A stretch of DNA of 64,000 nucleotides from Phallusia mammillata. Lineage: Eukaryota. A program made the position numbers and the translations under genes. Positions 1 to 64,000 of the stretch are shown one piece after another. The stretch lies in NCBI GenBank assembly GCA_965637545.1, contig OZ281499.1, positions 19,406,001 through 19,470,000 of the forward strand, written 5' to 3'. The notes below the pieces were generated by a model. The model ran no database searches and was not told the DNA's origin. It worked only from the letters and a program-made list of their open reading frames with translations. How positions within the stretch are numbered: the stretch's first letter is position 1; the number at the start of each line of letters is the position of its first letter.

Positions 1-45
1 TTCGGGGATTCCGTATCACTAATTTTTTTTGTCCTATGATTTGTC

Positions 46-522
46 TAGAGATGTACCGAATATTCGGTTTGCCGAATTTATTCGGCCGAATCGGTCGTTT
101 TTGCAAAGATTCGGTTTCGGCCGAATAATTTGTTGCGATTCGGCCGAAACCGAATCTTTTCCGAACACAAATTTAAAGCGTTAAACGTGTCTTTTCTGAT
201 TATTAAGGTACCACGCAATCTTTCAAAAGCCCAAACATAACGAAAATTGCGTCAATTTTATCTTTTTCAACACATTATGGTTTTTCCCACTGTGGTCAAA
301 AATGTTTAATTCATTGGCAGGTTGCCAATCATGCTTGAGGCAATTTTAAACCCCACAGAACTAAAATGAGGACGAAATACAACAATTCTGCACTAGTTGC
401 CTGGTACATAAACATTTTTTTCATGTCAAACGCATACTGTAAGAAGTCGCGTGACGTCATAAATGATTCGGTTGATTCGAAAAAAATCAAAATCAAAATT
501 TAGCCGATTCGGTACAACACTA
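46..522. mobile_element. hAT-type MITE (477 bp)
   Basis: Imperfect TIRs tagagatgtaccgaat / attcggtacaacacta, perfect 8-bp TSD gatttgtc (38-45 and 523-530), and subterminal ttcggccgaa repeats. Confidence 0.9.
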
Positions 523-850
523 GATTTGTCGTTTTCGAGATATTCAATCAAACAATGAGCTCTCGAGCGACACCTTGGTTTAAAATGCAGCAGCGATTGT
601 TACGCCACCTCGTACCAACTTCTAACAATGGCGTTGGTCAGCTGTTGTTTTTGTTGCTTGTTTTAGCTTTGATGCGTACATTTTTAACTGTTTACAACTG
701 ACAGAACCAACGTAAATTTGTAGTTGACAGTTAAGCATTAACTAACAACTGTTGGCTTAAAGATGTAGATGTTTTGTTGTTCATAAAAGGTATTTTTACC
801 GTACCGTATAAAGTCTCCACACTAGAACAAAAATACTGACTATTTTAACC

Positions 851-1507
851 ATGAGCTCAAGTGAATCAGAAGAAGATAGTTATGCTTTTGTGGATTAAGG
901 AGATATTGTAGGCTATTCGTTTGAACCACAGTACCAAGAGATTGAACTAAGCGTGGACGAACCACAGTCAGCCAGCCTTCAAATGCAAATGGAGCACACA
1001 AATTGGTAACAGTCTTGCCTTGCTGAGCTAAGTTTAGTTTTAACAGTATTATTGTAGGTGTTTATGTATAAACTGTGTGATAATGAAGGAGAGAAATCAT
1101 GTGTTTGTTACCATGAAATTAGTAAAGTGCAACAGCAGTTAGCCAAATTCAACGAATATTCTGAGTCGAATCTGCTTTGTATAACTCCCCATCCTGGATT
1201 TGTACCCATATGTCTCAATGCGTATGCATTAGAAACAGCATATTATTGATTTAAACGACAATTCGGAAGCCATGATGGGGGTAACACCCGAGTAAGTTTT
1301 ACTGAACTAACTGAAGCACATACAACAAGCAACTGCTATATATTTAGGCGTTACAGATATACAGCCTACAGAGAATTTGTTGACTGGTGCTGGGGAAGAC
1401 TTGGAAAAAACTTCAGGGTTACATTGCCAGCATGCGTCGTAATCAAAGTTTGCAGTACTTTTCCTTCTGACGAGTATGCTGAATTCAAGGGTCCGAAACT
1501 TGTATGA
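851..1507 (+). pseudogene. P2X7 C-terminal ballast / nanor-like Zn-binding cysteine-rich protein pseudogene (3 exons)
   Basis: Manual splice and translation: MSSSESEEDSYAFVD*GDIVGYSFEPQY...TNW|CLCINCVIM(fs)EKSCVCYHE...CITPHPGFVPICLNAYALETAYY*...|RYTAYREFVDWCWGRLGKNFRVTLPACVVIKVCSTFPSDEYAEFKGP. The motifs WCxCxxC, CITxHPGFxxxCLN and RYxAYRxFVxW..LG..R..LPxC are typical of this family. Two in-frame stops and one frameshift. Confidence 0.8.
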
Positions 1508-1699
1508 TTTCGGTCAAAAATACATGCATAACGAGGCGTTGTAGTGTCACTCGTTTGTATTATTACAAAAAAAAATTATGTGTGCGGCAATCGAGGCCTG
1601 TTGGGTACAGTTATCAACGTAACTAACAGATATGAGCAAATAGTCATACCATATAACAACAGAAGAATGTATTAAGAAACAATCGTACCTAAAATTCCA

Positions 1700-1813
1700 G
1701 CGTGCGGCTTACAATCGAGCGCGGCTTACATTATTTTTTAACACCTCAACATGCGGCTCACAATCAAGGGTGGCTTATTAACAAGGGCGGTTTACAATCG
1801 AGTAAATACGGTA
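1700..1813. mobile_element. pogo/Tigger-like (Tc1/mariner) MITE, right end only
   Basis: Ends ...gcggtttacaatcgagtaaatacggTA, with repeated gcggcttacaatc subterminal motifs. The same TIR type occurs at 37255/37725. Confidence 0.7.
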
Positions 1814-2139
1814 TCTGTTTCATCTCGAATCGCAACCATACACAGAACGCACTGCAGGCATTTTTGCACCCTTGAGTCTAAAAATAAGAACAATTAAACA
1901 CCAAAGTATTTTAACTGACCAACGTTATTGGCGTCACTGAACGTTAACAACCACCGACGACAAACACGCTCCAAAGTTCCAAACCAAGTTGTTACGAGGT
2001 GACGTCACATGACGTTTGGACAATGTGACGAAATATCCGCAAGGTGTCAGTAATTTGAGATTTTAAACGTAAATGTTTGACTAATAACATCGATTTTCAT
2101 TCACGGTTGGCGCTCGTAGCGAGCGGACGCAATCAAGCA

Positions 2140-3533
2140 ATGGATAAAGGTCCAAGTTTTGCGCAAGTCACGCAACAAAAGGGTGGGGGCTATTTAAAGA
2201 GGCCCACCTGTCTAAGTTTTAAAACGAGAAATCAAAGTAAAAGAGATGATATTTTGAATATCATAGAAAAAGAGAGTTTCCCTGTCCAAAAACTGATTGG
2301 AATCTCAGAAAGGAAAGGAAACCTAGTCGACATAACATGCACAACAAGAAAAGCTGTTTTAGAACTGTTTGAAAAACTGGTTCAGGTAGACACAATTTAT
2401 TCGGTCCGACTCTACGAATCTGATAAGCTTAATGTGGCGGTAGGATGGGTGCCTATACCTTTCCCGAACGAAGAAATCAAAACAGAATTTCAAAAAAGAT
2501 TCGGTGAAGTGAAGAATATCCAGCACCGAAAAGATAAGAATGGTTTACTAACTGGAATGAGAATTGTTACGCTAGACAAAGCTGATGTGGAAAAAAATCC
2601 AATACCTAGTTACGTGACATTACATGGTTATGAGTTTTATTGTACATACAACGGCCAGCAAATAACCTGCAAATATTGCTCAGAAGTTGGACATAAACAG
2701 CAAGACTGCCCAAAAAGTATACAAGACTACCCAAAACTCTCAGAAACAAGCAAAAAAGGTAAACCAAGAAGGCAAGGATTGCACCGCTTCTGATAAGAAA
2801 CGAAACAACTTGGACGGCGCGGAGAAGATAAGGGCACCATTGACTCGAACGGGACAACAATAGATTTGGAAACCGTCCACACCCCAAGCGAAACAGCAGA
2901 AAAGGAGATAAGAAAACCCGAAACTAACTTGCCTGATGAACAGCTAATTAACGGATCGCTTTTGGAAAATAAAAATAGGTCATCAAGGAAACGGCACCAA
3001 CGAAGCCCAACCGAAGGAAACCTACATCAAGCGAAATCGATAAGTCTAAGTGAACTAAATATACCAATTTCCTGCCCGAAATGTAAAGAAGAGAGCTACG
3101 TAACAGAAAAAAATTCAACATTCTTCTGCTGGAAATGTTCATCGGAGTTCAACATTGCTGCATCGTGCTGCAACGAAATTGATAGATTTTTGGTCCCGGA
3201 TAGGGAGGTGAAAACTAACTGTGTCACATTCCACCACCCATGAGAAGGATGACGTGCTGCCACAAGTTTCAGCCGGAGTACCAAACAGATGAAAGAACTT
3301 TCGAATGCGTGGAATGCAGAAAGTATTCAATGTTTTGCATTTGTAAAACTGTTAACGCTATACCAAAACGGACAATGACTACTAACTGTGTGAATAATGC
3401 ATGCAAATATACGCTTGTCCACTGTAGCTGTGGGAAAATAACATCTCAGTTAATGGGACCTAACAACCCGTACTTGTGCGATTGTGGCTTTGAATATGAA
3501 TATGATATAGACATTTGTGTAGAACGTATTTAA
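2140..3533 (+). pseudogene. L1/Tx1 ORF1 (zinc knuckle; cysteine-rich C-terminal extension), disrupted
   Basis: CKYCSEVGHKQQDC (CX2CX4HX4C). ORF pieces 2077-2793 and 2866-3243 are in the same frame, separated by TGA TAA, and a frameshift near 3240 leads into 3240-3533. Confidence 0.8.
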
Positions 3534-6500
3534 ATGCCTCTCACTGTAATAACCTACAACGTAGCAGGGTTGCGAAACACTAGGAAACGGCGAAGCGTTT
3601 TTCATTTTTTGAGACAAAAAAAGTTCGATATAATGTGCCTACAAGAAACGCACTCATCTGCATGAAATCTCAAGCAATGGGAGTTAGAATGGGGCGGGGA
3701 AATTGTAGTTTCGCACGGCACAACAAAAAGTAAAGGAGTGGCGGTTTTGTTTTCCAAACACCTTTCCTACCTGAAACACGACGTGACTATTGATAACCAC
3801 GGGCGTTATATAATCATTGAGCTGGAAATAAATGACCAGCAGCGCATAACGCTGTGCAATCTCTACGGGCCTAACCAGGACAACCCGCAATTCTACGAAA
3901 ACGTCTTTCGGGTTGTAGCTGATAAAAGCGCTAAAAGCGGAACCGAAAATATGGTTTTGGTTGGTGATTTTAACTGCGTACTCAATGACGAGCTAGACAA
4001 GACAGGAGGTAGAGCAATGCACACTAACCAACGCGCAAAAACTACCATCTTACAAGCTATGGAAAACCTTGAATTATATGAGGTTTTTCGTATCAAACAT
4101 CCAAAAGCGAAACATTACACACGGCTAGTAGGCTCGATTTTGTGCTTGTCACAAACGAACTACTAAACAAGACAACCCATATTCAAATTGACCCAAGCAC
4201 GCAATCGGACCACAGTATTGTTAAACTTACACTTAACCTTGATAAAATACCCAGGGGTAGAGGCTACTGGAAATTCAATACATCCTTATTAGAAGACCGG
4301 AAATTTGTAGAAAATACCAAAAAATGGATCGCTGAATTCATCAAAAATAATGACAACGGGGAAGTGTTTCCGCAAATCCTGTGGGAAGCACTAAAATGCA
4401 ATCTTCGCGGTTGCGTTATAAAGTATGCAAGTGAAAAGAAACGAAAAGCTAAAGCAAAACAGACAGAGCTGGAAAATATACTTAATGAAATGCGAAAATT
4501 ACCCGAACCCCATGATGAGCGCACAACCAGCGAAATCGCAGCTACACAAGAAAAATATGATGATATTATTGAAAGGCATACCAAAAGCGCAATAATACGA
4601 AGTAGAGCGCGATGGGCTGAATATGGAGGTAAAAATAATGCATACTTTCTAAACCTCGAAAAACGGAGAAATGGAAAGAAAACTTCGAAGATAGAAACGG
4701 ACCAAAAGACAATTTTACGCACCCTTCAAGAGTATTTTGAAACGTTGTTCAGCGCGAACAAACACCCGTTGTGCACCACCAGCGAAATATACGATTATAT
4801 TAATAATATAGCGTGCCCAACACTGTACGAGGAAAAAGCGCGTATGTGTAAGGGAAAATTGCCCTCAGGACAATGAAAAATAACAAATTCCCGGGACTAG
4901 ACGGTTTGCCAGCGGAATTTTACAAAGCGTTCTGGGAAGAATTAAAACAGTTACTGGTTAGCGCACTCAACAACGCATTCGAGACAGGATCTTTTGGTGG
5001 ACAAATGGCTTGGGGTGTAGTAACCTTAATTCCTAAACAAGAAAAAGATGTCCTATACGCGGAAAACTATCGTCCGATAACTTTACTGAACGCTGACTAT
5101 AAGATAGCAGCCAAAACAATCAATAGCCGTATCAAAAATGTGCTTCCGACAATCATCGCCCCCGAACAGACGGGCTTTGTCAAGGGAAGATACATAGGAG
5201 ATAACATAAGAACGCTTTTTAATATTCGGGATTACGTTGCCGAGCAAGGAACTTCGGGGGCCTTTTTGTTTATAGATATTTGTAAAGCGTTCGACTCTGT
5301 GAATTGGGACTTTCTTAATGCAGCGTGCTCAAAATTTGGTTTTGGAAACGACTTGTGCAGGTGGATAAAAACGTTTTATGCGGGCTCGAAATGCTTGATT
5401 ATAAATAATAACCACATGCCAAATCCTATCAGGGTTGAAAGGGGTGTTCGTCAAGGTGACCCGCTGTCCCCTTCGCTTTTTGTACTCGCAATAGAATTTC
5501 TAGCCTTGGCAATTAAAAGGAACAAAAACGTGAAAGGAATCAGTATAGGAAAACAGGAAGTAAAAATTTCGCTATTTGCTGACGACGCCTTACTTTTTCT
5601 AGATGGGTCGGAAAGTAGCTTTCGCGCAGCATTTGATGAGGCAAATGTATTTGGTATGCACACTGGCTGCAATATAAATCTCGCAAAATCAAGTGCAATG
5701 CACATAGGCAAGGTAGAGACAAACCCAAAATACTACCTGAAATCAGAAGGTTTAACCTGGCCTAATACTTTCGTTAAGTACCTCGGAGTTAAAATTCCTA
5801 CCACCAGATGCAGTGGTAACCTGTTTACACTAAACTTTGAATCTGTAAGTAAGGAAATTCAAGCTGTAACAAAACCTTGGTTGGCAAGGTCACTTTCCCT
5901 ATTGGGTCGAGTGATTATTATCAAAACGTTGGCGATACCCAAGCTACTTTACAAGCTAAGTGTTTTGCCTGTAAATATACCTCGACCGTTTTTAAAAGAA
6001 ATTAAAAGAAAACTTTTCACCTTTTTATGGGGCTCAAACTGGGAGAGAGTAGCAAGGAACAAACTGTGCTGTAAAATTGAAGAGGGAGGGATAAATATGA
6101 TAGACGTGGAAGCCTACGTCGATACTGCTTACGTCTCGCTTTGGAAAAGCATCGAAACGAATATTACTTCTATACATACCATGATATGCATCGCAGCCAC
6201 CAATCTAAAACCAACCCATAAACAAGTTAAAAAACTAACACCCCTCAGGACGTTTTGGTCATCGGTCGACCTTTGGAAAGATTGCGTAACCCAGTTTTGG
6301 CAGCAGCCCACTGTTTACAACAACTGCATGTGGTTAAATAGAAGTGTATTGTTCAAACGAAAACCAATCGCCTACGAGAATTTCGTTAACGCTGGGATAC
6401 TTGAATACCACCAAATTATTGACAAAAAATCGGAATATCAAACTTTCAATAAACTTTGCGAAATTTACGATTTGGTAAACAACAGTAAAAATCATTCTGA

Positions 6501-7154
6501 CTACCAGTGTCTAATCGCGGCTATTCCCACTACATGGGAAACACACACCTCAAGTAAAATTTACAGACAAACTTCCACTGAGCGGCCGACCAAGCAAGAA
6601 AATAAATGGGAGGAGATTTTACAATGGGAACCGCTCACCACTGAAAAATGGGGAGAAATGTACAAAATCTATACGATTGCACAGTGGAAACAAAACTACG
6701 CTCCTTCCAAATTAAGTTTAGTCCTAGGGCTATTGTTCTAAACGATACCCTTTATGGCTTCGGGATTGCTGATGCTGATGAGTGCACTTTTTGCGGCGTG
6801 TGCAAAGAAACTATGTTACATTTATGTTGTGAATGTGTATGTGTACAGGCATACTGAGAAAATGTTAGTTCATGAATCGACAGTGTTCTAGGCTACCGAA
6901 TCGTTTTAAATAATGGTATAAAAACGTTTGGACTTCATAATGAAAAATTTGATCAATATTTTCTGAAACTTGTGAATTGCATGCTTTTAAATGCCAGATT
7001 TGTCATCTACAGATGTAATATACAAAAACTAAAACCAAGAGTAGACATGTTTGTGTACCAAGTGAAACGTTGCCAATGTAACGAAAAAATCATAGCAGTG
7101 AAAAATGATACTCTGTCTAAGTATAAATTAAAGTGGAATGCGCACTTGCGTTAA
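3534..7154 (+). pseudogene. L1/Tx1 ORF2 (AP endonuclease + reverse transcriptase + C-terminal zinc finger), disrupted
   Basis: Starts MPLTVITYNVAGLRN...CLQETH; NLYGPN; VGDFN; SDHS; LIPK..NYRPITLLNADYKI; FIDICKAFDSV; RGVRQGDPLSPSLF; LFADD; CTFCGVCKETMLHL. Several stops and frameshifts. Confidence 0.92.
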
Positions 7155-10100
7155 TTGCCTTTGTGTTTGTTCGCTACTGTGTGTTCCTATGTTGTTATTT
7201 TGTCATTTTCATATTTTATCGCCAATAATAAAAAAAATAATAACATCGATTTTTGTAATTTTAAACCTGAAATCGTGTTTATCAGAATTCAACAAATAAC
7301 ATATTACAAAATAATTTTCCGGTGCCGGGGCTCTTTAAGTAAGTCAAGGGCAGCACTATCGATATCGAACAAAAAATATTGCAAGATGAAAAAGTAAAAT
7401 GCTCATTTATGCCATTAGCTACATTGAAAAACAATTTTGTAATAAATAACAAACAGATACACAGTGTAGCAAAGTGTAAATCAACTGTACTTCATTGCTT
7501 TGTGTGGAAACAATGGCATACAATGACGCAACAATGTATAAAATATGACGCAACAGTTTCAAATGCTTATTCTAAAAATGGGTTAGTTCGACAATCCTGT
7601 AAAAACGTGGCATATATACCACTAGTATAGAGATGATTGTATTATACAAACTATCTAGTCTAGTCAAAAAGGGTATAATTGTTTACTTTAGATACAAAGA
7701 AATAGTCTGACAATTTTCCGATTTGCGCACCTTGCACTGCTGGGCCGGATTGTGACACGATAGATTGGGACAAATTATCACCGTCCTTGAATATTCACAG
7801 ACGGTTAGTGAAAAGTCAGTAAAAGCAAAACAACGACTGTAGTCTAAGGAACCAGATGTTGTCCGCCTTGTCACTTCAAGTGATTTACTTGTTTTGTGTT
7901 TGTTTTGCAATTAGTAATAGACACTCAAAACGACAAGCGTGAACTGCTTTTTTTAATATTTCGTTGTTTGAACAAAAACATTACGAAACCAATTAGTTAA
8001 ATCTATTCACACTGATATGGATGATAACAAACCGCTGATTGAAAGCAAAGGAAGAATTCATCAGTAAAATGGCTATAAACACAAGCACACATATAATGTA
8101 CTTGTTTTGTGTATGAACAGAATCTTTATGGTGGACACAAAATAATCTGCAAAATTGAGGGACAAGAATGAAAGTGGAATGAAATCAAACCGCTTTACAA
8201 AGGAACATGTATAGAAGCCCACACAAAATTTAAAGAATAATCCTGAATCTTGCAATTCGGATAAGCACCAGATCTTTCCGATTGTGTGGTTTTTTTTTAA
8301 ATCACCTGCTTTTTTGTTCTTTTACCTGTGTTGTAGATTTTTATATGTAATCTTTCTTTTAAAGTTTAAACGTTTTATTTCTGTATTTTTGTATCATGTA
8401 GGGAAGGTATTTTTTTCAGGCGTCGGTTATCCATCTTCTTTTCTTCTAATTTGTAAGTCGAATTGTTGTGATACCGCTTAACTGTAGCAAAGAGCAAAGA
8501 TTTGCCGTCGAGGCCCCACTGCAATTACTTGCTCATGGTGCGTAATTGGTTAAGCCAAAACGCAACAAATACCTTTGTACGTAGATACCCACCATTCGGC
8601 TGTTTCCTGCTTTGCTTTGTATGTGATTGTTGGACGACGGATTTTGATCATTGTTTCGATTTTACTTTGCTTAATGCAACAGCTGTTAAGTAAATCAATT
8701 TAAAGAGATTTTAATAGATGTTTCCGGTTGTTGCAGCAGAACCGAGAAAACACTACCAAGGCCTAAGATTAAACTAACTTGGGTTGTTTGCGCTTTGAAT
8801 AACTTAGAAAGTTCACCCACTGACAGCATTACTTAATATATCTCTATTATGAGGCTGTTTCAAACTACATTAACTCAAACAAATGTATTTTAGTGATTTT
8901 AAACTACTGTGATGTTGTTTTGTATAAATTGTGTTTCCGTACATAAAAATCATGCAGAAAAGTAGAAAACACTGAACTATAGTAATACAGAATCACGTAG
9001 CATCAAGTTCTATTTATTCAACATTTACTCAAAACAAAAACACAGAAATGCGTGATCGATTTAAAAACAAACAAACATGGTTTGTCACTCGTAACTCTCC
9101 CATTTTAGTTCATTGCATGGCGCAGGCCAACCTCTGCTTATGCCATCCCGAATTAGATTCACCAATGCGTGCTTCTTTGCACCTCGTGAAGATTGTAGAT
9201 TATCGCATTTTCTGCTTGAGCCCGTGTCATCCCAGCTTGTTCCGTCATAGACCAGTTTTGATTTTAAACCTTTCCACTTGGGGCGCGGATCAGCGGATTT
9301 GCAGTGTATTATATGCCCGCCGTAAGAAAACTAAGAAAATGGCAAAATTTCGGTTGAAACAATTTGCATTTATTTCCACTCTTTGGATAAACTACGAGTC
9401 GCTTTCACTCATGCCCTGTTGGTTGGTGTGAATTTTGCCAAAACCACTAAAGCAATGGTTCGTCATTGCTTCCTAGTGGTCAGCAAATGATGAAGTAAAG
9501 TAGGCAATTGTTTAAAGAAAATTGAAGCAGATTTGTTGTTTTCAGATGCCTATTACTTCAGTAAATTAAGCATATATATATATACATACATATATATATG
9601 TATGCATATAAATCTTAATAACAATGCAATATTTCTGACTTATTAAAGTTTTCAGTATCTTGAAACAGAATTGTACGAGAATTTAGATTCTGAATATTAG
9701 GTAGTTTTTTTAAAAAAAATTGGAACAGTTATATACTTACAAAAATAGTTTTTCACATCTTGTTGTGATTTTGAAGCGTGTTTAATTGGAATACTGCAAG
9801 ACAAATTGTCTCTAGAATTTTTTAAAATTACTGGCTGTTACCGATTCTCGGCCTTTTTTTATCTGTTTGTCCAACATCACCCAGTCAATCGTACGACATT
9901 CACGACCTTCAGTGCAAGATGTACATTTGCAAACCGGAAACACATCAGACCACTCCTCCGAAGTTCGTATCGCCGATTCTTATTTCACCAACGGCCACCA
10001 AAATTTTGTTTTAAAATTACTGATGTAAATTGTAAACAAACATGTTCAACTTACCTGGTACGTCAGTAATTCCTCCAAGGTTTAAATTCACTGTGCAAAA

Positions 10101-13100
10101 AAATTCGTAAAATTTCATACATTATATAAATATATATATGTTATGTATGTTTTGTATATAATTGTCTGTTAAACTTATGTTTCTCTGATTAGATTGGTTA
10201 TAGGTCCAGGTTCATAAGTTTCTTCCAGTTGGTTCCTCTTGCATCTATTTTTTAATGTGAACTTTTAGTAATGTAATGCTCTTATTGTTTTGATAAAAAA
10301 TAATTTTGACATGACAGCACGTTAAAAATGTGACTTAATTTCTACATAAAGACTGTCTTTAGGCTATTTAAATACAAAAGTTTCTTTTGGGGCTTAAAAC
10401 TGTCCTTACCTATGTAGATGTTATGTCCCGCAGTGTTCAAATTTGCGTTTGGCATAAGATTGCCTCTCAAATTTGGATTTGCTTTGTTGTTTTCATCCAT
10501 GCTGATGATCAAAGAACAATCTGCAACAAACTAAAACCAAACCTTCAGACAACTAATCCTATGAGAAGAACGCTGTTGTTATTTTATAGTTAAAGTGCCC
10601 AAAACCCGACATGAGCTTAAATTTAGGTTTGGAAGGTGCTTAAACACACGAATTACATGCAACGCTAACTGCTTACCAATAAGTTTCAATTTTTTTATCC
10701 AAAAAAAGTTTTAACCCAAAAATATATGAATAATTTTTGAATTTTTGTTGATACATTATGATTAGAATCGCTCACAAGAATTAGCAGCTTGTCATGTAAG
10801 CTGATCGGTCAAGATCCAAAGCACGTAACAAAGTACTTCTGCTGTGTAACAAGCCTGACTATTTCCGAAACGCATGCCTATATGTATACCAGCTAATGTC
10901 GCCTGAAACATCCGGGTCAATTACCAACTTCATGCACAGATCGAGCTAAACAGTTTGAGGATCAGCCCGTTTACGACAGGATCATCTATATTGTGACGTT
11001 TGTGGTGCCAGTTTTTCGTATTGTTTGCACACTTTGGGGGTACAAAAAGTTGGACGCATTAAGCTACTAGGCTGATAATACTCTTTTTAGTCCCACAAAA
11101 TCTGTTTAGAGCAGTTTTGGAATTTAACCATTAAGCAAGAGGATTATTTACGTAACAGTCGCAAGTAAATCCTTTTTCAAAAATACATGTTCACGGCCGA
11201 GTAAACTTGTTTGTGTGGGCTGTGAACCTCTGTCCTACAGCTATGTGGAAAATGAATGTCGAACTAGATTTAGGACATGTACCCTTAAAACTATGCTGTA
11301 GCCTACGCTGATAACCACACGACAAGTTACGGTAAATTGATTCTAAAACGGATTCGTTTATGCATTTGGTGCAAAGGCATTACAATTAGCCGTATTCGTT
11401 TGTGAAAACATAAGCTACATGCGGGAAAAATATGAATAATAAGTTTGTAATATCATGCCGAACCAACAGCAAGTTTACTTACCACGGTTTCTAACGGTAA
11501 AACAGTACAACAAACTTTACCAAGTTTTATCAGAGGGAACACACCGCTGCGATATACTGTGTCCTAATTGCAGCACATCTATTCTTGCTCCTGGTCAATA
11601 CACAGTACTAATGGTGCATCAATTCCTTTAACGTCCAACTACTTAACTAACTCTGTACAACCAAACTATTTTTTTACCTTCCCTAGTCAAAACACTTTCC
11701 TAGTAAAAACAGTTTTGCTCCGAAATGCCAGTAGCCTTTCATTACATGTACATTGTTGCGGGTCTGTGTTTTGTCTGTGGCCGTAATTTAAGACGCCAAG
11801 GATTTCATAAGAGTATCGATTGTCGTTGTATGTGATCGCAACGCAAAACCCTAAACAAAGCACACACCTGAAATCAGCAATAACAAAGTATTGTGCTCGT
11901 ACGTCCCGTTTTTTTTTGTATCTACATTGACGACATTGATTGGTACGAATCTGGGAACTTGAATGGGATAGGTAAGAAAAAAGTCTGCAAAACTGATTGA
12001 AAAGTCAGTTTTGAATTGGATTGAAAAGTTTTTTAATTCCTAAAACGTAATTTCTTTGCCACACTACACCTTTCACCACACTTCGTGCTTGCAAAAACAC
12101 GGCCTGGGCCTCAGTTGCTATCATCTGTCTGGTATTGTTTCAATGTGTGTCTGCTTGGTAAAAAGGGTAGCCAGTAGGCTAAACAGCATATTTCTTATTT
12201 CGTTGTTAATCTGCATTTGCTGCAAAGCTGTAACTAAAATCGCATGTGTTTTATTTGCTAGGAAAGTCTCCCTTTCTCTCCGCTTGACAGTGTACGGCAA
12301 GTGCTTTGACTTGTGTACATTATGGTTGGCTACATGCAGACAGGCGAAAAGCGTTCTGCTTCAAATAGCATGAAAACTTTTTTCAAATGACATGAAAACT
12401 TAAAGCGAACTAATTCACACTATTAAAAGTAGAAAACGAAATTGCAAGTGTATTTGGACTTATACCTTGGCTGAAGAGGGTTTAGATTTCGCCACTGCAT
12501 TGGAAAGTCTCAAAATCTACGGCCCAATTTTCCACAAAAGGATGGTAAGCTAAAAATATGTTCAGTATTACCGTTAAGCTGATAAGCGTTACTGTTGGGA
12601 TTAAATCATTGTGTTTATACCTGGGTTTCATAATAAGAGTTTGATTCATGGGTTTCAAAATAAGAGTTTCATTCATGGGTTATCAAATCATTATTTTAAT
12701 CAACCTCAATGCTAAAGTACTCACAGCCAATGACAAGACTTGTGCTAATATGATATACCCTTCACGATTTTGGCACTACGAAGAATAACGTCTGGACGTA
12801 AATAGCCTAGCTTAAAACAGCGGCTTGCTTAATTACGAGGACTAAGCAGTGTACCATCTAATCAAGAAAACGATAATAGTGCGCTTCAGGGCAAATTTAA
12901 CTCAAACAGGGGATACAATCTGACAAAAGTTTTGTTCTCTATGTTGTTGTTCCAGCCCTAACGGATCGAGCGAGGCAAGCAATAGACTCTGTGCAATTAT
13001 TTGACTTCAGGAACTATGGCAAGGCAATCAATAGGTTCGGTTCAATTTTTCCACTTAATGAGCTAGCAACGAGAGAAATAAGTTCAGTGGTTTACTACGA

Positions 13101-15176
13101 CCTGTACTGTTTTAGAATTTCACCACAATGTTACACCAGTTTTTTCCAAATTTATTGGCTTGGCTTAAAACTCTTTAGGATTTAACCAGCGAGAATTTGC
13201 ATGAATTCGTGACTTTTATGTCGCAAACAGAGCCTAATGTTCTGTGGGAAGTCGTTTGCGGTTTGCAGTATCGCGGGGTATCGAGGCAGTTATGTAATTT
13301 GCTTGCACGATTGTACTGTTGTTGTTTATAACAAGAACTGAGGACTTTGCGCACAATACTTACATCAACAGGCACTTTATAACGACGTTGAGTGATAAAC
13401 ATGTTATGTTTGCAGTTAAACTGGGTAAACTGACTTGAGTCGCCCTTTGAGTTAGGTACAAATCAAATTTTGACTTTAGTGTAAAAAGCAAGCGCCTAAA
13501 AGTGTGTTAAAATACTGAACATGCGTTTTGTCACCAGGCAGCATATTTAACAAATATTGTTGTTAAACTGGTGTAATGCTAAAAATACCAGTAGTTTGAA
13601 AAGAACTTGTAACTTTGCTGACGTTTTGCCCACCAGAACTGTAGGGCTTCTTCAGAGCATTGAAGTGGAATATTCGAACACACAAGCAAAAACACACAAG
13701 AGCAGTGGAATATGATAAAATTACCACATTCTTATTTGTTAAATTTTGCTTATTATTGAAGAGGTTGTCAACTCATAAAGATTTTGTCAGTATAAGTCAA
13801 CTCAGATTGGCAGAAGTAACTAAAATATGCTTTTGGAATAATAGAACTGCTTGAGGGAGCTAGATAACGCCATTAGAAGTCGATGTTCGTTAATATGTAA
13901 CAAAGTCAACGTTGTCTGGCATTGTCCCAATGAAAAATCCCTACGTGGTAAAAAGGTAGCTAGTGGGCTTTAACAGTATACGAAAGCAGAACCTTGTCAG
14001 TCGATTACCTCATTGCGTCAACAGTTTGTTTGCATAGTTTCCTGCCTTTTAAACAGACCCAGAGCAAAGGTTCATTGCTGTCAGGCTAAGCTGTTCCGCT
14101 CTATGTGGAATTAGAGGCGATGGGTGCTTGTGCAAGGGTGTACCTTTTTTAGTTTCTTTTTAGTTTGTGTAGTTATTGAATGATGTATGTTTTTTAGATC
14201 AAAATAGGTACAAATGGAAGCACCCAATGTAGTAATTAATACTGTTTATACGCAATTAAGCGTGGAGAGTGAAAGCAGCAACACTGCGGGTAAGAGTCAA
14301 CAAATGCAAAACATAACTAAATAAGCAAAAGAAGTCATGTAGCTTCTGTATTAAGTTTAATATACTATTAGTTAAGAAGTAAAGAGTGCACATTGTATAA
14401 CTTGAATACTCTAACAGCACAGTTTGGTTAATCCATAATTTGCACGAGTAATCCATCACTTACAGCAGGGGTGCTTAATTATAGCATGATGAATTAATGA
14501 ACAATTACACTTTTAAAAGTATAATATGTCAATTTTATTATATTATGCAGGTTCAAGCTATACGAGCAAAAAAGCTTAAGGGCCACACTAACTTAAATTT
14601 GTTGTAAATTAACTAATTTTGTCATATAGCAACGTCTATGACTAAAAGCAATATTGGGGTTTAAACAGAAAATTGCGCAATCTGACTCTACTAAAAATAA
14701 CTGAACACGACTTTGAAGAATACGTCTGCCCAAAACAACTAGAGACAGCGTTCGTAAACGATAGACTAACGTTACAATTAACGTGGAAGTGAACGTAGGT
14801 AAGAACGTCTCTAGTCTTATTGTCAGTGTAACTGTCTGTTCTTGCTACTCCTTTTAGGTTTATTAAACGCGAATATATAGTCAAGTGACCACGTCGAACT
14901 ATAATTCGGGGCAAAGTGTCGCTCCAAACCAAACAATAAAAGTGGGGTTAAGATAAAGTTTTATGATGGCGAAACTGTTAGGGCGTAAGGTTTTACAACT
15001 AGTAAACGCGAGACAGGTAAACTTTTAAAGTAAACATGAAATTACTAAAGTGTCTGATGTGCCGTAAAACTAAATTACACACAGAATAACAAACACAAAA
15101 ATGTAAGTCCGGCTGCTTCCAACTAACACCACATTACCAAAATAATACCCGTGAATTATTAACGCATCTTTTTCAC

Positions 15177-17780
15177 ATGACAGGAACTTCGGCGGGTCAT
15201 GTACAAAACCACATGTATTCTATCAACAATGTTGGTAAGGTGACCCCTCGTTTCATCGAGTGCGAATCTTACCTGGATGCAAAACATCATCTGAGGGAGA
15301 AAGACGTATCGGTACTCCACCTCCAGGGGATTCCCGGATCAGGAAAGTCTTCGATTGTCCGAAAATTAGCTGAAGATTTTCCGTACAGCGCCGAAAGGGT
15401 GTGCGTGAAATGGCATATCGAATGCAACAATGTAAACCATGACATAAAAACACAACTGAAGAAACTTCTGGATCAAATGGCACACCATGAAATGTTGTTA
15501 CGAACGAATGAAGCTGTTTTAAAATGTTCAGTTGATAATTTAATGGCTGGCAGATGCCAACAGTATGTTGATGTTCTTGTTTCTTCCAATCTTTCAACTC
15601 TTATTATCATTGAAGATCCAGGAAAAGATGACAAAACTTTCCTCTGTGATTTTATTACGTGCATCGACAAAATTCAAGTCAGTGAGAACAGAAAGTTTCA
15701 CGTTTATGTAACTTCAAAATCCAAGAAAATTTGCGACTTTCCTAATTCAACCTGTTTTGCTAGGAAACAGATCGGCGGCCTCACCATAACAGAAGGCCTG
15801 AAACTGTTGGAAGTAACGGAATTGGATGGTGACCAGGAGAAAGAGGCCGCTACACAAATTATCCGAAAGTTAAGTGGATCTCCGTTGGGATTAATAGCTG
15901 TCAAAGCCGCAAAAAAGTTTTCTCTTAGCTTTAAAGGTTACCTTGAGCATTTAGAAGATGACAGTCTTATCCACAAAATCATTCAACGAGAAGAACAAAA
16001 TCTTGAAAACCCTCCTCATCTTCACAAAGCAATATTGATTCTTTTGGAGCCCAATAGTGATAGCCCGAAAGCCTTGAAACAATGGAAAGCAATCGCGTCG
16101 CTTTCACTCATTCACCATGGCAACATACCACAACAGCTCATAGGAAGAGTCATGCAGCACTTAAGAATGAACGAAGAAAGCACTAAAGAATGCAGCATGC
16201 AAAACAAGGCAGATTCCGATGATTTTATTGACAAGTTCAATGATTACGGATTGTGCGAAGTGACAGGTCGGGAATATATGGAAAGAAAACTCACATTTCA
16301 TGAGGTGGTTTTAACTGCTGTGAGACTTTATCTGAAAGGAACAGAAGAAATGGTTACTGCTGAGCACATAATGACTCTATGCTTGGCCAGCATTGTACAT
16401 AAGGATTTAAGGAAACCTCAAATTCATGAGTTTATGACATCCATGTTGCCACATATACGCGCCTTGTTGAAGCGGCAAGTTTGTTCCCGAGACCTTTTCT
16501 TGCAATTCTGTCGTGCTCATCTTTACGAGGTTTTCGGAGCAGTTACAAGAAAGCAATTTGCAGGTGATGATAACCTAAAGGAAGCTGAGACGCAACTGAC
16601 AAAGTCCGTCGAGATTTGGTTTGAAACAATACGTTCCATAAACAACAGCAACATTTCCCACGATACAGCTCTTGAACCATTAGCAGAAGAAACTTTGAAA
16701 GCCCGGGCAAAACGCATTGTAGATGAATGCGTTCAGGCAGGACAAAAGCTGCGAGACAGCAATAATTTCGACATCGAGAAATACATCAGTGTTGTTTTGC
16801 AACTAAAACCGAGTGAAATACGCCACTACTTTCAACAGTCTAGCCCAGAAGATGAAACTTTTTTTGAAGAAATTGTTGACTGTAGGATATCCGTTCACCC
16901 CTTGAAGCTATATGAGTTAAGACACAAGCACGAGGGTCTGTTTCTTGCAAGAAACAAGCTGTACGAAACTTACCTTGCGGAAAGAATAGCGTCAGTCCTT
17001 CATACCATGAGCGGGCTCATTAAGTCATACCACGGTGCTGAGGCGTTGGAGGTTAGACCTCGTTTCAAACTGTTTGCAACAATTGGTTTGAAAATTTGTG
17101 AAGAAGTGCAGAGACGGTATGAGTTTGCTCCAATATTCATACGTCTAACTGCTCATCGGTTGATCCGCATAAAATTAAAGAGTCTGACCCGTCTGCATAC
17201 TGATAATCGCCGTGAAATCCTGGTTGAAACAAAAACCTTTATTCTTGAAAATCTTATGGGAGAAATCAATCGTCAAACTTTGGTCTTCGAGCACGGTATG
17301 TCAAAAGTGATTGATAAAGATGCTTTTGATTGCCTAAAACACGAATCTTCCGTCGTACGCATCAATGCAAAAGTCGTGTCTCTTGGTCCTGGTGATCACA
17401 TTAACATCAACGAAGCTGACGCAGCGTGCGACGAACTCTACACAAAGGCCACCGACAATAAAGAATGGGAAATCTCTCCAAAGTGCCTTGTGTACTGTGG
17501 AAAGTACTGGGCCTCTCGAGGCCAATATTCCAAAGCTATAGATCATTTTGATAAGGCCCTGCGCTTTATAGATTTTCAAGGTCGAACCGAGACCTCAAGG
17601 TCGTATCCATGGGCTTGCTTTAACCATGCAAGGGCAGTTGTACGTGGCAGGCTGGCGAATCGTGCGGCAAGAAGCAAAACTCTTTGTGAAAGGGTTCTGG
17701 AAAATCGGAGATCTATATCACGAAAGCTTGTAGAAAACATTGAAACTCTGCTTCCAGAGTTGGTAAATTTGTCAAGCTAG
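15177..17780 (+). CDS. STAND P-loop NTPase (NB-ARC/AP-ATPase-like) with C-terminal TPR-like repeats; NLR-like protein, probably one giant terminal exon
   Basis: Intact 867-aa ORF. Walker A GIPGSGKS, Walker B TLIIIED, sensor-1-like VYVTSK, GLTITEGLKLL, GSPLGL (GLPL-like), TFHEVVL (MHD-like), and TPR-like LVYCGKYWASRGQYSKAIDHFDKAL / YPWACFNHARAVVRG. A possible splice acceptor ttttcacatgacag| lies at 15183. Confidence 0.85.
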   Translation: MTGTSAGHVQNHMYSINNVGKVTPRFIECESYLDAKHHLREKDVSVLHLQGIPGSGKSSIVRKLAEDFPYSAERVCVKWHIECNNVNHDIKTQLKKLLDQMAHHEMLLRTNEAVLKCSVDNLMAGRCQQYVDVLVSSNLSTLIIIEDPGKDDKTFLCDFITCIDKIQVSENRKFHVYVTSKSKKICDFPNSTCFARKQIGGLTITEGLKLLEVTELDGDQEKEAATQIIRKLSGSPLGLIAVKAAKKFSLSFKGYLEHLEDDSLIHKIIQREEQNLENPPHLHKAILILLEPNSDSPKALKQWKAIASLSLIHHGNIPQQLIGRVMQHLRMNEESTKECSMQNKADSDDFIDKFNDYGLCEVTGREYMERKLTFHEVVLTAVRLYLKGTEEMVTAEHIMTLCLASIVHKDLRKPQIHEFMTSMLPHIRALLKRQVCSRDLFLQFCRAHLYEVFGAVTRKQFAGDDNLKEAETQLTKSVEIWFETIRSINNSNISHDTALEPLAEETLKARAKRIVDECVQAGQKLRDSNNFDIEKYISVVLQLKPSEIRHYFQQSSPEDETFFEEIVDCRISVHPLKLYELRHKHEGLFLARNKLYETYLAERIASVLHTMSGLIKSYHGAEALEVRPRFKLFATIGLKICEEVQRRYEFAPIFIRLTAHRLIRIKLKSLTRLHTDNRREILVETKTFILENLMGEINRQTLVFEHGMSKVIDKDAFDCLKHESSVVRINAKVVSLGPGDHININEADAACDELYTKATDNKEWEISPKCLVYCGKYWASRGQYSKAIDHFDKALRFIDFQGRTETSRSYPWACFNHARAVVRGRLANRAARSKTLCERVLENRRSISRKLVENIETLLPELVNLSS

Positions 17781-18361
17781 ACATGGTTCCGTTTAGCACA
17801 AGGCGTGACCGTACTGAAAAAGATTGTAACATGGTCTAGTTAAATCGCGTATTGAGTGTAACGGTTAGCTTTGGCTTTGCTTGTCAGTAAGTCATCCTAA
17901 TTTTATTTTGAACAGAATTGTCAACATTAAAAGACTGCTGGCTTTGCCTATTAATTATTAACACTTGATTCAACAGGCGTTGGTTATAATTGTATTACGT
18001 TGATTTTTAGATATGAAACAACCAAGGGTGTAGTTCTGCTTGTTGTATGATTAGTAAATTTTTTTATTATTATTCGTGCAATCATTTATTTACCGAATTT
18101 AGCTGTGACTCCAAGCTATAGTCGTTTTGTGTCTCTTTGCTTTGCTGTAGTTCAAACACCATTGCGGCCGGCCATTTAAATCGCTTTTAAAGTGATGTGT
18201 TTGCTGCTGTCTGCACAGTTTGTAGTCAACCTTAAATATTTACTTGTGTGACATATAAAACTATCAATCATTCGTAAACTTGTGTTTAGTACGTTTTACC
18301 TTGATCATCGGTTGCTTCGCAGCAACCCGATCGATTTTTTGAAATGATGGTTGATGTGAAA

Positions 18362-18387
18362 GGGGGGGGGGGGGGGGGGGGGGGGGG
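18362..18387 (+). repeat. Poly-G tract (26 G)
   Basis: Direct count. Confidence 0.9.
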
Positions 18388-19049
18388 CTAATACGTTCTT
18401 AGGAGAACAAAACATAATGTATGGGACCTTCTATGAGGTGAAAAGTCATGCAATGTAGTCGTGTAATGGTTTATCTAAAAACAGATTTTTTTGTAAAAGC
18501 ATATAGAGCCAATAAATGATGAGCTGCAGACAGTGCACACTGTTTCGACCTATTTTTTGTGTTGGGTAGTAAGACTGTAAGAGTAAACATTTTAAAATCA
18601 CATAGATTTGGATGGGCAATTAAAACTGTACAAATTTGGTTAACTAGGCTTGATTTTCTGTCCGTTATGTACAAGGATTAGAAAGGACATTTAATCCTCA
18701 TTTATATTTGCTATAATTGGATTATAAGAGTTGCTTGCTGATTGCTGATATATATTCAAAGAACGGTTGCTGCCAGTAACTGTTTGCCTAGCCATCTGTC
18801 TGTTTGCCTAAATCACATACAACGAAGGTTTACGAGAGGTAGGATTTACGGTTTTGCCCTTAGGCAAAATATGAAAGCGTTTTTATGTATAATATGTCCT
18901 ATAACATGTTCATTTGTTTGAATCTATTTGACCATCTCATGGGTTACGATAAAAATGTAAACGACAAAGCATTACACAGAAGTATGCACTTTAGAGGTTT
19001 TTTATATGAGACGATTTTGTACAGAAATAAGGCATAACCATATTGACGC

Positions 19050-20110
19050 ATGGAAATCGACAACGTTGATCTCTTCTATTATGTGATCCGAAGCACTTTG
19101 GGCCAGCGTGTATGGAAAACCCTCTCCCTCCACGTTTAGTATCGACAAAGCACCAGCATTGCGGTGCTTATCACCTGGTCGTCTGTCTCTTGTGAGAGCA
19201 CACATCCCACAGCTGTATCCGGGGCGTCTGTGTCAACGATGAAATGTTTCCTGAAGTCAGCAAGATTGGAGAAGTTAGCAGATGCGCCTTTAGAAGTGAA
19301 AAAGCCTGCTGGCACTTCTCGCCTAATCAGAAACGCTTCTCCTTTCCCGTCAGACGGGGAGTGGGGTAGCGATCAAAACAATTGGGCTACTCCAGGGAGA
19401 TTTCGACGGCCGTATCAAACATTGGCTCGTCATGTCTCTCAGTACCTCCCCGACTTTTTCTTTTTTGTGGTGGGGCATCCTTCGAAGAGGTTGCCTAACG
19501 GTTGGTGGTTTCCCGTGTCAATGTGATGAAGCACGACTTCAGTCCGACTAAGAGTTTCTTTCGACGCGGCAAACGCATCTCTTTGTTCTCGTAACAGTTG
19601 GTCCAAATCGGGCCGTTGGTTATCTCGTTAAAAGGGGAAACTTCGATATCCTCTATGAGGCAATCATCAGCCGCACTCAGGTCTGGCATGGGTGAACTGA
19701 GCAAAGGCACTTTTGCTTCACCGGCGGATATGATATATGGAATGATAGCATATCCTGCATTGATGACCTTGCAAATGGTCCAAACCTAATATGACGTAGT
19801 GCTTTGATAGTTTACAACGTATACATCTGCTTAAATCGCGCAGGACCTGGGGGTAAAGACGAACGGGAGTTTACAGGCTTGTTCACGCCGACTGGTCGAA
19901 TCTGTTGTTCCCAGGCCCGAGATAGTGTCGTTTTCTGTCGTTTACTTTGCGTAAGGTCCGCGTGTCTAGAAATGGACATTCACGTTTTTAGTGTCCTGTT
20001 CTGTCGTATTCGAAGCATCTGCATCCCAATAACCCTGCCAATCTGATCTATTCCCCGAGACTGTCTCCCCAATTCTGTAAACGTTACAGAATCCTGGAAT
20101 AACGGCTTAC
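19050..20110 (-). pseudogene. Ty3/Gypsy gag-pol remnant (internally deleted)
   Basis: Reverse-strand translation gives a degenerate knuckle CFEYDRTGH*KRECP near 19975-20025, then EKCQQAFSLLKAHLLTSPIL(fs)DFRKHFIVDTDAPDTAVGCVLSQ near 19180-19320, the RT-connection/RNase H signature. It has stops and frameshifts. Confidence 0.8.
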
Positions 20111-20183
20111 CTCGAAAGTCCGATCTAACTAACATTGGTTTTTGCTAAAAGGGCATCACATGTTATTACATTATTTCTGGCAC

Positions 20184-20512
20184 ATCCGGGCTTGAAATTA
20201 GAGCCCGCACCCAAAAGTACAAGTCCGAAACCCGGCCCGAACCTGAAACGTTTTCAAGAAGCCCTTTTAGGTCTGAAAGTTTGATTGACAGGCCTATACA
20301 ATAAAGCCACAGGAAAGAACAAGACATCAAACAATTGGTCTTGAACAAGGCGTTTAGGGCTGTTTGACATAAGGTCAGGTTCAACTGCTAGCCACTTAGC
20401 TAGTTAAATTTATTCATAAAAATACTGACACAGAGTGTAATGTCAGGCCCGAATCAGGCCCGTTTTTTGAAGAAACCTAAGCCCGAAAAGCCCGGCCCGA
20501 CTTTTAAATCTG
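20184..20512. mobile_element. MITE, 'cccggcccga' family (copy 1)
   Basis: Colinear with 37330-37660 (aaacccggcccgaacctga...gaaagtttgattgacaggcc...aatactgacac...aagcccggcccgactt). Confidence 0.8.
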
Positions 20513-21139
20513 CGTCTAAATGTTAAGTTAAGATTTTTATATCGCGGTACTGGTTAGTAATTTTTGAACTAAATGTTTGTAGGTGGCGAAAATACACCTA
20601 CAGGGTAAGAACTATAAGTTGGGAAGGATACTGAAAATGCCCTCCAGACGAATCACATTCAACAGACGAATCAAATCCACCAAATCGGTGTTTAAGTCAA
20701 GGGATGGTGGGAAGCACTGTTGGTGGTAGAGGGGAAAATTGGTGCCACCAAAGTTATAGTACAGTTTTGCATGTTAACGTTAAACAAGCCATTCTTTCCA
20801 ACCTCCAAAGTTAAATCCATCTCCGAAATTCGGAGGTAAATTTTCGGTCGGGAAAGGAACCAGTTCATGGGATTGATGTTTCTAGAACTGGTTCGAGAGT
20901 GGTTGTTGCTTCTGGAACCAGTTCAGGTGTTGTTGTTTCTGGTGGAACCAAAGGTGTCTGCACGAACGGCCAACCTAACAGGAAGAAAATTAAGAAATGC
21001 ATATACAACTCCAGTCAGAGTTTTGACCTGCTATGACAAATACTTTATATTGCGCAATTAGAGCTTAATCTACAAGACTCCAAATGGGAAAGGTTGTATT
21101 CTAAATTTAAGAGTAGAAAATGCATAGACTACAGGTTTA

Positions 21140-21480
21140 GTTTGTCGACTCAGAAATTAGCATCAACGCGAGCTTTGTACAGATCTGCTAGACCTAAAAA
21201 AGACGCCATTGAAAATCGAGCCTTGGATTGTTTTCTGTCGTGGGTTCGAGTCCCACCGCGGACTGGATTTTCCAGCCAATGCCTTGCCACAAAGGAATGC
21301 TTGGGCGACCAGCTTGATTAGGAATCACTGCTTCAATAGACCTGGCGTATTCTGATTTATATATGAGTGTGTCGTAGCCGCTGGTCTTCATGATCCCGTT
21401 ATGATTTTTTCCTACTTGGTGGTTTTTGGCTTTTACACAAACCCAAAAGAGTGGCTGTGGTATGCAAACGGGAGGATAAC
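21140..21480 (+). mobile_element. tRNA-derived SINE-like element
   Basis: B-box ggttcgagtcc at 21243-21253, in the context tgtcgtgggttcgaRtccca shared with 34394-34413. The A-box is degenerate and the boundaries are approximate. Confidence 0.5.
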
Positions 21481-21677
21481 TTTTACGTAAGTTCACGATA
21501 AACAAAGGAAAAAAATAAAAAATATACTTGACAGAAGAGCTCTACAAACTTGTTGTAATTCTCTGAAATTATGTAATAATATTTCTACAAATCGCGGCAG
21601 GAAAACTTTCGTTAGAAGTAGATTGATTTTTGAATATTACGAAGTTATTAGTACGATTTGGCAAACCAAAAAAGCAG

Positions 21678-21733
21678 ACCGGATCAAATGACTTCGAGGA
21701 CCGGTTCCGGCCTGCGGGCCGTAGTGACCCCTG
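21678..21733. mobile_element. hAT-type MITE terminus (orphan end)
   Basis: ccggcctgcgggccgtagtgacccctg resembles the common gcgggccgtagt..gacccctg hAT MITE end. No matching left end was found. Confidence 0.4.
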
Positions 21734-23457
21734 TCCTAGATGATGAACCCATAACTATTATCGATATCTGTAAACAATGCAGGCACCACATGATACAGAA
21801 TGGTACCGCACAGGACCACATGTTATTACAACGTACGCAGTTTTAATTGACAAATAAACTATAAATAAACGAAGATTTTTGTGTTCTGATCAACAAATAT
21901 TTGACACAAGAAGAACAGTCATAACGACACAAAGTTCGTGAGCCGGTTTTTGGGTAAGGTTAGGGCTTTAGTTCGCAGAAAGGAATTAATTTAGGCCTGA
22001 CTTTACACTTGGCCTTATTTGTGCCGCAATTTCACTGACTATCGGGTCTAAAACGGTCCTTGATTTACCAAAAATTTCACGATTATATTGCTGCTTTTTC
22101 AAACTACAAAAAAACACGTCGCTTGAACTTAACTTACATAAGAAACAAGACTTAAACCTGTTTGTCCGGACGTTTTTTCGACCGCGTTAAGTTGCTGTTT
22201 ACAGATATGGTTAGCTTTGCAGGAACTTGCGCAATGCTGTAACTTGGCCGAATGGTATGCTTTATTTTTTCAAAAACAGCAGTTTCAGTAATGGATCAAA
22301 ACTATCAACAGCAAGGCTTAAACTGACGATCACTGTTTGCCTTTTTCGACTATAAAACAGCAAAACCAATAGACGGTAAAATTCTTGGTTTAAACAAAAT
22401 CAGTTAGTTTCATATGTGAAATATACTGTCTGATTTTGTTTAGAGTTTAGAAAAAGGATTTTATCGTCTATTGGTTTTACTGCTTTTTTTTAGTTTAATA
22501 TTCGAGCGACTGTATTAAATATTAACTTTCTACCGTTTACTTGTGTTGGTATGGAACAATTGTAATCTAATTTGTTTAATTATATGATGCAATGTCACTT
22601 TGTTGGGGTACAAGCTGGCATTTTATGATCTTAAAACCAACAACATAAATCTTTTGTTGATTCCATATTTCAAAACAAATCACAAAACAATATGTTCACC
22701 AGTTTGTTTTCCTGTGTCACATCAGCAAATGACACATATGACTAGGAACAGCCAATCAGCGATCTTTTTCCCATGTCCAGGTCATTCCTGACAAAGTCAT
22801 TTGTCTTGTGGTGTTTGCGGCGTTCGGAGGTGGAAAGATCGTGAAGCAACAAGGTAAATCCAAGTTCGGCTTTTATTGACTTTACCACATAGTCAGAAGT
22901 ATTAGGAAAACATTGTAAATCATTCAGGTATTTGAACCGGAGTGCAATAAACGTTCTAATTGTTAACAAGATTATTTAAAATAGAGTGGCGTTGCATGTT
23001 TAAACTGCATCATGAATGTATATCAAGATGTTAGTTAGTCAGCGTTAAATGCGTTTTAACGTAAATATATTAAATAAACATATTTATAAATCATTTCTTC
23101 TTTTGTTATGCTGGGGTTACAAACCTAACTCAACCAGCAACTATAAAAGCCAGATAAACAGTTCACTTCATTAGGCAATTGCAACGTGCTTTGGGCATTG
23201 TGACGTTACAAATGCTGGAGCGCTTTTAGAAATCGGCGCCGATTTTGGAACCTGCAACGCGCTTTTATGCTTAAGGCTTTTGGCTTCAACTGTGTTTTAG
23301 ATTTATAATTGCAATTGGTAGCACAATGTACACTGTACTTAACATGTAACTTTGTTTACAGAATCCGAAGTTCTTCTACTCTGCGAACCCGTCAGCCTTC
23401 ATTCATCACCATTTGTCATCAACTTCAAATATTAATTTGTATGTAAACATAGGAGCC

Positions 23458-24023
23458 TGTCGTGGGTCAACCGGAATTGCGGAACTGTTAGGCCTAACTT
23501 AGTTTAACTGGCGCTAGGGATGAGTGACCTATTCTTTGTTCGAGTTGGACCCGTAAAGGAAGTCTTCCTCGATCAAAGAAAGGCCCAAGTCTTCAGGAGT
23601 GCTTCTATGTCAGAAAGTTGGCGCTAGGGCTAGAAATACAGGGGCACTCAATAACTAAGGTTAGGCTAGGTAACATAGGTAGGGTATGTTTGGGGTTCGC
23701 GCGCCACATAGGGACTTTAGCTTAGATCGATTTCTAGCTAGGTGTGGCACGTTGCTAAATGGCTTTAGCTCAAATAAGGTGCGTATAGAAACACGGCCTG
23801 GGCATGGCCTCGACCGCATTGCATTGGCCGCGGTGTAGGCAGGACCAAGTACGGACACCGCTACTTTCAATGAAGACTCAGGCACTTTCGAGGGGGCCGG
23901 CTTTGCATGTAGCCCGAAAAGTCCTGTGAACCACCCTGATAGGGCGCAAACTGATGTTAGTTTTTCCCCTATCCCTGCGTTTGCGTAAAATACTTGGGCC
24001 CTTAAGGGGGGACTCGTGGGACA
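23458..24023. mobile_element. Possible solo-LTR-like GC-richer insert (566 bp)
   Basis: Begins tgtc, ends gaca (TG...CA with a 4-bp inverted repeat) and is GC-richer than its flanks. No matching TSD or PBS was seen. Confidence 0.3.
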
Positions 24024-25760
24024 AGGGCAGTGACGCAGTGTTGTTGAGTTATACGCCTTAAAACGTCACTGTCTCTTTCAAACAAACCTTTGCGCCTATG
24101 CTAACTGTAAAATTAGGGATGTTGTGGATTTTTTTCGGGTTTTGACCAGCTTTTTTTATCCATGCTTGTACATCCGTTTCAAAGTTTTCCTCACTAAGAA
24201 GAGACTGCAAATTGGATATCAAACAAGTGATTTAATAACTTCTGTAAATCGCCATGTAGTTTTTACAATAACTAAAATTTTCGCGGAATGAAAAGCTCCA
24301 AATTTCCCATTTTGCTGGTCAAGCCTATTTTTTGTGTGGATTTAAGTTTATTTATTACACATACTTACTCCAGTTCCGTTTTCCTGCTTGACCCGGCCAT
24401 CTAGTCAGTATGGGGCAATGGCATCTTGGATGGTTGTAAAACACGACAGACTCGCTTTCTACTTTTCTAGGCTAATTTGCGGCGGTTGTATGCAGAGCAG
24501 TTAGTTGAGGCAAGTTTGTGTACTTATACGTTGGCCGCGCGGGGACGATGGCGGTTCGAACTTTGTTTCAGGTTGTTATTCAACAAATCAGACGAACAAT
24601 CTGTTTGTGCCTAAAATAAACGACTATTCTACGGCTTTTGTGGCAATTCCTACTCAAGATTAGTGTTTTTTGAACTGCAATTACGTTTCTCGTCGTTTTC
24701 TTTCGTTCATCCACAAAACTGTGTGCGGGTCCACTTTTTCTATCCTTTCAATTCCTATTAAGTAGACCAGTTCTTGTTGGGGGTGTTGTGCCTTTTACAT
24801 CAGCCGACAGATTCTTTATTGTATTACTGGGTATTTTTATCGCTCGTCGCTCGCTCTAACCGCGCGAACCGCCATCGTCAAGTGATAGAACGTGAAAAAG
24901 TTTAGTTGTCAGGTTTTGCTGTTGTTCCCTTCCAAGTCGACTGATGTTAAATTGTAAGTTTCTAGTTTTTTTCTTGTTAATATCTAGAGTCTAGTTGTGT
25001 TTTTGTTTTTCAGGATTGGAGTCAAAATATCAGTTTGTATGTATTAAAAATATAGAAAAATGTAAAACAACTTTTACAAAACCATGCAATGCAATTTAGA
25101 ATTTAATCAGTTATTCTGAAATATGTGTTGTTACTAACCTTCTGTTTTGTTTTTCAGCTGATAACCTTTTATGTTTTTACAGGTTTAAACTTACTCTGTT
25201 TTTGTTTTTCAGATTTTAATATTTTTCCACAGGATTAACAAATTGTTTTTTCAGATACAGAAACCTTTTTAAATTGTTCAAACTTTCTAACACTTTGTTT
25301 CGTTTTTCAGGTTTTGGATTTCTATAAACGATGAATATTTTAAAACTTTCAGATATGAATTTGCACAAACTTTACTTTACATTTGCCAGAAGAGTTCTAC
25401 TGTTGATTACTTTCAAGTTTGCTGCAAACCTTTGTTGTGACTTTATATCATTTAACTATCGCTTTTAGGCATTATATGATTATTATAATTGATTTAACCG
25501 AATGCACCCCTAAAATAGCGCTTTATAACTTTATGCTGAGGCACATTCATGCTTTGTTTACATCAAAAAGTTGCTTTCTCAAATGTTTTGTGTACTTCTG
25601 TTTAATTGTGCTTCTGCGTCTATTACTTGAAAATTATGCATCTTATTGCTTTCTTACTACTCTAAGCTGTTTCCTATTTGCAATATTGAGCTTAACGCTG
25701 TTTATATACTACTTGTCCAATTGGCACTGCTCTTTGCTGTTTTTACCTGTGTGGCTAAAC

Positions 25761-26141
25761 CAGCGGTTCTCAAACTGGGGTCCGTGAGGCAATTTTGGGG
25801 GAACTGCAAAAAAGTTGAAGTACTTCTATAATCTTATTTGGCGCCAGTTTTGTGCCACTAAATGAGTTTGAAAGTAGAATTGTGAATCGACTTTCCCCAT
25901 TGCTAAACAAAAATATGCAATTGTGCGCGCACAATCGTAATATTTCTGTCTTGTCTGCAATGTCACATGCGGTTTTTGAATCATTGTTATGCGCAATTTT
26001 GCACAACTAGCTAAAATCCTGCAATCAACTTTCGTTTTTCTGAAATACACATTCCAGCTACTGCTAAAAGGACCACGAACCCTCGAAATAATGGCAAAGG
26101 GTCCGTTTAAAAAAAATAATGAAGAAGTTTGAGAAACACTG
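25761..26141. mobile_element. hAT-type MITE (381 bp)
   Basis: TIRs cagcggttctcaaact / agtttgagaaacactg and a perfect 8-bp TSD ggctaaac. Confidence 0.9.
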
Positions 26142-26634
26142 GGCTAAACTAATCAAAGTGATGTTTAGTGTAATAGTTGGTATTAACGACAATTTCAACT
26201 TAACAGTATTAGATCGAAATTAACATGTTTATGCGCCTTAACATCTGTAATGTCCTTTGTTGTCTTTCTTCAATCTAATACAACTTGTTTTGCAACTTAA
26301 AGTTTCGGATCCCAAGGTTTTACTTTCATATGGTAACACGTTTAAAGAACAGCTGCTGCCGGCAATTGTTTGCCAAATCTGTCTGATTGCTTAGATCACA
26401 TAAAAAGAACCAGAGGTACGTGTTTGCCAACCTATGGAACCATAAATTGTTATGTAAAACGCTGCAGTGTAGTCTATGTGCATTTTTGATCGAGGGAAAC
26501 CTAATTTTTACATTTAGCAAACAATGTTCATGAGGATATTGTCATGTCAATTACCTTTTTTATAAGTTTATATACATATAAAACGATCTAGTTGGTTACG
26601 TTAAAATGTAAAAACAACAGCACTACACAGAAAC

Positions 26635-27148
26635 AGAAGTATGCACTACAAAGGGTTTTTATTGAAAACGATTTTGTACAAAAACTAGACAATACCAAAA
26701 AGTCGGTGGTAGTAATTTTGAGAAATTTTTCGATTGTAGAAAAATACTTATATAATGCACCAAAAAAGCAATAAAACAGACGTTTTGAAATTTGGGTTCA
26801 CGTACTCTGGCTCCAACAATAAAAATTGATTGTTATTGACAAATATGTTGCTTGTTAAACCTGCACCTAAAATACCAAATCCATTAGAAGTATGTACTTT
26901 TAAGGGTTTTTATTTAAAACGATTTTGTACAGAAACAAGGCATAATTACCATAAAAGTCGGTCGCATTAATTTACAAGGATTGTATCGAAAGAAAATACA
27001 AAGGTAATTGTAAAATTCATGTAAAAATAAGCAATAAAACAGTCGTTTTTAAATTTGGGTTTAGGCACTCTGGCTCCAAAATATAAGATTGTTATCCATG
27101 ATAAGTTTCCTTGTTAAAAACTTGCTCCTAAAATGTCAAACCTATTAG
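26635..27148. repeat. Diverged tandem duplication of a ~250-bp unit (related copy at ~18940-19045)
   Basis: Two units each begin agaagtatg(c/t)act..agggttttt...aaaacgattttgtaca and share aagcaataaaacag.cgtttt.aaatttgggtt...actctggctccaa. Confidence 0.8.
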
Positions 27149-30100
27149 GCGAGTGTCTTTCTGTCTTTGTTGAAGCTCATCATACGACCGATACGAGGAG
27201 CCGGGTTCATGTAACCATGTGGAGTTTCTGCATCATTTGCTGTTGCATCGTAACCTGGAGCTGGTGCATCTTCATCTTGTGCTACTTCAACTGGGAAGGG
27301 AGAGTCTCCTGCAACCTCTGCGTACTCGTGGAAGTCCGGATCGTCATCATCTCCGAATCCAGGAGGAACTGAAGAGCTTCCTGATGCCACATCTTTATCT
27401 ATCTCAACTGGATAATCTAACTGACCTGTTATTATATTACAAGTTTCCAGACCAACAAGTAAAAAGACCAGTCAAAACTGTTTCATAAAACATATTGAAA
27501 ATTTTGTTAAAAAAAGTTTCAGGTATTTATTTATTTGCCGAGCCCTTTTTTAGTTTGCTCAAAGAACATTAACTTCACGAGGGGTAAGCTTTATGAGTTT
27601 ACCCTTTTACACGATTTTAAACTTTAAATTAAAACTTTTACCCTTAAGCTATATCGATTTTAATGAAGTAAATCCCTGTGTTAAAGATTGACAAACGAAT
27701 TTTTTTCATTACAAAAATTTAACCCAAAGAATCATATGCTGCATAAGTAACACACTGACACAGTTTTCTGTAAACCGTACTTTTATCAAGGTCATCGATG
27801 TTGACTTTAGTTTGCTTTTTATCTTCGTTTTCCGTTTCATCTGTAGTTCCCTCCGCTGCTTCTCCTTTATAAATCATGTGTTTGTGATTAGCAATTTATT
27901 TTCTCTGCCAAGTGTATAACTTTAAACTAGTAGTGTTCAATGAACAACCGAAGTTTTCGACCGTTAAAAACGTTTTTTGGTCTTTTTGCTTTGTGTGTTG
28001 TTGAAACTTGTAAGCGATTTACAACTTGGCCCTGTCGTATCATGCCTTGCACTTAGTAAATAAGCAGAAAATAAAACAGTTTTAACAAACTTTCTTTCTC
28101 TAGTTCGGCCTCTTGATGCGCCTTCTCCGAAATAGCGTGTGTGATGTTTTTGTAAGCTTGCCTCCACCATGAGTAGTTTTCTTCATCTTCGCCTGAAAGC
28201 GCATCTGAAAAACAGATGTTGTTGCTTTCGAAATTGTGTTTGTACAGTTGATACCTTGCAGCAAAAATAAGTTGGAAAAAGACATCAAAATACTTCTGCA
28301 CAATGTACGGCCCCCTTTTGTTTCTTCACTATTGCAAGTCAAAAATATGTGAAATAATAACCTGTTTTGTGACCAAGGTGTCGCTTGTGTAGATTTGTCT
28401 CCTCATCAATATGTTCCAAAGTCTTATTAATTCTGTCCATTCTAGAATTAGTACGCGAACGGTTAAAGGTTATGCAAAATAGTTCAAGACGTAAACAGGC
28501 CCGAAAGCACTGCTATAAAGATCCTTTACATTTTACGTGCGATAGGTTAACTCTGTTTATGCACTGTATACTATAGTATTGCAATTCATTCAGCATCATT
28601 CCAACAGTGCAGATTCATGATTTGTGAAGTTTAAACTAGGGTGTGGTACAAACGCTGTTCTAAGTACCTGAAGGTTTTGCTCGACGTAATATTGATGGAC
28701 ACAAAAATGCTGTTATGATTAAAGAAATATTGTAATTGGTAACTTACCTATTAACCCAGTAGTCGTAACCTCCTTCCCATTCTTCGATCTGTTGATCCAG
28801 CTCTCTCTTCTCCTGATCTCTTCTCCTCCTCATTTCGGTCACCGGATCATCTTTGTTTTCTTTTTTGTCGCTTTTGTTGCGGAAATACCTCAAACGGGTA
28901 CGTTTCGACCAAGCCACCTAACAACGAATTAAGACATGCTAAATTTTGTTGGAAAATAAAATACTTTGGAAATAAATTAGTGTTAATTTCATTCCCACTA
29001 CTTGTTTACATTTTGTTTAATTGCATAAAACAGTTGCTGCTGATCGGTTACTTGAGTAAAGAATCTGTTAAAGAATAAATTAATGTTCTCAGTAACCCTA
29101 CCTCTCCAAAATGAACAAAGAGTGCGATGAAAGATCCAATAAGCAGAGTGATAAACATCCCTCCAAGATTTCCGATACCAAGTCGATTGGACTCGATGTC
29201 AAAAGAGGCTTCCTTGCATTCCGTTCTAAATGAAATAATATCACCAAAAAAGAGAAAAAGCAAATTTAAAAACGTTTGTAAGGTGTCATTTTTAGCAAAG
29301 ACTGAATCCATTTTGACACAGGTTTACACATTTATGCCATTGGCGTTTATAATGCAAAGTGCTCTGCAAATTCAGCTAACCTAAAGTTAAACCACTTGGC
29401 CTCCAGCTCTTGTAGTGTCCCGTCGTCCCTTAAAGAAGCAATTGCATCGCTAAAGACTGCGGTATATCTGGAGTTGAGTTGAAAAGGTAGGGCGTATTGG
29501 TACTCCCAAAAACCTATGCAAATAAGTTATATCACATACTTCATTTCTAAAACCAATATTTAAACGTGAACAGTACCTTCACCGACTCGGGCGTACTGAC
29601 AGCTAAGTTGTTCTGCTTTTGCTACAGCTCTAAACGGCGCCAGAAAATAAAAACTGCCCTCCGAAATTCTGTTGAAAGCGTCCTCAGTGGTGTTGAAGAT
29701 ATTTTCAGGTTTATCTTGCAGATGCTTCCAAATGGTGGTGAATGGTGTGGTTTCGGCGTACGGCAGAAAGTACTTAAGCATGTGAGCATCAACAGTTGTG
29801 CCGTAGTCAAAATGCTCCTAAAATTTAACCAATAAGGTTAAGTCACTTAATTTGGTCCAGAACAACACTAAACTAAAATCATGATCTTACGTTGTCAAGG
29901 CTATGCAGAAACTATTCATGATTTCGAACTAGATAGGGTTACAAAGGTTTCTAAAAGTATTGGTGGGGGAAGTTGATCGTACTAAAGTACCCAAACCTCA
30001 GTGTTTTACCGCGTAACGGTGTGAAACCTTTACCTGCGCTAACAACTCTTCAAGGTTGGCTACTTCCTCTGAGAACTCCTGGGTTAAAAAAGCTGTGAGA

Positions 30101-33100
30101 TTAGCGGTGTAAGCTGCTATGACGAGCATAGTGAAATACCACCAAGTCCCGGTAATCATTCTACCAGCATAGGAACGAGGTTCAATGTCAACTCCCTGGT
30201 GCACCAGACCACCATAAGTCATCCACATACTGTTACCGAATCCTGTGTGGTAAAACAAGTTGTTGCATATTTATGGTCAATGCAGTATAAATGCAGTATA
30301 GTCTTAAAAATGTACAATTAATTCTTCATAGTTGAATATGTGGTTTCCCACAAAACGGTCGGACAAAGATCAAAGACCTGATATCTTTTTTATAAACTCC
30401 TATGCCTGAATATATCTGTTTGTGTATTTTAGTAATTTTTCATTATTCTAAAAAACGTTTCATCTCTTATAATGTCTTGTGCTTTTTTTACACAAGAAAT
30501 ATACAAAAATATTCAATATTAAGTAACTTATGCACAAATCCATTTCTACCAAAATACATTATAACTTACATTAACCGTTGCATTATTTTTAACAAATCAA
30601 TAAACTTACCGAGCCTGTCAAAATTCTCCACCCCAACATCTTCATTTGTGTCATCCAGGGCAAGTTTTCTCCACTCAAACGGGTTGAAATGATTGACAAG
30701 AGCTAGCAGGAACGATACAACCACTAGAGAGGAGCAGAGAGCCACCCACGAATCAAACGTGAACGGTGCAAGAAACTGTAGAGGCCGAGATATATAACTC
30801 AAAATCGAAAGTTTATTTTAGCTGTCATATCTTGCTAAATGATGATACGTAAAATGATGTCAACTCAAGCTGCATTTAATTATATTAACCGGTTGTTGGT
30901 TTCGCCGAACATCACAAGTCAGTCCCTAGATTAAGGCGGAATTTGGTTGAATATTGAGTTGAGTTGATTTCGCTCGGTGAAAGAAAACATACCAACGCAA
31001 TTGTACTGAAGCATTTACTGAGTTACGGAGCGCAAAATAGTAGAACGCACAAATGGTGGGTGGTTAAGCATGCTCCATCAACGCTGTTATTACAAGGCGT
31101 GATGCGTTTTGTGTACATATCCGTACTTTATAAAAAAAATCACATTAGTCAAATACCAAAAAGGTCACAAATCAAATTTGTTTTATTTACATTCTTTGGA
31201 TCACTGATTAAATTATATTTGAGCACATACCAAACGTATACCTGCCATATGTTGACTGGTTGTTCGTTCCCAGATGCTAGAGTAACCATGAAATAGGACA
31301 CTTGCTGAAACGCAATGGAAAGTTCTTCGCTTCCCAAATACCCACCAAGTATGGATCGAGTGTATAAGACAAATTCGACCTGTAGAACAAAAATTGCGCC
31401 ATAATCATAGGGGTTATAGGGGTCGGGGTCGGCTTATGGCAAAAGTTTGATTAAAATAGACTTGATTTGGGCCTGGATTTACACCCGGCCTCATTTGTCC
31501 CTTTTCATCAAGTTTTGGGCTGAATTCCCGGCTGTGTTTTCAACCATTTAAAGTTCGGTTTGGGTGTTAAGCTTGTACCTTTGGGTTCTGGTGCCTATTT
31601 CGTGCCTGCTTTGTGCAGAACTTCTATAAGATTCTTAGTTTTTACGATAAAAGATTACGACTTGTTTCTCAGCTTTTAAATTTTACACTCGAACATTGAG
31701 TATATAATTGATATTTTACAATGACTGACCTCTTTGTTCCTCAACATTCGATTTACTTCTTCTCCTGTTTCGGCGTCATTCAAGCGGTCGGCGCCAGTTC
31801 GTTCGTTCCAGTAGAGCTCGTATTTGAAGTTCAGTCGCCTTGACAAAGTTTCAATCAAGTCGATCAGGAATCCCTCGTATGTTGTCTCTTGCGTCACCTC
31901 GTTTGTGTGCCATTTTACCCAGGGTAGCTCCTGTAAAGCCAAGTTATCAACGTGAATGCTGCGTCGTACACAGTTATTAACCATTCGCAATGAATCGCTT
32001 TTTACGGGGTTTAATGGGGCCCACGATTAATTATAGAATTGTAAAGTGAGCCCAGGCTTTTTGGGCTCAGACTTAAATTTGTATGTGGGACTTTATTCCG
32101 GCTTGTGTCCCAATTTTACCAACTTTAGGTACTATTTTGGACTGCGTTGTTTTTAAATTAGGTTCAGACAAGGTCTGGCCCGCTTGCAACTCTGATAAAC
32201 ATTTGTGCAGTGAAGTAAATATGTAAAAAATTACATGTCTTTTGAACTGTGTGAACAAAAATCACACGGTATTTAAAATTTTACTTACATAAACTATTCC
32301 CACTTTGAGAGGTTTTTCCGGAAATACGACAGCAGCTTGAACGAAAGGAATGTAACCCGGTTGAAAGGATTTGTCCTTCCAATAACCTTGCTAAAAAGAG
32401 AATAAAATTATTATTAGCAGTCAAAGTAATAATGGAACATAAAAAAAATTGGGAATGATGCAAGTAAGAGTTTTGTGAAGCCGTGAATAGGAAGCATAAA
32501 AGTGTAGGAAGAGTTTAGTATTTTTATATGAATGCAATTATAAATAAAACTTGTAGCAGAAGCACTTACTAGAGACATTACGCCCTTTTCATTTCCAAGA
32601 TGATGTTCCAGAAATTCAATCCTGTTTGGTCCGATTTCATTTAAACCTCTCATGTATAGCTCAGTACAAGTTCCGACAGAGTAATACTGAAACAAACTTT
32701 GTTTTATTTTGCGAATTTCATGTCCAAATATATGAAAAGTTATGAAGGGTGATGCAAAATTGAGTCGCACTTTTTCTCCCTTTGAAAAGCTTACCGAGGC
32801 TCGCTACATGCAAACGTTTTTGAAACCAATTTTAGCAGTAAGTGCAGTAAGATTAGTATCGACTTACCGAGCCTTCCGAGAAACTTTTTGCACCTTGGTC
32901 GATTCCACATTGACTATCGTCCGACAAAGGAACGTCGAAACATCCGATAGAAATCGCAGTTTGGCAAGATTGTCCGATTCTCCTCAGAGCGTCTCTTGTC
33001 ACAACTGAAAAGTTAAGTTATGTGTTACAATTCAAACCCAGCGTACAAAATCAAGTCAGACAGAATCAACCGCCATGCGATTTCGGTTCTGTAATATACC

Positions 33101-36100
33101 GGTGTAAAGAATGTATCCACCGAATAGTTGATACTGAAGGGTAGTATAAACTACATTTTTACTTCAACCTATGATGCCAAGGGTCCAACTTGATTCGGTT
33201 ACTAATTGCTTGGTAGTCAAACTTATACTTTCATGACAACGCGTGGCGTACAACTTCTTGCGACTTCTTATAAATCATTCGGTTGATTCGGTCGAATTTA
33301 CTCAGCAAAACCGCCGAATTTCGGTTTCGGCCGAATCGAAATTTCGCCGATTAGGTACATCACTAATAAAAACAATGATCAAGCGCAATGCGGTTTTTCA
33401 AGATTGAAGTTTGTTAAACGCTGTTTTTTTAACACCCAACCTATTTACAACACAATCGCTTAAGCGACGTAAGACAGTTTCATAATCACAAAGGGGTCAA
33501 GTTGCATTTAAGTTTCCTTATTGTAACCTGTTATAATGTCGTCCCTTGTTTCTCGTTCAGACAATCCCAGAAGGTAGTCGGTCTCCAGAATTTCACGAAT
33601 CGTCTTCGAGCTGATCACAGTCAAACGCACACTGGATTCCAAAAAGTCTTGCAGAAGCAGAGGATGGGTTTCCTGCAGATACAATTTGTGTTTGTGAAAC
33701 ATAACAATGTCCCACAACTAAATAAACGTAATCGGTTTGCATAGTAAAGATCAAGTTTGCCGTTTTAAAGACAATTTTAGTACCTTTACTCGTATCGCAT
33801 ATTTCTCGAAATCCAGTTTTACACCCTGTGTGGCCATTTCAATGACTGCTAGACTTAAATATTTAATAATTATATATCTTTGCATAGTTCAGCATTTTTT
33901 AGCGCAAAAGCGAGTGTTCCGCTACATGTCAGTTAAAATATGCATTACTGCAGTGTTTAAAGTTAAAATAAACCTTCGATGTTGCTATTTCCAAGTAAAA
34001 ATATTGTTTAAGTTTTCTGCATGCTGCGTGTTCTTTTTTATGTGTTTCAGGCCAACTTACAATGTTGGGAAGGAACCAGTGGTTGACTTCGCTGACCATC
34101 GAGAGAAACACAGCCTTGGTAAGAACCGATGTGGCAATCTTGTGGTCGCAGATCAAAATGTACGTTCGATATCCGAGAAGACGAACAGACTGGAACACAG
34201 AAAATAAATGGAATTGATGTCTATAGCTTGTTACACTGTAGAAAGATATATAATGTGAAAATATGTGCTGAGAAGCTAATACGAACAGACCAACGCAACA
34301 AGCAACAGGGCTTTGTGGTTCCGCCTTAAGCAGGCTTTCCACCTTAGCTGCGTAGCTCATCAGTTGGTTAAGGAGTAGACCAGGATCGGCTCTTGTCGTG
34401 GGTTCGAATCCCAGCGTGATGAGTTTTTATGTGCCTTGTAGTATTGGATATGCTTGCGAGGCCGTCTTGATTCAATAAACAGCGCTTCTAAAATACCCTT
34501 TTCGTGCCAAGATATGAAATATCGCTACATTTACATCACCTTGTGCTAGTTGAGATAGATTTAATTTGCGGACAAATGGAATTTTAATTACTACTTTGTT
34601 GGTTTAACTGCTGTAATACGATTTAGTCCTTTTTACCAGCAATTGTGAATAAGCTGCTGCTCAGAAATTCAGGCCAAATGAGGCGTATCGCATAATTACC
34701 GAGTTGCTATACGGATTGCCATACCACCAATTGCTGTTCACAAGCGTTCAGCGCGATCATACAGTAGCATGCAACGTAGTACAGAAAACAGAGTCATGTT
34801 CTTACGTGTAGATTGATATTGCCAAGACTTTTATCTCTGGTATTGTTTATTTATGCTTTATTCACTTACTTTTAGGATATCCCACATTTTTTCCTGGTCT
34901 TCAGGTATCACCCAAACTTTTAAGTTAATGCCCCGTTGGCGAGCTAAATCCAAATCTTGGTATCCGAATGCAAGTTCTGATCGAAAAGGAGAAGTAGGTC
35001 ACAAAACTGCTTTTAGGGTTTATTTTAAAATTTGAATTGCGGTGTCCCCGTTTGACAAACAGCCAAAAGTATTACTTAATTTGAACGTCGAAATTTTATT
35101 TGTTTGTTTACTGTATATGTTAGTTCTCTTTTCTATTTGAGAATTTATTTGTGCCGTTTTTTATAGGGTAATCAAAGTATAAGTACTTACCACTACTTAC
35201 CAGAACTTGTTTATGTTTTATGAAACTGTTTAACAGTCTTTTTAATCCTATATTGCAGTAGTTCTCAAACTGTGCGTCGCGACGCCCTGGTGCGTCGTTT
35301 AAATTGTCCAAGGGCGTCGCAGAATATTCGTTTCGTTTTGTTGTTGTATCCATAAACGCAACTTTAATAAAAAGTTTCCTCATTAACTTTTATTTGATAG
35401 TGCGTCGCAAGTGCAGAAAACGTTTCCAGAGGCGTCGCAACAACAAAAAGTTTGAGAACCACTGCTATATTGTTTCGACTGTATATATTGATGTTGTTTC
35501 TATCGAGTTACTGTTTAAAATTAGTGATAATATGCCTGTTTATTCTCTTCACAACGATAAACAGGAACAGGTATTTTCAGTTCCGGTTTAATTAAAACAT
35601 TTCCCTACCTTCATTTCCATCATAAAACACTGCCGCAGTTTTCCACTCGTATTTTTCTATTGCGTCATACATTGCCATCATGACGTCAAAATGGGACGGA
35701 AACATGTACATTAGAAAATCGTCACCTGGTTCACAATGCTAAAAGCAAGCAAATTGCAATTCACAGAAAACTTACAGTTTTTCAAAAACATATAGCCTAT
35801 TCTAAAACGCCAAGATAGTCTAGTGTTAAACGCCAGCGTTCACAAAGTTGCTGGTTCTAAACCTTTCTAGGCCACTTGTTTTTCCATGCAAAAATCTAAG
35901 CGACTTTACTCCCACCCTACGGGTTTGAACCATTAACAAACTCCTGAAATCTATTAAAAACGATTTAAAGGACATTTAATAATACAAACAAGCATAACAT
36001 GAAGCTTGCTTCTTCTCAATACATTAATTGGACTGTTAAATGCACATTTAAAAAGACAGTTATAACATAACAAACCTCTCGGACCATGCCAATGAAAAAC

Positions 36101-36579
36101 ACTGTAACTGCTTGCTTTAGTTCAATCATTGCTGTACAATTGACCTGTTTGGCCAGGATAAAGAGACTTGAAACTTTGGCTGCAGTTATCATTTCTGAAA
36201 AAAATGTGTCATTTGTAGGCTTAGTCTCAAAAATTTGGATGAGTTTTATTTGAACAAGACAACAGACAAGTACATATATTTTAAGTTTAACCTACATATG
36301 TTTGGACCACAAAAGGCTTGTTCAGTCATTTGCAGTTAGGTTCAGCGAAAAAAGGTTTTGCAACTTACCGACTATGTTTGTCATGTTATCCTGGAAAAAC
36401 ACTTGTAGATTGACGTACAGCGGAGACTCATCGATTGCCGCGTAAAAACTTGGTAGTGAAGGTTCATAAAATGAGTCGTAAATGACTGCAGTCTCGATAA
36501 TAGTTCTGTCTCCATTGATAGGCATCGCTACTATTCCAATCAAAAATGCAGCAATACCTATGCCAAAAACCTTGCACAT
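27145..36579 (-). CDS. Ionotropic glutamate receptor family subunit (divergent; non-NMDA-like), 21 coding exons, ~991 aa
   Basis: GT-AG exons with consistent phases: 36579-36369, 36179-36076, 35895-35863, 35738-35609, 34976-34870, 33672-33528, 33004-32868, 32686-32570, 32390-32289, 31930-31730, 31379-31242, 30775-30610, 30242-30034, 29817-29577, 29513-29381, 29225-29102, 28917-28748, 28328-28255, 28192-28091, 27864-27781, 27392-27145 (sum 2976 nt, no stops). Signal peptide MCKVFGIGIAAFLIGIVAMPING; ATD; S1 YEGFLIDLIETL; M1 FLAPFTFDSW; M2 SMWMTYGGLVHQG; M3 WWYFTMLVIAAYTANLTAFLT; S2; M4 LGIGNLGGMFITL. Confidence 0.9.
31415..31610. mobile_element. Degenerate 'cccggcccga' family MITE in iGluR intron
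   Basis: ttataggggtcggggtcggctt resembles the reverse complement of the family terminus, and tttgggc repeats follow. Boundaries are approximate. Confidence 0.4.
32034..32194. mobile_element. Short 'cccggcccga' family MITE in iGluR intron
   Basis: Ends tagaattgtaaagtgagcccaggc / ggtctggcccgcttgcaactctg, degenerate versions of the family TIR. Confidence 0.55.
33271..33365. mobile_element. 3' fragment of the same MITE family as 46-522
   Basis: aaatcattcggttgattcg...ttcggtttcggccgaat...cgattaggtacatcacta matches the right end of the 46-522 element. Confidence 0.7.
34347..34480 (+). mobile_element. tRNA-derived SINE head in iGluR intron
   Basis: A-box-like tagctcatcagttggtt and B-box ggttcgaatcc (34401-34411). 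It does not fold into a complete cloverleaf. Confidence 0.6.
35256..35464. mobile_element. hAT-type MITE (209 bp) in iGluR intron
   Basis: TIRs cagtagttctcaaact / agtttgagaaccactg, perfect 8-bp TSD ctatattg, and internal gcgtcgc repeats. Confidence 0.92.
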
Positions 36580-37254
36580 TTTGCCCACATAAACTCTTTT
36601 TTCCCAAGTCTCAAAAATCTGACACAATAAGACAGATCCAGGTGGTTGTTAAATTCGGAAAATGCTTTAATCATAAGTTATAAACTTACCTAAATTTAAG
36701 GGTGCAAAAACAACCTTTGAAAAACTTAAGAAGGAAAGTAACAATCTGAATCTGACTCAACTAAACTCTACGTAGTCGTCACAAAAACGCCTACAACATG
36801 ACTAGTTGAGAAATCGTGATTAGTTTTTAGCTGCAAGTTTTTTCTATTAACATTTTTCATGAGGATATTTTTCTACATTGACTAAGTGGCCTCCATTTAA
36901 ACAATGTAGTGTTAACTGTGACTCGAAGCACTTACTGGGTATGAAAACATAACTTAATCGGTGTCTGTTAGCAACCCCACGGACATGATCAAGAACAATG
37001 AATGAGGTCCAAGTAATTTATTGGTTAATGACAGGTAAAGATCGTTGCTTAGTAACCGGTCAAAGCGGTATGTGCAACATATTGTAAGTCCAACCAGGCA
37101 TTTCGGGTTCGGGCCTAAAGTTTGAATGAAACAATTTTGGTTTAGGACTGAATTAACACTCTGCCACATTTGCACGATTACCTTTTGAACTAATTTGAAC
37201 CCACTTCAAAAAAATTCTGCGTTCAAACTAACAGAATTTTTTTGGGCACGAAAA

Positions 37255-37725
37255 TACGGTTACTCGATTGTAAGTGAGCCTCGTTTCAAGCCCCCCAGTG
37301 ATGTTAGATACTAATGTTTCATAATATTTCCTTCTCGGACCGAACCCGAAAGTTGAAGCCCGAAACCCGGCCCGAACCTGAATCATTTAAGCGGCCCGTA
37401 TAGGTCCGAAAGTTTGATTGACAGGCCGATATATTGACGCCTCAGAAACAAAAACAACAACCACAGTGTACAATAATAGACAATTGGTGTTGAACATGCC
37501 ATTTTAGGTCTGTTTGACATTAGGTCAGACCCAGCAAAAACTGGGTAATTAAATTAATTCAAAAAAATACTGACACATAAGTGTAAAGTCGGGCCCGAAT
37601 CAAGCCCGTTTATTGAGAAGCCCGAACCCGATAAGCCCGGCCCGACTTACAATAACTCTGAAGCGCACAAACAATAAGGTAAAAAGCTTTTTAAGCCGCG
37701 GCTTGCAATCGAAAAAAATACGGTA
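37255..37725. mobile_element. pogo/Tigger-like MITE interrupted by a hAT-like MITE
   Basis: Outer ends TAcggttactcgattgtaag / gcttgcaatcgaaaaaaatacggTA. Confidence 0.7.
37296..37660. mobile_element. MITE, 'cccggcccga' family (nested copy)
   Basis: cagtgatgtt...aataactctg termini and a decayed 8-bp TSD aagccccc / aagcgcac (6/8 match). Confidence 0.8.
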
Positions 37726-40700
37726 TCCATTTTAGATTAAATAAAAATCCACTCAACCAAACCGACAATAATTCATACGGCGTTTGTCGAATAACAAAAT
37801 GATTTTTTTTTCATTCAGTATTGGCTATTGACCAATGTACAAAATCGGTTGTTTGCTTGGAAAACAATGATTTGCGTTTTTTCAAAGATGAAAAGGCTTG
37901 CACTAAAACATATGTATTGAATAAAAACTTGATGCATTCAAAAATGTTACCTCAGATTTGGAAAATAATTATTTTAAAAATTAAATAGAAAACAGCTTTA
38001 AAAATAGGCTTTCCGCTAGAGCGAGTACGCGCTTGACGTAATCGGTGGATTGTTTGCATTTGGGGGCAGGAGAGGTACCTGGAAACAGTATGATGTTTTG
38101 GGCAAAACAGTTTTTACATTGTTGCGTGTTATATAATAGCTTTGATGTTGAACAATATTCAAAAGTGTTGTTAGTGAACCAGTGTTTTGCCCAGTGCCTA
38201 GTTAGATTTATACTTTGTGATTTTAGCAGTTGTTGCTTCTGTATTTTAGTTTTTTTACAGAAAAGCGTAAAAATGGGTAAATTATCTGATAAGCATTATC
38301 CACATGAATTTTTGTTAGGTGTGATTGTGTATACTGTATGACAATATTTATTTTGGAAAAATGCAGCATTGTCAAGTCTTTTGTTTTCGTATATTTTTTT
38401 GTTTGCAAATGTTGTCAAAATTAATTAAAACGTCTTTGCACATAATGAACACAGCTTTGCAAGTTTGTACAGTAATAGGTAAACTTACTATACCAGGCTA
38501 TTTCCATCAAAACCATGTTGTCAGTTCAAAAATAACCGTTTGTAGATTTTGGTTCGTTTGTGTGTTGTGTTTGCTTTTAAATTTATCAGTTATTACTTGC
38601 GCCTGCGGACTGCGGTGCAAAGTAAAGAACATAATGCACACAAGTGTGTTTTGGCCAAACAAACAAAATGTTAATTAAAAGCTCTTCTTTACGAGTTTGT
38701 GTGCTAAATATTAGCAACTGCACAGAATATGTTTTTTATTTAAATGTCTTTCGCAGGTTAATTGTTTTGCGTATTTACTTGCATTTGCAAAAAATGCTTT
38801 TTAAATTAGATCGAGCATTTGGTTGCGGCCAAAGCAGAAAAAAGAAAAGTGCAAACATAAAGATTGCAATGTGTACATTTGATGTTGAAATTTGGTTGAT
38901 TTGATTGGTATTTAAATGTTACTGCAAAAACAATATCAACTTAAGAAATGCAAAACTTTTGGTGTTTGCGTAAAGAATGCATTTTTCTAACTTGTTTTCC
39001 TAATTTGAAAATCTACTCAATTATCAGGTAAAAAAAATTTTTAATTTGTATAGTAACTATATGTACGTTTTTTGGATTGGTTATTTTCAAGGAAGCATAT
39101 ACAACTCTTGATTCTCCATTTCACATGCTACCCAAACCAACACACCCTTTCATGAAATGGTTTAACATTGAAAGGAAGTGGCTGCATATTGGCCTAAAGT
39201 TTAACCAGGATGTTTTTTGTGTAGTGCATAAACTGACTCATACATACATGTGGGTTTCTCATACAAAGGCTGACTACTGCTTTTTGTACTAAACAACTCT
39301 ATGCACAATATAAATTTGATAAATATTGCCTATGCTACATATAAAATAAAAATATACATTTGATAGATGTGATATCTGGTCAAATTGATTGCTCTGCCTT
39401 TCAATATAGTTGCAAATTTTTGTAAACATTTAAATAATGTGGTTTACAGTATAAAATGAAAGTTTAAAAAAATGTGAGTGTATGTCTTGTTTGTCTTTAT
39501 GGCTGTCTTTTGCAAACATTGTCAAAAAGGTTATTACTTGCACTGTTGGCTACAGATATTGCTTATATGTCAGTACATTTACTTAAAGAAATATCTTGAG
39601 GAAAAGCCAGACCAGGTTCGTAATTTAGTAAATTTTTGGTTTAATTAGATAATTGCAGTTCATTTGTGTAAAATCATCAGCACATTTTGTTTTAAAATAC
39701 TTCAGGGTTGATAGTTTACCAATTACACTCCATTTATACTCCAATACGGTGTATAACTTTAGTTTTACTATCTTGTTGAACTTTTTTTTGCCTCCAGTGG
39801 GAATTTGGTGTGTATAAAGATGTACTATTAAAAATGAACTATAACATTGTAACAGTCAATAGGAGAGCTTAGAGACTTTCTTTTCCCTTGACAGTTTGCC
39901 AGCAGCAATTTTTGTTGTGCTGTGTTGCAACAAGTAAATAGATTGGGAACCAATTGCCAATGTTATTCAATCTTTGTCTATGCAACTTTTTATAAAGCCA
40001 TATAAGTACATGTGAAACTTTCAACATATAAATTTAAACTATTTCAACTGTACACAATGTAACAATATATATATATATTTATAGTTGAAATTTTATTGTT
40101 TAGTGGTTGTATTTACATATGTTTTGAAGTTGCTTGTGGTTAACCCTTAAAAACAATAGAAGGTAGACAAAATATAGTGAAATGCAGCCAATATAGGCAG
40201 TCACAGTGGCACACTGTAAATAGCCTAATGTTTCGTATAGTAGCTTGGGGTAACTGCTTTGCCAATCTGCTGAGGAAACGTGACTTTCCTATGCTCTGGT
40301 GACTGCCTGCCTAAATGCACAGTACTTATTTGAACTGCCGAAACCGGACGTGCTTCTTAATGCACACACAATCGAGTTGACACGCTATGAAAGAATCGAA
40401 GTTTGGTAGTGGGCCTGGAAGACCTGTGATTCTTTTCAAATAATAAGCATGCCTATTTATGTTTGGATCTACATATGTATCTCCAACAAGTGATTTAGTT
40501 CAATTTTAAAGCTAAAACAAAAATTTGGAAATGGTGAGACATTAAACTATCTTTGGAGCCTATTGCTTAAGCACAGTGTGCTCTACATTGCTGTTGAGTA
40601 AAGTAAACATATTTTTAGGGTCATAAGTGTTTTCTACCCAATGTTTTTGTTGTTGAAAGAAGTTTTTTTTTAATTTTTTTATTTATTTTAAAGATATGAA

Positions 40701-41426
40701 ACTATGAATCGTACACTATATGTAGTTTTGCTTTGAACTTCAAGTTTTGAAAGTTTGTTTGATAATGTCTCCATAATCCCTATAGATTGGTTAATGCAAA
40801 CAGGAGGAAATGGCACACATGTATGAGTAACGAATGACGTCATTTTAACTGTCCACATGTTTCCTTGTGCTGCTGTGTGGGTGTTTTGAATGATTGCCGG
40901 AACCTTTTGCCTGACATTCGCAATAGTATTGGAACCATTGGATAATATGTAATATATATGTAAAAAGTTACATGCTGATACATAGCATTGCAGTGCTGCT
41001 AAAATTTTAAAATTGCAAAACTTCATTTGTAATTTTTTTTGTCAGCTTCTATGACAATATCAAGTTGGCTACTAATATCACCACACATTGCTGTTTTCTA
41101 GAACATTCTTACACATATGTATAGTGTTTTAGCATGTTTGGATCACAAGAATGGTTTAACAAAGAAACCAAAAATCTCTGTGTTAACTGCTTGTTGTTTT
41201 TTTGGCAGTAGCACGTACTTGATATGTTATATATACTTAATTTGTAAAATATGTTTCTTAACTTCATTATTTTGCAGAGATTTGAATATAGACCAACTTT
41301 TGATAACCAATAATCTCTGAAACTACTGTGTTTGGGTAATGGTGACTACTATTGCACAGCACGATGTGCCTGGATAGAATGAAGCTGATTAAACTCTAGC
41401 ACTTGGATATACAACCCTTGATAAAG

Positions 41427-44400
41427 ATGTCTCTGGGAAGTTTGGACAAGGAGTTGCTGTTTGCACTCCGAACTCCAACACAGAAACGCACTGAAAGGGT
41501 GAGAAAAGTTTGTTCATGATGGTCTTTGACGTGGTAGTTATTGATTAAAAAAAGGAAAAAGGGTCATTTAATTCTAAGTAGATGGAAGAATTCTCATTAA
41601 GTATCAGTTTGACCTATTATAATTCTTGACTGACATATGTATAGATTCATGTATTCATATGTTTACTTTTAATAATGGCGAACATGTTCAAGCATCAGTA
41701 AAGTTTGCCTATTAATTCTGCAGCTTCAGATTGAAGGTATTTCCACTGTCAAGAAAGGTTTTCTTTATTTTTGTACCAAAACTTTTCTGTTTCACAGTGG
41801 TATACATTCCTATTGTTTGATAATTGTGAAAATGATAAGATTCTCATTAAGAAATATATCACTGGAATTCTTTCTTTTTCCTTGTAGTAGGATTATATTG
41901 TAATATATTTTTCATGCAAGCTGATCCCTTTCTAATATTTTAAGCTTGCATGGCTTTTGATGTGATATTATGCAATGGAATGTCCCTGTCATTCTACTAT
42001 ACCTGACCTGTGTGATGTGCCCATTATATGTCATCTAACACATTCAGCTAGGGTTCATATTAATATTTGTGCATGATTGTTACAGGAACTCAGTGTCATA
42101 TACTCTTCCCTATGTCGACTGGAAACACTTTCCAGCATGAAGGAGCAAAGTCTCCGAACCCTATGTTCCCTGGCCCGATACGAAACACACAATGCAAATG
42201 AAATTCTCTTTCGGTAAGACCTTAGCAATCATTTTCAGGGCATGTGTTTTGATGGTATTGGTGTTTATTATAGGTCCGTAATTGGGGGTCAATTGAACAT
42301 TCTAAAAGGTTAAAACAGTAGGCAAAATCGTTCGCTAAAAGGCATGACCTCATTTTATATCATTAAATTGAATGGTGCTATATGTACATATAAGTGTTAA
42401 ACTAGAATATACTTTGGTATTTTTGAACCATTGCAGGAAAGATGACCCATGTAGATGCTGGTACATTCTTATGTGTGGTTCAGTCTTTATTCAAGGATCA
42501 ATGTTTCTGCCATATGCCTGGTGAGTTATGTTATGGGAGTTTTAAGGTTATCTACCCAGAAACATATGAATCATTTTTTTCTTTGAATGACATGCATGCT
42601 TTCGCTTAATAAGGCTTAGGGATGCATATGCTGTATTTACTACATAGAATTAACAGTTACATCAGACATTTCAGCAGCAGTGGTGGAAAGAAGATTGTTT
42701 GGTAGGTTTTTATATGAAAGGCAGCAACAAGAAAAATGTTGATATTTAGAGTGAGAATATCAATGAGAAACATTTGCCAGAGTTTTATGTTCATTGTTAG
42801 TACACTTTCAAACTTTGTTGTGTGAAAACTGCTGTGTTTGATCTGCTACACTGTAAAATGGTTCACAGTCAAACCTATGAATTAAATACAATTATTGGGG
42901 TGGCCTCAACCAAAACGTGCAGACAATTAACACCAAGCCATTTGAGACTGTGAGCATTGTCCAATTATTGGCAATTAGTCTAGCCAGGGCTGTCAATCAA
43001 GTAGGGGACGTTACTACTTCTGGGCATGACAGTTTGAGTGTTGAAAATGACCATGGCTTGTTGTGTTCAGAAATTTCAAGTTTAAAGTAATGCAAATGGT
43101 AAGTAAAGCAATGCACCAAGGAAAAGTAATCCCGTCTGCACTCTTCTATGTTTTGTGAAACTACAATAGTGAAGGATTTGAGCATGAACTGTACCAGAGC
43201 AAGTTCTCAAGACCTTCTGATTCTCAAATACTTCCTGCTCGGAATAAAAGCATGTAACCGTGGTTAAGAGGTTCTTGTCCCTTTTAGCGTTCTGCTTGTG
43301 ATTCGTCCCAATTGCCAAACCTTTTGCGGCAAGGCGTTGTTACCATCGAGTCATATACTTTCGTGCTAGGAGAAACGCGCAATTACGTGGCAGCAATAAG
43401 ATTGATTATGAAGACATTCGTGCCCTGAAACGGGTATTTTCAGACTATTAACTTCACACCGCATCGCGTATTTTGTCCAAGCCTCTTATCCAACTGTCAA
43501 AACACCAGATGTCATACTGATGTAAGTGTTCTTTAGGAACGTCCGGTTCTACTTAGCTCTATGCACGTTGAATAAAAATATTGTATCAATAAAAAAAATA
43601 TCTTTAAAAAGACAATTATTCTGGCCCAATATTTTTTCATGTCTTTAAAATACTACATATAATTTGTTGCAAACGTTTACCAACACAATTTTGGTTAAAT
43701 CACTTGCATTAAAACGTACGACTTCCAACCCTCTTTTCGTCAAAGTTGTATTATTTTTATTGAATCTACTTTTCCGATCTGTCAACCATCCAAAGCTTTT
43801 CTGACAATCCTTAATACGTTGTCCTTGAACGTTGAAACGTGGTACAACAATACAATTTCCAGAAAAGCTCTATAAGGTTGATACCATACTTGACAGCAAC
43901 AGCTTTATCTGTTGAATTTTCCAGTCTGGTTTTCTTAGAAACATAAGCCAAGCCATTCGTAAAAGTCAATTTGTACATAAATATTCATGCAGTTTTGCAA
44001 CTTGTAGAAAAGCTTCGTCGTTTTGGACAATTTTATTTTAAAAATTACCATGGCCACATAGACCAAAGAGCAGCAGGTTTGATTTGCTTCAAACACGTTT
44101 TCAAAGTGGTATGACAATCAATATATCTCTTCAGTCAGGATATTATTGGGGAATGATAATAATCTTAATGCGATGCATGGCATTAACGCTCATCGCCTGG
44201 TCTGCTTAAATACTAATAGGATATAGTGGATCAGAAGTCTCTTTGACAAGTTTGACGACAGATATATCAGCTGTCCAACTATCGTAGCGAGGTCACCTCT
44301 GATTTTTCTGTTAATTCTGTTGATATAAGCGTGCTAACAATAGGTCATGTTTGCTTAAACATATTTCAAGATGGTTTTGTCAAAATTTCGGAGACTCGAA

Positions 44401-47400
44401 TTTTTCCCTAACCGAAGCGTTCGTTTCATTAGCGGCTTGTGTTAATTGAACATCATATGTGAACAAAGTGACATTTTGAATTTGATGTCTTGACCAAAAT
44501 TCCGCTTCCAGAAACAAACTGTGTAAACATGTTATACATAAAAAATCTTCGCGCCAATACATGATGAGCTGCAGACAGTACACACTATTCTTGAGACATA
44601 GTATTAATGTTGCGTTTGGTAGACACCATCATTTGGATATTTGCATTAAATTCATACCTGTCGTCTCTGCAATGCGGATTGAATATAACCAACTTTTAAC
44701 ATTGAATAAGTTTGTGTCATTATGATTGAAGGATTTCCATTGCTGCATTGTAACTGAAAGTTGCCTAAGTTTAGACATAATATCATGTGGCACACATCTA
44801 TACTTTTCGTGCTGCAGTTTCTATACCCGTCGCAGTGCGTTTTTTCTGCAACTATATTTGGCACTTGTTTCTCGCAGAAACTTCGTTATTTGGCCGCTGT
44901 GCCTTGTCGATGACAATACTGGGATTGATTGGGTCGTGCTTAACCACTTGCAAGTGACGTGGTTTGCTTGCCTTTTACTGCAGTGTAATTACAACGATTC
45001 CTATTGTCGCAGTCTTAACTGCTGCCAAGGCTGTTAAGTTGGATTGCTGTTCTTCCGAGAATGAACGTATTTGAAACTGTAGATTTTAGGAATGTTTAGG
45101 GCTATTTTCTGTTTATCTTAAATCACACTTTGGGACCGTACCAAACCATGGAGGATATTGATGTTTTTGACGACAATTTTCCTGTTCGGATGCGGACCCG
45201 GTAAGAGATATTTAACAGTTTTTTGAGAGTACAATCAAGCTTTGGCTTATACCGCATGTAAATTCATCATCCTTTTTGATGTGGTGTACTTTGTGTGGTG
45301 AGTCCCGTTTTTATTTCACAAATGCACGCAATTTCAAATATTCCAATCAACCTTCTATTTTTCCCGCCTCGCTGACTGGTGTATTAGCGCTAAGTGGCAA
45401 AGTACACAATTGCTGCATATTCTGCTATACGGTTTTGTGTACACTTTGCTAAGGTTGGGTGTGTTATCCCAGCCTACCACAAGCGTATCATCATAAGGAT
45501 ATCCGCAAGCAAAGTTATTCATTGACAACGGGCGCTGATAAGGCCTACTGATCACTCCAGTGATTGCCTTAAGACGCCGTTCTGCACTTCAGCAAGATCT
45601 TAACATGCCGAAGACGCTGATAAACGAGAAGAGAACGACTGTTCGTTTTGTTGGCCCGAACGGGCGTTCCTAATGATGACAACTTAGCAAGTGATTTGCT
45701 TCACAATCGGCGGATATTCATCTGCTAATTACTTAGTTCGCCCGCGTGTTCTCTTTCTCTCTCTAATGATGAATTGCACAGCAACAGCACTGTGTGCCCA
45801 TGACAGTCAAAACACAATAGTGCAGGTTATAAGGGTTTAAAACTCATAGGCGTTCATTTATACAGGGTGTAGGTGTTAGGTAAAATTTTCAATATAGTTT
45901 TCCTCCTATTTTTCAAATTCTATTGATAAAATACAGAATTTTTTTGAGCTTCAAACAATTTTTTTACAGTCAAAACGCAATGCTATTATTTCGCTACCTT
46001 TTTACCGTTGTGGTACTAGATTTGTCGCAAAGAAACTTTTCATTCACAAAAATTGTGTGTTAGAATTCAACAACGCTTGCCAAATAGGTTTTTGATGACC
46101 AGCGACTTGAAAGTGAAGCGTACTTCTTGGTGGGTTGACAAGCCGCTCTGTAATGAACTGTCTGTGTACAAACATCACAATGGCCCATATACATATCCAG
46201 AACAAATGCCGTTTTGTTTGTTCAAGACCAATGCCCCTTCGATGTTAAGAGCAGTTGTCAGTCTTGAACTCTTTGATTAGGTCACGAATTATGTCGCATT
46301 CATCTCCATTCTCCATGTGCTGTCATTTATTGAAAAGGGCAATACGGTGGCCTACTGCGCCACGCCTATTTGTCATGTGTTTGTTTTTCGCGAGCCACCT
46401 ATGTTGTGCTTGACCAGCTTCTCTTGTGGTTTAGGTTGGGTTGGCGCCATTTCTACTCAGCGGCTGTGTTATATTTCTAATAAGTTTGCAGGCGGTAATG
46501 AGGTTTAAGCTAAATGAGTTGAAGCCCATTTCTATGGAAACTTGTTACCCAACATGTTAGGTTAACTAAAGGTATAGTGTTGGTGTTGGATCAGGTATAT
46601 AAGATTTGGTTGAATATTTAATGCAGTCCTTTGTCTTATCGTTTCATCAACGCTTTCTGAATGACCTTTCTTGAAGTAGTTGATCTATCGTTTAACGTAG
46701 ATCTTATGTCATCGTTGTCTAAAATAGCCAGCCCCCGAATTTTCTTCGAAACCTGTGAGCTACTTGACAGAGTCATAGTTTCTAATACGGTGTGATTATG
46801 GAAGTAACGTAATGGTTTGTTTATAGATGGGTTTCGTATTTTTCTAATTTGGTTTCAGCTGTGAACTTTCGAACATATGGAATACAGTTGCCACTGTTGA
46901 AATATGAAGTGACACAAATTTTCGGACATTCTCTTTCTTGAAATTGTTGTTCCCTCCCACAGCGGTTCTTAACCGTTTTACGATTCTCCCCTAAAGTATG
47001 ACGTCACATAAAGACGTCGTCATGAAAGCACACAATGGGTATTCAACTACGCTCAAAAAATACTAATACCCACAGGTTAAGAAACACTTCCTAGCGTTTT
47101 GTGAAGTTTGTAATACAGAAGTTGACATCGGTAAAAACAAAACAGTGAGATAGCTTGTATCACGTGAATATGTTTTTGACAAATATTTTAACAATCGCTG
47201 GAGTTATCACTTATAACCAGGGTTGCTATCGACGTAAACCATTAAATAAGGACAGCTGAAAAATTAGATTTTCTTGCCAAACGAAACAAACGTTTTTAGA
47301 GAAATCTTTGCATTTATACGAACCATGACATATCACGTGCGAATTTTTGGCCAGAAACAATTTGTTTCAGCAACTCCTTGTTTGTTAAAAATACTTCGTG

Positions 47401-50400
47401 CATCTCACAACAGCATAGGTCTAGGTTAACTTTTACTTGTAGCAGGGATTTGACTTGTGTTTGTTAAAAAATAAGACAAAATAAGGATGTAAGTCAAAAA
47501 GCAGGACATTTCTTAGAAATAAGGACAATACAATTTTTCTAAGACATTGTCCTTCAAAATAAGGACAAATCTTAGAAATAAGGACAAATCTTAGAAATGA
47601 GGACGGTATGGCAACCCTGCTTATAACTAACGTAATTGTTAAAATGTCTGCAATGGAATGTATTCACTGCATATGGATTCGTATATCAGCTAACTGAAAG
47701 TTGTTTTCAAACAAGCTATACGTTCCAAGTCTGTTTCTAATGTACCTAAACTCAAGCATATAGTTTTCAGTTTCCCAACATGTTCACACGCTTGGCTGTA
47801 GCGGAAAAGCGCCCTATATGTGTTTTATGCATTATTGATTGTCACTTGGCAGCCTGGCTTTTCAGCAAGAAGCGTCGGTTGATCCAGGGCGACTTCTTTC
47901 CCCGAACTGGATCGAGGAGTTTGGGTGTTTCGTGCGTCACCACTGCACGTTTTCTCCATCTCTTATTACACTCTTGCCTCGTAAAATGGGTCCATGCACC
48001 GTCTGCGTTCTGCCTTCCGTTAACACTTAACCAAATGTTCCCCACCCCTGCGCTGGCTCATTGCCAAAGCGCTTCATATAGCGGTGTAATTTGCAACTGC
48101 TTCGTTGCATAGGGCCTTTTGCCATTCATTGCCCATCAATTTCAAAAGACACCTTGCAAAATTCTTCCTCTATATTTCCTATAATGTGGACGAGGGAGCA
48201 ATCGAGAATAACTGCATAGGTCTTTAATGCAATTATTATAGTATTTGTTTTTGTTTCTCATAGCCCTTTCCATAAACAGTAGATAGGTTGGGGGCCTAGC
48301 CGGTTTTTTATGCTAGTTTTATGCTCGTACTTTTGGTCGTAATACGGGTTTTGTTACAAAATCGGGTATGGCCTGGATTCAGGGCTTGTACTTTCGGCTT
48401 TAGCTACCTAAGTACACAGCGTCTGACAGGTGGAACGGTAAAAAAACACTTGCACGCCCTCGGGCATGCATAATTTACAAATGCAAAAACATTTTTGTGT
48501 GGACAAAACCCTAAAGTTTGGATTTGAATTTCGGTCAAAATGTCCCGAGTTTGGCAAGTTTAACGAATACTAAAATAATATATGCATAGTTAGTGTTCCA
48601 TTCAAAATGATTTGACCCAGTGTTGTATCACTCTTATTTCTGCACCGTTTTAAGCTTCGTTCTACGTGTAAAGGTAATGTTAACTATAAGTTCTTTAGGT
48701 GAAAAAAATATCATATAATTTATGAGTTAATTGCGTGACATAAGAAATACTGGTAAAAATTGTCTACATAATTAACTCCTTGTATTTTGTAAAATCTAAT
48801 TTCTGCAGTGTACTTGTTTTAACATAGTAGAACTGCATGGCACAATATCGGATGTTATTATAGTATAATATTCAAGTCCTCAAGTGGCTGGAATCAGTAA
48901 CCACAACTACAGTAGCAGTAGTACTACATATTGGTCGTCCACTTAGCGAAATTGAACCGAACCACTTGAAATACGGAACATTGAGAATAACTACTCTGTT
49001 TCTTAGCAAGCCTTAATTACTCTTCAATCAATGTGGGCAAGTTGATTGTCGTACTAGTCCTTCGTAAATTCAAATAGGTCCAAATTTTGTTGCTTATAAA
49101 TTGCTCTATTTCACATGATGTGAACTTCTTGAGACATGGGAAATAACAAGTAGATGCCCAAGAAATGTTTGAAAGCACCTGAATGCTATTTGTGTGGAAA
49201 GTTGAAAACTAGATAAATGGTTTACTTTGGTTGTATGTGCCTAAGAACGCCAAACTATAGTTAAACACGTTTTTTACCCCTTATCGATTCACACGCGAAG
49301 GTGAAAGCCACGATGGATTCAAATGCATTACAACATGCATCTTGTATACCATGACCTTGCGTGCGTTTTTTCCAAAAGAAGCGTCATGTTTGTTAGTCGA
49401 CAATGCGAATTGCTATGAAATTGACGGGTTTCTTACCAGTGTATATGTTTGACATGGTTTAGGGATAACTTGTAAAAACAGTAACAAATTTGGTCATATG
49501 GGATAGGCATGTTAAAGAAAATGATGTAAGTGGAAATAGTGTAGGCCTACACTGTCTGCACATTACTTATTTTGAGTTGGAGCTAATGCAACCATTGGAA
49601 TTGAATTTATGTGGCTCTTGTCGTTGTTGGAATGACATGTTAGTTGACAGTCAAAGCTTAAAATGAGAGAGTGAGTTTTAAATAATGTATGTTAGAGAAA
49701 ATATTCCGCCAATGTATGCATAAACTCTGGCAATTTTGCTTCCATGTTTTTAATTTAGAAGTCTCATAACTGTAAGGCCTTCCAAATGTGTAAAATTTCT
49801 AAACAATCCAAATCGATCACAGTACGCCAGGCCCATTGAAGGCGCTGAATTTATGTTCATCTTAAACAATCCAAATCGACGGTAAATTTTGGCTGTGACT
49901 CAAAGCATTGACGTTGGTCTGTTTCCAAATATCAAAGGTGTCAATTACTATCATTATCACAGGTGATAATTTGCTTTGCTACGTAGTAACTCGATAATTT
50001 TGTTGCTTATCGGGTTGTAATCACCTGTTAAACCGCACTATACTTTAATTCACTAATGTGTTTATTGGTGTTGTTATAAATATTCAAGGTCGTACTATTC
50101 TTTATAGAATTGCCTTTCGATTTTGCTTTTGCTATCCGGTTATGGCTACTGTCAAACGAAGAGTTTTTTGAAATGTTTTCAATTGATTTTAGAATCTGTT
50201 GACCCGATCCCTATTTAAACAGTGGATGACTGCCCACATAAAAAAACCTTTGCAACCATTATTGGTGGCTTTGGTGTTATTGTTATGCAAGTTTTTTGAG
50301 TTTACCGGTTTGCTTGAAATGTCACTTTCAAAACTTTCACAGACACTGGGTGGCGACCTCGAGCAATGATTTTGTAGTGAATGCGGCACCAAAACGCTTG

Positions 50401-53400
50401 AAGCCTTTGCATCGTAATTAAAAGTGGTTAACAGGCATTTTTATTATGTCAATAGCAGCGCTGTGTTCTATGGTTAGCAAGGTGCGTATTTGTTTCATTT
50501 GATCGATAGCTCAAATTGTATTGTTTCTTTCGATTTGGTAACAATCACGTTGAATCTGTTCTACCAGTTGTTTGGGTAAGAATCGCAAAAAAGTTATTTC
50601 TGCCGTAAAATTCCACGTTTTAAAATAATCTACCTGTTTTCGTGCGCTGTTATGAACATGAGGTGGTAAATATTTTCTAAAATAGTGACCAAATTTTGCA
50701 AAAAGCTTCAAGTTTTGTTTAGAGAAAAAGAGTTCCAAAACAGGGTAGAAATGATAGAAGTCGAATGTCAATTAATGGAAAATACTGTAAGTTATCCCGC
50801 AAAAAGTGTTAATTGGAGCATATTTAAAACCGGCTTTTAATTCTTAACTATAACTATAAGCGAATTAGTAATAAAAGCACAATTTCACTGTTTACTGTTC
50901 TTTAACAGTGTTTCGCTTTACGCAAAGTCGTTCAAGCTTTTTTCTCGGCTTTAAACGTTCCGAATCACATCCCCGTTCGCCAATCACGTTTATCGTGCTC
51001 CTAACCTACGATCGAACTATAAGCGAATTAGTAATAAAAGCACAATTTCACTGTTTACTGTTCTTTAACAGTGTTTCGCTTTATGCAAAGTCGTTCAAGC
51101 TTTTTTCTCGGCTTTAAACGTTCCGAGTCACATCCCCGTTCGCCAATCACGTTTATCGTGCTCCTAACCTACGATCGATGCTAAGCCGAGAAATATCTAT
51201 GTACACAATCGAGCGGCGGATTGGTGTCGATGACATGAAAGCAAAAACAACGCTGTTATGATACCTGCCATGGGTCATCTTTATATACTTGATGTCACCT
51301 CATGCCTCCTTATTTCGTGTTATATTTATTGTTGGCGATTTGTTAATCTACTCTGCATCGCTTTTAAACATTCACATGTTCACTCAAACGCTATTCTCTG
51401 TTTCTCATTAAATTTGGTTTAGTTTATTGTACAAAACTATCAAGTTGTTGTATTTGTGTTTACAACTTTTACAAGGTATGCTTGTGAACATTAGACTCTG
51501 GTCTAAAAGTAGCTTAATTGAAACTGATCACTTGGACAGATTTTATGAATTAAATATATTTTATTGCAAACATTTTAGCAATTGCTTATGTGGACCATAT
51601 ATACTAGATTTTAGCCTTTAACCTCGAAACTTCAGTTTCAACATCGAAACTAGACTAAGCCAAGTTTCATTTTCACGCTTGTGACCGAAAGACTATTTGC
51701 GGTTTCATGAAACTTGGTTTTGCCTATTCTTAGGTTTCGTTTTTATTGTTACGACATTTCTGTTAGTTTAGTTTTCACATCCACTTTCAATAAAGTGATT
51801 TCGCTAGTGACAAAACTACGAGACAATAGAACCATCACCCAATGGAAAACCGAGTTTTATGAGGGCGAAACAAAAACTAAGGTTTCATAACCAGAGATGC
51901 ACGTGGCTTTGCAGTTACGCTATTTGCTTATAAATAAAGGCTGTTTAAAGTTATTCGTAAAAAAGTAATGTTTCAGTATGATTTAAAATATATTATCAAT
52001 CACGTTTTTAAAACTGAACCGTAAAAACCCTTGTCAGTTTTATTTTAGCATTTCATGTGAATTCTTGAAACAGTTTTTGGTTTATTTTTGCCACTCAAGA
52101 AATTTCTTGAAAACCTTTGCGAGCGCACGAATGTTGAGACTTACTGATCCAACATAAGTGGTTGTGTACATTTAATAAAGTGTCTATGTCTAAATAGACA
52201 CACACAAAAATACTCTGTAATTTGATCAACAACAAAACTGGCAGAGTTCTTGCGTGTATTTTTTTCATTCACTAAAATTTCGTCTCAAAACAACTTACAC
52301 TTACAGTAATTTCAGAGTGTTACGCTTTTCTCGTTTGTGCTTGAAGTGTTGCTCTACATCCTTCGGGAATCTGTTTACTCATGCTCTGCTCTTATGACTA
52401 ACAACTAGTCATAATTGCTCATAGCAGATTTCAAATCCGCCGGAACGAACCTCGTCTTTGATTACAGATCAACCTAAGCCTAACGCGTTTGATCAGTAAA
52501 TCAGCATTCAAAATATTTGTATTCAAGGTATTTGGTTAGGTTTTAAAATTCTACCATAAAAAGAAGTTTAGGATTGTGTAATGTTTGTGGTATTAAAAAG
52601 TAAGTCGACCTATTACGTTGATTCGTACTGCAGCATTCACATTGTGTAATTTCTTTGATTTTCTTTGACAAAAAATTGAAATTTAGGGTTGCAATTGTTT
52701 GGTTCAAAGTCTTGTAGAGCAAATCCAGCTGTTGTGTTTCATCCGTACGTCGGTATTTAAATTGTGTATTTCTGTTATTCTTTTGTGTTTTTTTTTCATT
52801 TTTAACTATAAATTGAATTTGAGGATTAGGCGTTTTTGGTTAAAGTCTAAAGTTTTTATCCACCATATCTACCAAAGGTTGGAATTTTGAAATTAAACTG
52901 GTCTGTATGTTTCAACTTGTTTGGTTTGAGTGGGGTTGAGATTTAGCTTGAAATTCTTTGCTCTTCTACAATACGCAGTTAGTTAGATCGATTCACATTC
53001 GGTGATAAACAAACAGAACGCACCTAGAGAATGCTTAGCAGACCATGAGCTCAAAACGGCACGCAAACCAAGTCAGAACCTTAAACCGCAGGTAAGCTTT
53101 ACCCCTAGAGAGTGACGTGAGTTGAGTTATCTGAGTTTCAGCGCCAGAAAATAAGTTCATGGTTTCCTACACTGCTGTTTACGCCTCGCCTAATCCTCTA
53201 CCATTTTCGATGATTGATTAGCTGTGTAGGTGCATGCTTCGTTTTTTAGTTCCTTAACGTATTGCTGTCAACTGGATTAGCTGACTAGTGATGTTTGTTT
53301 CTGTTGTCAGGTTGTGCGAAATTTTCTGTCAGTGTCAGTCAGTTATGTTTACGCCTTTGTCGATCTCTGTTTCTCAACTTGTTGCTGGTATCAGTAACTA

Positions 53401-56400
53401 AGTAATATTTACTGTTGCGTAAGTTTACTTTTGAATTTACTGATAATCAACCTGTTTTGGGAAGGGACACAATAGTATGACTTTCATTCTCCAAGTCTTA
53501 AAACGTGCTTGCTTTGTACTTAAACTGAATGGCCGTGTTAAGTCGATAGGAAATAAGTGCTTTGTAGTGGTGTTTGCCGATTCCTAATCAAACCAACACG
53601 TGCTAAAATCTTATCAGTTGGTTATTATGTCTTTGTGCATTTATTCAATTAAGAAATAATTGCATGCAAATTGCAATCAGTCATATCTCGTTTGTGTAAA
53701 ATCGCTCATTTTGGATTTGGAAGTACTCTTAATTAATTGCGTGATTGAAGAAGAGGTCACCAATGCATACCGAGTTCAACACGAATAATGATTTGCTTGC
53801 TAGAATGTTGGGTTATCCCCACTGCTTCATCGTGTTGTTCAAGGTGCCCTAGGTTTTGGATTAGGGACATGTAAGGGTTGACTAGTACTCAAATTCCACT
53901 TTAGTTTGCCAAAGCCAAAAAAGCGTTGTGTATGCGCCTAGCGTTTATTTTCTACGTGTGCAATTAACCAGGACGTTGTTGATAGGGTTCGAGTTTATTG
54001 CATAAAGGCGTCGTAATTTCTTTCTTTCAACGAATGCACATAGTAATTGTACGCGTACAAGGGTATATATTGTATTGAAGTGTTCATTCCCCACGTCTGA
54101 GCTTGTCTGCCAAATTAGTTTGTTCGGTAGAATCAAACTTTAAATTCAAAAACAAAATTCTGACCTGAATACGGGCCAGCTTACACCACCACTTCAACTA
54201 GTTCAACCAGACAACCTTTCATTTCACTACAACATGAATTGCTTCAGATATCCAAAGTTCATCGCGACTCGAAGTAATTTCAGTTCACAGGATAACATTG
54301 TGCCAGCGCTGGACTCGGGAGTGCGCCTTATATGAGCAAAGTATCCAAGTTTTGCTGTCGCTGCTTGTCGAGTTGGTACGAATCGCGTGCCACCAAGTCG
54401 CATGACTGACACTTCTGGTACGCTGAGATACACTTTTCGCAATGCCTTTGTGAAGATAGTAGGTCAAAGCGTTTCTGTCGTTTGTAGCGAAACAAGACAG
54501 ATAGACCAGTTTTTAGAGGCTTTGAACCTGCTGATACTGCAAAGACTATTTTTAGATCGAAATTTCCCGTTAGTTTTTAAAAACAGATATTGGCGACGAA
54601 TTGTAAGTCAATTGTTATTTTGAAATTAAACAAATGTAGTATTTCAGCGTTAATGCACGTTAGTTCTACACAAAACAGCATAGTTTTTTTTTTGTAATTG
54701 TAAACGTTGTTCGAACAAGTTTTCGTTTTTATGTATAGCAACTGATATTAGGACATCTAAATCAGTTCTATCTTTCTGTTCTTAAGTGATTTACATGTTT
54801 AAGTGGTTTACTTTACAAGCCTAGTGTTAGTTCCCGCATTTTGCATTATGTTTAGAACAAGAGGGTTAAAGTAGCAGACCGCAACTAAATTAAGTGTTTT
54901 TTCCTGTTTATGGCTAGGTTTTGCACGAAAGTGATTGGCCTGGCCTGGCCTGGCCTGGCTATGACTAACTGGCATTGAAACTTATATGTGTATTACCTTG
55001 AAATTTATATGCAAACAACAACACAGAAAAAGATATCCAGATTATCATGCCAGACAGTTTTATTATTAAACTGATCAATGTTATACTTTTTTGATGTTGT
55101 TTGTTTACATTTACATATTTGTTGCAATGGCGACTAAAACAGGGCGCTATTTTAAGCACGTGTAATTATAGGCGTGTTAGCACATAGGTAAACGGTTTTG
55201 GTTTGGGCGGTACTGCTAAATAAAAATTGATTGTCATATTTTCGGTTATGACAATCAATTTCGGTTATATCAGTCATAGAAACAACATAGGCTATATTTA
55301 CCCGTATAATGAAAGTAAGTGTTTAGTTTCTGCGTTCTTTTGTATGTAGTGACTAACAAATTTAAATAAGGTGTTTTGGACATTGACAATGAGTAACATA
55401 TTTCCGTGTTGTCTCGTGTAATCAGTTTCGGTGGAAAGCAGACTCAAATGCATGTTTTCTTATTTAGTTATCGTAAGAATTTATATGCATAATTTCGGCA
55501 ACACTTTTGTCAAATATTGTGAAGCACGACAGTTTGGGATTGTTTTGTTGAACATTAGAGTTCTTTTGGGCAATGACCTCCAAAAGTTATGCGCGGGTAA
55601 ATTGTCCCAAATTTTGCTCCAAAACCTTATGTTATTGTTATCGTTAATTTACGATTAACACCGGCAAAATGTGCTTTTGATGAAAGGCGAAACCGATGTG
55701 CTTAAATGTGCTTGTCTGAGGAAAGGCCAAAGATGATTATATGGAACTCAATAATTGTTTTGTGAACTTTAAGGCTTCTACATATTACTGCATCTCGCTT
55801 AAATGTTTGTTGTCACTTCGATGGCAGACCTTGTACGCTCACAACATTGGTGCATTACAATTGTACAAACTGTCGAGCAGTGCATAAATCCACAGCTTGC
55901 AATGTTTACAAAATATATTTCGCGTAGGTCGGATATAACCAAAGGCCGTTTCATGTCAAATCCGCTTTCCTAAAGTCATTTACAATTTGTCTTTTTGCCA
56001 TTTGTTTCAACGTAGCAGTTAGTCAGCACAAACATTTCCTGCATTTTGTAGGCGTTAGAATGGCAAGGTGACTGTGTTGCTTGGTATGTTGTCAATCTTT
56101 AATGCAAAACCTTCCAAATAAGTTTCAACCTTTGTGGACGACGAAAATTAATTCAAAATATATTTTTCCCTTTTTGTACCACATAAACGACTATGTTGAA
56201 ATTCAAGTACAAACTACACACTAAAATTATTGAAAAAAATACAATAGGATTACTAAGAAAATTCTACCCCTAAAATATATGGGGAATTTGTGACTTATTC
56301 TATTATACACAACGTGCCTAATTCAAAACATTTAGATTGAAATGGGACCAGGGATTTTCGATGCATTTACATTTTTGCCTTTGCTTCTATTGTAGCCCAT

Positions 56401-59400
56401 CGAAAATAACGTCGCCAATTTTTCGCACCCTAACAATAGAGGCGCGGTTTATTTATAGCAAATGACATTAGCCGCATACTATTGACCCTGAGCCTTCCAT
56501 GTCACAGTCTGCTTCCGGGAGAAGGCTATTAAAACGCTCTGCTCTGGAGGCTTTACTTTAGTTTAGCTGAACTGAGGTTTAGGCCAGAGCAACTCGGGAC
56601 GGTTCGGTTTTCTTGCTTTGCAAAAAAAAGCTTGCTTAAAATGTCAGGTTTTTGCCGTTATGTTGGGTAGCGTGGTTGGCTATGTATTGAAATCACCCAA
56701 GGAAAGTTAACTATAAGTCAACATTTTGACAATTTTACCCAAGCAAAAATATTAGACAGGTGTTTGCCCATTACGTTGGGTCTTTTCTGCATTGGTTGGT
56801 TGTAAAATGGAGTTATTGTCTTTATAACGCGATAGAAATGCAAAAATACAGAGATTTTTTGTTTTGTTAGCCATGTGTTGAAGTTGGATTGTTTGTTTTA
56901 AAACATTAGCAAGTCTGGAGAAGTTTCAGAAGTTTGTAGGCTAATTGCTGACTCAGATCATCAACAGAATAATTTCCGTAATGCTTTGTTTATGTTTTCT
57001 TCACTGGGAATACAAATGCATAGCGCTGGGTGTTTATAGACAATTTAAAATTTTGACTCAGTAGGGTTTTGTGTTTTATTTGCGAGAAATGTGAGAATAC
57101 GGTGCTGCAATATACCTGTATTATGCTTGAATTGGTTTGTTTTGGAAAAAAAGTGAAAAACGATTTCTGTTGAAAAGTTATTTTTCACGATGAAAAGCTG
57201 CTAAAATCTTAACTCAATGCCCATATTGCGACGTGACTATTTTTTCTTGAACGATTCGACGTTTGCCATTGTTGGTAAAAATGAATAGCAATTGAAAAAA
57301 AAATCCAAGAGAAGTGCGCAAAAAACATTCTTTGAACAGCTGAAAAGAGTTCAATTTTTAGCCCCCAGACATTAAAACGTTTCGTGTTTAATGAAACGCC
57401 AGAATCTGTCACCATTTAAGACAACTACGCCCATCGAATAGTCAAAAAACACATCCCTTCATAAAAGTACCTCTCTTCACTCGTCTCCACCCCTTACAGT
57501 ACATCGAAATGGCAACCTATTTGTACGCGCTCTTGCAAAGCCGTGTCTCTCCCCCCTGCTGCCTTGGTGTTCGCGCGCTTCGCATTATTCACGGCTGCTT
57601 AAGATAACATCACGCTTGACTGACTAAGGCCTCACAGGCGCTCAGCCATGACGCCGCTCCTGAAAAGATTGGCCGACTATTAGCAGTAACATACAACGCT
57701 CCCCGTGGCACTGTACAAGTGCTTGTGACTTTTTTCTTGCTTTTTCGCCTGTGCACTGTGCAGTCTTTTTCGCATTTTTTCCGCGTTTCGGTTTGGCACA
57801 TCGCGCAATCCAGCGCATCGCACACTTGCGTTTGGAATGTAAACAGTCTTGTCTGTTGTGGCACCCGTCAGCAAGCCGTGTAACTGCTGTGCTTGATTTG
57901 AGGCCAGGTAGCTATGAGTAAATGCGTGGAATTTGCCAGGTTTCGTGTGAAGATCCAAAGCTAGGCTTAGAGCCTCAGCGAAGAGGCAAATTGCTAAGAG
58001 CATATTGCGTAGGATGAATGAAAATGGTTGCCGCCTAAAATGAACGCCTGCAATTAAATGTAGCATGTGAATGTTTTAACTTGTCTGTTGAGAGTGAACA
58101 TTTTTTGTATCGACCACTTAGCCTTGTAAACGTTCAGTTACGAACTGACTTACTTGAATTGTGCACATTTGTGTGTAAAGTGTCGAATCTGACATTAATT
58201 ATTAAAACTCAGACAGTACAGTAATAATAACAGGCTCTTTGGTGGAACTAACTTACGTTTAGGCAAATCAGTGGACCAAAACGTCTCTAAATTTAGATCT
58301 CTAATCGCTTGCGGGTGGCGAGAAAAGCTTTTCAAATTCTCAGCAAAGCGAAGGAAGTAGAAAGTGAGACTTCGTAACGCCACTCGAAACAGTCCTCTGC
58401 CCTGTGAGTGACATTCGCCCTGACAGTGCTGACGTTTTTTACTAGGAAGTCGGTTTTATCTCGTTGCGGAAGGAATCCATTCTTTGCGCGCTTTCGCTAT
58501 GGAACAATGTGCCATAAAGCTGTGTAGCATTGTTTTCGCTTCATTAAGATATGCCATCTAATCGCACACGGCTCATCTCCGAAAGTTACGCTAAATTCTG
58601 ATTTCCTTACCACCAAGATAAGCATCAGCATAACGTCCTCAGCAATTGCTGCACGTTGCAATTGCAATGAAGGTGTAAAAACGGTTTTGGGTTATCCTTA
58701 GATAGTTTAGTTGGTCTAGTTTCAATTAGAAAAACTCGAGTCAATGCCGTGAAACTTACCACAACGAAGTTACGGCAATAATGTGTTCATTCTGAAACCA
58801 AAGTTTATCGTTCGAATACACACCCCATACTGAATTGCGTATCTTAGTTGATGTTAATCGTCAAAAAGTTATAATTCTGGAGTATTTGAACTTTATGTGT
58901 CAGATGTTTTGACATATCAGCGTGCTGCATAATACCGGCTTATCGCGGTCTCCGAATTTGACTTAATTTCAGTTTTACGCAGTGCACAGATCTTCCTGTG
59001 GTAGAATTTGATACGATAAACCGCCTAAATAGTGGTGTCGGGCAGGTAGGGAGGTAGAATGATGCATCCCAGCGCGAATGTAAGGAATGCATGTCCGCTA
59101 TTGTTGTTTAACTTCCCCTGTGTGTTGGAACGTGCTGACGTAAGCGCAGTTTTTTTTGTCACGTGACGAATACCTGGTCGTGATATACACTTGTGACGTC
59201 CAAGGGAAGTGTGCGCTGTCCTGACCCTATTTATAACTTGAACTTAATGAGGTTAAACCTCCATACCGAAAAATTCTGCGTTGTTATTAGATCATATAAT
59301 TTTTCTTCATGATAGTATAAACACCAAACAGATTTTCATGTGTTTTTAAGCCTTTGTAGAGAGAGCTTTTCTATTGGTTCTACTGTAAAAAAGTGTGAAC

Positions 59401-62400
59401 TGCAGTTATTGTGTAGCAACAGCTCGCTAAAGTTATAAATCAACGGACGCATCATAGGTTTATCATTTTAACCCTGTCTGCCCTAGCCTACTCTAAGCGT
59501 GCGGTCATTTCCATGACCCGTAGACCTGCTCTTGTCATGGAAATTTCGTCGACTTTATGTGTGTGCAATTACAGTTAATTTACGTAGAAGGTTCAGTTAG
59601 GGCCCCTAGGCTGTACAGATAGAAGTTGTTGTTACTATCAGCGGTCAAATCTAACTGCATTATCTTATTACCAAGTTTCAAGCAAAATTGATGCAAAAGA
59701 TAAACTATCTTATAACACCTTTGTTACTGTTTAAGGGACGTATTACGCCTGTATATACTAAACGTTATTCATTGCTGTCTATTGTATCAGTAAGATAGCG
59801 TTATGAATCAGTATATCTTAGTGTGTCTGTTTTTAGAAACGAGTCATTTTTAGTGTACGTATACCAGTCTGTTTGTTTATTAAATCACTACAGCCAAGAC
59901 GTACGTACTAAGTTGGGTTGTTTGAAACACGGAAGTTGTGTAGAGCAGTACAACAGATGCAGCAGTACTTCGAATGAAAAGTTGTTAGGTAAGGTATGCT
60001 GCACCAATAATCCGGAATTTTAAGTTTCTTCGACTTTGAGGTGCTTATAATTCAATTCATTTCAAAGAATTGTTTAGAATTTGATTGATTATTTTGACTA
60101 AGTTACTATTCATACAGTACAGTACACATCATATTTGACTTATTAAGTTTTGACAAGGCTTGGCTGTGAACTTAGCCTGTATAGGTCATGAACGTGAGTT
60201 TGAATTCGTGCGGTATACAGTAATTTAATTATGTGCGTCGCGTCGTTGCATTTGACAGCAAGTTCGAGGTAAGGCTTGACGGAGCACCACTGGTTGGCTG
60301 GCGTCTTGTGCATTGTTGTAAATCGCTGCTTCTGCGCCACTCGACAATTAAATGCTTTTGACACTCGAGAATATCGCCTCTGGGTTACAAAGCGAACAGC
60401 GATTAGGCGCCAGCGAACAACAACGAGTCTTTCGCTAGAAAGCACGCCGCGGAATCCTGTATCTAGCCACTAAAGCCTGCTAAATTTTGCGGTAAACAGA
60501 GTAGGGTACAGTAAACGCATTATCCGGAGTTTTTAGGTACTTAAACTGTGCTGGGAACGGAGGCAAGTTTAGGCAGCAACAGTTTTAGATTGCTCAGAAA
60601 AGGTATGCTAGTCTTGTTGCTGAGAATTTACTGGAAGCCTGATTAGTGCAAATTTGAAAGAAAGGCATTTAGTATTTCATTATTATAAAGTTTTCACTAA
60701 AATGGGGTAAAATTTGATTTTGGCAGATTTAGGTAACTACAGCATATGTTTAAATAACGTACAGTTTTCAGTGTCACCCAAACTACACCAGACTGAAAAA
60801 CTCGAAAAGTTTGATAAGAATAGCTTACTTAAGTACATGACGAGCGTCGCATCTGAGCAGTCTAAAAACTTTGATGTCCATGTTTACCATCGATACTTAA
60901 GTCCCACTTGATGGTCGGTTCTCCTATGTGCTTGGCAAGCAGACGCAAGACCAGTTTGTTTCACTTACGCGAGTTCTGTTATTAAGCAGCAGTTAAAGAA
61001 AGAAACCTGCAATCGGGCATTGCTATTTTTTGAGAAGTTTGCTATTTCATGTTACATGTAAATTTTAACGTTTCGTGGTGCCTATACATAGCAAGGTCGT
61101 ATCTTTTGTTAAACAAACGTCTAAAAAGCTTATAAACGGTCTAGTTGCGATGCAAGAACTGGGAATCGCTTTTAACGGGTTATCGTATTGCTGCAGGAAG
61201 CATGGGAGAGCGACCAGTTCATTGCTTTCTGACTTGCAGTTTCAAATTTCTATAGTTTTGTGCGAAGGTTGAGGTATATTTCGCTCAGTCGACCTATATT
61301 GCACCTGCGGATCATACAGTCTTAAATTTAACAACGTTTACCGAGACGGACTTACTAACTTTCGCTAAAGGTCCGTGTGGAATTTTTTTGTTTAAAGGCA
61401 AGTTTGCGGTGCTGAAACCGACTTGCTTTAGACACGTTGTGTTTCTTATGACGATGTTCCGTCGCCAAGGGCGGTTTTGAGTTTTAGTATTTTGGTATTC
61501 TTTCAGAAATCGCCAGTTTATGGCATGTAACACCTTAATGAGCAGGCTGTAGCAAACTTACGAGTATGATATCTTCTGTGTTGGAAATGGTAGCCAAGCG
61601 GCGTGGATCTTATGATATGGCCACCGAAAACGAGGAAAGGTGCAAAAACCCAGTCTTACGCACGCATACCCACACAGGAATGAAACTATTAATCATGTTA
61701 TCATTGCACTATTGTTTTCATACCATCAACACCACGTCCAGGAATTGACGCAACGGTGGTGTTTTTTCGCCGGCTTCTAATGTTGCCACAGCATCTTTTT
61801 TCGATCCATCTTACGCACATTTGCGCAGAATGCAGTGTAAAAGGGAGGTGTTTCAGTTGATTGCATGCAACTGTAAATTTGCAGTCACTACTTTTCATGT
61901 CATTGTTAGATTTCAAGAGATACCTTAGAAAAACGCAAGCTGAAAAACGTTGTTGTAATCCAATAAAGTTATTTTTTGGGGGAATTGCAGCATGGTGATT
62001 GAAGGCAATGTCAGTCAGTTTTACCGTCATATTCATTCATACCACTCCAAGCATTTAGCTTAATGGGAAAGCATTCTTACACTGGATTGAGAAATATATC
62101 CAGAGGGATATCACTATTTATCATTTGTCGATTTTGTCCCAATGGGGACTGTGTTTATTGCGATGTGAATTGTGGTAGGTTCTATCCTTCAGCAATTTAA
62201 TTGGCTTCTTTTTGTATTGCAGCTTTGGTAAACAAATTCCTGGTACCAAACGCAGAGGTTGTCAATGCCTTGTCCTTGAACCATCGGAAATGATAGCTGT
62301 AAGTATATTTTATTTATGTTTTGTTTGATTATAATCAGTTGTGTTGTTTGAGTACATAATTATGTACCATTTGCCTAAAATATTTGTTGCATTTAGTTTG

Positions 62401-63601
62401 TAATATTTTACACATTTGCTTTATCTCGATACAAAACACCATATGTTTATGAACAGCACTGCTGTACTGAACCTTGCATAAAGATGTGAGAAAGTGCCTT
62501 AAAAAAGGCTGCCCAGGTTCATGAATGATGCATCACCTGAAAACATAGACAATGAATCATATACCCTTCTACTCTCTTTTTTGTAATTAGCTCTCTTTTT
62601 GTGAATACGGAAGTGTGGGCTATAAGTTTGTGATTGAAAAATCGGCACCAAAGCTTGTTGATCTCACTCATCAGCTTGACCTGGCATTGCTGTTCTTATC
62701 GCCATGACATCCTTGACAGCAATAAAATGCCTGAGGGCCTTAGTCTCTTCTTGGATGTCGTCCTTATCTGATAAAGTGTTAAGCCTCACCTTCTTGTTGC
62801 CAAGGCACTGCTGGCCTTTTTTTGCGGAGATTTCCAAAATAGATATCTGGCACTGGTCCCAGTCATGAGGGTTACTTGGCATGTAAACACTGTTTTTTTT
62901 TAGTTCAGAATGTTTTTAAATTCAATTTAGACTGTTTTAGGACACTAGGAATGCTAGATTAAATGTGTTGTGTTTCAAGATGTAGAAACTTTATTACATA
63001 TGAAATATTTTGTCTAATACACTTGTCATTTTACAGATTGACTACCCAGATATGACTTTACATAGCGGTGGAATAACGACAAGACCTCACGCTTTTCGCC
63101 ATAGCAGCTCAAATTCTGCGTCAAGTACATTAGACAGTGTAATTGAAGTGGATTCCACATCTTCTGAAGTAAGTAATGTACCTTGTTGGTTTTTGTTTTT
63201 TTCAAACTGTTGATTGCAACAATAAGTTAATCGGATTTTGTAGGCCCATCATATTTTACTGTTTGATATTTCTGTGTTTTTTTCCTCAAACTGGTAATTT
63301 GTTTTTAAAAATTTTCTCAAAATGATGTAATATAATTGAACTTTACTTTCTGGAGTAATGCAACAAAGTGGTAAAGCAAGGTTGAAGTCAATTATATTAA
63401 TCCTTTAAATCTGTTTCCTTGCACTTTTTTGGTAATCAACTGCTACTGCATTTGCATTGCATTCAATAAAATGAACTGTCATTTTAGTCGTTACACAGCT
63501 CCCCGATGCACCAAGCTATGGCAACAAACTTGCACAAAGCTGCAAATGGACAAGTTACAATGCGAGACGATATTTCACAATCCAGCTTTTCAAAAGACAT
63601 T
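41427..63601 (+). CDS. RAPGEF2/6: Rap guanine nucleotide exchange factor 2/6 (PDZ-GEF), 5' part; continues beyond window
   Basis: Exons 41427-41498 (MSLGSLDKELLFALRTPTQKRTER), 42086-42213 (ELSVIYSSLCRLETLSSMKEQSLRTLCSLARYETHNANEILFR), 42437-42520 (KDDPCRCWYILMCGSVFIQGSMFLPYA), 62223-62298 (FGKQIPGTKRRGCQCLVLEPSEMIA), 63037-63168 and 63488-63601. Phases are consistent, and the sequence closely resembles the N-terminal degenerate cNMP-binding domain of vertebrate RAPGEF2/RAPGEF6. Confidence 0.92.
43570..44120 (-). mobile_element. Degenerate CR1/L2-like LINE 3' fragment in RAPGEF intron
   Basis: Reverse-strand pieces CLKQIKPAALW, TTKLFY, VKYGINL and QRIKDCQKSFGWLTDRKSRF resemble the post-RT region of CR1/L2 ORF2. 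Many frameshifts. Confidence 0.4.
45148..45200 (+). CDS. Candidate alternative first coding exon of RAPGEF2/6
   Basis: aaccATGg context, MEDIDVFDDNFPVRMRT, donor CG|GTAAGA, phase 2 (matches acceptor at 62223). Confidence 0.55.
46960..47089. mobile_element. Small degenerate hAT-type MITE
   Basis: cagcggttcttaacc / ggttaagaaacact. No TSD was retained. Confidence 0.55.
47218..47619. mobile_element. hAT-type MITE (402 bp)
   Basis: TIRs cagggttgcta / tggcaaccctg, perfect 8-bp TSD cttataac, and subterminal tandem aaataaggacaaatcttag repeats. Confidence 0.9.
48290..48410 (-). mobile_element. Degenerate 'cccggcccga' family fragment
   Basis: The reverse complement aaagtacaagccctgaatccaggccatacccga resembles 20214-20246. 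Confidence 0.45.
50852..51177. repeat. Near-perfect tandem duplication, 2 x 163 bp
   Basis: Units 50852-51014 and 51015-51177, with two substitutions by manual comparison. Confidence 0.93.
53045..53091 (+). CDS. Candidate alternative first coding exon of RAPGEF2/6
   Basis: gaccATGa, MSSKRHANQVRTLNR, donor AG|GTAAGC, phase 2. Confidence 0.5.
59130..59240 (+). promoter_or_regulatory. Putative internal promoter/enhancer (CRE-like x2, GTCACGTGAC E-box, TATA/MEF2-like)
   Basis: tgacgtaa 59136-59143, gtcacgtgac 59158-59167, tgacgtcc 59194-59201, ctatttataa 59227-59236. Confidence 0.45.
60231..60268 (+). CDS. Candidate alternative first coding exon of RAPGEF2/6
   Basis: MCVASLHLTASS, donor AG|GTAAGG, phase 2. 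Confidence 0.4.
61566..61639 (+). CDS. Candidate alternative first coding exon of RAPGEF2/6
   Basis: MISSVLEMVAKRRGSYDMATENEE, donor AG|GTGCAA (weaker), phase 2. Confidence 0.45.
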
Positions 63602-64000
63602 GTAAGTTTTACACAAATGTTACAAGTTTAGTTTGCTTGATGTTGCTTTTTAGGAAATTACAAAAGGATTTGTTACTTTTGTCCTGTTTATGTTTGTAAG
63701 CCAAGTCATTTTATCAGCAGTGTGTAAGATTTCCAAGTTATCTATTCATGGTACATCGAAAACAAATAGTCATACTTCCTGTTTCGTTAACATGAAACTT
63801 GTTTATGTTAAGGATATTTGTCAGTATGGTCACATTTCCTTATAATTGACCTTGCATCAGTATAACTTTGCAGGATGTTTTTAGTTTAACTCAGCTTTAT
63901 TGACAATTACACTACATTGTAGATAAAGAATTCTTTTGAGTGGCTTATTGTGATCACAATGATTTATTTTTTATGGTAAACTACGTCAATTTGTTTTATT

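Follow-up and report, generated by a model that had tools for sequence, protein, structure and literature searches.

The analysed stretch of sea squirt DNA (64,000 nucleotides, hereafter the window) carries on its plus strand an uninterrupted open reading frame (ORF) of 867 codons at 15177-17780, coding for a protein of 867 amino acids. This agrees with the intact 2.6-kb ORF described in an earlier reading of the DNA made without any database search (the sequence-only reading). The description of the gene as single-exon was wrong. A contig of run X1 (record 2, 'cut +1') joins positions 14228-14288 to 15183-15598 and skips 894 nucleotides with GT..AG borders, i.e. it splices 14288/9 to 15183/4. 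The X1 contigs were taken as RNA because they are spliced. They cover 15183-17933 with zero differences from the window sequence, and the exon is covered by RNA-type contigs in three runs. The spliced, RNA-derived contig shows that the gene is transcribed. The locus is an expressed gene of a sea squirt, Phallusia mammillata or a closely related species, and its coding sequence is divided over two or more exons (Table 1).

Translation start and gene model

The ORF's own ATG (15177) falls within the polypyrimidine/AG region of the 3' acceptor and was rejected as translation start, since the intron to which this acceptor belongs is spliced. An acceptor with the same place and phase was found in the paralogues checked (seven of the ten copies in the clade of the window copy), and most paralogues have no ATG between this shared phase-1 acceptor and the P-loop. 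Taken together, the spliced contig and the ATG-less paralogues indicate that the coding sequence begins in an upstream mini-exon. The most likely translation start is the ATG at 14214 in a mini-exon of 25 codons, which is preceded by an in-frame TAG (14205-14207) and directly followed by the donor GTAAGA at 14290. The cDNA-derived Phallusia protein P0007 has its exon joint at the same Gly. An internal splice of 86 nt was also noted, and an AG at 14196-14197 may be a site for the addition of a spliced leader.

Exon 2 corresponds to the ORF less its first 7 bases. The reading frame over the 14289/15184 junction and the joined length were checked by script. Protein searches and folding were done with the exon-2 ORF, and residue numbers given here are those of the ORF. 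The sequence ATTAAA is present in the 3' UTR at 17927-17932.

Table 1. Features of the NB-ARC gene in the window (residues numbered on the ORF).
Feature	Position	Strand	Details
Exon 1, coding part	14214..14289	+	ATG 14214; 25 codons and first base of split Gly codon
Intron	14290..15183	+	Phase 1; 894 nt; GT..AG; joint in X1 contig
Exon 2	15184..17780	+	865 codons and stop TAG 17778-17780; X1 contigs
Predicted NOD (NBD-HD1-WHD-HD2)	15216..16487	+	Residues 14-437; alignment to CED-4
NB-ARC domain	15285..15992	+	Residues 37-272; Pfam PF00931
Walker A, GSGKS	15336-15350	+	Residues 54-58
Walker B, IIIED	15603-15617	+	Residues 143-147
VTSK	15708-15719	+	Residues 178-181
GxP motif, GSPLGL	15876-15893	+	Residues 234-239
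MHD-like, FHEVV	16296-16310	+	Residues 374-378
Predicted TPR-like alpha-solenoid, presumed sensor	16356..17777	+	Residues about 394-867; predicted fold
Weak sequence TPR	17481-17564	+	Residues 769-796; TPR_2
3' UTR	17781..17933	+	At least to 17933; X1 contig record 5 (15764-17933)

The NB-ARC module

In Pfam, the best match of the encoded protein was NB-ARC, with 39.6 bits for a cut-off of 23.5 (E 4.5e-10), and 12 out of 16 family members matched the same model at E <= 0.001. NPHP3_N was the second-best match (26.3 bits, cut-off 24.8). NACHT stayed below its cut-off (12.5 versus 26.7 bits) and no LRR was matched in Pfam, which leaves the protein outside the strict definition of an animal NLR. 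Searches of PDB sequences gave nothing significant.

The five motifs listed by the sequence-only reading (GSGKS, IIIED, VTSK, GSPLGL and FHEVV) follow each other in STAND order. Walker A extends to GIPGSGKS (51-58) and Walker B to LIIIED (142-147), with D147 present in at least 90% of the members. Residues G51, G54, G56, K57, G234, P236, L237, G238, L239 and H375 are invariant in 16 family members. At the sensor-1 position (RNBS-B), where an Arg of the 'TTR' type would be looked for, the sequences have VTSK or ITSQ/N/H; T179 and S180 hardly vary, and no Arg is conserved there in the 16 members.

A full-length AlphaFold model was obtained with a pLDDT of 86.9 and a pTM of 0.83. Alignment of the NOD model with VIA-align gave a Z of 13.6 for CED-4 (4m9s_A; rmsd 4.4 over 370 residues, range 14..437) and of 13.2 for Apaf-1. 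Foldseek returned CED-4, Apaf-1, plant NLRs/resistosomes and the STAND-TPR protein 6mfv with a probability of 1.00. CED-4 was the best fold match overall (Foldseek TM 0.64 on target). The predicted core is a CED-4/Apaf-1-like NBD-HD1-WHD-HD2. Pfam score, motifs and modelled fold would place the protein in the NB-ARC (AP-ATPase) clade of STAND NTPases.

The NBD-HD1-WHD-HD2 arrangement is shared with CED-4, Apaf-1 and Dark, whose P-loop, Walker B, GxP motif and WHD histidine are also found in the window protein. The latter differs from them by the absence of a CARD, by a TPR-like instead of a WD40 sensor (CED-4 has no sensor) and by its multi-copy nature, and the identity is about 15%. With CARD and WD40 absent from its sequence and a C-terminus predicted to be helical, the protein is not an Apaf-1 orthologue.

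The C-terminal TPR-like solenoid

The C-terminal half is all-helical in the AlphaFold model and forms a solenoid of ~470 residues, a right-handed superhelix of paired antiparallel helices. Modelled as a separate domain, the solenoid reached a pLDDT of 91.6 and a pTM of 0.91. It was best superposed on the TPR domain of LGN (Z 20.8, rmsd 3.5, 306/330 residues), followed by Pins (Z 20.3) and the Rap proteins (Z 16-17; RapH 16.8), and it also resembles TTC7 and the TPR subunits of APC/C. All its top Foldseek matches are TPR proteins.

The TPR-like repeats of the sequence-only reading stand as far as the predicted fold is concerned. At the sequence level they come down to one repeat below cut-off (17.6 bits versus 27 for TPR_2 and 16.0 versus 27.8 for TPR_1), and a designed consensus-TPR (CTPR) protein appeared in the PDB sequence search only at E 0.013-0.019. 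The assignment of the C-terminal half to TPR proteins is that of a predicted fold, and the combination of NB-ARC with a TPR-like sensor, devoid of WD40 or LRR, was found as proposed.

A similar arrangement of NOD, arm and TPR sensor is found in prokaryotic TPR-STANDs such as PH0952 (PDB 6mfv) and MalT. 6mfv was the top Foldseek match (1.7e-9), and the antiviral Avs3 was also among the matches. In contrast to prokaryotic TPR-STANDs and Avs, the window protein lacks an effector that binds DNA or acts as a nuclease, is eukaryotic, and its gene has a conserved spliceosomal intron.

The N-terminus

Death, CARD, TIR and WD40 domains were not detected by Pfam in the window protein. The N-terminus consists of the 25-residue peptide of the mini-exon and about 45 further residues up to the P-loop. 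For nine paralogues, the 10 kb upstream of the gene were translated and compared all-against-all by BLASTP for a shared effector exon, and none was found; these regions showed only the nucleotide similarity of recent duplicates, in all frames. Neither was any Death or TIR exon adjacent to the family loci of this genome.

Across the family, the N-termini from the mini-exons are 25-60 residues long, beta-prone and rich in N, G, I and V, as illustrated by 'NQMQIGSIERL' (cDNA of Phallusia L013), 'NVTIGDGIQG' (Clavelina) and 'PNVVINTVYTQLSVES' (window copy). Such a composition may hint at short amyloid-type or RHIM-like signalling motifs. Pfam analysis of nine N-terminal peptides gave no RHIM or HET-s-type match at E <= 10, and a genome search for partner genes with the exon-1 peptide recovered only the paralogues' own copies of exon 1. 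The amyloid-type reading of the peptides is regarded as very doubtful. If it were true, these animal NB-ARC-TPR proteins would signal like fungal and bacterial NLRs, by templating a partner, and the family might also replace the apoptosome pathway lost by tunicates.

Fungal NB-ARC-TPR NLRs are multi-copy and undergo birth-and-death, and some carry nothing but a short signalling motif at the N-terminus (Dyrka et al., 2014; PMC4986451). The ascidian family resembles them in its NB-ARC and TPR parts, copy number and birth-and-death. It differs in that the window protein has no sequence-level TPR_10/TPR_12, no amyloid motif match and no partner gene.

The family in this genome and in other chordates

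About 16 family loci were identified in the genome, 13 of them open, in clusters on C6, C2, C3 and C8. These numbers support the proposal of an expanded family. None of the outcomes that the sequence-only reading had named as refuting it was obtained: the gene is one of several copies, it is transcribed, and its predicted fold is of the TPR type. Some copies carry stop codons or are pseudogenised. Ten copies, including the one in the window, form a separate clade made up only of sequences from this genome (FastTree, with SH-like supports only and midpoint root). Paralogue L013 has a 100% identical counterpart in a cDNA-derived Phallusia protein, whose upstream exons join at the Gly named above.

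Word-index protein searches with the single protein or with a profile gave only six matches each way. The family was reached by exhaustive HMMER, which returned 367 relatives at E <= 1e-3; those that bear a name belong to Ciona, Clavelina, Styela and Branchiostoma. The tunicate relatives include Phallusia mammillata CAB3262187.1, Ciona intestinalis LOC100185875 and LOC104265769, Clavelina lepadiformis LOC143461914-6 and Styela clava LOC120345200. Like the window copy, they match the full-length profile (E 1e-291 to 1e-91), have about 850-950 amino acids and display a short N-terminus; they are 23-35% identical to the window copy, which stands apart from them in its own ten-copy clade. Some relatives in Clavelina carry a TIR or Death N-terminus. 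The family is tunicate-wide and uncharacterised, with lineage-specific expansion by birth-and-death.

Surveys reported tunicates, the sister group of vertebrates, to be without Apaf-1 and caspase-9 (urochordates; PMC10959488) and even without the NB-ARC domain, which Zmasek et al. (2007; PMC2246300) did not find in Ciona. The Ciona members of the family are below the Pfam NB-ARC cut-off and have NPHP3_N as sole Pfam match, and this may be the reason for the published absence of NB-ARC from tunicates.

The loss of Apaf-1 and caspase-9 raises an alternative, in which the family or its conserved branches would serve as a cell-death platform replacing the lost apoptosome, as a caspase-activating or other death complex. 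The window copy would then be a duplicated variant of this machinery and not a pathogen sensor. CED-4/Apaf-1 as best structural match of the NOD, the Death domains of Clavelina relatives and purifying selection over the whole length (see below) are in line with such a role. However, the window protein has neither CARD nor Death domain and no such exon is present near the family loci of the genome; ten paralogues in a genome-restricted clade would be unusual for a core death adaptor, and the Death-fused proteins of Clavelina are found in a distant outer clade of the FastTree phylogeny. A substitute for the apoptosome is considered distinctly unlikely.

Selection on the family

Pairwise dN/dS between paralogues was about 0.2-0.3 along the whole length and 0.20-0.25 in every domain. 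No window of 30 codons exceeded about 0.5, the TPR region included, and the duplications are old (dS from 0.29 to saturation). The locus had been described as fast-evolving, which these values do not support. Neither the pairwise nor the window values hint at diversifying selection, and the family is under moderate purifying selection. Such a flat dN/dS in the TPR region is a weaker signal than expected for a pathogen-facing receptor.

Low dN/dS without hot spots would also suit a non-immune scaffold or regulatory STAND, for example an NPHP3-like scaffold of cilia or the cytoskeleton or a chaperone-type TPR adaptor, in which the P-loop module would regulate how a housekeeping complex is assembled. 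In the product of the ciliary gene NPHP3, which is conserved and single-copy, a P-loop NTPase likewise precedes TPRs. Pfam ranks NPHP3_N second for the window protein and gives it as the sole match for the Ciona members, and the TPR half is most similar to the scaffold LGN/Pins. On the other side, NB-ARC clearly outscores NPHP3_N in the window protein and does so in most members, and, unlike NPHP3, the family is multi-copy and clustered, with pseudogenised members and lineage-specific expansions. The TIR- or Death-fused relatives point to immune or death signalling, and a scaffold function appears rather unlikely.

Origin of the locus

The gene had been placed among young transposable elements. 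This holds for one element, which bears a reverse transcriptase (2077-6741), has at least 12 other copies with 94-96% identity and stands 7.5 kb upstream of the ATG at 14214 and 8.4 kb from the ORF. No repeats of at least 40 nt were found to flank the gene within 7-26 kb. PADLOC defence models gave no match.

The nearly intronless coding sequence in an intron-rich genome, the young retroelement upstream, the bacterial NB-ARC-TPR proteins recovered as look-alikes by a protein language model and the stop codons in some copies could together suggest a foreign or transposon-borne family, acquired by recent bacterial or fungal transfer or as a retrogene, or a family drifting to pseudogenes with no host function. 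Against this, the spliceosomal intron has a conserved position and phase common to the paralogues and the cDNA-derived protein, homologues occur across ascidians and in amphioxus, and dN/dS is well below 1 over old duplications; the absence of flanking repeats and of PADLOC matches counts in the same direction. Horizontal transfer, a retrogene and a transposon origin were rejected because the intron is conserved, the family is distributed vertically and selection is purifying. The conserved intron and purifying selection largely refute the foreign, transposon or pseudogene reading as a whole, which is hardly credible.

Proposed function and significance

The data are best explained by an expressed STAND NTPase acting as a ligand-gated switch, in a role fitting danger, pathogen or cell-death sensing, and this explanation as a whole is considered reasonably probable. 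The protein would be a cytosolic STAND NTPase of ~890 amino acids, with a short domain-less N-terminus, an NOD of the NB-ARC type and a TPR-like solenoid of ~470 residues. A ligand-gated switch, analogous to those of Apaf-1/CED-4, plant NLRs and the TPR-STANDs PH0952 and MalT, is the most likely mechanism. In the resting state, the P-loop and the WHD histidine would keep ADP bound, with the TPR sensor packed on the NOD; a model of autoinhibition of NOD against sensor has been described for TPR-STANDs (PMC6468293). Binding of a ligand to the TPR solenoid would release autoinhibition, and this release would lead to ADP/ATP exchange and oligomerisation into a signalling hub. Since Death, CARD and TIR domains are all absent from the protein, the output would have to go through a partner that either the oligomer or the short N-terminus recruits.

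The data show the gene structure, transcription, domain architecture, family size and distribution and the selection regime, and the switch and a part in immunity or cell death are inferred. An immune or allorecognition function, as put forward by the sequence-only reading, is conjectural. Lineage-specific birth-and-death under moderate purifying selection fits the sensing of danger, pathogens or cell death. The absent effector domain and the lack of an adjacent Death or TIR exon count against the switch explanation, and so would, judging from the aligned motifs, the missing sensor-1 Arg of classic NB-ARC proteins.

Ascidians do retain a sizeable, expressed NB-ARC-TPR family, with TIR or Death fusions in some species. 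This offers a concrete gene set for comparative immunology and cell-death work in tractable embryos (Phallusia, Ciona) and adds a chordate data point on how animals use STANDs in which the sensor is TPR and not LRR or WD40. The architecture has already been described in amphioxus, echinoderms, cnidarians, fungi and prokaryotes, and the system is thus not new in kind. 'Apaf-1-like' NB-ARC proteins with TPR instead of WD40 were described in amphioxus, sea urchin and Nematostella (Zmasek et al., 2007; PMC2246300). They belong to the same architecture class as the window protein and usually start with CARD, Death, DED or TIR, where the latter has a short peptide with no domain. The family profile matched the Branchiostoma floridae protein C3ZSR5 (P0090), which has NB-ARC and DUF7779, with an E of 1.1e-38.

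Domain architecture and predicted fold

The longest ORF of the 64 kb by far is an uninterrupted frame of 867 codons, the runner-up being the 622-aa reverse transcriptase ORF of a retroelement. The five motifs of STAND proteins (switch-like NTPases) named in the sequence-only reading were all located in this frame, in STAND order (see the table). The query in all searches was this ORF, without the mini-exon residues described below. Pfam analysis identified the NB-ARC domain that had been claimed, with an E-value of 4.5e-10 and a score of 39.6 bits where the cut-off is 23.5. NPHP3_N was the second match, barely over its cut-off, and NACHT scored far under its own. For TPR, a single sub-threshold motif was obtained at the sequence level.

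A full-length AlphaFold2 model was built from a 16-sequence family alignment (pLDDT 86.9, pTM 0.83). In this predicted model, residues 14–437 superposed on CED-4 (Z 13.6, rmsd 4.4, 370 residues) as well as on Apaf-1, plant resistosome NLRs and ORC/Cdc6, and the top Foldseek match was 6mfv, an archaeal STAND with a TPR sensor. The C-terminal half was refolded separately with 32 sequences (pLDDT 91.6, pTM 0.91). An exhaustive search of 48,161 chains matched it to the eight-repeat TPR domains of LGN (Z 20.8) and Pins (Z 20.3), with an rmsd of 3.5 over about 305 of 330 residues. The tool itself notes that chance alone can give helical repeats a Z of about 13, and both values are well above it. Rap-family TPR receptors, TTC7, APC/C TPR subunits and Tom70 followed. 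The proposed combination of NB-ARC and TPR is supported at the level of the predicted fold, while in sequence the repeats have drifted out of reach of the Pfam TPR models.

Gene structure and transcript

The gene had been read as single-exon. In most paralogues (L003–L009), however, the open frame contains no ATG ahead of the P-loop, yet the protein sequence is conserved over the 35 residues that precede this motif ('SIxNVGxVTPxFIE...'). A polypyrimidine-AG acceptor, always in phase 1, lies about 8–13 codons upstream of this block in all seven copies with a readable upstream flank. In the window copy it reads ...ctttttcacATGacag followed by GA, with the junction at 15183/15184; the ATG at 15177 therefore belongs to the acceptor region of a spliced intron and was rejected as translation start. 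Public sequencing runs were searched with 12500–18400. A 477-nt contig of run X1 joins 14228–14288/9 to 15183/4–15598 across a GT..AG gap of 894 nt, and other contigs from three runs tile 15184–17933 with zero differences. These runs were presumed, by guess, to be RNA; splicing in a contig is as expected from RNA. Apart from the single exon, the earlier reading was largely right, and both its architecture and the family expansion described below are confirmed.

Exon 1 reads ...TAG(14205) GTA CAA ATG(14214), followed by 25 codons, a G and the donor GTAAGA. Together with the GA at 15184–15185, the final G makes up a Gly codon. Since this ATG and its 25 codons read in frame across the junction, the protein is most likely 890 aa long, mini-exon included. 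No Pfam family matched its first 25 residues. The same design is documented independently in a second family member: CAB3262187.1 (P0007), a cDNA-derived protein of Phallusia mammillata, is 100% identical over 846 residues to L013, two small exons shortly before the large exon of L013 account for its first 38 residues, and the junction with that exon sits at the same Gly. This identity assigns the genome to P. mammillata or a very near relative.

Just upstream of the ATG of exon 1, a second AG (14196–14197) ends a T-run (14190–14195) and could, judging from the sequence, be a 5'-UTR or spliced-leader acceptor. Inside the ORF, a 59-nt X1 contig (depth 5.5) skips 86 nt at 15678–15763 with GT..AG borders and would cause a frameshift; the same segment is also covered, unspliced, by a contig of 145 nt (depth 7.4). 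The skip reflects either splicing noise or a minor alternative splice.

Table. Features of the window gene, its family and related elements
Feature	Location	Description
Retroelement	2077-6741	gag-like zinc-knuckle ORF, 244-aa ORF, intact 622-aa RVT_1 ORF
Exon-1 peptide, window gene	14214-14288	
Large ORF	15177-17780	+ strand
GSGKS	residues 54-58	window ORF
IIIED	residues 143-147	window ORF
VTSK	residues 178-181	window ORF
GSPLGL	residues 234-239	window ORF
FHEVV	residues 374-378	window ORF
NB-ARC	residues 37-272	Pfam
TPR motif	residues 769-796	sub-threshold
10-member clade		nine intact close copies and L002, by FastTree
L002	C6:19295282-19297864	one in-frame TGA; closest paralogue of window copy, 72% aa identity
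L011	C8:11968690-11971302	one or two TAA stops
L012/L014/L018	C3:20699502-20702043	one shattered copy, three frames, several stops
L013	C1	intact
Three distant copies	C8	
C2 cluster	C2:29510444-29539885	four copies within 30 kb
Related retroelement fragment	C6:19309155-19309562	near other C6 paralogues
Non-family NB-ARC frames	C3:15069603-15069953; C6:26799857-26800213; C6:26817422-26817772	
TIR-exon clusters	C4:1.78-2.13 Mb; C5:6.6-6.95, 12.77-12.79 Mb; C6:25.596-25.608 Mb; C2:11.08-11.11 Mb	related to TIR of a Clavelina family member
Other exon-1 peptides	L026:5244-5339; P0007:1-38; P0027:1-53; P0014:1-53	paralogue and database proteins

An expanded family under constraint

About 16 family loci were found in this genome, in clusters, which bears out the suspected expansion. 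Besides the C2 cluster, C6 carries four copies, the window copy lying about 118–130 kb from the other three, C3 carries two, and C8 three within 12 kb and two further lone copies. The damaged paralogues of the reference (L002, L011 and the C3 copy) fit birth-and-death turnover. In the C2 cluster, L009 (-) and L007 (+) stand head to head, 5.5 kb apart; each has a separate candidate exon 1, which precedes the large exon by about 200 nt. Three further open frames (432–641 aa) outside the family reach the Pfam NB-ARC cut-off (25.6–27.5 bits) and may be other STAND genes.

A word-index protein search returned only six relatives. Exhaustive profile search yielded 367 relatives at E <= 1e-3 (96 at E <= 1e-30), and many of these matches run end to end. 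All named relatives are 'uncharacterized': Ciona intestinalis (LOC100185875, LOC104265769), Clavelina lepadiformis, Styela clava and, more distantly, Branchiostoma floridae. A FastTree tree built on 65 near-full-length sequences unites the ten close copies in one clade (SH-like support 100), with 13 sequences from other assemblies as its sister clade. L011 falls with Ciona LOC100185875, and L013 with Ciona LOC104265769 and the Clavelina copies. On this tree, the window gene is part of a lineage-specific expansion within an older ascidian-wide family.

NB-ARC proteins with TPR instead of WD40 have been described in amphioxus, sea urchin and Nematostella, and no NB-ARC domain was detectable in Ciona (Zmasek et al., 2007, PMC2246300). 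Against the family profile, the two Ciona members (P0014, P0018) reach 1e-205 and 1e-177, and Pfam gave no NB-ARC at E <= 0.001 in them, only sub-threshold NPHP3_N. This miss may explain why the family was overlooked and why Ciona was stated to be without NB-ARC. A full-text search for ascidian or tunicate NB-ARC families found no description of the family. The window gene is an uncharacterised member of an already known class, the animal NB-ARC-TPR STANDs, from tunicates, which were thought to lack the domain.

The locus had also been proposed to be fast-evolving, which the substitution rates do not support. For the closest pairs of paralogues, whose dS ranges from 0.29 to saturation, Nei-Gojobori dN/dS was 0.20–0.25 and about equal in the NBD, ARC/WH, mid-helical and C-terminal regions, and no 30-codon window exceeded about 0.5 when four independent pairs were pooled. 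Constraint therefore acts on the full length of these proteins and the duplications are old; individual sites could still be under positive selection. An NPHP3-like scaffold would match this lack of diversifying selection, but the clustered birth-and-death family and relatives fused to TIR and Death speak against one. Because the intron is conserved, the distribution vertical and selection purifying, a foreign or transposon origin is largely ruled out; in addition, no flanking repeats (40 nt or longer, within 7–26 kb) were found.

As to the young TEs said to surround the gene, there is one in the vicinity; the gene itself does not sit within TEs. The family of this retroelement is fairly young, since at least 12 other genomic copies share 94–96% identity; many more are at 72–80%. 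A related fragment lies near the other C6 paralogues.

Possible mechanism and output

The conserved P-loop, Walker B, GxP and WHD histidine, together with the CED-4-like NOD (the NBD-HD1-WHD-HD2 core) and the predicted TPR sensor, fit the general STAND switch. By analogy with the TPR-STANDs PH0952 and MalT (PMC6468293), and likewise with Apaf-1/CED-4, the resting protein would be an ADP-bound closed monomer stabilised by NOD-sensor contacts, and binding of an inducer to the sensor would lead to nucleotide exchange and oligomerisation. An immune role is plausible. A death platform replacing Apaf-1, which was not found in any urochordate in a 2023 survey (PMC10959488), is possible, but a CARD or Death domain is absent here.

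For the output of the switch, one would have to assume a partner that the oligomer or the short N-terminus recruits, because the window protein has no death-fold or TIR domain and no Death or TIR exon was found beside the family loci of this genome. Among the Clavelina members, three have a TIR or Death domain at the N-terminus. The genome also holds clusters of related TIR exons, none adjoining an NB-ARC-TPR locus; many of those on C4 contain stop codons.

The mini-exon peptides cannot be aligned across subfamilies, match no Pfam model, and no partner gene with the same exon-1 peptide was found in this genome. Several show alternating hydrophobics with N and G (MQIG, VTIG, NIxxSVGNLV), and the N-terminal peptides of several members are beta-prone and N/G/I/V-rich. 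They recall, speculatively and with low probability, RHIM or fungal NLR amyloid signalling motifs.

What the first reader, a model, noticed from the sequence alone, without database searches (positions are those of the whole stretch)
29577..31379. iGluR-family subunit that has lost the canonical glutamate-binding residues
Seen: S1 reads VEFVLYTRSILGGYLGSEELSIAF where GluA2 has [24 protein letters not shown], so the invariant alpha-carboxyl-binding Arg (R485) aligns to Tyr. S2 reads YGTTVDAHMLKYF for YGTLDSGSTKEFF (S654/T655 become H/M), and FYFLAPFRA for YAYLLESTM (E705 becomes P). The gene still has 21 intact exons, a signal peptide, an ATD and a conserved channel core. Established: these residues coordinate glutamate in AMPA/kainate receptors, and their loss typifies insect chemosensory IRs and some divergent classes. 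Inference: this is a receptor for a non-glutamate ligand or stimulus, or a modulatory subunit; it could be an independent IR-like repurposing in a non-insect lineage. The alignments are manual.
Basis: partly seen in the sequence, partly recalled or inferred. Interest (0 to 1): 0.75.

Follow-up and report, generated by a model that had tools for sequence, protein, structure and literature searches.

The report
Divergent sea-squirt glutamate receptor subunit
A sea-squirt gene encodes an intact, evolutionarily conserved glutamate-receptor-type channel subunit whose binding pocket has lost the residues that normally hold an amino acid. It belongs to a small tunicate branch related to the little-studied 'Phi' receptors, where such losses were already described.

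Summary
I built a 17-exon, 860-aa minus-strand gene model (window 36579-28744, every intron GT-AG). A profile alignment and an independent MAFFT alignment place the same residues at the rat GluA2 positions: Tyr at R485, Pro at E705, His/Met at S654/T655, Thr at Y450 and Phe at S706. The gene is not decaying. All 17 exons are conserved on contigs of four other, unidentified species, with pN 0.11 against saturated pS 0.87-0.89, and the pore exon is the best conserved.

It is not a one-off. The genome (Phallusia) has three such paralogs, and relatives of the other two are annotated in Ciona and Styela. All lack an acid at 705 and carry Phe or Tyr at 706. Most keep Arg at 485; the window's orthologs show Y, K, K or R there. 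A maximum-likelihood tree (UFBoot 100; AU tests reject two alternatives) and shared indels and motifs put the clade next to amphioxus Phi-class (GluF) receptors. The 2018 metazoan survey already described loss of R485/E705 in that class, but reported the class as lost in tunicates and vertebrates.

The most likely function is a channel subunit that does not bind amino acids and acts independently of an agonist. That is inference only. No RNA evidence was found, and the spliced protein could not be folded.

The parts
36369..36579 (-). Exon 1: start codon (36579-36577), hydrophobic signal-peptide-like N-terminus (residues 1-19), start of the amino-terminal domain (ATD)
   Evidence: Gene model. 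Hydropathy peak at residues 1-19. Conserved in L031.
36076..36194 (-). Exon 2 (ATD)
   Evidence: AG/GT boundaries. 74% aa identity to L031.
35609..35738 (-). Exon 3 (ATD; matches Pfam ANF_receptor)
   Evidence: Pfam PF01094 E=0.002. HMM ATD domain E=6e-17. Ortholog match.
34870..34976 (-). Exon 4 (ATD)
34061..34189 (-). Exon 5 (ATD)
   Evidence: 86% aa identity to L031
33528..33672 (-). Exon 6 (ATD)
32868..33004 (-). Exon 7 (ATD)
32570..32686 (-). Exon 8 (ATD)
32289..32390 (-). Exon 9 (ATD-S1 linker)
   Evidence: 91% aa identity to L026
31730..31930 (-). Exon 10: S1a, first half of the ligand-binding domain. Thr444 sits at the GluA2 Y450 position. The WNGM.GEL motif of canonical iGluRs is absent.
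   Evidence: Pfam PF10613 E=3e-8. Alignments.
31242..31379 (-). Exon 11: S1b. Thr473/Ser475 sit at P478/T480, and Tyr480 (codon 31340-31338) sits at the alpha-carboxyl-binding R485 position.
   Evidence: Orthologs have K, K and R at this position.
30610..30775 (-). Exon 12: pre-M1 (QFLAPF), M1 and the NPFEWR motif
   Evidence: Pfam PF00060. Hydropathy. Motifs shared with Phi.
30034..30242 (-). Exon 13: pore loop M2 (His582 at the Q/R site, Asp586 at +4), M3 and the gating motif AYTANLTAF. This is the most conserved exon.
   Evidence: Pfam PF00060 E=7.6e-21. dN 0.038 against L026. Residues.
29577..29817 (-). Exon 14: S2a. Ala648/His649/Met650 sit at G653/S654/T655. Pro698/Phe699 (29637-29632) sit at E705/S706.
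   Evidence: 'LAP[FY]' is kept in all five species.
29381..29513 (-). Exon 15: S2b, with QYALPF in place of the canonical GYGIA.P
29102..29225 (-). Exon 16: M4
   Evidence: Hydropathy peak at residues 782-800. HMM match.
28744..28917 (-). Exon 17: cytoplasmic tail with the conserved W-x-G-G-Y/W motif and the stop codon (28746-28744)
   Evidence: A stop follows directly in L027 and L031 too.

Best explanation
SHOWN. The window holds a complete, selectively maintained gene for a pore-forming iGluR-family subunit: signal peptide, ATD, S1/S2 clamshell, M1-M4 and a near-canonical AYTANLTAF gate. It is one of three paralogs (A = this gene; B = C5:7.65 Mb; C = C6:0.96 Mb) that form a tunicate-specific clade. 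In my trees that clade is sister to the amphioxus Phi (GluF) class of the AKDF subfamily. Its ligand-binding domain lacks what every amino-acid-gated iGluR uses to hold the ligand backbone: Tyr replaces R485, Pro replaces E705, and Y450, S654 and T655 are gone. INFERRED. The subunit does not bind glutamate or glycine in the canonical way. My preferred mechanism (about 40%) is that the conserved non-acidic residue at 705 plus the aromatic residue at 706 bias the clamshell so that it no longer needs an agonist. That would make the subunit constitutively 'on' or a leak-type channel, either alone or as a ligand-independent partner of paralogs B and C, which mostly keep the Arg. The precedents are GluN1 D732L/F and the Trichoplax AKDF-19383 Tyr-Tyr leak channel.
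For: Gene model of 17 GT-AG exons and 860 aa without stops. Pfam ANF_receptor, Lig_chan-Glu_bd and Lig_chan hits on single exons; full-length profile match at E=1.9e-102. Residue equivalences are identical by HMM and by MAFFT. All 17 exons are conserved on contigs from other species, L026-L032. pN is 0.107 against pS 0.86-0.89 for the closest ortholog, dS is saturated, and the pore exon has dN 0.038. The stop codon is conserved. The genome is identified through P0011 (Phallusia mammillata CAB3250886.1), which maps at 90-98% to C5:7.647-7.660 Mb. The third paralog is on C6. Ciona and Styela members were found. In the IQ-TREE analysis the family is monophyletic (UFBoot 100) and sister to amphioxus Phi (UFBoot 100). 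The Phi label was checked: P0205 carries four exact GluF2_Bla motifs from the eLife alignment. AU tests reject placing the family outside Phi plus the other AKDF receptors (p=0.005) or with own_C1 (p=0.009). Rare shared characters: loss of the WNGM.GEL motif, QF[LM]APF, NP.E[WY], [QHM].A[LF]PF, and a one-residue deletion after position 706. Position 705 is P or S and 706 is F or Y in every tunicate member. Experimental precedent for hydrophobic residues at this position causing constitutive activity: bioRxiv 10.1101/2023.08.03.551817.
Against: No function was measured. Pro at 705 is not one of the residues tested by Seljeset et al. (L, F, Y), and they state that predicting activity from this residue alone is tenuous. 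Orthologs keep K or R at 485, and the paralogs mostly keep R, so some carboxylate-bearing ligand could still bind in relatives. No exon of the gene is covered in four RNA-like runs of the species; these are contigs only, so this does not prove silence. No full-length A-type protein exists in the 1.8-billion representative library. The sister relation to Phi joins two long branches under a site-homogeneous model. No verified Epsilon sequence and no hemichordate, echinoderm or mollusc Phi sequence was in the tree. I could not fold the spliced protein.
Confidence: 0.6

Rival explanations
1. It is a receptor for a ligand that is not an alpha-amino acid, or for another stimulus. The clamshell still closes on an agonist, but the pocket has been rebuilt, as in insect tuning IRs.
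For: The LBD exons are under purifying selection rather than drifting (dN 0.13-0.20 against saturated dS). Several replaced pocket residues are conserved among orthologs, for example LAP[FY] and YG..D[AS][HD]. The pore and gate are intact.
Against: Position 485 differs among close orthologs (Y, K, K, R), which is unexpected for a tuned pocket. There is no expression or sensory-cell evidence. No candidate ligand is known.
Confidence: 0.2
2. It still binds a small amino acid or carboxylate by a non-canonical geometry, and the loss of the named residues only lowers potency or changes selectivity.
For: Ser at the T480 position is kept. Orthologs have K or R at 485 and the paralogs mostly R. In several relatives an acidic residue lies two positions after 706 (APFGE, ASFE). 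Trichoplax AKDF-19383 still responds to millimolar glycine and D-serine despite lacking the acid.
Against: In the window's protein Tyr replaces the Arg, Pro replaces the acid and Arg-Ala follow (LAPFRA), so neither charge is available nearby. R485 is conserved in 97% of 204 iGluRs and the acid in 92%.
Confidence: 0.12
3. It is a delta-like, essentially non-conducting subunit that acts through its extracellular domains in adhesion or signalling.
For: The ATD is retained and conserved. It has an orphan-like LBD.
Against: The pore and gate exon is the most strongly conserved part of the gene (dN 0.038). The tree places the gene away from the delta-like clade (P0052, own C6b/C5a). It lacks the W-D motif of that clade.
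Confidence: 0.06
4. It is an unexpressed or decaying gene copy, or the residue 'losses' come from mis-splicing or misalignment.
For: No RNA contig covers any exon in four RNA-like runs. The protein is absent from public protein sets. Pfam does not recognise exons 11 and 14 on their own.
Against: The 860 codons are open across 17 canonical introns. Every exon is conserved in other species at pN/pS of about 0.12. The stop codon is conserved. Two independent alignment methods agree. In two orthologs the S1b and M1 exons are fused, which confirms that junction.
Confidence: 0.02

Closest known systems
Phi class (GluF) of the AKDF iGluR subfamily, amphioxus members (GluF1/GluF2; NCBI P0205 = GluF2_Bla, P0204, P0030, P0080)
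   Same: Sister group in the tree (UFBoot 100; AU test). Both lack the WNGM.GEL motif, have pre-M1 QF[LM]APF, the [QHM].A[LF]PF motif and a one-residue deletion after position 706. Backbone-binding residues are often lost: P at 705 in P0030, P0080 and P0199, and Y or G at 485 in P0080 and P0199. That loss was published for amphioxus Phi (PMC6307864).
   Different: The host is a tunicate, and Phi was reported as lost in Olfactores. The tunicate clade has F or Y at 706 and lacks the Tyr at 653 typical of amphioxus Phi. It forms its own long branch, so it may be a sister class rather than a member. Only amphioxus Phi sequences were in my tree.
Trichoplax adhaerens AKDF-19383 leak channel and the GluN1 D732L/F mutants (Seljeset et al., bioRxiv 10.1101/2023.08.03.551817)
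   Same: The conserved acid at the 705/732 position is replaced, and the following small residue is replaced by an aromatic one (Y742-Y743 in Trichoplax; P698-F699 here). Both are AKDF-type subunits with an intact pore.
   Different: The residue here is Pro (Ser in paralogs B and C), not Tyr, Leu or Phe. Trichoplax keeps the Arg. The two are not orthologous. Function is untested here.
Insect and protostome chemosensory ionotropic receptors (IRs)
   Same: They are iGluR-derived subunits that have lost R485, T480 or E705 in various combinations and act in heteromers with co-receptors.
   Different: IRs form a protostome radiation; this gene groups with deuterostome Phi. It keeps a full ATD and a near-canonical gate. 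It is single-copy with two paralogs, not an expanded family (about 9 iGluR loci in the genome). No sensory expression is known.
Kainate receptor GluK2 (closest solved structures, e.g. 8gc2, 7ks0)
   Same: GluK2 is the best sequence match in the PDB for paralog B of the family (E=1.8e-43 over LBD plus TMD). The overall architecture is the same.
   Different: Only about 25% identity to canonical AKDF receptors. GluK2 has R, S/T and E at the ligand positions; this protein does not.
Ciona Epsilon receptors GluE1_Cin and GluE2_Cin of Ramos-Vicente et al. 2018
   Same: These are the only tunicate 'non-classical' iGluRs listed in that study. The M3 motif YTANLTAF also occurs in Trichoplax Epsilon sequences.
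   Different: Their sequences were not in the stored part of the supplement, so identity could not be tested. Epsilon is described as having an M1-M2 loop insertion and a canonical S1, neither of which is seen here. The intron-poor locus C1:22.98 Mb, which does have such an insertion, is a better Epsilon candidate.

Membership tests
iGluR superfamily (ATD-LBD-TMD tetrameric ligand-gated channels) | Pore module M1-M2-M3 with a SYTANLAAF-type gating motif, plus M4 | tested here: met
   PF00060 E=7.6e-21 on exon 13. AYTANLTAF matches 7 of 9 positions. M1 and M4 hydropathy peaks. Full-length profile match at E=1.9e-102.
iGluR superfamily (ATD-LBD-TMD tetrameric ligand-gated channels) | Bilobed S1/S2 ligand-binding domain interrupted by the pore module, and an N-terminal ANF-type domain | tested here: met
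   PF10613 E=3e-8 on S1a and PF01094 on exon 3. HMM domains cover the ATD (E=6e-17) and LBD-TMD (E=3e-89) in the canonical order.
Amino-acid-gated iGluRs (AMPA, kainate, NMDA, most Epsilon) | Arg at GluA2-485 that binds the ligand alpha-carboxylate | tested here: not met
   Tyr480 by HMM and by MAFFT. Orthologs have K, K and R.
Amino-acid-gated iGluRs (AMPA, kainate, NMDA, most Epsilon) | Asp or Glu at GluA2-705 that binds the ligand alpha-amino group | tested here: not met
   Pro698. Pro in all five A-type species and Ser in paralogs B and C.
Glutamate-selective AMPA/kainate receptors | Gly/Ser653, Ser654 and Thr655 in S2, and the aromatic Tyr450 lid | tested here: not met
   Ala648, His649, Met650 and Thr444.
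Phi class (GluF) of AKDF | Phylogenetic grouping with reference GluF sequences | tested here: met
   Sister to amphioxus GluF with UFBoot 100. AU tests reject two alternatives, p=0.005 and 0.009. The reference label was verified by exact motifs from the published alignment. Caveats: long branches, the LG+G4 model, only amphioxus Phi included, and the clade is sister to Phi rather than nested in it.
Phi class (GluF) of AKDF | Published taxonomic range (cephalochordates, hemichordates, echinoderms, later molluscs; absent from Olfactores) | tested here: not met
   The gene is in Phallusia, with relatives in Ciona and Styela. The published range is stated in PMC6307864 and PMC8437780.
Epsilon subfamily | Grouping with Epsilon sequences; M1-M2 loop insertion | tested here: inconclusive
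   No loop insertion, and a constraint with the Epsilon-like locus own_C1 is rejected. However, no verified Epsilon sequence was available to the tree, and the Ciona GluE sequences were not in the stored supplement.
Delta (GluD) class | Grouping with delta receptors; W-D/E at positions 704-705 | tested here: not met
   The delta-like clade (P0052, own C6b, own C5a) is separate. This gene has A-P where that clade has W-D/E.
Protostome chemosensory IRs | Membership of the IR radiation (IR25a/IR8a co-receptors plus tuning IRs) | not tested
   No bona fide IR sequence was included. The gene sits with deuterostome Phi rather than in the AMPA/kainate part of the tree.

The most novel reading that the evidence does not exclude
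Tunicates, the closest invertebrate relatives of vertebrates, kept a Phi-related iGluR lineage that the literature counts as lost in Olfactores. The A-type member in this window would be an agonist-independent (leak or pre-activated) channel subunit, or a sensor for something other than an amino acid. That would be a second, independent natural case of the 'acid-to-hydrophobic' switch known from Trichoplax, this time in a chordate.
Probability: 0.3. Interest if true: 0.6.

Novelty: new member of a known kind. Interest (0 to 1): 0.42.

Why it matters
The Phi and 'uncharacterised AKDF' receptors are the least understood part of the iGluR tree; recent electrophysiology papers say so explicitly. 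If the tunicate clade really is Phi-related, the class was not lost at the base of Olfactores, only in vertebrates. Ciona and Phallusia, with their small mapped larval nervous systems, would then be a tractable place to learn what such receptors do. The conserved Pro/Ser-Phe/Tyr pair at positions 705-706 gives a direct natural test of the proposal that this position decides between ligand-gated and constitutively active iGluRs. The general fact that some invertebrate iGluRs lack R485/E705 is already published, so the surprise for a specialist is moderate.

Tried and rejected
1. PDB searches with single exons. S1b gave nothing, and S2a gave only E of about 0.7 to GluK3 and GluA3. This was too weak to use alone, although it was consistent with the later alignments.

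2. Tools that need a sequence reference could not receive the spliced protein. So there was no AlphaFold model, no fold search, no complex prediction and no word-index search for the window's own protein.

3. The representative search with the M3 exon found only short single-exon fragments of orthologs. It found no full-length A-type protein.

4. RNA evidence. Two run searches and one lay of four RNA-like runs showed no exon coverage. Only short repeat matches appeared, in two introns. These are contigs, so this does not show that the gene is silent.

Paralog C and C5c were therefore too incomplete for the tree.

6. IQ-TREE with LG+F+R5 on 91 sequences failed once (too many threads requested) and then timed out. 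I used 48 sequences with LG+G4 instead. No site-heterogeneous model was run.

7. The eLife alignment supplement is truncated and does not include the Ciona GluE sequences. I could not test whether the tunicate clade is what that paper called GluE1_Cin and GluE2_Cin.

8. Cluster look-ups gave no species names for the ortholog contigs.

9. I considered the upstream Arg in 'YTRS' as a substitute for R485 and rejected it. It aligns to L479 and is itself not conserved (H in one ortholog; K or M in paralogs).

10. I considered a pseudogene and rejected it.

Full report
WHAT IS THERE. The finding lies inside a multi-exon gene on the minus strand. Six-frame translation shows the quoted S1 and S2 strings and the flanking M1, M2-M3 and M4 segments. 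Pfam recognises single exons as ANF_receptor, Lig_chan-Glu_bd and Lig_chan.

I placed the splice sites using canonical GT-AG signals together with exon-only conservation on contigs from other species. The result is a model of 17 coding exons: start codon at 36579, stop at 28746-28744, 860 residues, no internal stop, and every intron GT-AG. The protein matches a profile of 40 full-length iGluRs at E=1.9e-102, with the ATD and LBD-TMD parts in the normal order. It has a hydrophobic N-terminus and M1 and M4 hydropathy peaks. The stop after the last Arg is present in two orthologs as well.

CHECK OF THE OBSERVATION. The profile alignment (hmmalign with rat GluA2 P0297 as ruler) and an independent MAFFT L-INS-i alignment agree residue for residue:
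- R485 is Tyr480.
- E705 is Pro698.
- S706 is Phe699.
- G653/S654/T655 are Ala/His/Met.
- Y450 is Thr.
- P478/T480 are Thr/Ser.
- The Q/R site is His, and the +4 Asp is kept.

The S1b stretch aligns without gaps between conserved anchors, so the manual alignment was sound. The six canonical iGluR loci of the same genome (AMPA-like C7, kainate-like C5b, two delta-like loci, and C1 and C5c) keep R485; the five whose S2 was recovered (all but C5c) keep an acid at 705.

IS IT A LIVE GENE? The M3 exon pulled out four short ortholog fragments. Their contigs carry the other exons. They are four JGI metagenome contigs of one species (L026-L029) and three Logan contigs (L030-L032).
- All 17 exons are found on the 15.5-kb contig L031, next to a connexin gene, which points to a chordate source.
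- Introns do not align; only exons do.
- Against the closest ortholog, amino-acid identity is 83%, pN is 0.107 and pS is 0.86-0.89. Synonymous sites are therefore saturated and the uncorrected ratio of 0.12 is an upper bound.
- The pore exon is the most constrained (dN 0.038) and S2a the least (dN 0.20).

This rules out a pseudogene. I found no expression evidence. RNA-like runs of the species hold none of the exon words, and contigs from four such runs cover no exon, only short intronic repeats. That is weak negative evidence.

WHAT THE RELATIVES SHOW.
- At the 485 position the A-type orthologs read Y (window), K, K and R.
- At 705 all read Pro, and at 706 all read Phe or Tyr.
- The best full-length relative, P0011 (38% identity over LBD-TMD-tail), is a Phallusia mammillata protein. 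It maps to C5:7.647-7.660 Mb of this genome at 90-98% per exon. This identifies the genome and defines paralog B.
- A third paralog, C, lies at C6:0.954-0.965 Mb and resembles Ciona LOC100177658.
- Ciona and Styela each have annotated B- and C-type proteins.
- B- and C-type proteins mostly keep Arg at 485, but all have Ser at 705 and Phe or Tyr at 706.

So the loss of the acid and the gain of an aromatic neighbour are old and shared across the clade. The loss of the Arg is recent and particular to the Phallusia A copy.

CLASSIFICATION. The nearest non-tunicate proteins are amphioxus proteins (P0030, P0080). A search from P0030 returned only Branchiostoma paralogs ahead of vertebrate GluA2. Two of them can be tied to the published Phi class. 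P0205 contains four exact motifs of GluF2_Bla as printed in the eLife 2018 alignment, and P0204 resembles GluF1.
- On 433 LBD-TMD columns, FastTree and IQ-TREE (LG+G4, 1000 UFBoot) recover the tunicate clade (100) as sister to amphioxus Phi (100).
- AU tests reject placing it outside Phi plus the other AKDF receptors (p=0.005) or with the Epsilon-like locus C1 (p=0.009).
- Characters independent of branch length agree: absence of the WNGM.GEL motif, QF[LM]APF before M1, NP.E[WY] after M1, [QHM].A[LF]PF instead of GYGIA.P, and a one-residue deletion after 706.
- Amphioxus Phi proteins show the same kind of pocket erosion, including P at 705 and Y or G at 485.

Caveats: both groups are long branches; the model is site-homogeneous; and no verified Epsilon sequence and no non-amphioxus Phi sequence was in the tree. 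Sister position leaves open whether this is Phi proper or a neighbouring class.

WHAT IS ALREADY KNOWN. Ramos-Vicente et al. 2018 reported that 28 of 122 iGluRs from the newly described groups lack R485 and/or the acid at 705, 'particularly' amphioxus Phi. They also reported that Phi seems lost in protostomes and Olfactores, and they list only two Ciona genes, both as Epsilon. A 2021 scallop paper extended Phi to molluscs. I found no paper placing Phi-type receptors in tunicates, but the searchable library is incomplete. Recent work calls Phi and related AKDF branches uncharacterised.

HOW IT PROBABLY WORKS (inference). The strongest constraint is on the pore and gate, so ion conduction is probably retained. 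Without Arg485, the acid at 705, Tyr450 and Ser/Thr654-655, canonical binding of an alpha-amino acid is not expected. Seljeset et al. showed two relevant things. Hydrophobic replacements of the same acid (GluN1 D732L/F) make a subunit active without its agonist. And a natural Tyr-Tyr pair at the equivalent of positions 705-706 turns a Trichoplax AKDF receptor into a leak channel. The clade-wide non-acidic 705 plus aromatic 706 pair is the closest parallel.

I therefore favour an agonist-independent subunit, either a leak-type homomer or a pre-activated partner of paralogs B and C, at about 40%. The alternatives are a rebuilt pocket for a non-amino-acid ligand (about 20%), residual low-affinity amino-acid binding (about 12%) and a delta-like non-conducting role (about 6%). 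The variability of position 485 among close orthologs fits a site released from its old job.

VERDICT. The new elements are its presence in tunicates, the three-paralog clade with a conserved 705-706 signature, and the fact that the A-type gene is absent from public protein sets.

Noticed in passing
window 30955-30991 and 33270-33374 (introns of the gene): Short stretches matched at 90-95% by many abundant contigs in all four RNA-like runs, with unrelated flanks. They look like dispersed, transcribed repeats and not like exons of this gene.
   Followed up: no
window 28744-28749: The stop codon sits in AGG|TAAGT, a near-consensus splice donor. An alternative longer C-terminus by splicing past the stop is conceivable. 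An acidic, proline-rich 108-codon open frame lies downstream on the same strand at 27148-27471.
   Followed up: no
G000:C1:22.980-22.984 Mb (L001, L014): An intron-poor iGluR locus (open frames of 443 and 231 aa) with canonical R485 and D705, an extended M1-M2 loop and the motif SYTANLAGVVL. It branches outside the AKDF receptors and is a candidate Epsilon-type gene of this genome. C5:13.40 Mb looks related.
   Followed up: partly
L030, L031, L032 compared with window exons 11-13: Intron turnover between species. In the three Logan orthologs the M2-M3 exon is split by an extra intron. In L030 and L031 the S1b and M1 exons are fused, where the window has a 466-bp intron.
   Followed up: partly
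L026-L029 (JGI metagenomes 3300027611, 3300001689, 3300001463, 3300001539): Contigs of 10-31 kb filed as metagenome carry an orthologous multi-exon tunicate gene, with 96% aa identity in the M3 exon. They are animal host DNA inside 'microbial' data sets.
   Followed up: no
G000:C6:0.954-0.965 Mb and window (C6:19.43 Mb): Paralog C and the window's gene lie on the same chromosome-scale contig about 18.5 Mb apart. Paralog B is on C5.
   Followed up: no
P0016 (Seison nebaliae KAI3380582.1): A very long-branched rotifer iGluR attaches as sister to the Phi plus tunicate group (UFBoot 99). This could be long-branch attraction or a further Phi-like lineage in a protostome.
   Followed up: no
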